A DNA stretch of 63,738 bases, counting the filler. It is 21 parts of 21 records of this genome, joined end to end, with 100 filler letters (N's around TTAATTAATTAA, not from the genome) between each part and the next. Parts side by side here need not be neighbours in the genome. Positions count along the whole stretch, not along the records: positions 32,775 to 35,217 come from SRR36015646_23867; positions 35,318 to 38,143 come from SRR36015646_23969; 19 more parts are not named here. One strand, written 5' to 3'. Position numbers and translations under genes: made by a program. Shown here piece by piece: positions 1-63,738 of the stretch. How positions within the stretch are numbered: position 1 is the first letter of the stretch; each line of letters begins with the position of its first letter. The notes below the pieces were generated by a model. It had not been told where the DNA came from. It did not search any database and worked only from the letters and a program-made list of their open reading frames with translations.

Positions 1-1
1 A

Positions 2-3000
2 TTGTGTCTGTTTCCAATTTTTTATTGCATTTTTTAAGGTATCTGTTTTATAATCCTCAATTTTATTTGTATTTTCTATAACATTTGGAAGACCCTTTAC
101 AACACTCCCACCCAACAAGTGAGCCGGTGTTATGTACCCGTTGGATTCCAAATCATTATCCACATGCTCCAGGGGTCTAGAATTTAAAATAGCTTCCACT
201 TCGATCACAATTACTTCTAATTCTTTCAACGATAAGAATTTCCTTTCGATTACCTTTCTTAAACATTCCTTGACACTACCTACCAAGCGCTCGTAAAAAC
301 CTCCCATCCATGGTGAAATTGGAGGAAGAAATTTCCATACTATTCCTTCCTGGGCGATGAAGTTTTGCAGTTTTGAAGATCCCGTTGCAATTTTCCATGC
401 TCTGTCAAATATAACACTTGCTGCCTTAAAGCATGTGGCATTATCACATATGATTTTCTTTGGAATTCCTCTGCGAGCAAAAAATTTTCGACAGCAAATT
501 ATAAAATCCTCGACGTTTAATGATTCGGCTACCTCTAAGTGTATTGCGCGTGTCGTAGCACATGTGAATAATGATATCCATGCCTTCCCAGGTTTGTTAG
601 TATTACCTTCTTTTCGTTTAATCGTTAACGGACCAATATAATCTATACCACTACATGAAAATGGTGTTTTCCAAGCAACACGTTCAATTGGCAGAGGTGG
701 CATTGCCGGGAGTTTGAAGCTTTTCCCACTCCATTTACGACATATTGTACATGCATTAATTACCCTTTTCGTGAGAGCACGACCATGAATGATCCAATAT
801 CTAGATCTTAATTGAGCTAGTGTATGTTTAATACCCGCATGACTTAATTTACTATGGCATTCCATGACCAAAAGTTCTGCAAAATAAGAATTTTTTGGTA
901 TCAGTATTGGAAATTTTGTATCATACGGTAACAAACAATTTTCTAGCCTTCCCTTGCATCTAATTAATCCGTTACTATCTTTGAAGGTTTGTAATAATCT
1001 TTTTCCTTTGATAACTCTAGGATCTTGACTTTCAACTTCGAGAAAACTCTGTTGAGTGTGAATTATCCATTGAAGCCTTGATTTGACAATTTCCTCAACT
1101 CTCAATGTTTCTGATTTTAAGAAGTTTACTTCTTCTTCGTTTCTGTTAGATCGTTTACTAGATGTTGCTATGATGAATCGATTTGCCCAACAATTCACTC
1201 TTAAAAGCCTAGACATTTTTGAGAACTTTTTGATATCCATGCCAAAAGGTGGCTGATCATACTTCGGCGTTTGTATCACGAGCATACTTATATTAGCTGA
1301 GCGAGTTTCCAGATTTTCAAATAAATTGCTTGGTATGTTAGTTTTTGGTCGGGCATTTTTTCCCATGACAAGCCATTTGGGACCATTCCACCATAGTGTG
1401 TTATTTTGTATTTCAGCAACTGATTTTCCCCTACTCGGCATGTCAGCTGGATTCTCTTGAGTATTTACATACTGGAAATTTATTCTTGTGTCTTCTTTCA
1501 TTTCTTTGACTCGATTTTCTACAAATGTGGCTAATAATTTGTTAGTAGCCAACCACCATAATACGCATTTCGAATCTGTCCATACTGTCATTTCAGATAT
1601 TGTTATGTGCATTTCCTTTTCTACATATTTGATAAGGCGCACTCCTGTTAATGCCCCCAAGAGTTCTAATCTTGGAATTGTTATCTTTTTTCTTTGTGGT
1701 GCGAGACGAGTTTTACACATTATTAGGTTGCAAGAAATTACCTCTTCAACCTCTTCTCGCAAGTATACACATGCTGCATACGCTTGCTGCGATGCATCCA
1801 CGAAGGCGTGCAATTCATATTTTGCATTTACTCGACCAGAATCTGATAAAATTGGTCTGTTAATCTTAATATCTGGAATTTTCATCAATTCTTGATAAAT
1901 AATTTCCCATTTATGCCGCATATTATAAGGAAGTTGCATGTCCCAACTGTCTTGACTTAACCAAACCTGTTGCAATAGCACAAATGCACTGATTGTCACT
2001 GGTTTGAAGAGACCTAATGGATCAAATATTTTTGCTGCAGCTTGGGCTAAATCTCGCTTTGTGGATATGCTAATTTGCATATCTTTTGGTTTGGAAATGC
2101 TGAAGGTGTCCTCTATTGTATCCCACTGCATACCTAATATTTTCATAGCAGAACTCTTGGCTAAGTCTGTAGAATGGATTTTATCCTTAAGTATTTTAGA
2201 ATTGGTGTTCCATTCTCGTAGATTCATAGAAGCACGTGCAAATATAGCCTTTGCTTCTTTATAATATGAAAATGCATTTTCATCACTGTCTTGCCCTATA
2301 ATAACATTGTCAACATATACATTGTTTGAAATTTTACTAGCTATAGCTGTTCCTTCAGTTTTTAAATGATGAAGAATGCATGCACTTAGAAGAAATGCAC
2401 TGCTGACTATACCAAAGGCGACACGGCAGAATCTATATATTTTAATATTTTCATCCGTGATCGCTTTGTTAAGATCATGAAGCCATAAAAATCGTGTGAC
2501 ATCCCGTTCCTGAACTTGTATTCCTATTTGAAGATACGCTTTCTCAATGTCACTTACTACTAGAATTTTTGATAATCTCGACCTTATAAGAAGTCCACAC
2601 GGATCTTCCATAAGTGTTGGACCTTTTAACAATGCATCATTTAGACTTAAATGTTTCTTTGTTGGCTTAGCAGATGCATCGTGGACAACTCGAATAGGTG
2701 TGGTCAGACTTTCTTCCTTGATAACTTCATGGTGTGGTAAATAATGTTTTATTTTTGTTTGTTCCGTACGTTCTGTGACCTCTTCAATAATCCCTGCTTC
2801 CTCCCATGTATTTAGAATTTTGTCATAATTTTGACCTAACTTAGTATTTGAAGAAATCTTCTTATGGAGTGATCGAAGTCTATTTACACACAGTTGATAA
2901 TTATTTGGAAGCTCTGCTTTATCATGCTTCCATGGCCATGTCACGAAGTATCGTTGATCGCACATTGTAATGTTGTTGTTTAGTTGTTGAATTGCCAAGT

Positions 3001-3190
3001 CCTTATCCGAAACCACTGCATCGTCCCTAATGCCGATAGTTTCTAAATTCCATAGGCCTTTAACTTGGTTTTCCAAAGTTGCATCCGGTTGTTCAATTGT
3101 TATCATGGCTAGTTCGTTTGATTGATGTGTAGTATATGGTTCCGGAATACTACCTGATACAACCCAACCTAACTTTGATTCCAGGCAAAC
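2..3190 (-). mobile_element. BEL/Pao LTR retrotransposon pol fragment (RT, RNase H, integrase), truncated at both contig ends
   Basis: Not in the ORF track because it runs off the window. Spot translation from 3190 gives VCLESKLGWVVSG...LWNLETIGI...RYFVTWPWK...YLPHHEVIKE...RVVHDASA...CRVAFGIVSSAFLL...YVDNV...HAFVDASQQAYAAC...SGIDYIGP...SPWMGGFYERLVG, the Pao motif series. Frame not checked codon by codon. Confidence 0.9.
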
Positions 3191-3290
3191 NNNNNNNNNN
3201 NNNNNNNNNNNNNNNNNNNNNNNNNNNNNNNNNNTTAATTAATTAANNNNNNNNNNNNNNNNNNNNNNNNNNNNNNNNNNNNNNNNNNNN
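3191..3290. other. Artificial contig spacer N44-TTAATTAATTAA-N44 (first of 20)
   Basis: Identical 100-nt blocks start at 3191, 5382, 7748, 9989, 12922, 17683, 20465, 23430, 26545, 32675, 35218, 38144, 40482, 42673, 45287, 48027, 52552, 55145, 57599 and 61628. The 12-mer places stop codons in all six frames. Confidence 0.98.
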
Positions 3291-3298
3291 AAATAAAA

Positions 3299-3466
3299 AT
3301 AAAATATTTTATTCATAAATGTATAATAAAATCCGAAGTGGCAAGGTAGAAGTGGCAAAGTAATGACATCAGAGAATGCAGGTGGACAGAAAACAGAGTC
3401 AATGTGAAAACATAGTGTTTTTATTTTTATAATATAAAAATATAAAGGTGCCTTTATTTGCAATAT
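3299..3466 (-). promoter_or_regulatory. Conserved non-coding block array downstream of ORF-A (copy 1)
   Basis: Four blocks are identical to 35384-35539 and in the same order: ATAAAATATTTTATTCATAAAT (3299-3320), GTGGCAAGGTAGAAGT (3338-3353), TAATGACATCAGAGAATGCA (3361-3380), TTTATTTGCAATAT (3453-3466). Function unknown. Confidence 0.75.
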
Positions 3467-4043
3467 AAGAGTGCCCAGGCAAGGTCATTACTTAATAAAA
3501 TAAATTATGTTTTTATTAGAGCTGACCCGATTCGGATGAGCTGCCAGAATTTCAGTAGTAGTCAAAAAGGGGGGTGTTCAACATGGTTTTTTATGGAGCG
3601 TGCTGTATATTGGTATAATAAAAGCTTGTTAACGGTGTCTATGGAATTTGCATACATAGATTTTTGTAGAATTTATTTTTTCGTTTTCTGACCCTTCTGT
3701 AGAGAAGAAGGGTTATAAAAAGTTTTGGTGCAAACAGTTGGCGTGGATGTTGCACCGGAAGTTAGCTCGTCTGGTTATTATGATAGTACTTTGTTAAGTA
3801 TGTAGCTCATTAGTTGGTTTGTTAACGGTGTCTAAGAAATTTGCATACAGGGTTGGTTTTTGGTGTTTATTTTTGTAAAAGTATATAAGGATTGTGGCAG
3901 CTGGAGTTCCCAGTGAGAGGTAAAGAGACAGAAGAATAAAACTTTATATATAATGTTTGTTTTATTTACAACTTTTATAAATATACTTTATATTGATGAT
4001 TTTTAAGAGTAGTGTAAGGGGACGTATGCCAGGGCACTCTTAT
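3465..4043. repeat. Segment of about 580 bp bounded by 17-bp imperfect inverted repeats
   Basis: ATAAGAGTGCCCAGGCA (3465-3481) vs TGCCAGGGCACTCTTAT (4027-4043), 16/17 complementary. Internal direct repeat TTGTTAACGGTGTCTA...AATTTGCATACA at about 3626 and 3819. Confidence 0.6.
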
Positions 4044-4063
4044 TTTTTTGAATAATTTATTTT

Positions 4064-5380
4064 TTATCTATTGACAAATTTATTTTTTGTCTCACTACCT
4101 ATCCATCCAAAGCGGTTAAAATTGTTGTAAGGGTTAAAAGGTCTGCGATATGTTGCCATTCTAGTAGAAATTCTCTCATATTTCTCAGAGTCTGAGATAT
4201 CTAGAAAGTTGATTTTGAGGGTATCCAATTTTGAGTTAATTATTGCAATTTCTTGTCTGCAATGTTCAATGATTGATAAAAAGTCAGCTTTGTGCTGTTT
4301 TTGTTTTTCTTCCCTGAGTCTGTTAATGTAGTTTTGAAAACTGCTGGTTTTTGGAATGTTCAATGCCATTTTTGGCATTGTAAATTGAAAACCATTATTG
4401 CTAAGCATTTCAGCTTGTTTGATATGTTTTTCAAACAGTATTTTTTTGCTTTTTAGACCAGTCATATGTCTGAGGTGGTTACTGTTGGAACAGTGTTCTG
4501 AGTTTCTAGTGTTTTGAAAATTTCTAGTGTTTTGAAAATTTCTAATGTTTCCAAAATCAGTGTTTCGGAAATCTCTAGTATTTTGGGAATTTCTAGTTTT
4601 TGGAACATTTTCCGTTATTTGAAAATTTTCCGTTTTTTGAAAGTTTTCTGTTTTTTGAAAACTAGCTGTTTGTTTTGGAGGTTGAATTAACCTTTCCTTT
4701 GTTGAGTCGGGTATGTTGAATCCCTTTTTGAGAATGGAATTTATAGTTTTCTTGGGGACAGTGTCTCCAATAGAACTGTTGTTTTCTGATGTTATAAGCA
4801 GGCTTTTTGTAGAGGAGCTATCTTTTTGACAGCTGGATTCCAGGGTGGAATCTTTTTGTTCTAGTTTGTGTAAATATTTAGCTAGTTTTTGAACTGCAAG
4901 GACGGCTGTGGACACTGTATGGAGAGTGTTGGTTTGGCCGTTTTTGAAAGTTAAAATTCTATTGGTCATTTTGTTGACCTTGTTATGATCTCGTATTGTT
5001 TTAGATGGTAAGAAGTTTTTTATGTTAGACTGGTTTATTGAAATGGTGTCAGGTTTGACTTTATGTGATGACTCAGGGTTTTGTTGAATGATAGTTTCTG
5101 GAGATATGAGAGAGGTGTGATTTGCCGGAGTGGCCTCACTTTTTGATGTAGGCTTCATAGTGGGAGAGCAATGTTCTTTTGTTTTTAATGGAGAAGATTT
5201 GATTTTCTCATTTGAGATGTTCTTTTTGGTCAGCTGTAACTGATTAGGTTTTAGTTTAGACTTTCTGGCTGGAGTGGTAGAAACTATGTGGGAAATGTTG
5301 TCAGAAGGTGATTTTATTATGGCTGACTCAGTACTGGTAGAGACTAAGTTAGAAGGTGATTTTATTATGGCTGACTCAGT
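4064..5380 (-). CDS. Unknown protein ORF-A, copy 1 (5'-truncated; S/T/K/N-rich N-terminal part, conserved helical C-terminal domain)
   Basis: Track ORF 4064-5158; I read the frame as open to the contig end at 5380. The C-terminal ~110 aa align with ORF 36390-37829. Contains FQxTxN hexapeptide repeats and a 48-bp repeat. Confidence 0.75.
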   Translation of the reverse strand, partial: TESAIIKSPSNLVSTSTESAIIKSPSDNISHIVSTTPARKSKLKPNQLQLTKKNISNEKIKSSPLKTKEHCSPTMKPTSKSEATPANHTSLISPETIIQQNPESSHKVKPDTISINQSNIKNFLPSKTIRDHNKVNKMTNRILTFKNGQTNTLHTVSTAVLAVQKLAKYLHKLEQKDSTLESSCQKDSSSTKSLLITSENNSSIGDTVPKKTINSILKKGFNIPDSTKERLIQPPKQTASFQKTENFQKTENFQITENVPKTRNSQNTRDFRNTDFGNIRNFQNTRNFQNTRNSEHCSNSNHLRHMTGLKSKKILFEKHIKQAEMLSNNGFQFTMPKMALNIPKTSSFQNYINRLREEKQKQHKADFLSIIEHCRQEIAIINSKLDTLKINFLDISDSEKYERISTRMATYRRPFNPYNNFNRFGWIGSETKNKFVNR

Positions 5381-5594
5381 GNNNNNNNNNNNNNNNNNNN
5401 NNNNNNNNNNNNNNNNNNNNNNNNNTTAATTAATTAANNNNNNNNNNNNNNNNNNNNNNNNNNNNNNNNNNNNNNNNNNNNGCACCCCCCTCCGGAACCC
5501 CATAATTATCCTGTCGCACTAAAATAAATTTAATTTTATTAGACATGCATCTTATACTTACCATCCAATGGAAATGTTGCTCATGTAGTCCTTG

Positions 5595-5860
5595 TTGCTC
5601 CAATATGTGCATGGTTTTAATCCAATTGTTGTTCCAGTATGTACATGTAATCCAAATGTATGGTAGTCATATTGTTGTTGCAGTATGTACATGTGATTAT
5701 ACAAATGTAGTCAATGTTGTTCAAGTATGTACATTGTACATGTATAACAGTATAGGCCTATATCATTTTTGTTCAAGTATGTACATGTAATCCATAATTA
5801 CATACCAATATAAATGTGTATGTATAGTCATTGTTGCTACAGTATGTACAAGTAATCCAT
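5595..5860. repeat. Degenerate short repeats (GTATGTACATGTAATCCA-like) 3' of the piggyBac ORF
   Basis: Recurrent gtatgtaca(t)gtaatcca and attgttg motifs, roughly 40-60 bp apart. Confidence 0.5.
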
Positions 5861-5868
5861 AATAATTA

Positions 5869-7746
5869 TTATTGGCCATAGTCAGATTTTGTGTGATAGG
5901 CTTCGAAGCATTCCGGATGTAGTGCGACATCACATGCTTTGCACATATAGCGAGTTTCCGGCCTGGATACTTTTTCACCAGGTAGCCTCCTACGGCCCAA
6001 CGCTTTTGGCTTGCACACTGAGCACACGCGGGTTGGATCTTTTTTCTTCGCATCGGCAGCAGCGACAATTTTGGTTGGCCAATGGTTAGAATGCTGGTAC
6101 ATCAAACGGCTCGGAATGTTTGTTGTTGGTCTTCTGCCTTGTTTTTTTGGCAACGGTCTGTCCGGTGCCTCACGGATTCCCTCCGCTACCAGCTGCTCGA
6201 TGAGATGCTGTCGAAATTGGATGTGGGTCTGACTTGATGCGGTAATCATTTTGAAAATGACATAAGAATTTGTTATCGCCACGTCGTTGATAAAGAGAGC
6301 AATTTTCTTATACCATTTCATGGACTTTCGCGCACCACTGTACGCGCCCGACATCATGTCGCTGGTATCGACGGATCCCATTTTTTTGTTGTAGTCCAAC
6401 ACACTTACTGGCTTCATTTTAGGCTCTCCTGTTTTGAAGTCCACTCTTCCGGAATTTGCCAATCTCCCTTGATGGATCGTTGAGAGCATTGTTACAGGTT
6501 TTTTGTCCTGCCACACATGACACAGAAGTTCACCGGACCGCTTTAGTTTGGTTGCACCTGGCTTCATCTTCAATCGTCCTGTCTTTGCGGGTTTGATTTC
6601 TGTCGGCATGAACTTGCGATTCCATCTCGCCGTGCCACATGCATATGTACTGAGATTGTACAGTTTTCTGTACAGTTGTGGGCTGCTGTACCAGTTGTCC
6701 ATGAAAATCATGTACCACTTCCCAAGAAGTTCTCTAACCATACGCAGGACCAGCGTGACGATCGAGTTTTCTTCTTTCTTCTGCCCTTCCTTGTCACCTT
6801 GTCCGGAGTATATTTCCATCTTCCATGTGTAGCCGCTAATGTCACACACTTTATACGCTTTCACTCCATATTTTGCCGGTTTTTGAGGGTTGTACGTTTT
6901 GAACAAGAGGCGTCCGAAAAATCTCCACAATGCCTCATCTATGGAGATGTAGCGTGTTGGCGTAAAAATCTTTGGAAATGATTGCGAAATGGATTCGAAA
7001 TATGTACGGATCTTGGCAAGTCTGTCACCTTTTTTGGCAGTCGCATTGTTGTCATAGTGGAGAAATTTCATTAGTAATTCGGCTCTGTCGCGTGTCATTA
7101 GCTCAGAAAATATTGGTGTCGAAAACATATGTCGTGTGGTCCAGTACATCCTGAGCATCGGTTTATGCACGATGCCCATCAGCATGAAAAGTGCCCATAG
7201 AATTTTCATTTCTCCTACACTTGTTTCGACCCATTTCTGGGCTCGCGAATGCTGCTGGAGGGGTCCCATGTTTTTTGCTGCAAACCTGTTTGTCTCTGCA
7301 GTAATATGTCCAAACAAGTCATTTTGGACAAACAGCTTGTACACATCAAGTTCCTTTACTTGCTCCGGATCGCCTAACTCGCGTAGTACTTCTGGATTTA
7401 TTCCAGGAGCCCCTGAGAAATCATGAAGAACTTGCTCAGTATCTTCATCCACCCAAACAAAATCCTCTGCTTGTGGCAGACGGTCATCCAACCTGCCGAC
7501 ACGACGTACCGGTACTGGCTCTTGTTCGGGCTCATGGTCATGATGCTGTTCATCTTGACCATGATTACTGTCACGGTCACCATGCTCTACTTCCTCCAAC
7601 ATGTCTACCTCGGGTACCGCCTGCATGACCTGCTCCTGACGAGGCTGACCGTAAAAATGTTCCGGCAAAAAATTATCTTCAAGTTCAAGTTCAACACCAC
7701 CTTCTGGTTGATCCAACCCGCCTACCTGCTCCTCAGCCTGCAGCAT
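5869..7746 (-). mobile_element. piggyBac transposase (PGBD4-like), possibly 5'-truncated
   Basis: ISIDEAL, KPAKYGVK, FMDNWYSS, WQDKKPVTMLST, DYNKKMGSVDTSD, KWYKK, and a C-terminal Cys-rich domain (CSVC...CKACDVALHPECFEAYH). Confidence 0.95.
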
Positions 7747-7847
7747 ANNNNNNNNNNNNNNNNNNNNNNNNNNNNNNNNNNNNNNNNNNNNTTAATTAAT
7801 TAANNNNNNNNNNNNNNNNNNNNNNNNNNNNNNNNNNNNNNNNNNNN

Positions 7848-9869
7848 CTTCCTACTTCTCTCTATTAATTCAGTCAGTACAAACATGTTATCCATTCCAT
7901 TCCTTCCTTTCCTAAAACCATTCTGCATTTCTCCTAATAAGCCCTCTCTCTCAATTATTACATTCATTCTAATTTGGAAAACTTTCATAAACACTTTATA
8001 CAGATTGCTTCCTACTGCTATACCTCTATAGTTGTCTAGTATATCATCCATACCTCCTTTGTGTAGTAAAGTTAATGTTGCTTTCTTCCATACTTCCGGT
8101 ACATTCTCACTTTCTTTTATTCTATTTAACAACTGAGCTATACATGCAAATAACCTTTCTCCCCCATTCATTATTGCCTCATTTGGAATTCCGTCTTCAC
8201 CAACTGCTTTTTTGCGTTTTAATTTCTTACACACACTTTTTATTTCTGTTATGCTTATCTCTCTCATCAGCTCCTCATTCCACTTCCCTTCCACCCTTTC
8301 ATCCTTTTTACATTTCCCCCAGTTAAGTTTTCCATTTAGATTATTCCAATAGTCCTTTAATACTTTCTCTACCCCTTTTTCATCCTCTATATCTACCCCC
8401 TCAATTTCACACAAATTACTCTCCGGTTTACCCTTCCGGAGTATTTGCCACAGTTTCTCACTACTTGCACCTCCAGATTTTTGAATTTCCTCCATTATTT
8501 TTTGGTTTTGATTCCGTTGTATTTCCCATTTCTCCTCAAATACCTCTTTTTTAAGTTCCTGGTACCTCTTATACTCAGCCTCTGTGTTTCCTCTTTGTTT
8601 ACATTTACTTTTAAACTTACGGTTTGCTTCTTTTCTCTTTTTTATTAGCCCTACTAATTTCTTGTTCTCTACCCTTTTCTTTTTTTTCTTTCTCACAGTC
8701 ATTTTCACCGCTGATTGAACCAGAATATTTCTCATTCTCCCGCATAGCTCGTTCATACTTATTTCTCCTTCTTTCTCTTCCTTTATCCACTTTTCCCATT
8801 CCTTCAAATTTTCTTCTATCCCTCTTTCATACTCCTTCCACTCTGCATTTTTCCGAAATTTCCACTTCTGTTTATGTTCTTTTAGTTTTACTCTCTTTGT
8901 TTTTAATTTAAAATCTCCTACAATCCAATTATGCAGTGTTGCAGTGTCCCACCAACCATCCTCATCTATTCTCATTTTCTCGAGCCTATACTTCATACCA
9001 TTTGTAGCTATCCACCCATCAATTGCGGATCTTATATTCCCTACCTGGTATGTCCAATCACCTACACATTTTTTGTCTGTATTCAGAACTTTCAACCCCA
9101 GCTCATTTACAAAATCCACTAGCATTCTTCCATTGTCATTTATACGCACTTCTCTCAATCTTTCTCTGTTCTCCCATGCCACGTGCCCATTGAAGTCGCC
9201 CATCAGTAGAATTTCCAAGCCTTCCATCCGGAACCTTTCAATTTTCTCCGTTAACTTTGCATACACCTCCTCATTCCATGTGTTCTCAATGCCTGTTTGT
9301 GCCATGTACACTACACCCACTGCAACTTTCACCTCGTTACTAATTATTTTCACCCATACCATTTCACCCTCTGTCCACTCTTCGCTACCCTCCTCTATTT
9401 CTACTTTTTTCATTTTTACTCCTTTCCTCACCCATACTGCTACTCCTCCCCCTTTTCGTAGCCCTTCCTTTCTTTTAATGTGCACCCAAGTTCCCTCCCC
9501 CCAACATTTGACACACTGATCATTGTAAATTTTTCCCACTTCTGTTAATCCAATTATATCCATGTTGTACTCATTTATTATTTTCCCTATTTCATCCGCT
9601 TTATTTTTTAGCCCTCCAACATTTACATATCCTATTCTAACACTATCTGCTTTCACTCCCTTTCTCCATTCTTCTTCTTTATCCCCCCTCTCTTCACTAT
9701 TTCCTGTTTGTATATCTCCTTTTTGCTCTACTTCATCCGTTTTCACTTTCTTATTTCTTTTCCCCCCCCTTTTTCTTTTATGTTTTATTCCATTCTTCTT
9801 GCTTTCCTTCTCTTGTTCCCTGTTAGGCCTATCTCTTTCTCTCTTTACATTCTCCCTCTCCCTAAAAAA
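7848..9869 (-). mobile_element. Non-LTR retrotransposon ORF2 (APE endonuclease + RT, 3'-truncated); clade not resolved
   Basis: APE motifs GYVNVGGL, GLTE, MGDFNGH, SAID; RT start KAVGEDGIPNE, NYRGIAV, QNGFRKGR. I read the frame as open from 9884 through the GTG at 9746 used by the track. Confidence 0.9.
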
Positions 9870-9988
9870 TGCATCCTCACCCTTTCAGTCACTTCTCTTG
9901 CTCCGTGTTGACTCATGTGTACCCATCCATCCCTTTCACCCCTGTACATCTCTTCCCTCATTCTCAGTTGCTCTTCTCCATTCACCTC
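9845..9988 (-). CDS. C-terminal fragment of LINE ORF1, probably an SGNH/GDSL esterase domain
   Basis: Manual translation EVNGEEQLRMREEMYRGERDGWVHMSQHGAREVTERVRMHFLGRGRM* resembles the SGNH block V of LINE ORF1 esterases (Y..DGxH(L/M)S..G). Ends just after T_TTT_TTA. Confidence 0.6.
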   Translation of the reverse strand, partial: EVNGEEQLRMREEMYRGERDGWVHMSQHGAREVTERVRMHFLGRGRM

Positions 9989-10446
9989 NNNNNNNNNNNN
10001 NNNNNNNNNNNNNNNNNNNNNNNNNNNNNNNNTTAATTAATTAANNNNNNNNNNNNNNNNNNNNNNNNNNNNNNNNNNNNNNNNNNNNAACAAATAGCGA
10101 TAAACAAATAAGTGAAGATAACATTACATTGTAATTCTAACTGTGTCACGAATAAACATTGCCTGACCTATTACAATGTTCTAAGTAATAAAATGCTATG
10201 AAATCTATAGTAATGCGAGCTTAATTACAATTACATAAACAGTAGTGAAATATTAATTATTATTGTCATGCACTTTATTTATGCAACTATTATATAAACC
10301 ACTCACCTAATTGAATGTGTATTATTTGAACCGTTCGCCTGTAAATATTTATGTATAATGGCTATGTACATGGCTTTTACACAAAATTTCTTGCACGTTT
10401 TTTAAATGTGATTGTCATATATTTATATTTAGCGCTAATTAAACCG

Positions 10447-12921
10447 TTATTGCTCTAATATTTCTGGATAAACCACATTGTCACAGAAATAAGCCATTTT
10501 GTTGCCAACTGGTAGTTTTTCAGTCAGAATCTTGATGTTACGTTTTGACCCAACTCTTGAGATTGCCACATAGAATTGGCCGTGAGAAAACATCTGTGTT
10601 GGTAGATAGATGCCAATTTTGTGTAATGTCTGTCCTTGAGACTTGTTGGCTGTGACTCCAAATGCCGGAACTACTGGAAATTGGTACCGTTTCATTGTGA
10701 ATGGAAAGAGATTGTCGCTTGGTGACAGTGGAATTTTCGGAATGAATAGGGTCTTGCCGGTGTGCTTTCCACTTGCAATTACCGCCTCAATGATGTGATC
10801 ACCCATGTGCGTTATGATATACCGTGTTCCATTACAATGCCCAGAGCTGGAATCGAAGTTTCTCAGCAGCATTATGCAGGAGCCCTGTTTCAGTCGAAGT
10901 TCGTGTGTAGGAAATCCTGAAGGTGTAAGCTGATTGATAAATTCTAATGGATAGAACTGCTCTTGGTCAACTGTATCCGCGCTCTTGTACACACGTTCTT
11001 CTCCGGGGAATCTCTTCATCATGTGGTCATTGATTTGTTTGACGGCACGATTTGTTGGAGCTATAACGGCCCTATTCGCCAACCATTCGTGGGAATGGCG
11101 GTTTTCGTTGAGCCCATCGAAAACAAAATCACACAGATTGGCCAGGGTTCCTTCAAGGCACATGTCTGGTGGAACCGCCACTTTGTACTCTCCTAGCTCT
11201 TGCTCAATGGGAAGTGTTCCTGAGCCAATATCTTGCAAATATTGAGTGAACATATCTGCCTCTGGTCCTTGGTCAGCATTGGCAACACGCATATTAGTGG
11301 TGAGCTCTAATCGTTCCACGTGTTGCCATAGAGCCGATCTCTTCAGTGTTGCCTCAACAATTTGTGCTCTTCCACCATGTCGCACTACTGGCAGAATCTG
11401 CTTCCAGTCGCCAGCTAGTAATACGGTCATACCTCCGAATGGTTTATCGTTCATCCTGATATCCTTCAGCGAACGGTCAACAGATTCGAATATGTGCCGG
11501 TGGCCCATGGAAACTTCATCAATTACCAACAGATCAGCTTCTTGCAGTAGCTTCCCTGTGGCGTCCCTTCTTGTAACATTGCACATAGATTCTTCCTTGA
11601 TGTCCAAAGGTACTTTTAACCTCGAATGAAGTGTTCGGCCATTGTCTAGCAATGTAGATGCAATAGCTGACATCGCAGTAGCAAGCGCTATCTGTTTCTG
11701 TGATCGTACTTTCGTTAGTATCATGTTGATTGTGTAGGTTTTCCCTGTTCCCCCACTTGCATTGAGGCAGAACATGCGCCCAGCTTTATCAGCCACTGAT
11801 GCAACAACTTTGTCAAATGCTTCCCTCTGTTGATCATTGAGCGTGACCAACTTTTCGTTGAGTGTATCCTTCAGAGATTCAATATCAAACTCAGTTTCTT
11901 CCCGAAGTACTCTTGGAATATTTGCTTGTGCTACAATTGCAGGATCAGGCACTGGTAATCCAAAATGCTTGTGTAAGTCAAGACCTTCCCGTTCGACACG
12001 CTCTTGTATATGTAGCAGCACGGTATGCTTTATGACATCAGTCATTTCATCTACACCTTGTTCCCTCATTAGATCATGTGCTAACGCTCCTTGCCACCTT
12101 TCCCAGAATGCAATTGGATCAGATGGCGTGCAGTATATCATAATAGTTGCAAAGACATCGCGCAGCTGGGGTCCAAATTTCAGCATGGATGCCTCTTCCA
12201 TAGCTTTGTCCTTTTCCATATCATCCTCTAAAAGGCCTAATTTTACACAGGCCCCTTGAAATGACTCAGATTGTTCGCCATCAATACATTTCAGATCATC
12301 AAAAGATGTTGCCCCAGGCTTATTGTGCAGCAACATTCGAAGGAAGTAGAGCTCTGACTGATGCCGACTCAGTGATATTGTTGGAATTCTTCCAAGTGTA
12401 TCTGCCATAATCTTGTTATCTATTGGTGTGCCATGTTTCCTTCGCTGCCACTGTTTCTTTCTTTGGTTCCAAGTGTAATACTTTGGTATATCTGGATACA
12501 ACACATTCCGTGCCTCTGGGTCTCGCTGATTAAGTAAAAAGTAGTCAGTCAATTTAGTGACTGGTGGTTCTTTGTCAGCTACTCGTCTGGCTTCTCCCTC
12601 TTTAAATATGACTGACTGCTCGTCTGGTAAATGGCATTGCAATTTTTCAATGGCTGGCTTCCTGTGATGTATTGGAAACTGGTATATCCGCCAAAAGGCT
12701 TCGCTTGCTGAAATATACCGTGCGTTCACAAATTTCTCTACTTCATTGTGTTGATCGCTAGACTCGCCTCTCACGGTAAAGACAACTCTGTCAGAGCCTT
12801 TGAGAATGTATTTGTAGAGGTATTTGACCGCCTCTACAGAGTGAACCACTTCACAGTTTATGTGAGCTTCATATCGTAAGCACAGGAAAGGATTATATGG
12901 TACAACAAATGAGTTGTCAAC
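10447..12921 (-). mobile_element. Helitron Rep/Helicase, C-terminal part (Pif1-family SF1 helicase), 5'-truncated
   Basis: VKYLYKYILKGSDR, ARYISASEAFWRI, Walker A ASGGTGKT, IDEVSM, GDWKQILPV, CNGTR, NKSQGQTL, HGQFYVAISRV, NVVYPEIL. Confidence 0.95.
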
Positions 12922-13021
12922 NNNNNNNNNNNNNNNNNNNNNNNNNNNNNNNNNNNNNNNNNNNNTTAATTAATTAANNNNNNNNNNNNNNNNNNNNNNN
13001 NNNNNNNNNNNNNNNNNNNNN

Positions 13022-16000
13022 TTTGGCAGAAGAAGAAGAAGTTAACTTTAATCGCTCTGGTAATTGGCAGTACCGAGGCAGGGGACGATATGCGCAGCAA
13101 CAGTTCCGTGGTAGAGGAAATCAACAACAGCAACGATATCCAAACAGGTCGGCAACAGGTTACGATAATCCGGCTTCTTTTTGGAATAGCAGTAAGAGGA
13201 TGAATCGGCTTGGGACAGATGGTAATCCTTTGCGGTGTCGAAGCTGTGGGTCCGTCCGTCATCTTCTCCGTGATTGCCCAGACTCTTATGAAAGCATGAT
13301 GAATAAGTCATCAGACAATAAAGACAGTAACGTTAATAAGGTGGTATTGTTAACAGGTAGTGGTACAAATGAAAAACGCACTCTTTTACAAGAGAGCATG
13401 TACTCAGCTATTCTAGATAGTGGGTGTACCTCCACAGTAGCAGGTAAATTTTGGGTTGATAGTTTTGTAGATAGTTTGTCAGATGAAAAACGAGCAGGAG
13501 TGAGTGAGTCACACAGTGACACATTATTTAAATTTGGAAGTGATGATACATACAAATCTCTAAAGAAGGTAAAATTGCCATGCCAAATGGCAGGTGTCTC
13601 TTGTGACATAGTAACAGATGTCATAAACAGTGAAATACCTCTTCTTTTGAGCAAACCTGCCATGAAAAAGGCAAAGGTAAAGTTAGATTTGGAAAACGAT
13701 AAAGCATCTATTTTTGGAGTAGAGACAGATTTAAGTTGTACCTCTTCGGGGCATTATTGTTTACCCATTTTTGATTATGATCTGCATGTGCAAGATTGCT
13801 TAGCAGTGCTAGAAGGTAACAGTGATGTTCAGGATAAGAACATTCAACAAATTGTTTTGAAATTACACAAACAATTTGCCCATCCGTCTGTCAAACGTCT
13901 CAAATCCTTGATGCAAGATGCTGGTTTGCAAATGGGTGTTTATGACAAAGTTGTGGAAGATGTTACAAATTCATGTGATGCATGTAAAAAATACAAGAAA
14001 AGTCCATCTAGGTCTGTTGTTTGTCTACCCCTTGCATCCGACTTTAATGATGTTGTTGCACTGGATTTGAAATTTTGGCGATACGGTTTGTACATTTTGC
14101 ACATGATTGATTTGGCGACTAGGTTTAGTCTAGCTTCAATCATACGTCAAAAACTGCCTGAAATTATTGTGCAGAAAATCATGATGCTGTGGATTGGTAG
14201 TGGTTTTGGCGTGCCCCATAAATTCTTGTGTGATAATGGCGGTGAATTTGCCAATGATGTCTTTCGTGATGTTGCAGGTAATTTGAACATTGAAGTCATG
14301 AATACAGCAGCGCATAGTCCTTGGCAGAATGGCATCTGTGAAAGGAATCATGCCATAGTCGATGAATGCATTTTGAAACAGTTAGAAGATAATCCTAAAA
14401 CAGATTTGGAAACTGCATTAGTTTGGGCGATAAATGCCAAGAATTCTCTCCAAATGGTGTCAGGATACAGTCCTTATCAACTGGTCTTTGGTCGCAATCC
14501 GAATCTACCATCTGTCTTGTTTGATAGGCCACCTGCACTTCATGGCACAACGATCAGTGAGATCTTTGCTAACCATTTGAATGCTTTACACAACAGCAGA
14601 AAGCATTACATAATGGCAGAATCATCTGAACGGATACGTAAAGCACTACGTCACCAACTCAGAGCAGTTTCTACATCATTTGAGCAAGGTGAGAAAGTCT
14701 ACTACAAACGTGACAATTCTAGTAAGTGGAATGGTCCAGGAAAGATCATTGGTCAGGACGGAAAGATAATTTTTGTCAGACATGGTAGTGTATATGTACG
14801 TGTTCCAATTACTCACGTTCAGAAGCTGAATGAAGATTCTACAAGAAGCATCAACAACGGTGATGACAAGAATGTAACAGATGAAGCCAAAGAAGAAAAT
14901 GTAGGTGAGAAAAGTACCGACAATCAGCATCAGAATGTTGGCATAGAATCAGAAGATGAAAATGATAAACCGAGAATAGAAATCGGTGAAGCAGACAATT
15001 CTGATCAAGTAGATCAACCTAACACTATACCAAGGAATCTTAATGGGAAACCAAATTTACCCAAACCTTCTCAAGTTATTGAATATCGTAAGGTGGACTC
15101 GGAAGACTGGGTAAAATCAACAATAGTCAGTCGTGGAGGCAAAAGCACAGGCCGAAATTTTGCGTACTTTAATTTGAGAGATGTCGCCTCAAATGCCGAG
15201 TATGGCATCGACTTTGTGAAAGATATAGCAGAATGGAAACTTTGCACTGAGAATGAGGCTGATGAAAAAGCAGAAGAAGTTTTTCTTCTAGGTAAAGAGC
15301 AGGACAGCAAGCCGGTGCAGGAAGCTAAGAAGGTGGAACTTGAAAGTTGGAGATTTTTTGGAGTTTACAGTGAAGTGAATGATGATGGTCAACCTTTCGT
15401 CAACTCAAGATGGGTGATAACGGAAAAATCTTTGAATAGCGAAATAATCAAGAAGGCCAGACTTGTAGCTCGCGGATTCGAGGAAGACACTAACATAAGT
15501 AAAGATTCGCCTACAGCAACAAAGGAATCTCTTCGTTTATTTATGTCTTTGGCTGCCTCTATGTTTGGGAAATGCGAAACGATTGACATTAAAGCGGCAT
15601 TCCTCCAAGGAAATAAAATAGAACGTGAAGTTTATCTTCGTCCTCCTAAAGATGTAGCTCAGCCTGGTAAGTTGTGGAAGTTGCATAAGTGTGTTTATGG
15701 TCTGGTGGATGCTTCTCGTCAGTGGTATTTTGCAGTGTGTGACGAACTTAAACAGAATGGTTGTACCGCATTGACCACAGATCCTGCATTCTATTTTTGG
15801 CACAATGGTTTGCGACTTGAGGGACTTTTGCTGATGCATGTTGATGATTTTGTGTGGTGTGGTACTGATTGTTTTGAGTCGAATGTGATTCTTAGCTTGA
15901 AAAGAAAATTCACTTTCGGTCGTCAAGAACGTCAGGCATTCAAATATGTTGGTCTGGAAGTCAGGCATGAAGATAATGCAATTGTCTTAAATCAAGACAA

Positions 16001-16769
16001 TTATGCTAGTTCTGTGTCAAACATAAATTTTGTTGAGGAAGACAAAATGAACCAAAAACATCTAAGAGAATTAGTTGGGCAATTAAACTGGTTAAGTCAG
16101 CAAACAAGGCCTGATATATCTTATGATGTATTGTCTCTAAGCATGTGTGTAAAACAACCAAACCGCAAGGTTATCTCAGATGCTAATAAGGTTGTTTCCA
16201 GAATAAAGGCTAAATCTGTGCAGTTGAAATTCATTCCGTTAGGGGACATAAATAAATGTAAGCTTGTTGTGTTTTCAGATGCAGCATTTGCAAATCTCCC
16301 GGATGGTGCCTCAAGTGGTATGGGGTATCTTGTGTTCCTTGTGGGTGCCAATAATAATTGTAGTTTGTTAAGTTGGGCATCTAAAAAAATTAGACGCGTT
16401 GTGAAAAGCACAATAGCAGCAGAGACCCTAGCTTTAGTGGAAGCAATTGATGCTGCATACAATATCAGTACAATGATGTCTGTCATGTTATCCAACTGCA
16501 CAAGTGTTAACAACATGATTCCTATTGTATGTTTCATAGACAATCGTTCTCTCTTTGAAAGTATTCACTCTACCTCACAAGTGGCAGAAAAGCGTCTGAG
16601 GATTGATATTGCTTACATTAAGCAAATGTTAGAACGTAAGGAGATTTCCATGATTAAATGGATCCCAGCACAATGTCAGTTATCTGATGTTCTAACCAAA
16701 AAAGGTGTATGTGCAGATAAGCTACTAGATGTACTGCATAACGGACAACTTTCAATGTATGACTTGTAG
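13022..16769 (+). mobile_element. Ty1/copia (GalEa-like) gag-pol: Zn knuckle, protease, integrase, RT, RNase H; 5'-truncated
   Basis: CRSCGSVRHLLRDC, ILDSGCT, HKQFAH...CDAC, DNGGEF, SPWQNGICER, KARLVARGFEE, DIKAAFLQG, HVDDF, FSDAAF, LSDVLTK. Integrase precedes RT (copia order). Confidence 0.93.
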
Positions 16770-16834
16770 ATAGAATAAGTCTTCAAAAGGGTTCAAAATA
16801 AAAGATTCTCAGATAAAGAAAGAACAGGGGAATC

Positions 16835-17102
16835 TGTGAACTATCAGCTTTAATTTATATTTAGTTATTATTGTAATTTTATTTATCATTCTCTTTATTT
16901 CTTATTATTAACGTACTTCTCTGTCTTTACTTTCAGATATGTGGGGCTTAATTTCTACTGACAATTGAATCTACATAATGTTACATCAATGGTGTTAGCG
17001 TCTATGTTATTGAGTACTGTAGCGTATAGCGTGTAACTAAAGATATTAGTGTTAGTGGTGTCCAGTGACTATCCCGTCCAGCGTTAGCGTCCAGCGTTCT
17101 CA
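16835..17102 (+). repeat. Single LTR (268 bp) of the copia element, with PPT upstream and PBS downstream
   Basis: PPT-like AAAGAAAGAACAGGGGAA (16815-16832). TG...CA ends with imperfect inverted termini TGTGAAC/GTTCTCA. Followed directly by TGGTAGCAG (17103-17111), complementary to the 3' end of animal initiator tRNA-Met. Confidence 0.75.
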
Positions 17103-17112
17103 TGGTAGCAGC

Positions 17113-17682
17113 ATGAGTAGTTCAAGCTACAAAGCCCCACCAGCGTTCAGTGACAGTAAGCCGTACTCACGGTGGATTGAAGAAGTGAAAGCGTGGCAAG
17201 TCGTTACCGATTTGGATAAGAAAAAACAGGGTCTTGCTTTAGCGTTATCATTGCCCGAAAATGATGCAAATGGCATTCGAGACAAAGTGTTTAGCGAACT
17301 TTCAGTGGATACCTTAAATGTGGATGATGGCGTCGGAAAAGTCATAGCGTATATGGACAAAATCTACAAACAAGATTCGTTGGCAGAAGCGTACGAAGTG
17401 TATACCACGTTCGACAGATATAAGCGAAACAATGGAGCGTCCATTGAGCAATACATTGCAGAATTTGAACGTCTCTACAACAAAACGGTGAAACATGATA
17501 TGAAGCTACCCCAAGCAATTCAGGCGTTTAAATTGCTTGATGGCGCACACCTAGAGACAAAAGAGCGCCAACTTGTACTTACGGGTGTTGATTATGAAAA
17601 GACTGATTCTTTATTTAGTCAGATGAGTAATTCATTGAAGAAATTCTTGGGTGTTCAGGCGAAAAGCGTACCGAGAACTGGA
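17113..17682 (+). CDS. Copia (GalEa-like) Gag N-terminus, 3'-truncated
   Basis: ATG directly after the PBS; MSSSSYKAPPAF...YSRWIEEVKAW...KKKQGLALALSLP...IEQYIAEFERLY...AFKLLDGAHL. Confidence 0.85.
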
Positions 17683-18136
17683 NNNNNNNNNNNNNNNNNN
17701 NNNNNNNNNNNNNNNNNNNNNNNNNNTTAATTAATTAANNNNNNNNNNNNNNNNNNNNNNNNNNNNNNNNNNNNNNNNNNNNTGCACCTTACAATTAATC
17801 ATAACAAAATAGTTTGTCTATGTCTATTGACATATTTTGAGTAATGATACAGTTTATATATCCTGCAAACTTTACAATTGTTTCTAGCATAAATTTTGTG
17901 CTTAAAATTTCGCCTACAGTTGAACTGTAATTCACTTTCATGTTGACGATTCGGCCATCGTCATCCGTTCTTCACTTTTATTGAATTATGTGTTGAAATA
18001 GTTTGACTGTTGAAATTATATATAAGTTAGATTGTCATAACTTAGACTACACAATTTTTCATTATAGACATGACTACACAGTTTTCATCATTAGACCTGG
18101 TGTTCGTCAAGTATATACGTGTTACTTTGTACAAAT

Positions 18137-20464
18137 TTACAATTGCATATGAAATTTTCCTCTCTGTAAGACGTCTAACAACAAATTACCTGATGCCCCT
18201 CTCTTTGTTAGTACATTAGCGAGCATAACTGCACCGGGTACCCACTTTACCCACTTAATCAAACCTTTTTCAATGGTTTCTTTGATTATTCCTGTATCAA
18301 TACGAAGACGCTTATCGTCTACAGACTTAGTGGAATATATAGCATCTACAACAGATTTGCTATCCACAATCATGCCAATGGGTAAATCCTTCACTGATAA
18401 CCCAGTTAACTCCAGGATCATGTGACGCAAAAAGATCCCATGTTCTACTGCATCTGACAAACTCAACATTTCGGCAGCTAATGTTGATTTTACAACCCTT
18501 TTTACTTTATTACAAGCCCATCCAATAACACAACATTGAGTGTCTTGTCCCAATAGAAACACAATGTGTGCTCCAACACTGGAAATGCCATCATCCATAT
18601 TAGCATGTGCCGCATCCGACATAATGACTATTGTCCATCCTTTATTACCTCCCAAATCTGGAAAGCAAATAGATGCCTTTGATCTCTTCACCTTGGCTAT
18701 GTTCTTGTTTGCTCGTTGAAGATCACTTACAGTTGCTACCTTAAACTTCCTGCTCATATCCATAACTTCAAAAGCCATGTCCGGACGTGTACCTTGTGCT
18801 GCCCAGTTCAATTTTCCAACAAGTGCTCTGTACTGTGTAAGCTCTTTTTTATCCAGCAAGTCGTCCTTTTGAAGATTGCGTCCAGGTGACAAAATAGACT
18901 CATTCATATCATGCACATATTTCTCCTGGTCAACTATAATGCATGATTCTTCTTGGACAATATCAAATCCAACATACATGAACTGACTCTCCTGTTGAGA
19001 TCCAGGAAGAAATCGTTGTCTGAGCTTATTCATAACTGCATTTTCAAATGTGTCGTTGCCGCAGTACAAGAAATCATCAATATGTGTGATGATAATACCA
19101 TCTGTCTTCATAAAGAAGAGAGCTGGATCGCAGATTGATTGCTTCAATCCTAATTTCAGCAACTCATCTCTCACACTGTCATAGAATTGTCTAGCCGCAT
19201 CTGCTAGTCCATAGAGGCACTTTTTGAGTTTCCATACATGACCTTGTGGTGTACATGCTTCTGGAGGCGGTATTAGATAGACATCCCGAGTCATTTCTTT
19301 CCCTTGAAGGAAGGCAGACATAATATCTGTGCTTCGTATCATCCAGTGATTGCTAGCCGCTATAGTTAGCAAAATCCGTAGTGCAGTTTTATTGAAGGTA
19401 GGCGAGTCCTTATTAGGAACATCATCTTCTTCAAAACCCCTGGCAACAAGCCTAGCTTTTACACCTTTTGCTTTGCGACATACAACCCATGTTGTTGAAA
19501 TACATGTTTGTCCAGTGTCCGGAACTTCCATGAACACATCAAACCTCTTGAGTTTCTTTAGTTCCTCCTGTTTAGCCTGAATACATTCATCCTGGTGATG
19601 TTCATGTCTTGGGATTTGGACAACATTAATTTCTTCTACTTTGTGCCAGTCGGCAATTGTGCTCAAATCAATGCTCCTACTTTGACCGTCTTCATCTTCG
19701 ATATTAAACCAACTTTTGGTAGCTGTGTTTGCCTTCCCTGCTCTGCTCAAAATGCATGCCTTCTTCCAGTCATCATCATTATTAACTTTGTATTCAATTG
19801 TATCGTTTTTCTTGACATTTGATACAATTGATGCGTGTCGCTGTAACGGTAGCCCTACATCATTTTGCATGGCATCATCATGTTGTTGTGCATTATCTTG
19901 CATTACAAGTTTATCTTCTTGTTTTCCAATTTCTTCTCTTATCTTTTGCGTTACTGGCGGCACAATTTTGTCTGTAATCTCTTGTGCTTGTTTATCGTCA
20001 TGCTTGACAACCTCGTCATTTTGGGAATCATACTCTTTACCATCTTTCAACAATCTATTTGTTGATACTCTGACGTAAACGCCGCCATGTCTCACAAATA
20101 CAAGTTTGCCATCTTGAAAAATGACTTTGCCTGGACCTAACCATTTGTTACTTCCATCACGTTTGTAAAAAACGGTGTCACCGGGTTCGAATCGTTCCTC
20201 CACAGCTCTAATCTTATGCCGAAGAGCTCGTCTAATTCTTTCATCTGCCTCACACTGAATGAATGCACGCCTTGCTGAATGTAAAGCGTTAAGGTGTTCG
20301 TGCAGCACATCACTGGTTGTTACACCTTGAAGGCCCGGAACCTTTTCTGACATAATGTTGGGCAAGTTGGGGTTTTTGCCCAGCACCAGCTGATAGCTGC
20401 TGAAACCGTTCCACATCTGCAGTGAATTCTTGGCCACATTTGCCCATATCAGTAACGTGTTGAT
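18137..20464 (-). mobile_element. Second Ty1/copia (GalEa-like) pol fragment (integrase C-terminus, RT, RNase H)
   Basis: AKNSLQMWNGFSSYQLVLGKNPNLP, KARLVARGFEE, HIDDF, KRVVKSTLAAE, DKRLRID. Collinear with 13022-16769. Confidence 0.93.
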
Positions 20465-20564
20465 NNNNNNNNNNNNNNNNNNNNNNNNNNNNNNNNNNNN
20501 NNNNNNNNTTAATTAATTAANNNNNNNNNNNNNNNNNNNNNNNNNNNNNNNNNNNNNNNNNNNN

Positions 20565-22618
20565 ATCATACTATAGAAATTTCCCCCAACATTGAAGTTT
20601 AGTAATTTATGGTAAAGCCCATCACGAAAGACACTATCAAATGCCTTTCGAAAATCAATAAAACATGCATAAAGTTTTTTGCCATTTTTTCTAATATACT
20701 TATCCAGAAGGCTTTTTAAGATAAAAACACTGTCATTTGTGCGGTGTTTCGGTTTGAATCCAAACTGTAATGAGCTTAGTTTAGATTTTACATGAGCATA
20801 TAAACGGGTACACATGATAGCTAGGAATAACTTCCCTAATACGCTCGTGAGTGCAATACCGCGATAATTACTTGGATCGGTGACATCATCAGACTTATAC
20901 AATGGCACAGTTAAACATTCAGCCCAGCTAGAGGGAAATATTCCAGACGCTAAAACTAAATTAAATAATTTGCCGATGTGTGGGGCTAAAATATGTTTAC
21001 CACTTTTAAGTGCATCACCTAAAATGTGATCTGGGCCGGATGCCTTGGAATTTTTTATGTTTTTAAGAGCGGCTAATACTTCTTCAATGGTTATGTTATA
21101 GTCGAGTAATTTATTGTTTTTCATGGCTTTTTCCAGTTCTTTTAGTTCCTCTGTAACGGTTGTTTGGAAATTATTGTTTCGTTTATTGACGGAAGCATCA
21201 AGATTTTCAAAATAGTTCACCCATTCTTCAGGTAATATGCCATCGGCTAAAGGGTCACTTTTATCATCATCTAGTTGCTTTACCAAGTTCCACAACTGTG
21301 TGGCATCTTTTCCATCAAGGGATGACATTTGGTTAATAATGTTACGCTTAAAATCGCTTTTTGTGTTAGCTAATATTTTTTTGTATTGCTTCCTACAAAG
21401 GAAATATTGGCCTCTAATGTATGGATTTGTAGGTTGCTGTGTGAAAAACTTAGCCGCCAGTTTTAGTTGCTTTTTTGCTTCATAGCAGGTAGTGTCATAC
21501 CAATTTTGTTTGGGCGTGTTTTTATGTTTATTTGGTTTACCTCTACGCTTTGGCACATAGTTGACGCTAGAAAAACAGGCTGTATTAATAACAGATGTCA
21601 GTTGCAATGTTGCATCGTTGACACATTTACCATCCAAAACTGCAGGGACGTGCCGCAGGTAATTTTCTAATTCGCGCTGCACACGGGGTTGCTGTATGAT
21701 TGAGTTAAATTTGTCAGCTGATTCAGATGTCCATTTGAGTTTTGTAGGGGCTGGTAGCAAATTAGAAGCACTATGAATATTATTAAATGTCATACACTTT
21801 ATGTCACAAGAGATAGCTGCATGGTCAGAGTGCATTGTCAGGTCTCCCACATTAAAATATTGTATATCAGACACAAGGGTGGCGCTAGCTACCATGTAGT
21901 CGACTACACTGCAGCCCGATGGCTTAAAACATGTAAAACGACCCATATGATCACCTAGCTTCCTACCATTTAAAATTGTTAAGTCCGCAGCGACACATAA
22001 ATCTAAAAACTCATCACACTTTGCAGTAACTTTTGTATCTTGCGAAGTCCTTTTAATGTTATATATCGGTATCCCAACATCATAGTTAGGCAGAAGCTGC
22101 GTGTTTTTGTCATTAATTAAAAGTTCCTGCTTTTTGCCAATTCTTACATTAAAGTCTCCCATCAAAAGGACATCACCCAAGCGACTGAAGCGCTGCATGT
22201 CTCCAGTTAATTGGTCAAAAAATGATTCAGCCGAAATTTTTGATTTATAAATAGATGCTAGAAAAATATCTTTTCGTGTATTAAAAAAATGTTTGTCTAA
22301 TTTGAGCCACATGATATCCGGGTTAGAGTTTTTAACTAAGGTCACGCCCTTTTTCAAATTACTTTTTACATATATTATAATTCCTCCCGAATTTTTAAAA
22401 GCTGATTTATGTTTCTTTCTGACGGACTGGTAGTGTGCATAGCCTTTAATCCCCACTCGACTGGAGTGAGTCGTCCACGTTTCACACAGTGACACAATAT
22501 CATATTCATTTAAAATATTTATAAAGTCTGGATCCTGTAATTTTTCGGGCCTACGCTCAAGGTTTGAGCCAAGGCCCCAACAATTCCAGGACCCAATGTG
22601 CAAGAATGCCTTGGACAT
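20565..22618 (-). mobile_element. Non-LTR retrotransposon ORF2 (APE + RT, 3'-truncated)
   Basis: SWNCWGL, LCETW, MGDFNVRIG, SVVDY, SDH; KASGPDHI, NYRGIAL, QFGFKP, FIDFRKAFDSV. First ATG at about 22618 (the track starts at an upstream TTG, 22675). Confidence 0.92.
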
Positions 22619-23118
22619 AGGATGCGAATATTGGAAAGTATAAACAACTGAATATACATAACATACAGTTAACAAAACCTAGTAAATCTCTACTCACAAT
22701 TTGCTTAAAATACCACAAATACCAGCGGGTAACAAATAAGTCACCTTCTGGCTATAGCACCAATAATGAATAAAGATAACAATAAAAAAAGTTATTCCTA
22801 GAATCACACAAATACCGCTCAAAGTTTGAGCCAAGTACCATCTACCAAACCAAAGATAGATAATCACTCTAAATGTTATTACCTATTCCAATATGGGTGA
22901 ATCAGAGAGCAGAGTTAAAGCATGCCAGTGTCGTTATTATAATACAATACTACTGGTATATAAATACCCGAAATACTATAGCTATGTAAATTACATATTT
23001 TAGATTATAATGAGTAAGTTACTATACTATGTAAATACACATAAATACACATAAAATTCTATGTAGCTACCATATTTTAGGCACCCAGTAATCAAGTTGA
23101 TCAAACGCGAACTATTTC

Positions 23119-23429
23119 TCACGCATAATAGGGATAATTTGGTTTCACATTGTACCAGTGACTTGGATCTAGGGGCGCATAACCATTATGTAATTTTTGC
23201 CAGCCCTCACGTGGCATTGCAGGGCGAGTAGAACCTACATGTAAATCTAGAGGTGCATAGCGGTTTGGTAACTTTGGCCAGTCATTATGTGATAGTGTTG
23301 GGTACACATTATAATTTTCATAATCCATGTTTAATCTTGTTGTGGGGCGCATATTATGATTTTGGTAATCAATGTTCACTGGGGGTGTATGTTGCACACT
23401 ATAGTTTTGAAAATCAGTGTTCACTGGTG
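23119..23429 (-). CDS. Probable C-terminal tail of the LINE ORF1, with degenerate peptide repeats
   Basis: Same strand as ORF2 and about 500 bp upstream. Three N(T/I/M)D(F/Y)(Q/E)N(Y/H) repeats at 15-aa spacing and two W.KL.N.YAPLD repeats. Confidence 0.5.
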
Positions 23430-23529
23430 NNNNNNNNNNNNNNNNNNNNNNNNNNNNNNNNNNNNNNNNNNNNTTAATTAATTAANNNNNNNNNNNNNNN
23501 NNNNNNNNNNNNNNNNNNNNNNNNNNNNN

Positions 23530-24045
23530 TTCGACAGAGGGGGTCAAATTTTCAAAAAATTTCAAAAAATGAATTTTTTTCAATATTTAACAGATTTAAG
23601 TTGGCCAATGAAATAATCACTTTGATGAATATCATTGGCTTCCAAGCAATTTTTCTATACTTTTGGGGATGAATATACACGGTAACCATTTTCTTTGCTC
23701 TAACCATTTAGGAAGGGGTTCGACAGACGGGGTAAAATTTTCAAAAAGTGATTTTTTTTCAATATTTAGCAGATTTACGTAGGCCAATAAAACAACCACT
23801 TTGATGAACATCAGTGGCTTTCATGCATTTTTGATACTTAACTGAGTTGATGAATATACATTGTAATAGTTTTCTTTGTTCTAGTCCTTTACTACGGGGT
23901 TAGACAGCGGGGGTCAAGTTTTAAAAAAATGCGTTTTTTGTGTGCAAATTTAACAAAATTACGTAAATATATAAAACAAGCCCATTGATGAGTATCATTG
24001 GATTCCATGCACGTCTTGATACTTTAGGGTATGAATATGCATTAC
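23530..24045. repeat. Three degenerate tandem units of about 185 bp, probably subterminal repeats of the adjacent DNA transposon
   Basis: Units start TT(C/A)GACAG..GGGGT(C/A)AA at 23530, 23719 and 23900, each with TTGATGA...ATCA.TGG.TT and GATGAATAT-like segments. Confidence 0.85.
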
Positions 24046-24254
24046 TGGAAGATCTGACATTTGAGAGACTATTTAAGTGTAATTTTCCAAAATATTTAAA
24101 ACGTGTGACAATAAAACAATAACGCGAATGTATCTTTAAACTATATTCAAGATTAAGTAGCTTATCTAATTTTCAGCAACAAAGCTTGATTGCGATATTC
24201 ATCTTGTAATTATGTTTAGCATGGCAATCATGAAGTTCACATAGATTTGTATGA

Positions 24255-26424
24255 TTATTCAGATTGTGTATTGAAGTCTTTTCTACTCTCAAATACGGGC
24301 ATCTGCTTTCTGGCAGCAATTCTTGCCCTAATGAAGCCATCTCTGTTCACGTGACCAAAAACAGACTGTGCGGCCTCAGTCACAAGTTTTACACAGCGTT
24401 CCACAGACTGAGTGTGGCAAGGGAAGTCTCTGATGAATTTAATGTCATCAGCAGCAGATTCATCAGCTCTCACAAAGGTATCAAACAACTTCTCAGTTTT
24501 AACATGGGCAATAATAGGGGGGTCAAATTTTGTGTCATCTTCTGTCCAGTCAATCATTTCCATGTAGCTAGCTGCGCTAAAGTTCAGTATTGGCACTTGA
24601 AACATTCTCCGTTCAGCACTCTGCCTGGCATTTATAACCCGACGGCAAGCAAGTTCTCGGATGTGAGGTCGACAGTCAAATAGCATTGCCAGAATAATGT
24701 TTTCACCGTGAGCAAAGTAGGCATTCCTACTAATTGTTTTCTCAACAATTGCCAGATGCTCCGGTGACAGGAACCTACAAGAAACAATCATATCATAAAG
24801 GTGAACGGCTGCAAGTGTAACACTCTGGTGTTGCTTAACATTAAACCACATAGGTCCATATACTTTTACAATGTATTCAGTTAACAGCTGCAGTTCATTG
24901 GATGGTTGCTCAGACGCAACATACAGTCTGCATATCCTGTTGGCAGTAGTGAGCCAGCGTGAATGTGACATTTTCCCTGGTGACCTATTTTCTAATCCAG
25001 TAGGTACTTTTCCATCCATGATTGCATTACAGATTCTTAGCAAATACTCCTGGTCTGAACTAAGGTCATCACACTTGAACACAGGGAAATTAGGAGACTC
25101 TACTTTACGAAATTCAACTACTGGTAGAAGACAGTTTGCTAACTGTTTGCCAATTGGTCCATTGAAAGAGCACGGTCCTTCAGTAGTGCCATCAAGTTTA
25201 TGTAGAAGATGGCGAAGCGGCAGTTCATTAAAATGCAGAAGGCATATAAACCATTGCAAATTTCGTCCCAAGTAGCGTTCCATTTCGGCTATCACTCCAC
25301 CCTTTTTGCCAGTGTTGGTAACAGTGCCATCACAACCCATAGCAATAAGTTCTCTAAGCGAATTTTCGCTTGCAAGATACTCAATAATGCATTTAGAAAT
25401 CTCTTTCGCTGTGCCATTCTCAGGTGCCAAGTGATTGAGATAATCACCATCTGGCTGCGAAATAAGACTCATATGTTCTTCTTTTACAATATGCTTGGAG
25501 GGTCCTGTGACTAAGGTATCATCTTTTCTGCCATCAAAATATAAACCACGTACCGTAGTGCTTTTAATACATCTAAGGCCTGTTCTCATCTTTTTCCGTT
25601 CTCGTGCAACTTTACATTTGTCAATGATATCTGGAAATTCAATGTCGTGCATTGTGGCTGAGACAAGTGCTGCTGCACCACGATTTGAAATCCCATATCT
25701 GTCTGCTTGTAGAGCCACGGAAGGAAGCATTATTTTAAGTTTATTTGCACTTTGACTCGGGCCCGCATAAACATCAGATTGTTCATCTAACTCAGCATCC
25801 GTACCTGAATCTGTCACATCAGCGGCCACAATATTTTCGGGATTATGTGTTTCAAAGCTGGTTTCCTTTCGTTGGTCTTCTATCAACTTTCGTGACTCCA
25901 AATTAATTTTCCGTTTTTCTCTGTCAGCATATTTTTGCGTCATCACCCTGTCTACATTTGCAATAAACATTGTGCGGGATGTGCGTTGATCATCCAGAAA
26001 CACTTTCTCTGCACCTGGCACATTTTCATCACAGGCAATATCAAAAAGTAAAACACTCTTCTCTTGGTACCGGTCTAGTTTTGCCAAAAATCCTGCCGTG
26101 GTTCTTCGCTTCTGAGGCATACTATAGATCTCCGTAAAACATTTTTCATAGTGGCATTTAATTTTGTGACTTATGTTATTTTTGTCAATCATCGGAACTG
26201 AACCTTGTAGCCATATGTCGGACAGCTTGTCAGAAACAGCATTACATACATCGCGAATGTTCGGATTAAGTTTTGTATTGCTGCCAGTTTTAAGTTGTTC
26301 GCGAGTTATATCGTAACATAGCATTACATCACCATAGGTTGGCAATTGGGTCCGAGGGAGCTCTGACGGTTGCCCATATAATGTCTGCAGTTTCTTTACG
26401 AGTTATCTTCTTTTTAGCACTCAT
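24255..26424 (-). mobile_element. hAT-superfamily-like (hATm-type) DDE transposase, with an apparent 1-nt frameshift near the start
   Basis: LYFDGRKD, KEEH, GCDGTVTNTG, WFICLLHFNELPLRHL, HSRWLTTANR, PCHTQSVERCVKLVTE. The ATG at 26424 (MSAKKKITRKETAD) is 79 nt upstream of, and out of frame with, the track ORF starting at 26345. Subfamily call is from memory. Confidence 0.7.
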
Positions 26425-26644
26425 ATTGCCTAAAATAAAAAGCAATATAATGCAACGGATAAAAGTAAATACATGTAAGTAGACAAGACTATAAATTTAC
26501 ACTATATAATAGGCTGGGTCAAAAATACTTTTTTTTTAATATCTNNNNNNNNNNNNNNNNNNNNNNNNNNNNNNNNNNNNNNNNNNNNTTAATTAATTAA
26601 NNNNNNNNNNNNNNNNNNNNNNNNNNNNNNNNNNNNNNNNNNNN

Positions 26645-29600
26645 TGTGCGACTGGGTCTGGGGCAACAGCTGACGAGTCATTATCTAGTTTTCTAAGATC
26701 GACCGGCTCGTCAAGATCATTCGTAACATTATGGTCTACCTCCAAAATATGCAACCTTTGCACCGCTCTAACAAATTCACCCTTAGATGTTTTGAGCGTC
26801 ACCGAACGAACAACGCCATCGGACGATGGATGCAAACGAATAACACGGCCTAGTACCCAACGCAATCTAGGAACGTGATCTTCTTCTATCAAAACTATAG
26901 ACCCAAGTCCAATATCCCCAAGAAACTTGAACTTACTGACTGCAGTGGGAAGATTTCTCAAATAGGCCTTACTCCACACATTCCAAAAATCATGCAACAA
27001 CTGCTCGTGCCACTGTACCTGTTCATTCAACGACTGATGAGATACGTCAAGAGAAAGTACTGGGGGTTGCAAAGTCGTACGACGGCCTATAAGAAAATGA
27101 TTCGGACTAAGAGCAATGGGACAGTCAACAGTATCCCCTACGAATGTCAATGGGCGAGAGTTTATGGTGGCTTCAATCTCAATCAAAATAGTTTCAAGTT
27201 CTGCCTTTGACAAAGAAGCTGAACCAACAGTCTTCTTGAGAGAACTCTTAATGGGGCCTACTAGTCTCTCCCACCAACCTCCCCACCATGGGGCACGAGG
27301 GACTGTATTTCTCCACTTGACGGTGTTAGATCCTAGATGTTTCTGCAACAAAGATTCTGCTGCCTTGAAGGTTTTGGCGTTATCTGTATATACCTCCGCA
27401 GGTAATCCTCGCCGCGAAATGAATCTTCGAAAAGCAAGAATAAACTGGGCCGTGCTAAGAGAATCGACTAATTCAATGTGTATGGCTCTAATTACTGCAC
27501 AAACAAAGAGGCAGATATAGAATTTGTGACCAGTAAAGTCGTGGCAATACAAAGGTCCAGCAAAATCTATGCCTGTTCTCACAAAGGGTGGCATCTGACT
27601 GACTCTGTTACCATGTAGAGGAGCTGCAGGTTTATTACAAGCTTGGTTATCTTGTCTAGAGCAATGCACACACTGACGCTTGACAGTTTTAGCTAATCTT
27701 CTAGCCCCTACAATCCAAAATCTATCTCTCAGAGATGAAAGCAAAGAGTCCACACCTGCGTGTTTCAAACTGACATGCTCACACCTCACTAATAACAAAG
27801 TGGCATAGCACGAAGGCAGGATAATCGGATGCTTTTCTTCGTAGGAAAGCTCCGACAACTGTAATCTACCTTTCAATCGTAGAAGACCATCATTGTCAAG
27901 AAAGGGGGTTAGCGAGGCAATGCTAGAAGACTTCGCAACCGGACGGCTTCTTCGCAATGCTGCAATTTCAACACTGTACGAGTCATTCTGAATTTCCCTG
28001 AAAATGACTAATCTACCATTAGATAATTCCTCAGAGCTCAAATCACCAGAAACTCTAGAATCGGGTTCTGTACGACAGTTACGCAAGAACCGATTGACCC
28101 ATCCAGCAATACGAACCAATCTGGTAAATGAGCTATGGCGTTTCCAGTCAAATACAGAATGCACTGCAACAGACTCTGGAACTGCACAAGAAGTCGAGAA
28201 AGAAGCCAGTTCAACACTGGACACCGTTCCAACCGTAAACGATCCCTTCTTCGCCTGAGAGGGAAAACAATCATCAGGTTTACTCAGCCAATCTGGTCCA
28301 ACAAGCCACATTTCAGATTCCACCAAGTCAACAGCAGAAATTCCGCGTGTAACCAAATCCGCGGGATTTTCTCTACCAGGGCAATGGTACCAGGCATCCG
28401 GACTGGAAAGAGATTGTATCTCCGATACCCTGTTAGCAATGAAGGGCTTCCACTTATGAGCATTACTCTTGATCCAGCAGAGGGCAACTTGTGAGTCAGA
28501 CCACAAACGATAATTATAGCATTCAGGAAGCCTAAGAGATTCGCCTACAAACCTTAGCAAGCGAGCGCCTACAAGACAGGCCAAAAGCTCAAGTCTGGGC
28601 AAGCAAATTTTCTTGAGAGGAGCCACTCTAGCTTTCGACATGACTAAGGATGTTTCAATGTTAAGACCAGTAGCACGAAGATAGGCTACAGCTCCATAAC
28701 CTACTTCTGACGAGTCGCAAAATACATGCAATTCAATGTTTGTCAAACATCCCCAGGACATGCTAAAATAGCATCGATTCACTTGCCAAGAACCAATAAT
28801 GTTCAATCCACTAAGCCATGCAAGAAATTGACCTTTAAGCGGGTCACAAACCTCACTATCCCAATCAAATCCTTCACGCCATACTTGCTGGAATAGAATC
28901 TTACCTCTCATAATAAAAGGTGTTACCAGGCCTAGAGGGTCGAAGAGACGGGCTAAACAGCTTAACACTACCCTTTTAGTGACCGTGTCAATTAATAGCG
29001 GGGCAAAGCTGAAGAAGAATTTATCTTCTGTCGAATTCCAGTTTATACCCAGCACTTTAGACTCGGTACTTGCTGACAGGTCTTTAACAACAAATTGTTT
29101 ACGGACATTATTCGAGCTGGAATTCCACTTACTCAATTTCAAGTTTGCTTTTGACATAATGTCATAGGCCTGTTCAAACATGCAAGTAGCCTGTTCTTCA
29201 GTGTCTGCGCCAGACAGAAAATCATCAACGTAGAGATTTTCCGTTAGTTCTTGGACAATTCTACTGCTCTGATCAAACTGAGCCAAATGATGTCTAGTAA
29301 CTGCATTAAGCAAGAAGGGACTGCTTTTAATGCCAAAGGTTACTCGATTAAACCTCATGGTGCGAATCTGACCATTCTGAAGCCAAAAAAACCTATGAAC
29401 ATCCTTGTCCTTTTCGAACAAGCAAATCTGCAAGAAAGCCTTCGAGATATCTGCAGTTATAGCTATTAGCCATCTTCGAAAGCGTAACAGGATCTCTACT
29501 AACCCAGTCAATAGGCAAGGACCAGCCTCTAAACAATCATTTAGAGACACTCCATTAGGGCCAGAAGCTGAGGCATCGAACACTGGTCTGACCTGAGTTG

Positions 29601-32010
29601 TACTACTATCCGCCTTTATCACAGGCCTATTCGGAAGATAGAACATGGGGTAGTTAGAGTCACAACTATCCGGCTTGACTTCCTCAATAACACCCATCTC
29701 TTCCATGTTAGACAATGCGAGGTCATAGTTTAGCTTTAGGTCCGGATCTTTGGCTAACTTACGAGAGAGACTGTGAAGTCTACTCAAAGCAAGGCTTTTG
29801 TTGCACAAAAGAGCTGGCTTTTCGGGCCCAGCTTTCCAAGGGAGGGACACAGTATACCTGCCATCTCGAAACTCTACAGTTTTCTCAAAAGCTTCCAAGA
29901 CAGGATCAGCAACTGGCTTCTCCTTGGGGTTAATACCGATAGTTTCAAGTTCCCAAAAAGTGCGCACCCCAGCTTCCGATATGGGTGGATCCTGGATACA
30001 CATAAAAGTGTGAGAAAAAGTGTCATGACTACTAGAAGTAGCCTTACAAGGCACCTTACCCGACAAAATCCAACCGAAGACTGTTTCTTCAGCGACCGCT
30101 AGATCTGACAATCTAATTGTACCTTCCTTCTGGAGAGCCCACTTATTGTCAAGGCCTATCAACAAATCAATGGGAACTTGTTCATTCCTATCGTAACTGT
30201 TAGCCAAAACAAGACCAGACAATTTATCGACCACAGATTTGTCCAAGTTCATCAAAGAAAGGGTCGAGGTAATTTTCGGAACTTCCGTTACTGCAAACGT
30301 GACAAAACCGACATCACTATCTGCCAATGAACACTTAGTCTGCACTTCGAATATGTTATGCGCTTGACCTTTCACCTTCCTTCCACCAAAAACTGACTTC
30401 GACAAATTTATTGAAGAAAGCCTTTTAGGTCTGATACGATTAGCAAACGACTGTGAAATGTACGACCTATCAGATCCCTCATCGAAAAACAGGTAAGCAT
30501 CAACCACCCCATTTCTTCCCTGAACCGACACCTTAGCAATTTTCATTAATACAGACTGATCATCACTACAGGTAGTGGAAGTGAGAGAAACGTGAGCAGT
30601 TAACTTGTCTTCCCTTACAACTGGAGCAGACTTAATAGAGGGCTCGACAACAGTGGGTTCACTAGAAGAATGATCTGCCGATCTAGGCTTACCACTTGAA
30701 ACTGCAGGAGCCTTTCTACACAATAGCTTGTGATGCTTACCGTTACACACAGAACAACTACATTTGCAAGTTCTAGCAATGTGTCCCAATCTCAGACAGA
30801 CAAAACAAACACGGGATGCCTTTACTTTAGCATGACGTTCATCTAACGTCATTTGACTAGAGCTCCAGCAATTCTTCGAAGCATGGTTTGATCTGTCACA
30901 AAAAATACAAGCGTTAGAGGGAGCATCAAAAGTATCAGAGGAAGCTTGCAGGGATGCTGCTGTCGATGTTCGCCGGTTGTAGTTGTTCGTTCGGTTTTCC
31001 TTTGCAATCGAGCTTTGCTTAGCAGAGGATTTAGAGGATTGTAAGTTTTCACAATCTAGGGACATAACTTCCTTAACAGCTTCGGACCGTTCTCGAAGTT
31101 CAACTTCCCTTTTCAAAAAAGATAGCAATCCGGCAAGATTACTTTCCTTGCCAGTACAGGACCGTGCCCATTCCAAACGAATATCAGAGGGTAGCCTAGA
31201 CAGGATGACAGGTGTCAAAATAATACCATAAGTGTCACCCTTTACATCTAAAGACTCAAGGCCTCTAATATGAATCAACAGCTCTTCTTCGAGCTTTCTA
31301 AGGCAACTCGTTGGAGAACCGACAAAGTTAGAAATGGATACCGATAACAATGCCTGGATATGGGCCTGAATCACGGTTTCACGACGACCAAACCTTTCCT
31401 GCAAAATGTTGCACGCTGAACGATAATTGGCAGCAGTGAGAGCGATACCTTCTATAGCTGACTTAGCCTCCCCTACAACGAGCGACTGCAAATACGAGAA
31501 TTTGGTGATAGCGGGCAACTCTGATTCATCTACAACAGCTTTGAACCGTTCCCAAAATGTCTGCCATTCAGTCACTTTACCACTGTACTTGGGCAATTCT
31601 AACCGTGGCAACTTAACGGTGTGTAGACGACCAGCATGAGATGCCGAACCAGGGTCACAACTATGAACACTACTATTAGGATGATCAGGGTTGCTAACAT
31701 GACTGGGAACCGTGGGATGCTCAGCGAGCCATTCTGCAGCCTTCACCCGTACTGCATCACAAAGAGATCTAAAAGTAGCAGCGGCCTCTATGTCCGCTTC
31801 TAGCTTATCATCATCAGTTAACAATTCAATTTCACCCTGAATCCCATCGAGAGAGGCCATACGTACATCGAACAAGGAAACAGCCAATTCAAGGGCAACC
31901 TTAGATACCGGTACATCCGCAGATGTCAAAATATCATTTATCGCCTTCGTAGAACGTGTTAACCACCCTTTGGCAGCCACACGTTTCTTCAAAGAAACTT
32001 CCAGCGACAT
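26645..32010 (-). mobile_element. BEL/Pao gag-pol polyprotein, nearly complete (about 1790 aa)
   Basis: VKLPRLELPKYSG gag, triple Cys/His knuckles, FDEGSDRSY protease, YVDDF RT, FCDSSE RNase H, GIDFAGP...DNAKTF...PWWGGWWERLV integrase. Confidence 0.96.
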
Positions 32011-32819
32011 AATACTGGGGTCCGGGGCCGGGTTTATATCAAGTTTGTTACAACCGTTTAGGCCTAGTTGTTAACCAGTGTTAACAATGTGACAATTTAG
32101 GCATATGATTGTCAAACAAATGTAATTATGCAATTCAAAACTACACTACATGTATATAGGCAAAGGCCTACTTGGCTACAATCTGCAAATTGCACTACCT
32201 AGAGCATGTAGAGTGTGAATACTAACCAGTGATAGCCTAGCCTAGTGACCTATTCAAACCTACTACTAGCATGACTATCAACATGTCAAATAAACAGCGG
32301 CACATAGCCAACAACAGCCTAATCGTGACAAAGAAAATTGGCACTGTGCTCCAAATAATATAGCAGATAGCTTACGACGACAACTTAGCTAAGCATATAT
32401 TAAAGCAGGGCAATGTAATTTGAGTGACAACTATGCAGTGGACATCGGTGGGCAAAATTTATACTACAAACAGACAATTACGACAAGTTCAACCTAGCAT
32501 AGTTTAAATTTACCTGAGAGCCTATTATCCACTCAAAATTATCACTTACACAAGTACAAATTACAAACCCTGAAGGCTTTACCTGTTCACGCTGTTACTC
32601 AATTTAACAAAAAATGCACAGATGCACAACACAGTTGAACCACTATAGGCTACTAGTTCCTGTCCATATCAACANNNNNNNNNNNNNNNNNNNNNNNNNN
32701 NNNNNNNNNNNNNNNNNNTTAATTAATTAANNNNNNNNNNNNNNNNNNNNNNNNNNNNNNNNNNNNNNNNNNNNTGTACATATTAGTGATTGCTATTACG
32801 CCACATATTTAGTTAAAAG

Positions 32820-34433
32820 ATGGATACAGCACGTGTGTTTGCTTATTTGTTCCATTTGGAACGTCATCCACACGCAAGAATTCTGAAGTTCCCATATGCG
32901 AACACACGATTTCTCGCATTCAGTGATCCTGCGATCTCAAAGAAATACGGAAATACCATTCAGTCATACATCGTGCCAATTGAGCGGGCATTATTTATAC
33001 CGGCTGGCACGGTCCCATCGAAGCAGCTGTTGGAAATGCTGCCACAATTCGGTATAGCGCCAGTCCGCTATACCAAGGAGCAGGCGCACCTCGCGTGCCT
33101 CCTCCTGAAGGACTTCCCCGAAGCCTTTACCGATTTCGCCATACGAGCACCTGAGGTGGCGAAACTCTATCGACTAATGTTGAATTTCAGCTCGTTGTTC
33201 GCCACCTTGTTACAAGAGGTAGCGTTGGGGCGGGGATGTCTAAGATCCCGCCAGGCGAGACACGAACTAACCGCACCGATAGAGGAGGAGCGCCTAGCCG
33301 AAGTGTTCAACGGCTCGGCACTATTGCTACAACTGGAAGGGGGGCAATTAATAACCCCTAACATCGAATACGCAGACTCCGATGCAGTTAGGCAAGCGAC
33401 AGACGAGTCCTACCAAGACGAATCGTTAGTAGGGGTCGAACCCCTACTCCCGATGTTAACCGAGGCGGAGGTGGCAAGTTATGTGAATACGCTAGGAACC
33501 GAGGATGCAGAGGAAGAGATGCCAGGCCAAAACCTGGCCTATACGGAGAACAAACCATACCGAATGCGGGTATGTAAACCGCCGCATTACGCTGCGTTCG
33601 CATGGACAGGCAGCCACTCTAATCCGCCCTCACCGGAACTAATCATTAGTGGACGAGGAGAGATGGTATGCGTGCATTGTGGCGAACAATGCCAATGCAC
33701 CGTATGCCATTTCGTACCGCAGCCGCCGAGTCCGTATGACCAGTACACGGCGCTCGCGAGCAAACTGTACGAAGGTAACCACGAGCAAAATCAGTGGGCA
33801 CCGTCGTCGCCACGAGACACACCGCCCACAGGTACACCAGACTTTACACCGCCATACGAGGGATCTCCCGGAACGACGCCACCACAAGTAGATTCGCCCT
33901 CAGCCAGCGAAGAACCGTCGTCACCACCCTATGCTCCGTCGTCGTCAGACGATGAAATCGAGGTCGACGAGGAAGTGGCAGCACTGACGGCCGGTTTGTT
34001 AAGTGGCCTGCACCCCGAACCATCGTCAACATCGAACGTGACAAATGAGAAACCGTGTACACTAAGATGCGGGTTCTGCAAGACTACGTTCGTGAGAGAC
34101 AAAGGGCATTGCCTATGCAGACGGATACTGGGACTGACTGGGAATACGACAAAAGTAGCCGAATCGCCAGCCAGCCCAGAAGGTGTCGAGCAGGACGGCC
34201 TCACGACGGAGGAAGAAAGCTCAATCGAATCAGAAACGGATACTCAAGATGAGATGGAGGAGCCGAGTGATTCAATAAATAAAAAGCTAAAAGAACTTGC
34301 CGAGCTCGCAGAGCGTCAGGAAAGACTTATTAATGATACTAAACGCGAAGACGAAGCGTTCGCTGAACGTCGAAACAGACTAGCCGGACTAACCGCCCGA
34401 CGGGATTCCGATGATGAAGCCGGATGGGAATGA
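32820..34433 (+). CDS. Orphan 537-aa protein with two Cys clusters, Pro/Ser and acidic tracts, and a C-terminal coiled-coil-like segment
   Basis: Long intact ORF, richer in GC and CpG than its flanks. CVHCGEQCQCTVCH and CTLRCGFC...HCLC. No family recognised. Confidence 0.7.
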   Translation: MDTARVFAYLFHLERHPHARILKFPYANTRFLAFSDPAISKKYGNTIQSYIVPIERALFIPAGTVPSKQLLEMLPQFGIAPVRYTKEQAHLACLLLKDFPEAFTDFAIRAPEVAKLYRLMLNFSSLFATLLQEVALGRGCLRSRQARHELTAPIEEERLAEVFNGSALLLQLEGGQLITPNIEYADSDAVRQATDESYQDESLVGVEPLLPMLTEAEVASYVNTLGTEDAEEEMPGQNLAYTENKPYRMRVCKPPHYAAFAWTGSHSNPPSPELIISGRGEMVCVHCGEQCQCTVCHFVPQPPSPYDQYTALASKLYEGNHEQNQWAPSSPRDTPPTGTPDFTPPYEGSPGTTPPQVDSPSASEEPSSPPYAPSSSDDEIEVDEEVAALTAGLLSGLHPEPSSTSNVTNEKPCTLRCGFCKTTFVRDKGHCLCRRILGLTGNTTKVAESPASPEGVEQDGLTTEEESSIESETDTQDEMEEPSDSINKKLKELAELAERQERLINDTKREDEAFAERRNRLAGLTARRDSDDEAGWE

Positions 34434-35383
34434 TAGTTTGGAACACTCCAGCGATCGTTATTACGTTGGTGATTCATTAAGTTGGATAAGATACTTTGTT
34501 TAACTATCACATCGCTCGTTTTGTCCAGATGTTCGCTCGCGATTTCGCTGAATGACTTTCTCCACAGTAACTCTTTATAGGAGCAGATCTATTTCTGCCC
34601 TCTGTTTAGTCTGTTTAGCAGTACTGTCCATACTTCCAATGGTTAATGTCTAATATTGGGACAAGGTCTTACGAGTTGACAGTAAATTGATATGGAATTC
34701 TGTTTTTCCGTCAAAAAATATCAATGTGTAAGTGTATAACTGGAATATGACATATTAATAATACTATATGTATATTGCATTGAGATAATTAGGAAGAAAT
34801 ATTACAACATATGTTTACTGATTATAAGGTTTTAATGATAGAAATATATATATATATATTTAATTGGGAAATTATATTAAAGATAACTTGAAGTTTAATA
34901 CTGTTAGTACAGTGTAGGGATCTACACTAAATTCTGGTATGTGCTACGGTAAATAACACGAAAAAGATTTTCGGAAAGTTAAAGAAATTTTATTAAGAGA
35001 GTTTTCGCATATTTGCGATTGAACGATATGGAAGCTAGTACTTCCAAATAGCTCTATAAGACGAATGTCTTACTAGTCTCGTCTTATATATATGCTTGTA
35101 GTTTTGATTAAATTCGGGAAATAATTGGTAATTGTGTACCACAAGCATATTATTAGTTTTGAATATAGGAATATTTTGCATTTGAAGGCCATCTAATAAT
35201 GACCTTCAAATTTATAANNNNNNNNNNNNNNNNNNNNNNNNNNNNNNNNNNNNNNNNNNNNTTAATTAATTAANNNNNNNNNNNNNNNNNNNNNNNNNNN
35301 NNNNNNNNNNNNNNNNNATGTTTTTAAGGTGTAAATTTGTAAATATGAAAATAAAGTATTTTATTCATAGATTTGTAAATCTG

Positions 35384-35539
35384 ATAAAATATTTTATTCA
35401 TAAATAATACAACAAATATATAGTGTGGCAAGGTAGAAGTATAAAAAAGAATTATAATAATAAAAATAATAATAATGACATCAGAGAATGCAAATAAACA
35501 GAAAGCAGAATTAGTATATAAATATTTTATTTGCAATAT
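35384..35539 (-). promoter_or_regulatory. Conserved non-coding block array (copy 2)
   Basis: Same four blocks as 3299-3466, at 35384-35405, 35425-35440, 35473-35492 and 35526-35539. Confidence 0.75.
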
Positions 35540-35575
35540 TTTTGTCATAGATATATGTTTATATACAATTTATTT

Positions 35576-36166
35576 CTATATGTTATTTTTTATGATGTTA
35601 GTTAGCGTTTTGGCGCCTTCTTTGCTTAAGTGAATGTTATCAGTCGAGTAGAGAGGCCAGTAGGTGTAGCCACCAGCTATGAAAAACAAAGAAGTTTTAA
35701 TCCAAGTAACATTGAGTTTTAAAGACATGAATGATGAGTTATAGCTGGCTATTCTGCGGTTGATGGGTGAAGCCATCAGGCGTCCTCTTGGTAATAGTTG
35801 TATGACGAATATTTCAGCATTGATGAATGTGCCATGCAGCTGCATGATCATGGAGTTGAACTTTATAGTGGCTAACTTCGTCGGATCTCGATTATTGGCA
35901 CCAGCTAGGATCACCAGTTGAGAAATGTTGCTGGCGATCTGGCGGATTTCAGTGTAGTCTTCAGCAAATTCTGCTAAGTTGTCTAACAGGCCTCCATGTA
36001 GGCTGGCGATTGCAGTAGTCTCAGCATTGAAGCCAAACTGAGTTATTTCTTGATTTGAAAACAAACTTGAACCCAGTAACAGAGTCTGGGTGCTCTCAGT
36101 TATATTCTTGATGGTAACTTTGAATGGAGCATCTCTGATCTGTGATTTGAACGATTTTGAATACAT
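35576..36166 (-). CDS. Stand-alone SGNH/GDSL-family hydrolase (196 aa)
   Basis: Block I LLLGSSL, block III VILAGANN, LLPR, block V DNIHLSKEG. Confidence 0.85.
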   Translation of the reverse strand: MYSKSFKSQIRDAPFKVTIKNITESTQTLLLGSSLFSNQEITQFGFNAETTAIASLHGGLLDNLAEFAEDYTEIRQIASNISQLVILAGANNRDPTKLATIKFNSMIMQLHGTFINAEIFVIQLLPRGRLMASPINRRIASYNSSFMSLKLNVTWIKTSLFFIAGGYTYWPLYSTDNIHLSKEGAKTLTNIIKNNI

Positions 36167-36303
36167 GATGGTAATGATGAGTAGAATCGAATTGTGGATC
36201 TTTATATACTGATGGAAAAGTTGGCCAGTCTCTTTTTTGTAAGTGATAGCATGGCGTTTTTTATGCAGGTAGCTGACGGCGCGCCCACTGGCTACTCAGC
36301 TAC
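36167..36303 (-). promoter_or_regulatory. Putative TATA promoter and 8-bp stem-loop upstream of the SGNH gene
   Basis: TATATAAA (minus strand, 36208-36201) lies about 35 nt before the ATG, with an Inr-like TCATT between. Inverted repeat GTAGCTGA (36269-36276) / TCAGCTAC (36296-36303). Confidence 0.45.
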
Positions 36304-36389
36304 TGACATGTACCTACATGTGCTTTATTATAAGTTTGAATGTTTTGATTAGTTTCTGGCAGTTTTTGACAAATTTAATGGTGACAATA

Positions 36390-37829
36390 TTATCTCCAAT
36401 TTCGCGCAATTTTGTTGAGAATATGTTGAGAACGCTTTTTGGCAATGTGGTCAGACACTCTGCAGTATTTAACACTGTCAGAAGTGTCATGTGATTCTGC
36501 AATTAAGTTTTGTAGCTCTAGATTTAGTCTTGTAGCCTCAGTCTCGCAAAATGATTTCACAATTGTCATGTCTTCCTTATAATGACGTATCTTTAAGGCT
36601 CTAAATTCGCTGATAAATGTATCAAATTTTGATGTTTTTGGTATGCTCAAAGAAATCTTTGGCATGAAGAAACTTTTTCCATTTTGGAGGAAAAGATTAG
36701 CGTTGGAAGCACAATTTGACAGTTGAATTTTTTTCTGTTTTAATTTTGTAATGTCTAGCAAAAGTTTCGAATTAGAGCACAAATCTTCAGGTCTAATTTT
36801 GTTATTATTATTTGAATTTGTTTTGTTAGTTCTTAGAGACGCCATTTTGTGGCCGTTTTTTCTGTTGATGTTTTGATCAAAAATGTCTCTGTTTAGATTT
36901 TTTGATGTTAGAAATGTTTTTCTTGTTTCAGTTTTTGGAGGAGATAGTGATATAGATTCAGGACTTGCCTGAAAATGTTGATAGCTAGTGATTACCGGGG
37001 ATAAAGGTATATTATGAGAAGGTGATGGCACTTCAGGTGGTGTCATGTTTTCATTTTCAGTGTTTGAAATTTGATCAGCTGTCGTATCAAGACTAGAGCT
37101 GTTTAAGTCTATCCCTAGTTTTTTGATAATGGCATTAACTGGGCCCATTATTTCGGCTACTAAAAGTAGAGCCTGGGCATTATGTGTTTCAAGTTCTACA
37201 ATATTGTCATTGACAGCATCTATTTCTGCACTGTCATAGAGATCTGAATTTGAGGCTGATTTTTCTCTGATGAAATCAGAGGTTATGAACTCTGCTGTTT
37301 CTGAGAGTTGGTTGTAATGGTTTGTTAATCTAGTAGACCTTTCAATGGATTTGGCTAAAACTTCGAATGGGTCGACAGACTCATTTTGTGAGTCAGTGGA
37401 CTTTTTGAATGAGACTTTTTTTGTTGTTGAGGCTGGTTTTTTTGCTTTTCTGGAATTTGGAGATAATTTGTTTGGTGTTGAGGAAAGTTGAGAGGAAAAA
37501 TGAGAGCTCATCTGGTTGCTGCGCCTTCTGCTGTCTTTGCGTTGTGGTAATTGAACTAAGTTAGGAAAATCTTCAGTGCTTGAAATGTCAGGCGAACTGT
37601 CGGTGTCTTTACTGACCCGAATTTTGTCTAATCTGGATAGTTCTAGACTGTCTTTTGTGAGATAGTTCAGTGAGCGATTAGCAACTTTCTCTTTTTTGTG
37701 AGAGTTGACTGATTTGAAGATGGTGAAACCATCTTCTTCTGTTTGTATTGAGTCTGGAATCAAAGTTGAAATAGCACCTGGGCTCGCTTTTGGCGAGGTA
37801 GCCTGGGCATATGTTTTCTGAGAAGACAT
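36390..37829 (-). CDS. Unknown protein ORF-A, copy 2 (479 aa, apparently complete)
   Basis: CSNSKLLLDITKLKQKKI...NGKSFFMPKISLSIPKTSKF...DTSDSVKYCRVS aligns with CSNSNHLRHMTGLKSKKI...NGFQFTMPKMALNIPKTSSF...DISDSEKYERIS of ORF 4064-5380. Confidence 0.8.
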   Translation of the reverse strand: MSSQKTYAQATSPKASPGAISTLIPDSIQTEEDGFTIFKSVNSHKKEKVANRSLNYLTKDSLELSRLDKIRVSKDTDSSPDISSTEDFPNLVQLPQRKDSRRRSNQMSSHFSSQLSSTPNKLSPNSRKAKKPASTTKKVSFKKSTDSQNESVDPFEVLAKSIERSTRLTNHYNQLSETAEFITSDFIREKSASNSDLYDSAEIDAVNDNIVELETHNAQALLLVAEIMGPVNAIIKKLGIDLNSSSLDTTADQISNTENENMTPPEVPSPSHNIPLSPVITSYQHFQASPESISLSPPKTETRKTFLTSKNLNRDIFDQNINRKNGHKMASLRTNKTNSNNNNKIRPEDLCSNSKLLLDITKLKQKKIQLSNCASNANLFLQNGKSFFMPKISLSIPKTSKFDTFISEFRALKIRHYKEDMTIVKSFCETEATRLNLELQNLIAESHDTSDSVKYCRVSDHIAKKRSQHILNKIARNWR

Positions 37830-38243
37830 TTTTCAGAAGTTTTTAAACACAGTACCTGATATGAGCTTTTTTTGAATGTTTTTTTTGAAATTTAATTTAG
37901 TTTTGAACACAAATGATTTTGAATGGAGAGATAAAATGCAAGATTTTGGAGTCAAACAATATATATATAACAAATATGTTTTAAGTATACAAATGAGATA
38001 ATTTTTGAGATAAATGTGAGTAAAAATAAATAATAATAAATCAAAGTTTATTCCTTACCGGTACGACTTTTGAGTCTTCAAGCGGAAATATGATTTATTT
38101 GTAGAAAAACTTGGGTTTAAATACTGTTTTGGAAAAGTGACTGNNNNNNNNNNNNNNNNNNNNNNNNNNNNNNNNNNNNNNNNNNNNTTAATTAATTAAN
38201 NNNNNNNNNNNNNNNNNNNNNNNNNNNNNNNNNNNNNNNNNNN

Positions 38244-38469
38244 AGGAAGTGCGCATGCGCGCAAGTACAAGTTGCCAAAATCTACCCTGTCTATTATTTT
38301 AATTATAGAGGTGTTTTATCAATAAATACCTGCAACCGAGTTAATGCATACGTAAGATAAGTACTTCAAGCAGGATGTGGATCTATCAGTATAGCCTAAC
38401 TACCACAAGTTAGCTGATAATCTCATGTAAACGACGAGTCGTACACAAAGTGATCGCAAAATGGCCGCC
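38244..38469 (+). promoter_or_regulatory. Putative promoter motifs (ETS-, NRF1- and YY1-like) upstream of the LINE ORF1
   Basis: GGAAGTGCGCATGCGC at 38245-38260; CAAAATGGCCGCC at 38457-38469. Motif matches only. Confidence 0.4.
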
Positions 38470-38932
38470 ACACAACACGTAGACATGGTCATGACATGCA
38501 ATTCTTGTCAACCTACCTTGATAGTCGAGTTGGATCCACCTGGTAACACAGTACGCCTATTGTTGCAATAAATTGGTTCGGTGTGCATGATATCGACGTG
38601 TTTTGACATTTTAGGCCATTTTTGGGAAATTTGCAAAAACTCATGAAGAAACGAGTGACCTTGAAAATACACTTGGTGAAAAACTGGCACGTAGTACACA
38701 CATATAGCGCCTAACTTGTATCACTCGGATACAGATGACCAAGCTGTTTTGCATACGCAACCGCACAGTACATGCAATCGTTCCACTGATATAGACTGCA
38801 AGTCGTGATCTATAGTATGCAAATACGTGTCGTTCAATTGACAACTTGATCTGGAACTGTCAGCTGGAAATGACGTGTAGTCAGAATTAAATCCAGGTGG
38901 GCCTATCGAAATACGTAAACTTTTGCCTTGAA

Positions 38933-39838
38933 ATGGAAGCCTCACTATCAACCAAGAGGCCTCTAAGTGAGGAAAGTGCGATGGCCGGGGCAGCAGATGG
39001 CAAACTTCAGAAAACGGATATGCCAAACGAATCCGATTCTGACCCTGAATCTGTTTTTGTGGAAGCAGGGACCGAAGGAGGCATCAGTGACTCGGAGCTT
39101 ATTTTGGCCGTTACTGAAGCACTCAAACGACCGGAAGTGCTCTCTACGCTCGCTCCACTGATTGCTGACTGCCTAAGAAAGACCATTCGTCTGGAATGTG
39201 CGAAGGCAGCCGAAAAGTCGCTGAACAATGTAAAGCAAAAATATGACGTGCAGCTGAAACGCAAGGATGAGGAAATAAACTCCCTCACGGCTCGCCTCAA
39301 CAAGGTAGAGGAGGACGTGGACGCTCTGGAGCAGTACGGCAGGCGATGGAGTGTACGTTGGTGGAACTGCCCCGAATCGGCAAATGAAAACACCGACGAT
39401 ATCGTACTGAAGGCGTGCCGTGAAAAGCTGGATCTGGACCTGAGCCTATCTGACATCCAGAGAAGCCACAGGGTAGGCAGACCTCCGGAAGGTCCCAAAG
39501 CACGTCCAAGGGCCATCATCTGCAGGTTCTCATCCTACCGGACTCGAGCTATGGTTTTGGGCGCCAAGAGAAAGCTACACGACGAGCCAAACCGGGAACG
39601 CACACGAAACCCTCCGGTGTCCATCTCAGAGGACCTGACAAAGCGACGAGCAGCCATACTAACCAAGGCACGGGAGGAGTTGAAACTGGAAAAAATCCAG
39701 TCTGCCTGGTCCCGGGATGGCAGATTATTCATTCGTGATAACACTGGCAAACGTCTCTTAATAAAACGTATGGACGATCTCCTTGCAGCCATAGGTCAGC
39801 GCCCGACGGCCGACGATACCACTGTGTCCACTGCCTAG
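38933..39838 (+). CDS. LINE ORF1p (coiled coil + RRM + CTD; L1 transposase-22-like, as in CR1/L2-group elements)
   Basis: LEQYGRR.SVR...PES..ENTD, DIQRSHRVG, RAIICRFSSYRTR, ISEDLTKRR, AWSRDGRLFIR. First ATG at 38933. Confidence 0.88.
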   Translation: MEASLSTKRPLSEESAMAGAADGKLQKTDMPNESDSDPESVFVEAGTEGGISDSELILAVTEALKRPEVLSTLAPLIADCLRKTIRLECAKAAEKSLNNVKQKYDVQLKRKDEEINSLTARLNKVEEDVDALEQYGRRWSVRWWNCPESANENTDDIVLKACREKLDLDLSLSDIQRSHRVGRPPEGPKARPRAIICRFSSYRTRAMVLGAKRKLHDEPNRERTRNPPVSISEDLTKRRAAILTKAREELKLEKIQSAWSRDGRLFIRDNTGKRLLIKRMDDLLAAIGQRPTADDTTVSTA

Positions 39839-40904
39839 ATGGCCACAGCTAGTACTATACATCTTCCGCCACTCAGTGAAGGCCCAATGAAGGTCAAGAT
39901 CATCGTTCAACATAATTGGGACAATTAGCTTGGGTCTATCTTGGCGGACGAAGGAAGAAATGCCCAATTTATAGCCCTCCAATATCAAATATGTACATAG
40001 GCCTAGTGTCAAATATTTACAAATTACAACAAACTTTAGTCAAAGAAAGTTATGCATTGGAAGTATCTTGGTGCATTTACATAGCTAATTTCGATGTTCC
40101 GTGTGTGTTTTGCTCATGCTCCTTGGTCTATGCCAGTGTCAGAACTTTTGGCTTTTTATATGAAAATAAACCATTATCTACAATAAATACCGTACTGAAA
40201 ATGTTACAGTATTCTGCGCAGGCAAGTTTGAAAAAAAAAACAATTTGCAATTACCATCAGCACCACGAAGGCTGCATATGATTTCTAAAAGATATCTACT
40301 GCTGAAAAAATAATCAACTTGCAGATTCTTAAATTTAACATGATACATGGCCACTGGTATAGATTGTTAAATATTGCCAGGAAAATTGAATGCATACCGG
40401 TATCTCTTATAACTCTTGTATATATCGGGTGGCGCAGAAATTCCCGGTATTGATTTGACAGGGTTATACTATTTGCTTTTTNNNNNNNNNNNNNNNNNNN
40501 NNNNNNNNNNNNNNNNNNNNNNNNNTTAATTAATTAANNNNNNNNNNNNNNNNNNNNNNNNNNNNNNNNNNNNNNNNNNNNAACAAATTATGTAGTAATA
40601 GCATGAACGAACGATAGCACGTGCAAAATATCCGAATGCTTATCCATGTTACTCTCCACCCCTGTTAAGGATAGGGTGCTTTTTAAAATCTGGCCGGCAT
40701 GCTAGTCTAGGCCGACTATTTATAAGTTCGCGAGTCACTCAATACACAGTACAGTCACGTTACGTGGTACAGTGTATACATGAGTACATCGGCCTATATA
40801 ATATTTTAGTTGCCAATTGGATAGCTTAAAAGCAACTTGTTGTGTGTGGTCCGTCGGATTCGGGCGTCTTGAAACGATATTAGGATAAAATTGTGAGGTG
40901 GTTA

Positions 40905-41226
40905 CACTCTTTTTTGATAAGGACACTAGTCTTAAATCTTGAAAAACATGAGGGTCAGTTTAAGAACAATTTTCGGCTGGGAAAGTGTTGAAAAACTCTC
41001 CTCTATGCGTATAAAGACTATGGCTACATAATATAGACCTATACTAACTAAAAACTTAGAAACTATAGGTCAGTTACTATAGGCTATAATATTTTAAACT
41101 ATAGTTAGTGCAGAGAAAAATACACGTTTTAAAGAACACGCTTCATAAAAACACATAGATGAAATCTTGAAAAATTTAAGAACATTTTGGGGATCAAATT
41201 TTTACTTGTTCTTATAAAAACGAGTG
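40905..41226. mobile_element. Non-autonomous TIR element (MITE) with TA target duplication
   Basis: TA|CACTCTTTTTTGATAAGGAC ... GTTCTTATAAAAACGAGTG|TA. Imperfect TIRs of about 19 bp; internal repeats ATCTTGAAAAA...TTTAAGAACA. Confidence 0.7.
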
Positions 41227-41293
41227 TACGTGTGTATGACTTTGTGATATTTGTTTGTAGGTAACCTCAAGCCAATGGATTAAAAAAGTAGAA

Positions 41294-42672
41294 ATGCCTT
41301 TCAAATGCTGTGTTCCCGGCTGTAAAGTTAATTATGACAGTCAGATAAAAAATCAAAACAAACTTATAACATTGCATTCTTTTCCTGATGAAAACAAAAA
41401 TCCGACATTGTACAATAAGTGGCTCAGAAAAATTCCAAGGGACTGTTGGAAGCCCACACAAAATCATAAAGTTTGCAGTGTTCATTTTGTGGATCAAGAC
41501 TTCATTTCAGAATCGACAGATAAAACTAACAGAATAAAAGATAAACAACTTTGGCGCCGTCGTTTGCAGCCTGATGCTGTGCCATCACAGTTCCCAACAT
41601 TGCCAAAATACTTGTCAGACGAATCAAAAACTAGAAAACGTTCCATACCATCAGTTACTTCGGAGGCACGATTACAAAAGCAACAGAAAAAACTTGGTGA
41701 ACAAGAAACGTTATATTTTGCTTGTGATGCTGTGGACAGTTTAACTAGTTTGAAGGAAAAAGTGTCATCACTGAGATTATTTGATTTCTTCACATGCAAA
41801 GCAGAAGAAGATAGAATTTTCTTTTATGCACTTTCTGAGGACTTGCAAAGTGTGCTATGCACTCTCGTGATACAAAATACTTTGAGTTATACCGCACACG
41901 TGAAAGGAATTCTAGTCACAAATGATTTGTTAGGCTTTGGCCATACAGTAACCTCAGTTACGCAAGTAGAAAATCTGCTGGCTCGACTGAAACATATTAC
42001 AGAGTCAGGACAAATAACTACGACAAATTACTTGCAACAATCTATTTCTTGCCTTGAAGAAATGATCACTCATATGAATACAGACGATCAAATAAACAAA
42101 AGACTTCTTAGCTTTATCTTGGAGCAACTCAGATTATCAACTGTGAACAAACATGCTAGAACATACAGTTCTGAGTTGCTAACGACAGCCTTTATATGGC
42201 AAATGTTATCACCAAACCTGTACGAGGAATTACGTGACTTATTAGTATTACCATCTGCTCGTCTGCTAAAAAATTACTCTACAGTTGTGAATGTTTCGGA
42301 AGGCACGGATAGGTCTGTTGTTGACTACCTGCAAAAACGCACAGAAAATCTAAATGTTTACGAAAGAGTTGTACTATTGTTATTGGATGAAATATATGTT
42401 GCTAAAAAGTTGGAATATTCTGGTGGAAAGGTGTATGGCGTTGCTAATGATACCGACGTGGAGCCTGCAAAAACTGTGCTAGCTTTCTTTGTGCAATCAT
42501 TAGCAGGACAATATAAGGACACAGTCGCTCTATATCCAACGGTAACACTCACAAAGGAAATACTTAAACAACGAGTCTCTGATGTTTTGCGATTATTATG
42601 TTGTAATCCGTCCATCAACTTAGACGTAGTAGGCCAATGTTTAGACAATCATCCTGTAAATCGAGCTTATTT
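41294..42672 (+). mobile_element. P-element-superfamily transposase with N-terminal THAP domain, 3'-truncated
   Basis: THAP: MPFKCCVPGC...HSFP...W...VCSVHF...L.PDAVP. Core: LVLPSARLL, LLLDEIYV, KTVLAFFVQSL, LDNHPVN. Confidence 0.92.
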
Positions 42673-42772
42673 NNNNNNNNNNNNNNNNNNNNNNNNNNNN
42701 NNNNNNNNNNNNNNNNTTAATTAATTAANNNNNNNNNNNNNNNNNNNNNNNNNNNNNNNNNNNNNNNNNNNN

Positions 42773-45143
42773 TTGCAACTTCATGAGCTGGTTTTGTGGC
42801 AGAGGTGCATTGATCCATAATTTCCGGTTCTAACGAAATAATCGGCATAATTTCCGCTACTTGGTCGGTAAAAACTTGTTGATACTCCAGCATCTCTGCA
42901 TCATAGCAGTCGCAATTTGCCGAACAAAAGCATGACAGGTCTCTGTACTTCAGAGTGCCAGATTCTGCTGCTAGTATCTGGTGTACATTCATGACACGTT
43001 TTATGCTTGGCAGTGGCCGGTTTAGCTTAGCCGTACACTCAGTGATCTTATTGACATCCAATGGGTTTATGTTGAATATTTCCAGATTCAAGGAGGCAGA
43101 TAAAGAAACCAAATCCTGTGCGCAGGTTATGTCGTGTCCGGTTGCAACCAATCGGTCTGCTTTGCTTTTGAGTGTCGCTCCGATTCCGTCAGCGGGACCT
43201 TTTCCATGTCCCGCCTCCAAAAAGTTCCAGGATGCCGCTTTAAAGCCGTAGCGAAAAGTAAGGACTGCCAGTAGCAGAAAGTTTAGCCTATTTCTATACT
43301 GGGTAACCGGCCCATCGCTCACAAAGTGGATGACAACAACATCATGAGCCCGTATATCCTTTAAGACCGGCTCCAAGTGTGCCCAAATAGCGCAGGGGTT
43401 GTGCAACATGCTGTCACTAACTGTGGCATAGCATTTAACTTCATTGTTGGCGAATGTCGCATGTGCTGTGTGGATGCTCATTTGGTTGCGGCTGGCTCCA
43501 TAGTGCATCGCTTGAATTTCTTGGCTATACTTTGCTCCATAATTTTCGCTAAAGTCAACCTGTAATACGACACTATCTGATTTTAAGTTTAGCTTCAGCT
43601 TTTTGATGGCGTCAAATTGATGGTATATGCGGTACTCGTGTGCTAATACGTTTCTGAAGTCGGCTTCGAAAAGCTTGCACAAATCCGCGACACTCAGGCT
43701 TTTACTGTCTTTCTTTGCTATTGTGACAACAATGTTCTTGTTTGTTTTTATGCTTGTTCTGTTCTCTTTCACAGTGACCCATTCGTTTACTTGAATTTGG
43801 GCATTGGACATCTTATCTACAACTTGTTGATTAATCAGTGTAACAGTAGGCTCGTCACACTGGCTGCATTCTTGATACATGCATTCTTTGTTTTTGATGT
43901 TGCAGACAGCCATCTTTTGCAACTGGTGCAAATCCTTGTGTGCCAGAACCTTTTCTGAATGGAGCTTGTCCACCTTGAATTGTAGGTTAGCATGTTTCTT
44001 ACACATGACAGTTTCCCGTTTATCACAAGATGGCGGCACAACCCAGAATGGCCGTAGACGAGCAAACATGGCATAGCTGATATGTATCCCGTCATTCTCT
44101 GACTTAAACCAACCATACAGGTTAACCATTGTGTTTGTAAGATATCTCTTTTGCTTTTTGACCTTTCCTCTAGTGATGGTATCATTCTTCGAGGCCGATG
44201 GTGATGAAACCATATCATCATTGTAGAAGTCCACAGCTTGCTGCTTCATGAATGTAAAGTCATCCTTTTTCCTAAAACGCTCGTACTCCAGAAATTCCAC
44301 TGGGTCAATCCGTGTTCTCAGTCTGACTTGCTGTGCTGTGATACTTTCCTCATGCATGACTCTGTATTTCTTTAATATCTTTCCTGACGTTGCTTTTCTG
44401 AAAGCCTGCTTCTCTCTTTGTGTTTTAAGAGTGTGCTTGTTTTGCTTGAGTTGGGATGCTATAGCAAATGCGTACGTCAGCTTCTTCTTTAATGTCTGCG
44501 TTGTACCATGCTTCAGTAGTTTAGCAGCACTAGATGATGGTGTTGTAGGGCTAGACATTCCCATGTGACTGCGTTCGGTGTTGCTGGAACCCGTTTTGGA
44601 GGTTGATGATCGCTGTTTGCTCCTTTGTAGTGTTTTGATCTTTCGTTTGGATTCGTTCAGTTCCTCCAATAACTTTGCATTCTCATCCTGTAACGTGATG
44701 ATTTTTCTGCTTGCACGTCTGTCCTGCCTCTTCACTAGTTTTCGGCCAACAGTTTTCTGCTTGGTGCTAGTGCTATGTACATTAACTCTGTTTTCTTCAA
44801 TGCTCTGCTCTTCGGTATGTACAGTGTCATGTTCTTCATTGTTGTCAGAGTCAACATTATGAGCCGTGTCACTCTCGGTGGATGCAGCTGATGCTTCAGC
44901 AGCTTTTTTCTGTCTTCGCTGGTTTGCTTACTTTGTGCGCCTTTTTCTACGTAGGTTTCTTTGTTCACATGGGGTCTTGTCTTTGGTACTCTTTACAACT
45001 CCTCTTTTCTTCTTGTCTTTATTTCTGGCCCTTTCACTCTTCTTGTACACATCATGTTTCTGTGGATTGCTGCGGATTTTCTGACGATATGCCCGCATGT
45101 ATTCTGCTAATTTCTTCTTTTTCTCTTACTTTGTGCCAGGCAT
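42773..45143 (-). mobile_element. Sola2-like DDD transposase, 3'-truncated, with two in-frame TAA codons in the N-terminal part
   Basis: QVDFSENY...EIQAMHY, FVSDGPVTQYRN, WNFLEAGHGKGPADGIGATLK, RDLSCFC. The frame continues upstream of track ORF start 44735 to an ATG at 45143, with TAA at 44930-44928 and 45128-45126. Confidence 0.75.
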
Positions 45144-45394
45144 TATATCTAAAAATAGAATAAATGAAAATGCTTAGGCTGGATGCGTATCATAAATTAA
45201 AATATCTTAATGAGTTCGTACCTGGAAACTTATCAAAAATTCAGTCTCTACTCGCAGCCAATCAAATGCTTTGTTACTTGTGTGACNNNNNNNNNNNNNN
45301 NNNNNNNNNNNNNNNNNNNNNNNNNNNNNNTTAATTAATTAANNNNNNNNNNNNNNNNNNNNNNNNNNNNNNNNNNNNNNNNNNNNATTTCAAC

Positions 45395-47329
45395 ATGACT
45401 AAGTCTCAAAAAAGAAAACGTAAAAAACCTAGTAAATCTGTAATCAGTACCAAACTGAAAACTCAGTTACGTAAGAAAAAGGATATCAAGTTAGACGAGA
45501 GCTCAAATACCTCTACATCAGAACCGGATTGTAAAAAAATGTGCTCTCAACCGCTATCAGATTCAGACAATTCAGAATCGGATAATGACTATGAATGTGA
45601 AAACATACATGTAAGTGCGAATGCGGCCCTAAACACTAACGAGGAGCGTACTTCCACACCAGAACCGGATGCTGAACATACTAATACTAGCACGCCGGCT
45701 GGAATTGTGCACGATGCGGCTAAGCAGCTGCCAGTATCAATAACGACGTCATCGAACACAGTTGAATCACAAATACAGTGTGCGCAACCTGTGATTGTTG
45801 AAGCTAACAACAGCCAGTCTACAGAGCTGTTAATATCTGCAACGACGCCATCGAGCACTGTTGAATCACAAATAACGTGTGCTCAACGTGTGTTTGTTGA
45901 AACCTACATCAACCAGACTGATGATATCGTCAACCACGGTAATAGTACACAACCTCAGAACGTTCTCAACGATCAGGATATTAATAACCAAACAGAGGTA
46001 ACACTAGTTAAAACACCTGAAACAATTGGCTTGGCAGAACTAAGCCGGCAGGTCAGCCACCTCGCTGAACAACTTAGTGAAATCATAAATATGCTGAGAC
46101 ACCAAGACAACAATAAAACCATTAGCAACATCAGCACAAAAATTGATATGATGGAGAACCAAATTTCCGGTTTCCTCAAGCAACAACCGTTGTTGGCCAA
46201 TTCTACTATTAATGCAGGGCAGGATGTTGCACATAATACGAGTCTCAGCAGCAAAACACTATTAGTGCCCAAACAAAATTTATTGTTCTGGAATGACAAC
46301 CAGAATAACCGCAAGCATGACTACTATAATTCTATGAAATACAGCGAGACAGCAAAAATATATAATGACTGGGTATCAAAACAAAATCCACCATTTCTGC
46401 CAAGGAAATTCCGTCCCAAGTTCATACAGGGGGAGCCTCTGATAGAGACAGACGTACGAGTAAAACTTGGGGTGGAGAAAATGAGAAGTGAGATATGCCT
46501 TCTCCAACATAAAGCAGAGAAGCATACAAATCTCTTCCTGAGCACAGACAAAAAAATGGATGAAGAGTTTGCAAAATGCCCAGAATCTTACGAACAACTG
46601 CAAACACTCTGGAAAACAGATGTAGCTAAGGAACAAGAAAAGTCACATGTTATATGGCTGAAACATGAGAAATGGCTGTTAAACTTGCCAAACAGCGACA
46701 CATCCGAAGAAGGACAGCACCCTTTGTTGAAATACCCAGCTAAAAGTAAGGAAGGAAATGAAGCGAAGGCTAAACCTCAACCAAGACTCAGACCCACACC
46801 TCAGCCCAAACTAAATTTGAAACCAAGTAAAACTGTTCCATACAGCCATACTTTGAGGAAAAAAAGAGCAGACATTTGCAAATATTTTGGTAAGACTGGG
46901 AGTTGCAAGTATGGTTCATCTTGCTTTTATCGTCATGTGCACATGCAACCGAACGATGTCCAAGATATTCAGATTCGCCATGATAAGGAACAGCAGTCAA
47001 ACACAGGACCAAATCGAATGTCGCTCAATGAGAAAAGCAAATGTTGGCACTTCGAGGAGACATCTACATGCCCTTTTGGTGACAAATGCCACTTTTCTCA
47101 TGTCACTAAACCAGCCCGCGGAAACGTTACATACGCTTCGATTGCCACAAATGGACAGTCACAGCATAACACTCACACATGGCAAACTGTGACATCACGG
47201 AATGCACGTACGCATGCCAACAATAGGCCCACCATGGTCACCAGTCCATCTTTTTTAGCGGAGGGCAGAACAAACCCGAGCCGACACAAAAGGGATTACA
47301 GTACCAAAAAAGTGCGTCACAGGAGATAG
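45395..47329 (+). CDS. ORF1 of a Penelope-like element: basic NLS-like start, coiled coil, helical domain, two CCCH zinc fingers
   Basis: CKYFGKTGSCKYGSSCFYRH and CWHFEETSTCPFGDKCHFSH (both C-x8-C-x5-C-x3-H). Overlaps the open RT frame at 47227-47329. Confidence 0.8.
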   Translation: MTKSQKRKRKKPSKSVISTKLKTQLRKKKDIKLDESSNTSTSEPDCKKMCSQPLSDSDNSESDNDYECENIHVSANAALNTNEERTSTPEPDAEHTNTSTPAGIVHDAAKQLPVSITTSSNTVESQIQCAQPVIVEANNSQSTELLISATTPSSTVESQITCAQRVFVETYINQTDDIVNHGNSTQPQNVLNDQDINNQTEVTLVKTPETIGLAELSRQVSHLAEQLSEIINMLRHQDNNKTISNISTKIDMMENQISGFLKQQPLLANSTINAGQDVAHNTSLSSKTLLVPKQNLLFWNDNQNNRKHDYYNSMKYSETAKIYNDWVSKQNPPFLPRKFRPKFIQGEPLIETDVRVKLGVEKMRSEICLLQHKAEKHTNLFLSTDKKMDEEFAKCPESYEQLQTLWKTDVAKEQEKSHVIWLKHEKWLLNLPNSDTSEEGQHPLLKYPAKSKEGNEAKAKPQPRLRPTPQPKLNLKPSKTVPYSHTLRKKRADICKYFGKTGSCKYGSSCFYRHVHMQPNDVQDIQIRHDKEQQSNTGPNRMSLNEKSKCWHFEETSTCPFGDKCHFSHVTKPARGNVTYASIATNGQSQHNTHTWQTVTSRNARTHANNRPTMVTSPSFLAEGRTNPSRHKRDYSTKKVRHRR

Positions 47330-48026
47330 ACAGTAGACCCACTCCAAAGTGTGAACCTATGGTAATCAATATTTCGTCATATTCACTCAGTGAGGCAGAA
47401 ATTGGAGTTTTGAGTAAGGGTTTGAAATATACTCCAACACCAAATCCTAATCCAACTGAACTCGGTGGGGATATTGCGGAATTTTGTAGAAAAGTAAGAC
47501 TTAAAGAAGATGTGGCACACAAAAACTATGAGGAGGATGGATCTATCCTACGTAATAAAAGTAATTACTGTCCTTCCATTGGGAAGAACAACACTTTAGA
47601 TTTATTTCTAAATGTTATCCAAAAGCAACCTTTACAATGCTTTAATAACGCTAAAGACAACTTGGCCATAGCAGAAAGAAGAGCCCTAAATGACTTGAAA
47701 AATAATAACAAAATTGTTATTAAGGAAGCCGACAAAGGTGGGGCAGTTATTGTCATGGACAGTAATTATTACAGCGATTTAATTGTAAATATGGTTAATG
47801 ATAAAGAATTTTATGAAGAAACCTCTAAAAAAGTTGACACGGGTGTGATGCACAAAGTAAATTCTCTGGTATCCAAATATCTTACCAATAAATGTATTAC
47901 ACAAAAAGAGGCTAATTTTCTTACAAAATTTCCGATACGATGTAGTAACTTTTATGGTTTACCAAAGGTACATAAAAGTTTAGAAATTTCTAAAGCCATT
48001 CAAACTCAAAACTCTTCATACATAAA
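47251..48026 (+). mobile_element. Penelope-like element RT ORF, N-terminal part, 3'-truncated
   Basis: VINISSYSLS..E..VLSKGLKYTPTP, NL...ERRALNDLKNN..IVIKEADKGGAVIVMD, FYGLPKVHK are PLE RT hallmarks. Frame open from 47227; first ATG at 47359. Confidence 0.92.
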
Positions 48027-48126
48027 NNNNNNNNNNNNNNNNNNNNNNNNNNNNNNNNNNNNNNNNNNNNTTAATTAATTAANNNNNNNNNNNNNNNNNN
48101 NNNNNNNNNNNNNNNNNNNNNNNNNN

Positions 48127-48947
48127 TCCGACACATCAAATCGAATAAACTACTTACTCCAGTACCTAATTATCTAACAGTGAAGGGATGTCGATTACGT
48201 GTGCGATATACCGGGCAATCAAGCAACGACATGTTTTGCTATAACTGTGGTGACAGAGGTCACATCGCAGAGGAATGCCCTCACCCGCAGCAATGCCGAT
48301 TGTGTAAACAACCCGGGCATAAATCGTGGCAATGCGAAAAAAGAGTGAAAAGGGACCCCATACAGAGATCACGTGGGGAGGAAACGTACGCACGTGCAGT
48401 TACTGGCGACATGCTTGGTTACCCGCCTGTTGATGACAGTAGCGATTTAACGTACGCCAAGCATGCTCCAACATCTGGAACTGTCGGCCAGGAGGTGCCA
48501 GTGCCAGCGCCCAGGGGTGCCCCATCCAGAGATCCGCCTAGCCATGCGAGTCAAGACCTACATGTACATGCAGCTGGCCATGACAGTCAGGACCCACCAG
48601 TGCCTGAATCCGCCAGCCAGCTAGAGGAACGAGAAGAAAATACACCTCTTGCGATACAGAACGAAACCCTATCGAATGCTTCTACTGTGTGTGATAGCAA
48701 CGAGTTGGGTCTGAAAAGAAAAGTTATGTTCGATCTGAGTGTTAGCAGCAACAGCAGCAGTGGAAGTATCGTGTCACAGCCACTTAAGAAACCGTCTGGT
48801 CTCTATCATTCACATATCGACTACAGTGTAAGTGAGGGTAACTCGCTAATAATCGATGAGTCACAACCTCCTGTGACCACATCGACTCCTATGAAAAACC
48901 AAGAACTCATTCCGGTGAACACGTTAAGGAAACAACATCCAAAATGA
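48127..48947 (+). CDS. L1/Tx1-type ORF1 (gag-like, two CCHC knuckles), 5'-truncated
   Basis: CYNCGDRGHIAEEC, CRLCKQPGHKSWQC. Homologous to 57699-58661. Confidence 0.88.
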
Positions 48948-51900
48948 ACTCAATGCTGTATGCAATTTTGTCAATGTGCATGCACCTAATAGTTTGTATA
49001 TTTGTTTCACCTACTGGGACTTTTCCCCTTTCATTAACTACTATGACGAATTGCAACTCCATACTCACCTTTAATGTCAGAGGACTAAAAAGTAAGATAG
49101 ATTATGTTTCAGACTTTATAAGGAAACTCAATCCTTCAATTATAGCACTCCAAGAAGTACATGAACTTTCTAAGTATGAAAAACAGTCATGGTGTAATTA
49201 CTGGCATGAGGACTTGTGCTTTTTTAGCTATCTTGAGAACAACCCCACTTCCAGTGCTGGAGTAGCAATTGTGTTCAATCACAATTTAGGTAATGATTTG
49301 GAGATTAAAAAATATGAGGAAATAGTAAAAGGCCGATGTATTCTGGTTGAATTCTCTTTGAATAATATTCCATATACCATAATAAATGTGTATGCACCCA
49401 ACGCAGTGAGAGAAAGAAAAATATTTTACACAAACCTATTGCAAAAACTTACCAAACATATTGTAGGCTTACCAATTTTTCTAGGCGACTTCAACATGGT
49501 TCAATACAGCACAGACACAAAAAACTTCAACCCCCATTACAACACTGCAGGTGCTCCGATGTTTGCAGAGATTGAACAGGAGTACAAACTGAAAGATGTC
49601 TTCAGAGCACTAAATCCAACCAAAGTAGAGTACACTTGGAGAGATAGCACAGGCCATGCATCACGAATAGATAGATTTCATGTACATTGCGACATCATGC
49701 GACTCGTCATCAACTGTACAAAAGTACCCAATGCCATAAGTGATCATGATTGCATCATTTTAAAGTTTAATGATAGCTTCTATAAACAAAGGAAAAATGG
49801 TATTTGGAAATGCAACACGTCAATACTGAAGGAACCCGCACTGAAAGAGGAAATCTCACAGATGGCATTGGAATTCCGACATATGAAACCAAGCTATGAG
49901 AATCCACTCCAATGGTGGGACGACTACAAAGGTAAAATCAAACGTATTATAATAAAACACTGTGTACATAGGGCCAAGAGCAGCAAAACACATGGAAATA
50001 ACTTGGAAAAAGAACTAGCATCTCTGACTAATCTACTGGATAGACAAAGAGAAGAGAGAGACATTAGAGAAACAGCTACAAACATACAGGAAATAAAACA
50101 CCGCATTCATGAAGCAGCAAGGGAAAAAACAGAAGGCATAAAAGTAAGATCTAGAGCGAAATACACCGAAGACTGCGAATCGTCACCGGATTTCTTTGCT
50201 AAGATGGAGAAGAAAAACCAAATGAAGAAATACATACACACACTATATAATGAAAATAATGATCTTGTTACATCGGAAGATGGCATCAAAGACACAGTGC
50301 ATCAATTCTACAAGCACTTGTATGAACGAGAGGATATTTCAGAAGAGTCACAAACGGAATTTCTTCAGTATATCAATACGAAGCTCTCAGATGAAGACAA
50401 AAAAATTTGTGAGGGTTTTCTAAGCGTAGATGAATTATACAAAGCATTGAAACAGATGGGTAACAACAAAGCTCCAGGGAATGATGGTCTTCCTAAGGAA
50501 TTCTATATAGAATTTTGGGAAGTGATTGGAAGCGATTTGACAGAAGCTTTGAATAATTCATATTTGATGGGAGAATTACCGGAGTCTCTTACGATGGCGA
50601 TAATAACACTTCTGTACAAAAAGTTAGATCATAGGATGCTCAAAAATTACAGGCCCATATCTCTACTGAATGTAGATTACAAGATTTTGACAAAGACACT
50701 TGCAGCTCGACTTCGCCTTGTAATCCACAAACTAGTACACCTGAATCAAACCTGTGGCATACCAGGTCGGTATATTTTTGATAACTTATACCTGTTGCAA
50801 GGGATAATTGAGCATGCAGACCATACTGGAACCCCAGGTGCCATTGTATGTCTCGATAACGAGAAAGCATTCGACAGAGTCGAACATAGTTGGCTAAAGA
50901 AGGTCCTGAAACAGTACGACTTTGGAGATGGATTTCTTAGGTGGATCGACATCATATATTCAAACATGAAAGCAAAGGTTTTGGTGAACGGTGACTTAAC
51001 GGACACAATTGATGTGGGAAGATCCCTAAGACAAGGATGTGCGCTCTCAATGATGCTGTACATTCTTACTGCCGAGCCACTGGATAATGCCATCAGACAA
51101 GATAAGGAAATACATGGGATGAAGCTGCCAGGCAAATCTGAAATAAAGATATCTTGTTACGCAGACGATAAGACTGCATTGGTCTCGGACATCAGATCTG
51201 TGACTAAAATCATGGCACACACGCAGCGGTTTCAGCGAGCATCTGGAGCAAAACAAAATAAAGACAAAACCGAGGTATTCTTAACAGGATCATGGCAGGG
51301 ACAGTCAATTACAGTACCTGACGACTGGATAAAAACAAAGGTTAAAATACTTGGAATAACATTCGGTCAAGACAACACTAGCCAGAAAGACAACTGGGAG
51401 CCAGCAATCGCCAAGGTAGCAAAGTCAATTAACTACTGGTCACCAAGGGATTTGTCTTTTGAGGGCAGAAAGACAATAATGCATACATTCGGTTTAAGTA
51501 AAATTTGGTACTTGGCTCGGTTCATACCAATAACACAGGAAAGTGACAAATTACTGAGTTCTATGTGCTTCAAATTTTTATGGAATATTCCCATTGAGCC
51601 AATAAAGCGTGATGTACTGTACTTGGCGAAAGAGCAAGGTGGTCAAGGAATAATAAACATAGGTGCACGGGCAAAGGCTCTATTATGTTACCGCATTACT
51701 GCTCTACTGGCAACACGACATGATTGGAAGGAGTACGGAATATATCAATTGGGGATTGCGCTACGTAACTTGCAACCAGATTTTGCAAGCAATGCAAGAC
51801 CCCATGCTGCTCTTTGCTATGGGACGTACAAAACAATTCTGTCTCTGTACAGAAAGATACAGTCGAAGTACCCCGTCTTCAAATGGGCAGGAAGCAACAT

Positions 51901-52522
51901 CAAACAAATTTATGATGCACTGCAAAATAAAGATGTTGATGTGGATATAGTGCGACAGAATGATGACAAAGACTGGCCAAAAATATGGAAAAACACAAGT
52001 AACAAACAAGTAAATAGCAAACAACGTTACATCAACTACATGGTGGTGCACAATAGACTCAACACAGGAGACAGAAGGGCGAAACACAACATACGGAACG
52101 ACAGAAATGGTAAAAAGTATGACAACAGGTGTCAGTTTTGCAAAAGATTTACGGAGTCAATCAGGCATTTATTTATGCACTGTGAAATGCTTATTGATCT
52201 CCGGAGAAGATTGGAAGCATTAGTAAATGCTCGACTTACGGAGGAACTTGTGCTGTTTAACATGACGGATCCAAGCAAAACAAAACATGAAGAGAACACA
52301 ACACTTATACTGGTTTCTACGTATAAATACACTGTATGGAACATGAGAAATAAACTGGAGAAGAAGGAAACAAGCTTAATCTCAGTGATGGATTCTATCG
52401 TAGGTACCTTTCTGAGATCAATATCATATCGGATAAAGACAGATCAACACAGACTAGAAGACGATGTGTTCAACAAAATATGGAGATCAACCGTAGCTCA
52501 AGGAGTGGTAAACACATGGTGA
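48944..52522 (+). mobile_element. L1/Tx1-type ORF2 (APE, RT, C-terminal Cys/His), complete
   Basis: FNVRGL, ALQE, NVYAPN, GDFN, SRID, SDH; KAPGNDGLPKEFY, YRPISLLN, EKAFDRV, LRQGC, YADD; CQFC...HLFMHC. Confidence 0.95.
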
Positions 52523-52678
52523 GAAACAGCGATTATTAAGGAACCCCATTTNNNNNNNNNNNNNNNNNNNNNNNNNNNNNNNNNNNNNNNNNNNNTTAAT
52601 TAATTAANNNNNNNNNNNNNNNNNNNNNNNNNNNNNNNNNNNNNNNNNNNNAAATGAAACGTATTCCACTGCATATAT

Positions 52679-55144
52679 TTAGACTGCCGTACATAGTCCT
52701 CCCCACATCATGCTAAACTTTGCTGTATTGAAACGAAGTTTATCTATTTCTAATCGTTGTTGTATTTTCCTGCCAAATTGCTCTTTCATCTTTTGTATAA
52801 TCTCCACATTTGCAGTTATACTGTCTTGCTCTAGGCCATTTCTGTATGTCCATACCACTGACTTGTAAAGACCCAACAGATATATAGCTCCATTAGTATG
52901 TGTTGTATCCCTCATATCATGGAATATTATTTTGTCCATTGTGATTATGCTTACCGTCTTTTCTTCCATCTCATTTACTTTTATCTGTAGCTCATCTCTC
53001 ACTGGTTTCAGATTGGAGCAGCTGACAAAAACGTGTTGCAGGGTTTCAATGTCAGTGTTGCAAAATTTGCATTTGTTATTGTACACAAGACCAGTTGCAC
53101 TTCTTCTAATATTGTGACGATTTCTTCTTTCACCTGTGTTCAACCTGTCGTGTGCAGCTAGCAGACATATGTCTGCATGTTTTGGTTCCAGTATTTTGCT
53201 CCCTACATTTCTCCATATTGTCTTCCATTTTCTGTTTGTGTTCCTGGCTTGAACTGCTGGTACTACATCTTTCAGATATTTTTCCATTAGAGCTCCATAT
53301 ATATCCTTAAGTTTACATGTCCTCCACTTGATATTAGCCGTTATTTCCTTGCTCTCCAAGAATGTTCTTTTTATCACGCTGTAAATGCCTGTGGTAGTTT
53401 GTGCATGTCTGTATTTGTTTTCACTGTATTGCCGTTCTATATGCCTTAGACTATATCCAAGCCAATATATACCGAAGCCCTTCCATGCTTGTTCTGTGTT
53501 GAGAAGAACGTTAATTCTTTGCAGTAGCATTGCTTTTATACGTATCCCAATGTTCAGCATATTCATTCCTCCTCGAGCAACAGGTAAGTGCATTACATCA
53601 CGTTTGATGGCTTCTATTGGTATCTTCCATGTAAATCTGAAGCTTTTGCTGGTGATGCTTTTAATCCGATCCTCACTGAGCCCTATGATCCTAGCTACAT
53701 ACCAAATTTTACTGAGCACGAATGTTTCGAGTAACATTTTTCTGCCGTGCATGGATAGATCCCTCGTGCTCCAAAAATTTATTTTTGCTTCCATTTTTTG
53801 GATTATTGGTGCATAGTTCAGTTCTTGCATATTTTCGTGCCCAAAATGAATCCCTAGAACCTTTACCGAGGGCTTTACATATCTAGCAGGAAAAAGATCT
53901 ATTCTTCCTTTCCATGGGCCAAGCAGCAAGATCTCTGTTTTATCCTCATTTTGCTTCGCTCCAGATGCTTGTGTGAACTTATTTAGATGCTGCGTTATAT
54001 AATATAGAGACTTCGGGTGCGTTACAATTGCAGTATTGTCATCTGCATAACTCGATACTTTCACTTCTTTCCCGTTAGGTATATGCAGACCTCTTATCCT
54101 AGTGTCTTGTCTGATAGTTGCGTTAAAAGGCTCAAAAGATAGGACATAGAGTGACATTGAAAGAGAACATCCTTGACGAAGAGATCTAGTTAATATAATT
54201 TCTGTTGACAGCTCTCCGTTTATGAGCAGTTTTGATTTCATATCTGTGTATACAATCTCAATCCACCTAATGAACATTTTTCCAAATCCAAACTGTTTTA
54301 GCACTTTGCTCATCCATGTGTGCTCAACGCGGTCGAATGCCTTTTCATTGTCTAAACACACGATAGCACAACTTAAATCCTGCGTTTCTGCGTGGTCCAT
54401 TACACTCTGTATAAGGTATAGGTTGTCGCATATGGATCTTTTTGGCACGCCGCATGTCTGTGATAGGTGAATTAACTTGGATATGACCATTTTTAGACGC
54501 CCTGTAAGAGTTCTTGTGAGCAGCTTGTAGTCTGTATTGAGAAGTGACACTGGACGGTAGTTCTTTATTTGTCGGTGGTCTCCTTTTTTAAACAGTAATA
54601 TAATTATAGCTATCTGTAGGGATTTGGGCATTCTTCCAGCTAAATATGAGTTATTTAACATTTCTGTTAAATCATCTCCTATCTCATCCCAAAACTCGGC
54701 ATAAAACTCTTTTGTTAGTCCATCCTCTCCTGGTGATTTATTGCTTTTCATCCCAAGCAAAGCTTTTTTTAGCTCATGTTTCTGTATAAAACCTTCACAC
54801 AATTCTTTTTCCTCTTCTGATAGTATATTTTCGATTTTTTCCAAAAACTCATCTTGTGTTTGTGAATCTGTTCCTTCTGATTTATACAAATTTGAGTAAA
54901 AGTCCTGGATTTCCTTCATTATCTGGTCTTGCTCCGTGAGAAGTTCGCCATTTTTGCTCAGTAAAATATTTATCTCTTTTTTACGTCTGTTCGCCTTTTC
55001 AATCTGTGAGAAAAATTGTGGAGATGATTCACCTTCCTCTATTTCATCTATACGAGCTCTTATCCTCAAGCCCTCTATCTTCCGTCGTGAGATCACTTCA
55101 AGAGCTTCTCTTAGTTCTGCTATTCTAGTCGCAGCATTGCCATT
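52679..55144 (-). mobile_element. L1/Tx1-type ORF2 (RT + C-terminal Cys/His), 5'-truncated
   Basis: KSPGEDGLTKEFY, YRPVSLLN, EKAFDRV, YADD, CKFC...HVFVSC. Confidence 0.94.
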
Positions 55145-55244
55145 NNNNNNNNNNNNNNNNNNNNNNNNNNNNNNNNNNNNNNNNNNNNTTAATTAATTAA
55201 NNNNNNNNNNNNNNNNNNNNNNNNNNNNNNNNNNNNNNNNNNNN

Positions 55245-57598
55245 CTGAGAGATGAGCAAAAATGGCTGAATGAGTGGGGAGGCCATATAGTATTTAACCA
55301 TGGAACGACACACTCCAAGGGAGTATGCATAATGTTTAACAAACAATCTAACCTTAAGTGTACCAATCAATTAAGCGATGGCGATGGAAGAATGCTCAGT
55401 GTCGATATACAATGGCAGAATGAAGATATAAGACTTACAAACCTGTATGCACCAAATACAATTACGGAGAGGAGACGTTTCTTCCAACACCATGTAGGAA
55501 ATGCACTAAGTAAAAACATATTGAATGTCGTGGGAGGAGATCTTAATGTTTTAATAGATGATCAATTAGACTCTCTTAATGCTAGACCAGTGCCTGACTC
55601 CAGCCGTGATACACTTAAACAGCTGATGGACGATTATAGCCTAGATGATGTTTGGCGAAGACATTTTCCAGATAGGAAAGAGTTTACTTACAGAAATGCC
55701 GCGAAAACGATCTGCAGTAGAATAGACTATATATTAAGTGATGAACGACTAAGGACATCTGTTGTTCATTCCGAAATAAAATATTGCGTTTGGAGTGATC
55801 ATGAAGCCGTCTCCGTAAAACTTGACGCGATGAGTGATGTTAAGAGGGGTCCAGGGAAATGGATTATCAATGATCAGATCCTGAAAGATGAAAACTACAA
55901 AAACACGATAGAAGCGTATATTGTTAACTGGCGGAATGTTAAACCAAATGACATAACTTGGTGTAGTTGGTGGGAAAAACTAAAAAGAGACGTAAAAGAC
56001 ATTTCCATTGATATATGTAAAAAGAGGTCTAAGAGGCAAAAACATCTTAAAAAGAAACTATTAAAAGACCAAACGAGAGTCACTAAGAAAATCAACAATG
56101 GTCACTGGCAGTATGGAGCTCTTCTAAATAATATTGAAAGCCGACTGAGAGAAATTGAAGCCACGGAGACAGAAGGAGATAAACTGAGAGCAAAGGTTAT
56201 ATGGGAAGCAGAGGGAGAAAAGCCCACAAAGTACTTCCTAGGCTTAGAAAAACAGCAAGCAAAATCAAAAACAATGACGTGTGTTGTAGGTAAAGATGGG
56301 AGGCAGAATACTACAACAAATGGAATCATAACAGAGTGCTCCAAGTTCTACCAGGACCTATATACATCTGCAGGCATCGACAGGGAAAAGGCACAGCACA
56401 TTCTCTCACATGTAGAGAAAAAACTGACAGATGAGCAGCGAGAATCCTGTGACAATGACATAACCATCAAAGAATGTGAAAATGCATTAAAAGACATGAA
56501 GAAAGGCAAAACACCAGGCGATGATGGACTTAGTGTTGCCTTCTACAAGACCTTCTGGAGCTCTTTGAAGGAGGAGTACTTAAAACTTATAAACGAAATC
56601 TACAATGATGGAAGTATGACGGAATCAATGCGGAATGCCTTAATCATAATGATCTTCAAAGAGCTGGGAATCAGAGAGAGACTAGAATACTGGAGACCCA
56701 TTAGCTTACTTAATACCGATTATAAAATCGTCGCCAAAGTCATCGCTAATCGGTTTCGCTCTGTATTAAGTGACATTGTTGGAGACACTCAGACATGTGC
56801 AGTGAAAGGCAGAAATATTAGCAATAACATCTCCATAATTCGCGACACCATCTCCTACTCAAACGAGAGAAATACTGAACTGGGACTAGTCTGCATAGAC
56901 GAAGAGAAGGCCTTCGACCGGGTTGAATGGGAATATCTACAGCTCTGTTTGGAAAAGTTCAATTTTGGTCCAAAGATGTGCAAGTGGATTAAGATTTTGT
57001 ACACAGACATCACCAGTAGCGTAATGGTTAATGGATGGCAGAGTCCTCGCTTCCATCTCAAACGAGGAACTAGACAGGGATGTCCTTTGTCCATGTGTCT
57101 GTATGTAATAGCTGCTGAACCGTTTATACAGATGGTCTCCAAAAACCAAGGATTGACGGGAATAACAATAAACAACGCTGCTGTAAAAATTGTTGCCCAT
57201 GCAGATGATAAAACTGTATTTATTACAAAGAACGATCAAATAGACATCCTACACAGGCTCTTAAAAATAAATGAGCAAGGAACGGGCGCCAAGATTAATA
57301 TATCAAAATTCAAAGGGTTTTGGACAGGTGCATGGAAAACACGTGAGGATCGTATAGGGAATTTCTCATGGACAAACAAGTCAATCACAGCACTTGGCAT
57401 CGTGTTCAATAATAAAATGGACTACAAAGAAGCATGGAAGAAAGCCTCTGAGAAGTATCGGAAAGTACTCCAAACGTGGAGCCGCCGCCCATTATCACTC
57501 AATGGCAAGACTACAGTGGTTAACACTCTTGCAGTACCTATCCTGATGTACGCAGCAAGTGTTCTTCCCTATGAGGAAGCTGACGTCAAAAAGCTGCA
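55245..57598 (+). mobile_element. L1/Tx1-type ORF2 internal fragment (APE + RT); more divergent family
   Basis: NLYAPN, GGDLN, SRIDY, SDH, KTPGDDGL, WRPISLLN, EKAFDRV, RQGCPLS, HADD. Confidence 0.92.
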
Positions 57599-57698
57599 NN
57601 NNNNNNNNNNNNNNNNNNNNNNNNNNNNNNNNNNNNNNNNNNTTAATTAATTAANNNNNNNNNNNNNNNNNNNNNNNNNNNNNNNNNNNNNNNNNNNN

Positions 57699-58661
57699 AC
57701 CGTAGAAAACTTTAAACTCATTTCAGATATAGTAGGCTCTGAGCAGGGTTTGAACATTAGTGGCGGTGATAATCTGCGGGGCCAGGCCTGGCAACAAGCC
57801 AAGTCCAACAACATCGGTATGCGGCCTATCTACACGACGTATCACATATACGGGGCGCCTCCGGAGCTACATGACAATCCAGTCAAGGCTACTTTCGCAA
57901 AAATTATGGAAATAGCCGAGTACAAGAGGGGATACTTGAGAGAATATCGCAGCGTCGAGAGTGGTGTTCGACATATAAAAACGAACAAAATCCTAAAGCC
58001 AGTGCCCTCGTTCGTGACAATATTTGGTTGTAGGCTACGTGTTCGGCATAATGGACAGCTTCCAAATGACCTGGTTTGTTACAACTGCGGTGCCAGAGGC
58101 CATATTTCGGAGGAGTGTCCAGATCCCATCCAGTGCCGTATATGTAAAAACGCAGATCACAAGTCTTGGCAGTGCCCCGACAGGCCAGCTCGTAGGCCTA
58201 TTAGCAAAACCGTAAAGGCCCCGACATACGCCTCGATCGTAGACGAGAGCTGCCATGACGGTGACGATTTGAACGACCAGGAGGGTCCGCAGGTGCAGCA
58301 GGAGGAGCAGAAACCGGAGGGACATGTGTTGTCCGAGACATCCGAATTCAATCCACCAGCAGCAGATGAGCAGAAGGATAACGCGGAAAAGATTCTGAAG
58401 AGAAAGCAGGAAGAGATGAGCGACTTAAGTAATGATAGTATTGTGTCCCACCCTTCAAAGAAGCAACTGCCAAATGACTCTGATTTCTCAGTAGATAGTG
58501 ATGAGAGTGCACTGATTATCGATGAGGATCGTAAAAATAGTAGTGTTCAAGAGAAATCCAGCGACTCTGTGTGTGACACAGATTCTAATATATTGAGTGA
58601 CCCAAACTCTCAAATCAGTGTAACCACATCCACACCACAAAAGGGTGGTAACAAACTGTAA
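57699..58661 (+). CDS. L1/Tx1-type ORF1 (two CCHC knuckles), 5'-truncated
   Basis: ESGVRHI, CYNCGARGHISEEC, CRICKNADHKSWQC; C-terminal LIIDE...VTTSTP shared with 48127-48947. Confidence 0.88.
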   Translation, partial: TVENFKLISDIVGSEQGLNISGGDNLRGQAWQQAKSNNIGMRPIYTTYHIYGAPPELHDNPVKATFAKIMEIAEYKRGYLREYRSVESGVRHIKTNKILKPVPSFVTIFGCRLRVRHNGQLPNDLVCYNCGARGHISEECPDPIQCRICKNADHKSWQCPDRPARRPISKTVKAPTYASIVDESCHDGDDLNDQEGPQVQQEEQKPEGHVLSETSEFNPPAADEQKDNAEKILKRKQEEMSDLSNDSIVSHPSKKQLPNDSDFSVDSDESALIIDEDRKNSSVQEKSSDSVCDTDSNILSDPNSQISVTTSTPQKGGNKL

Positions 58662-58710
58662 TGTGTTTTTGTGTATTAATGTGTTGTATAATTCCAATCA
58701 CAGATAAATC

Positions 58711-61627
58711 ATGGAAATATTTGCTTACAAGAATAGTAACAGTCTGATCACAACAACTAGGCTGACATACATGCATGTTTTTAATATAGTATTTATTACA
58801 GTTTGTTGCTTAACAACCACTGCCTATTTTTATCATAACATTATGCATAAAAATTCAATTGCATGCTTTAACGTTAGAGGACTAAAAGGGAAGGTTGATC
58901 AAATTTCCCATTTTTTAAAGAGCAGGGGCCCAACAGTTATTGCTCTACAAGAAACTCACCTACTGTCTGCATATGAACAAAACATTTGGCATAAAGATTG
59001 GAATAAAGATTTTAGCTTTTGGAGCAATGTTGACATCAATCCACAGGCAACTGCAGGAGTGGGGATAACATTCAACTCAGCACAATGTGATATAGAAATC
59101 ATCAAACATAGACACATCGTCAACGGAAGATGTCTTCTGGTTACATTTAAACTAAACTCCAACATATATACGATTGTCAACGTTTATGCACCCAATAATC
59201 CGGACGAGAGGCGAACGTTTTACAAGAATATCTCGAACTTGCTGTCAGAAAACGGACTAATTGAAGGAATTCCACTACTTCTTGGAGACTTCAACATGGT
59301 TGAAGATCCAAAAGATGCTACCTCATCCTCAGTCCATTATAGCACAGCCGGTTCGGAAGAATACCAACAAATCAAGAAAATACTTGGACTACAAGATGTT
59401 TTCAGGACATTGAACCCAACAAGAATAGAATACACCTGGCGTGACAGTAGGGGGAGAGCGTCAAGAATTGACAGAGTCTATGCAAACAGAGATTTCATTA
59501 AATTTATGATAAGCTGCACAAGGATACCAACTGTGTTCAGCGACCATGATTGCTGCATCTTCAGATTCAACGACACTTTCTTTAACAATACGCAGAAAAA
59601 TCTATGGAAATGCAATATTTCAGTCCTTAAATGCCAAGAACTCAAAACTACAATAATTAAGTGCATTACGGCATGGAGACAAAATGCGACACACATAGAT
59701 AACCCCTTGCAATGGTGGGACAAACTCAAAGGAAAAATAAAGTACACCATCATCAAGTATTGTACAGAAAAACTGAGAGGACAGAGAGAGGAAGAAACCA
59801 AATTAGAAACAAAGTTGAGACTATTACACGACAAGCTGGATAAAGAATACAATGAATCAATTGCAATGGAAATAACTGAAGTGAAAGAACAAATCCAGAA
59901 GATTGAAGAAAACAAATTAAATGGAAGGAAAATAAGATCACGCTCAGCTTATATTGAAAGCGGAGAACAGTCCACATCATATTTTTCCCAACTAGAGAGA
60001 AAAAGGCAAATTAAGAAATATATCCATGCAATTTACAACAAGGATAAGGTTCTGTCAGAAACACCAACAGAGGTCGAAGAAACCATTTGGAATTTTTACA
60101 AGGACTTGTACAGTAGTGAGCCTACCGATCCACAAATACAAGAAAAGTTTCTAAATGGCATCAAAACAAAATTGTCAGAACAGGACAAAATAGTATGCGA
60201 GGGATTTTTAAGTAAGGACGAATTATACATGTCGCTAAAATCAATGCACAACAATAAAACTCCTGGAGATGATGGACTGCCAAAGGAGTTTTACATAGAA
60301 TACTGGCAATGGATAGGAGACGATCTTACTGAGATGCTTAACAACGCATTTCTAATAGGTAAACTGCCAGACTCACTTCTCATGGCAATTATTAACCTAC
60401 TGTACAAAAAAGGCGACCATAGGATAATAGGAAACTATAGGCCCATATCTTTATTGAATATCGATTACAAGATACTTACCAAAACACTGGCTAGAAGATT
60501 GCGTCAAGTCATCAAAAATCTCATACATCAGAACCAAACTTGTGGCATTCCGGACAGAACTATACACGACAACTTATGGTTAATACAGGGTATTGTGGAA
60601 TATTGTGAGATAAACGATACAGGGGCAGCCATTGTTTGCATAGACAACGAGAAGGCATTCGACAGGGTCGAGCACAGTTGGCTAAGACAAGTGTTGCGAG
60701 CTTATGGTTTTGGGGAGATGTTCCTCAAATGGATTGAGATCATTTATAGCAATATGAAAGCCAAACTACTCATAAATGGGAATATTACCCAGGCGTTGCC
60801 CGTTGGAAGGTCACTCAGGCAGGGATGCCCCCTGTCAATGAGTCTGTACCTACTGACAGTGGAGCCGTTAGACAATGTTATCCGTAAGGACAAAAATATA
60901 AAAGGCATTGTGCTACCAGATCAAAAGGAAGTAAAGCTAGCCTGCTACGCGGATGATAAGACTGCGCTTATATCGAACAGACGATCTATCATTTCGTTAA
61001 ACAAACATCTACGTGAGTTTAAAGAAGCATCAGGAGCTAAACAAAATGAAGACAAGACGGAGGTTCTGCTGATGGGAAGCTGGAAAGAAACTAATACGGG
61101 CTTTAACATAGATTGGGTGAGAGACAAAATTAAAGTTCTTGGCGTAACATTCGGACATGGAAATATACAGCAAGCAAATTGGCAGCCAATCATTGATAAA
61201 ATCAGCAAATCCATAAATCAGTGGGCCAGTAGAGATTTGTCTTTCGACGGGCGAAAAACATTGTTAAACACGTACATCCTCAGCAAAGTGTGGTATCTAG
61301 CCAGAGTGTTTAAGCCAGACAAGCAATACATAAAGATTCTCAACTCCCTGTATTTTAAATTTCAGTGGCGCTATCCAGTAGAACCGGTGAGTCGTGCAAT
61401 TTTGTATCTACCCAAGAAGATAGGTGGGCAAGGCGTAACTAACATAGCAGAAAGATGCAATGCTATCTTAGTTCAGAGAATTAAATCATTCCTCAAGACC
61501 ACACATGAATGGAAAAGCTACACGGTATACCAGATCGGTATATCTCTACGAAGTCTAGATGACACACTAGCAACAAATACACAAAGACATGTCGATGTAC
61601 AGTATGGGGTATACAAAGAGATCATAG
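58711..61627 (+). mobile_element. L1/Tx1-type ORF2 (APE + RT), 3'-truncated
   Basis: FNVRGL, ALQETH, NVYAPN, GDFN, SDHD, KTPGDDGLPKEFY, YADD. Closely related to 48944-52522. Confidence 0.95.
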
Positions 61628-61728
61628 NNNNNNNNNNNNNNNNNNNNNNNNNNNNNNNNNNNNNNNNNNNNTTAATTAATTAANNNNNNNNNNNNNNNNN
61701 NNNNNNNNNNNNNNNNNNNNNNNNNNNC

Positions 61729-63696
61729 AGTCATGATGCACCAAGCACCAGCACTCCAATACGTGCACCTCAAGTAAGGCATGAACCAGCCCATTTTTAC
61801 GGACGGCACCAGCGCCGGGTGGGAGAGCCCATGCAGGTTAGTGGTTCAAGTGACGATGAAAGTACTCCACGATTTGTTGATCCACGACCGGAATACGAGC
61901 AATCATCTCACCGGGCCAGAGGTAGGGCAGCCTCAACTAGACGGGCTAGAAGTAGGGCTGCATCAACCGGACAAGCTAGAGGTGGGGCGGCGTCAACTGG
62001 GCGGGCTAGAGGTAGGGCGGCCTCAACTGGACGGGGTAGAGGTAGGGGCCGTGGAGCTAATAGAGGGAGACGTGCAGCAGCACCGCAAGCTGATGCCTCA
62101 CCCGAACGGTCATACGATGACCCAGACGTGTCACCATTTACTCCACCTTTCGAGCCGAACAGAGGCCCGGGTGCACATTTACCCGGACGAGATTTGCGTG
62201 GCGGACTGAGTACGGCGTTGGATTTTTTCCGTTTATTTTTTACTATCGAAATGCTCCAGTCCGTCGTGGATAATACAAACATTTATGGCAACATGCATGT
62301 TGTGGACAAATCATACTATGGCGATAGTGATAGGGCATGGGTACCAACAACACTTCTCGAAATGAACAAATTCATTGCCCTAATTTTGTATATGGGGATT
62401 GTTCAGGTCCCGACACTCCACAGGTACTGGTCAACTAAAACACTGTATCATGGATTGTGGGCACGTGATTTTTTAACACGTGACCGCTTCAAGGCATTGA
62501 TGGCAATGTTACACATCGTGGATCCAACGGAAGAGGTAGCGGGCGATAAACTACGTAAGGTTCGAGTGTTTGTAGATGGTTTCAGAAATGTGTGTAGCGA
62601 ACTGTATCAGCCATTCCAACACATTGCCATCGACGAGAGAATGGTGAAATCGAAACATCGCTCCGGCATACGGCAATACATAAAGAACAAGCCAGTCAAG
62701 TGGGGAGTGAAACTTTGGGTTCTGGCGTGTTCTCTAACCGGATACACTGTTGACTTTGACATATATATCGGGCGAACAACTGTCATTATTTCCCAGTTTG
62801 GCTTAGCGTTTGACGTTGTGATGAAGCTAATGATGAACTATCTCCGACAAGGATACCGACTCATCACGGACAATTTCTATTCAAGTGTGGCGCTTTTCTC
62901 GCACTTAAAAGGGCTAGGTGTGCCATGCTATGGCACAACAGTGGAGCGAAGGATAGGTTTCCCGCAAAGTCTGAAGGGAGGTCAACAGTGGGCCACGCGA
63001 AAGCGCCGTGGAGACATGAGGTGGCAGAGATGCGATCACAACATTCTTGCAATGCAATGGAAGGACAGTAAAGTTGTCAAACTCTTGTCCACCGTGCATA
63101 GGGCAAATGACAAAACGACATGCGATAGAAACACAAGAGTAAATGGTGTTTATCAGGGGATTACCATTCCACTACCAAAAGCCATTGAGGATTACAACAA
63201 GTATATGGGTGCTGTTGATCGTTCTGATCAAATGTGTTCAAAATACAAGGTCTTGAGAAAGTGTTACAGATGGTGGAAGATACTCTACTACCACATCATT
63301 GACATTGCTGTTGTGAATGCGTTTGTGTTATTCCAGCTGCACCGACAAGAAAACCCTGACGATGAAAACTTGAAGCGGCCGGCAAAGTACGGTGTGTTAG
63401 AATTTCGCGAAGAGCTAATACGGCAGCTGGCCGGTCTACCGCAGTATGGTAAACCAACATTCAGGCGAATGCAACGTTCCCGTAGAAATGATAACGAATA
63501 CGACACTGAACATGTTCCAGTATACAGTCCGGAAAGGCGCAACTGCAAAGTATGCTATGTAGAAACCAAGGAGCAGATGAAAGTCCACACGTATTGTTCT
63601 GCAGCACAGTGTAATACATACTTGCATCTACCAACATTTGGACGAAACTGTTTTAGTATGTGGCACAGCGCTGATTTCAATCGCCATCGTCGCTAA
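61729..63696 (+). mobile_element. piggyBac transposase (PGBD4-like); frame open from the contig start
   Basis: IAIDERMV, KPVKWGVKLW, TDNFYSS, WKDSKVV, YNKYMGAVDRSD, RWWK, and a C-terminal Cys-rich domain (CKVC...C..AQC...H...CF..WH). Confidence 0.95.
61912..62049 (+). repeat. 30-bp coding tandem repeat (about 4.5 copies) encoding RARGRAASTG
   Basis: Units start at 61912, 61942, 61972, 62002 and 62032. Confidence 0.9.
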
Positions 63697-63738
63697 AGTT
63701 ACAACATTTGTTTCAGTAAATGTATCTGAAATATTTTT

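Follow-up and report, generated by a model that had tools for sequence, protein, structure and literature searches.

Two contigs, designated contig 12 and contig 2, may represent old, diverged members of one lineage-specific, retrotransposon-related family built on a coiled-coil and esterase module, an assignment that we favour tentatively from the sequence. The module would possibly be akin to the esterase-type ORF1p of CR1/L2/RTEX LINEs, split in two ORFs, with the units either lacking a reverse transcriptase (RT), in the manner of HAL1, or having the RT past the contig end. As proposed, the unit would comprise ORF-A, whose basic and mostly low-complexity product closes with a conserved antiparallel hairpin of coiled-coil type; an optional, stand-alone SGNH esterase ORF; and a 3′ tail of ~190-260 nt that does not code for protein but contains a poly(A) signal as well as the four invariant blocks (Table 1). 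The homology of the ORFs, the colinear blocks, the probable SGNH identity of the second ORF, the basic ORF-A with its helical hairpin and the TE-rich contig setting speak for this reading.

Table 1. Features of contigs 12 and 2 (positions along the window)
Feature	Contig	Position	Strand	Details
Contig 12	12	35318-38143	genes on minus	2.8 kb
Leader upstream of ORF-A	12	37830-38143	minus	314 nt, AT-rich, non-coding, no ORF
ORF-A	12	36390-37829	minus	479 aa
Conserved C-terminal domain of ORF-A	12	36393-36836	minus	residues 332-479
ORF-A/esterase spacer	12	36167-36389	minus	223 nt
SGNH/GDSL esterase ORF, stand-alone	12	35576-36166	minus	196 aa
3′ tail	12	35318-35575	minus	four blocks; 258 nt
Contig 2	2	3291-5381	genes on minus	2.1 kb
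ORF-A′	2	4064-5380 (to contig end 5381)	minus	438 codons, open at contig 5′ end
Conserved C-terminal domain of ORF-A′	2	4067-4510	minus	two-sequence alignment
Nested TIR-bounded insertion, MITE-like	2	3462-4046	none	585 bp, non-coding
3′ tail	2	3291-3461	minus	same four blocks; last block 8 nt from contig end
Block 1, ATATTGCAAATAAA	12 and 2	35526-35539 and 3453-3466	minus	14 nt, exact
Block 2, TGCATTCTCTGATGTCATTA	12 and 2	35473-35492 and 3361-3380	minus	20 nt, exact
Block 3, ACTTCTACCTTGCCAC	12 and 2	35425-35440 and 3338-3353	minus	16 nt, exact
Block 4, ATTTATGAATAAAATATTTTAT	12 and 2	35384-35405 and 3299-3320	minus	22 nt, exact

The window, i.e., the whole stretch of 63,738 nt that was analysed, consists of 21 contigs of 2.0-6.0 kb each, joined by N44-TTAATTAATTAA-N44 spacers. 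TE-typical Pfam domains were found in 14 of the 19 remaining contigs, in agreement with the first-pass annotation, which regarded most of them as TEs; six are LINE contigs, none of which (0/6) retains its 3′ UTR. A tblastn search with ORF-A and ORF-A′ against all 21 contigs matched contigs 12 and 2 only, and no suffix-prefix overlap of at least 12 nt (up to 80 nt tested) links any two contigs of the window, those of LINEs included. Contigs 12 and 2 both terminate within ~25 nt of one homologous tail position, as expected if a repeat boundary lies there.

The C-terminal regions of ORF-A and ORF-A′ align without gaps, with 49 of 132 residues identical (37%; BLASTP E 6e-20), and the alignment contains the motif string on which the two ORFs had initially been judged divergent homologs. 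In the AF2 model of the ORF-A domain (mean pLDDT 73.5), helices span residues 21-52, 69-116 and 121-147, the first two being predicted to pack as an antiparallel hairpin whose loop is the invariant NG..F.MPK..L.IPKTS. ORF-A is basic (net charge +13; +33 for ORF-A′), rich in S/T/P/N/Q and of low complexity, with no hydrophobic segment and no predicted membrane segment. Third codon positions of the two ORFs are 32.6% identical, compared with 29.5% expected by chance, and dS is not computable; judged by this alignment, the synonymous sites are saturated and the divergence of the coding parts is old. Both reading frames are intact although their composition is A-rich and stop-prone (sense strand 37-40% A and 11-13% G). 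Within the ORF-A ORFs, the values of 39-42% A and 12-14% G are at or past the extreme of the retroelement ORFs in the window (A 0.25-0.43, G 0.19-0.30).

In the databases searched, ORF-A is an orphan at the sequence level, with no detectable homolog. No family was recovered for it in Pfam (E<=1; accordingly, no tyrosine recombinase), NCBIfam or PHROGs, the latter yielding no match to ORF-A′ either; no homologs were present among 1.84 billion representative proteins, and neither a word-indexed protein search with the C-terminal region nor a search of the ESM Atlas with the domain found any. Two follow-ups proposed in the first-pass annotation were a profile search with the C-terminal domains and a structure prediction: the alignment of the two C-termini retrieved nothing from metagenome, viral and genome contigs, and the modelled domain matched only generic coiled-coil or helical hairpins (best E 0.55 with Foldseek against PDB; best E 0.24 and nothing at E<=0.001 among BFVD folds; best VIA-align Z 9.7, under the bar of ~13 for helical models).

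The SGNH gene noticed at the outset between ORF-A and the blocks matches Pfam Lipase_GDSL_2 with E 2.4e-5 and 25.3 bits, under the gathering score of 32.9. By eye, it contains the motifs GSS, HGG, GANN and DNIH, with candidate catalytic residues S33/S34, G58/G59, N91/N92, D176 and H179. In the Atlas, the closest clusters consist of eukaryotic SGNH proteins ~200 aa long (score 0.93), and block III of the esterase aligns with PAF-AH Ib beta (E 0.84); in an unaligned, by-eye comparison, its GANN appears closer to GTNN of host PAF-AH than to the transposon-specific His position reported in PMC3905857. Otherwise, searches returned little: no homologs among candidates of near-equal or greater length, no match in viral contigs or NCBIfam, one weak unannotated match in PHROGs (phrog_36700, E 0.034) and nothing meaningful in a PDB sequence search. 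A single-sequence AF2 model of the esterase reached a pLDDT of only 38.

The two contigs are also similar in the non-coding 3′ tail. Defining blocks as exact words of at least 14 nt common to both contigs in the same order and on the same strand, we recovered by exact-word comparison the four identical segments of 14-22 nt that had been reported downstream of the ORFs. The contigs have 20 14-mers in common, whereas 200 shuffles averaged 0.16 and never exceeded 3, and 58 tail columns fall within identity runs of at least 14, a value matched by 0 of 20,000 shuffles. Because the synonymous sites of the ORFs are saturated while the blocks are identical, the blocks are constrained motifs rather than leftover similarity. 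The 20-, 16- and 22-nt blocks occur nowhere else in the window, and the 20-nt block was not found in metagenome and viral contigs. In contig 12, a 33-nt unit with AATAAA is duplicated at 35335-35402. The similarity of contig 2 to the 3′ region of contig 12 restarts at the stop codon of the last ORF, with the colinear words TAAATTTGTCAA and ATAAAAAATAA followed by block 1. Given that the similarity restarts after whichever ORF is last, the tail belongs to the unit, not to a single gene.

The ~580-bp segment bounded by inverted repeats that had been seen in contig 2 measures 585 bp; its inverted arms, 20 nt each, are 90% complementary, and its junctions, by eye, allow a 2-bp TA or AT duplication. 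Small size, lack of coding sequence, terminal inverted repeats and the duplication read at its junctions qualify it as MITE-like; a second copy is absent from the window. The downstream (3′) edge of the insertion adjoins block 1, and both flanks are colinear with the 3′ region of contig 12. Thus, the suggestion of a variable slot with exchangeable cargo is not supported, in that the segment is a TIR insertion nested within the shared 3′ region, and the true difference between the two contigs is an indel of ~770 nt that holds the esterase ORF. Contig 2 could then be a derivative without the esterase cassette, in which the MITE-like insertion arrived later.

If the units are mobile, ORF-A would multimerise via its hairpin, with the basic region coating the element RNA, whereas the esterase would act on lipids or membranes, as has been demonstrated for zebrafish ZfL2-1, and the invariant tail blocks would serve as a cis signal for an RT in target-primed reverse transcription. 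Because neither contig contains an RT, the units would be RT-less derivatives or cut pieces: either ORF2-less non-autonomous derivatives moved in trans, like HAL1 of L1, or elements whose RT lies beyond the contig end. A bolder version, to which we give little credence, is an RT-less mobile unit of an undescribed kind that has persisted in at least two lineages to synonymous saturation, with its own ORF1-like coat protein and an optional separate esterase, borrowing a retrotransposon RT via four linear blocks, not a stem-loop.

Known systems offer partial parallels. An SGNH esterase beside a coiled-coil ORF is an established accessory pair of retroelements (PMC3905857, PMC5408684 and PMC9210276), as the first-pass annotation had pointed out for the Terminons of bdelloid rotifers. 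In chordates, cnidarians and sponges, the CR1, RTEX and Penelope clades include elements with esterase ORF1ps, which consist of a coiled coil, a poorly conserved linker and an esterase, without RNA-binding folds (PMC3905857); PMC4120745 also describes type IV ORF1. With the type IV ORF1p of CR1/L2/RTEX (zebrafish ZfL2-1, PDB 4c1a and 4c1b; PMC3905857), the present unit shares a coiled-coil multimerisation part and a probable SGNH esterase of ~175 aa, the lack of an RRM or zinc knuckle, basic low-complexity sequence as the likely RNA binder, and an A-rich sense strand. However, the type IV proteins carry the coiled coil and esterase in one ORF upstream of ORF2, whereas here the two ORFs are 223 nt apart, no ORF2 is present in the 258 nt between the esterase and the contig end, and no sequence match to 4c1a or 4c1b was obtained at E<=10. 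Furthermore, unlike in type IV ORF1p, the coiled coil of ORF-A is a C-terminal intramolecular hairpin that follows ~330 low-complexity residues. HAL1 (half-L1), which codes for ORF1p only (PMC5753468), similarly combines an ORF1-like gene and a 3′ end with no RT, so that persistence would need an RT in trans; HAL1, however, derives from L1 and shares L1 sequence, whereas the present unit has no known parent LINE and a different type of ORF1. Finally, the common 3′ tails of LINEs and SINEs with stringent recognition (PMC5786205) are comparable as a diverged pair with a near-identical 3′ terminal segment, but here there are four discrete blocks and no supported stem-loop, and the window offers no LINE 3′ end for comparison.

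Should the units be mobile, they would amount to an invertebrate-style counterpart of HAL1 built on an esterase-type ORF1, in which the coiled-coil and esterase parts are able to function from separate genes and one lineage can do without the esterase; this would bear on the open question of the role of the retrotransposon esterase, and the four tail blocks would be a compact candidate RT recognition signal. If, instead, these are host genes, the case reduces to a lineage-specific orphan whose 3′ UTR is conserved.

Several observations count against the retrotransposon-related reading. As the first-pass annotation had it, no transposase, RT or integrase is visible, and our Pfam search found no RT, integrase, transposase or endonuclease family in either contig. 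There are also no LTRs or long direct repeats within contig 12 or linking the contig ends, no element-level TIRs and, by eye, no Helitron-like ends. The ORFs are separate, and the esterase is followed by a tail with AATAAA instead of ORF2. Stringent LINE tails are usually stem-loops; the RNA fold of the tail is no better than that of shuffles, with no conserved RNA structure, and neither a poly(A) run nor a microsatellite is present at the contig ends. The sub-threshold Pfam score and the PAF-AH-like block III of the esterase point in the same direction. The spacer contains a single AATAAA (36324-36329), followed by a single TATATAAAG (36200-36208), 42 nt ahead of the esterase ATG, an order of poly(A) signal and TATA box placed as for two Pol II genes, which is gene-like or DNA-virus-like and atypical of LINEs.

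One alternative, which we consider unlikely, is an ordinary, non-mobile, lineage-specific host gene family. The ORFs would be paralogs, each equipped with a promoter and a poly(A) site and one of them located beside an esterase gene, and the blocks would be 3′-UTR sites for RNA-binding proteins or small RNAs, for which a size of 14-22 nt is suitable, along with the poly(A) signal. Besides the order of signals in the spacer and the lack of any TE hallmark, it accounts for the integrity of both ORFs after long divergence and for the distribution of signals on the sense strand of contig 12, where TATA-like words (0/10) and AATAAA (0/7) never fall inside ORFs. It sits poorly with the orphan status of ORF-A and with the A-rich, G-poor sense strand at or past the retroelement extreme. 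Moreover, the 3′ region of ORF-A′ is colinear with the post-esterase region rather than the post-ORF-A region, which would need a contrived deletion, and the loci lie on 2-3 kb contigs amid TE fragments, both breaking at one tail position. The compact spacing, in which a poly(A) signal precedes a TATA box in the inter-ORF spacer, would also suit a piece of an endogenous DNA virus or of a DNA-based element with separately transcribed genes (Polinton-like, Helitron-borne or other), and one contig in the window does carry a Helitron helicase; yet no hallmark genes or termini of viruses or DNA transposons were detected, IMG/VR holds no relatives of either protein or of the 20-nt block, and the BFVD comparison was likewise negative, making this origin highly improbable.

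The contigs might instead come from the 3′ end of a larger retroelement, where accessory genes lie, with the RT upstream, off the contig, and the tail marking the start of, or approach to, a terminal repeat, a scenario that includes the Terminon idea and that we regard as rather improbable. The parallels are bdelloid LTR elements (GDSL ORF3), Ngaro YR elements, where an SGNH ORF follows the recombinase, and Athena/Terminon PLEs, which have GDSL as well as coiled-coil ORFs; the esterase of all three classes is a stand-alone last gene before the terminal repeat, with coiled-coil ORFs nearby (PMC5408684, PMC9210276 and PMC6431247). The esterase of contig 12 is likewise the last ORF ahead of the tail, and terminal repeats are where contigs of such elements usually stop. 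However, ORF-A is preceded by 314 non-coding nt rather than the end of a pol gene, the contig ends lack a long direct repeat, no polypurine tract was seen by eye, and ORF-A lacks a membrane segment and matches no family, that of recombinases included. Contig 12 may, though, be too short to show LTRs or a pol gene. Unlike those elements, contigs 12 and 2 contain no RT, LTR, split direct repeats, hammerhead or telomeric repeats. The link to Terminons and PLEs fares no better in the search for RT, telomeric repeats and hammerheads that the first-pass annotation had recommended, conducted within both contigs: no PLE RT is present in their 2.8 and 2.1 kb; Rfam gave 0 matches of any kind at gathering over the whole window and no hammerhead at E<=5 in either contig, where the matches at that threshold are weak and unrelated; no telomere-like array appears in the TRF list or in the contig ends read directly; and no overlap connects the units to any RT contig of the window. 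The loose resemblance of the MPK..L.IP domain to Penelope N-terminal regions, proposed in the first-pass annotation, likewise gained no support from the searches with ORF-A.

As for expression, the leader contains TATTTAAA at 38116-38123, which could act in a promoter. A candidate 203-nt 5′-UTR intron (38058-37856) has a good donor, but was rejected by eye for an acceptor region that is A-rich, not pyrimidine-rich. ORF-A and the esterase ORF lie in different frames with stop codons in between; splicing of ORF-A to the esterase was dismissed for want of a usable donor ahead of the stop codon, and read-through for another stop 4 codons on (both by eye). The RNA fold of the spacer is no better than that of shuffles (z 0.32). 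Repeats within ORF-A′ comprise coding units of 18 nt (4503-4661) and one of 48 nt (5300-5380).

The contigs at 35318-38143 and 3291-5381 (hereafter contigs 12 and 2) carry, as the first-pass annotation had claimed, divergent but homologous ORFs, ORF-A and ORF-A', respectively. Their products give a gapless alignment of 132 C-terminal residues, 49 of which are identical (E 6e-20); no alignment was obtained between the N-terminal parts, and tblastn detected the C-terminal domain in none of the other contigs of the window. At the nucleotide level the aligned domain is 47.7% identical, with 32.6% identity at third codon positions against 29.5% expected by chance, and an NG86 dN of 0.69. Given that third positions are near chance and that dS is not computable, the two lineages are old, such that neutral DNA should retain no similarity. 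Both proteins are basic (net charge +13 for ORF-A and +33 for ORF-A'); ORF-A is rich in S, T, P, N and Q and contains no hydrophobic segment. Profile searches assigned ORF-A to no protein family, and no homologue was recovered in any protein, metagenome, viral or genome-contig search. In the structural model of the conserved domain (pLDDT 73.5), helices 21-52 and 69-116 form a hairpin around an invariant loop, accompanied by a third helix, and fold searches with this model returned only generic antiparallel coiled coils. ORF-A' additionally contains in-frame tandem repeats, namely, 9 copies of an 18-nt unit (4503-4661) and 2 of a 48-nt unit (5300-5380); the latter is located at the break of contig 2 and probably caused it.

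Features of the two related contigs, with positions along the joined stretch
Feature	Position	Strand	Description
ORF-A	36390-37829	-	479 aa, contig 12
Spacer	between ORF-A and esterase ORF	-	223 nt, contig 12
Esterase ORF	35576-36166	-	196 aa, contig 12
Contig 12 tail	3' of esterase ORF	-	258 nt, non-coding
ORF-A'	4064-5380	-	contig 2; open to contig end

Downstream of the ORFs, close to the 3' end of each contig, the four identical DNA blocks reported previously (blocks 1-4; 14, 20, 16 and 22 nt) were indeed found, with order and strand conserved; the 20-, 16- and 22-nt blocks, the three that were searched for, are present nowhere else in the window. Contigs 12 and 2 have twenty 14-mers in common, compared to at most 3 in shuffled sequences (n = 200). 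The 127-column tail alignment shows identity concentrated in stretches of 22, 20 and 16 nt, with diverged, indel-rich spacers between them, and the 58 columns falling in identity runs of at least 14 were matched by none of 20,000 shuffles. The sequence features of the two contigs are real and non-random. Recent wholesale exchange of the tail would yield even identity, unlike the discrete runs observed. Judged from the alignment, the blocks are discrete constrained motifs and, given that no conserved RNA structure supporting them was found, resemble linear sequence signals. An AATAAA lies within block 4, of which contig 12 has a tandem duplication with a 33-nt unit.

The region between ORF and blocks had been viewed as an exchangeable cargo slot, occupied by an SGNH hydrolase gene in contig 12 and by a segment of about 580 bp bounded by inverted repeats in contig 2. 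Both occupants were recovered. The esterase ORF covers nearly the whole Pfam profile Lipase_GDSL_2 (E 2.4e-5; 25.3 bits, below the gathering score of 32.9), its block III aligns with PAF-AH Ib beta at E 0.84, and the ESM Atlas clusters closest to it consist of eukaryotic SGNH proteins ~200 aa long (score 0.93); candidate catalytic positions, located by eye, are GSS, HGG, GANN and DNIH. The contig 2 segment (3462-4046) measures 585 bp, with terminal inverted arms of 20 nt that are 90% complementary and junctions that, read by eye, are compatible with a 2-bp TA or AT duplication. Inside it, a 56-nt sequence is directly repeated (3626-3681 and 3819-3874, 75%), and the window holds no second copy of the segment. 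At its downstream (3') edge the segment borders directly on block 1, and the sequence on its upstream (5') side is colinear with contig 12. The inverted arms, the possible duplication and the colinear sequence on both sides identify this segment as a nested MITE-like insertion rather than cargo, and the slot itself is thus not supported.

Three exact words, of which block 1 is the third, are colinear between the contigs. TAAATTTGTCAA lies directly past the ORF-A stop, and ATAAAAAATAA falls within the final esterase codons of contig 12 and across the stop codon of ORF-A' in contig 2. These two words, of 11 and 12 nt, have an A-rich composition; among the 14 common words of at least 11 nt, 5 are off-diagonal noise. 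Because TAAATTTGTCAA and ATAAAAAATAA are separated by 15 nt in contig 2 versus 784 nt in contig 12, the actual difference between the contigs would be an indel of ~770 nt encompassing the spacer together with almost all of the esterase ORF. This reading is suggestive, as is its corollary that the tail belongs to the entire unit and not to any one gene.

Consistent with the earlier observation that no transposase, RT or integrase is visible, the family search of contigs 12 and 2 detected no RT, endonuclease, integrase, transposase or recombinase. Nor did we find LTR-like or terminal inverted repeats joining the ends of contig 12, a hammerhead or other Rfam family at gathering thresholds, telomeric repeats, or overlap with any other contig of the window. 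Within the contig 12 spacer, a poly(A) signal precedes a TATA box, and on the sense strand of this contig none of the 7 AATAAA or 10 TATA-like words falls inside an ORF; AATAAA words do occur inside the ORF of contig 2. A local GC-rich hairpin, with an 8-bp stem around GGCGCGCC, stands out from its AT-rich surroundings in the spacer (36269-36303, minus strand); the RNA fold of the whole spacer is not better than those of shuffles.

SGNH esterases, stand-alone or fused, beside coiled-coil sequence are a recurrent accessory of retroelements. In CR1, RTEX and some Penelope elements of chordates, cnidarians and sponges, such an esterase constitutes the ORF1p, with a coiled coil before the esterase and without an RNA-binding fold (PMC3905857, PMC4120745). 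Bdelloid LTR elements carry it as ORF3, and it is also a part of Terminons (PMC5408684, PMC6431247); in Ngaro elements it is the final ORF (PMC9210276). Our preferred, albeit tentative, reading is that contigs 12 and 2 represent the ORF1 module, of esterase type and divided between two ORFs, of a non-LTR-like element. This reading draws on the orphan protein, which is basic and has a coiled coil at its end, the optional esterase, the A-rich, G-poor sense strand, the constrained 3' terminus, and the fact that both contigs, found among TE contigs, break at one and the same position in the tail. Such a module would either lack its own RT, in the manner of HAL1 (PMC5753468), or have been cut from its RT by assembly. 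Counting against the reading are the layout in two ORFs, the absence of an ORF2 from both contigs, the TATA box that comes after a poly(A) signal in the spacer, and the lack of a poly(A) run or microsatellite at the contig ends and of a stem-loop in the tail.

A host orphan gene family, for which the constrained tail would be a conserved 3' UTR, is an unlikely explanation. Somewhat less likely still is a fragment from the accessory end of an element of the LTR, YR or PLE class, for which the esterases of Ngaro and bdelloid elements are known parallels. The Terminon reading proposed initially forms only a small part of the latter and gained no support, since none of the three defining Terminon features looked for was found. 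A DNA element or viral fragment appears improbable, and the remaining probability falls to no named explanation.

The 21 contigs of the window, of 2.0-6.0 kb and joined by N44-TTAATTAATTAA-N44, include 14 with recognisable TE fragments among the 19 besides contigs 12 and 2; many break inside ORFs, so that contig ends are assembly breaks and not necessarily element ends. Pfam families were matched by 17 of 23 long ORFs scanned (E<=1e-5), and 16 of these matches are TE-typical (BEL/Pao, Copia, piggyBac, Helitron PIF1, P/THAP, LINE APE/RT). The LINE ORF2 fragment at 7848-9884 (minus strand), which spans the APE and the start of the RT, shows an extreme, C-depleted sense-strand composition (A 43%, G 30%, C 7.5%) and encodes a K/E/G/R-rich protein. 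On another contig, a 315-aa ORF with a coiled-coil region (38891-39835, plus strand) weakly matches Baculo_FP_2nd (E 0.0034, below threshold); from the motif alone, we take it to resemble an L1/Tx1-type ORF1. Three long intact ORFs on separate contigs, at 24258-26402 (minus strand, 715 aa), 32817-34430 (plus strand, 538 aa) and 42774-44927 (minus strand, 718 aa), match no Pfam family at E<=0.1 and may be further unclassified TE proteins. The first of these adjoins a tandem repeat at 23555-24043, with a 179-bp unit in 2.7 copies and 76% matches.
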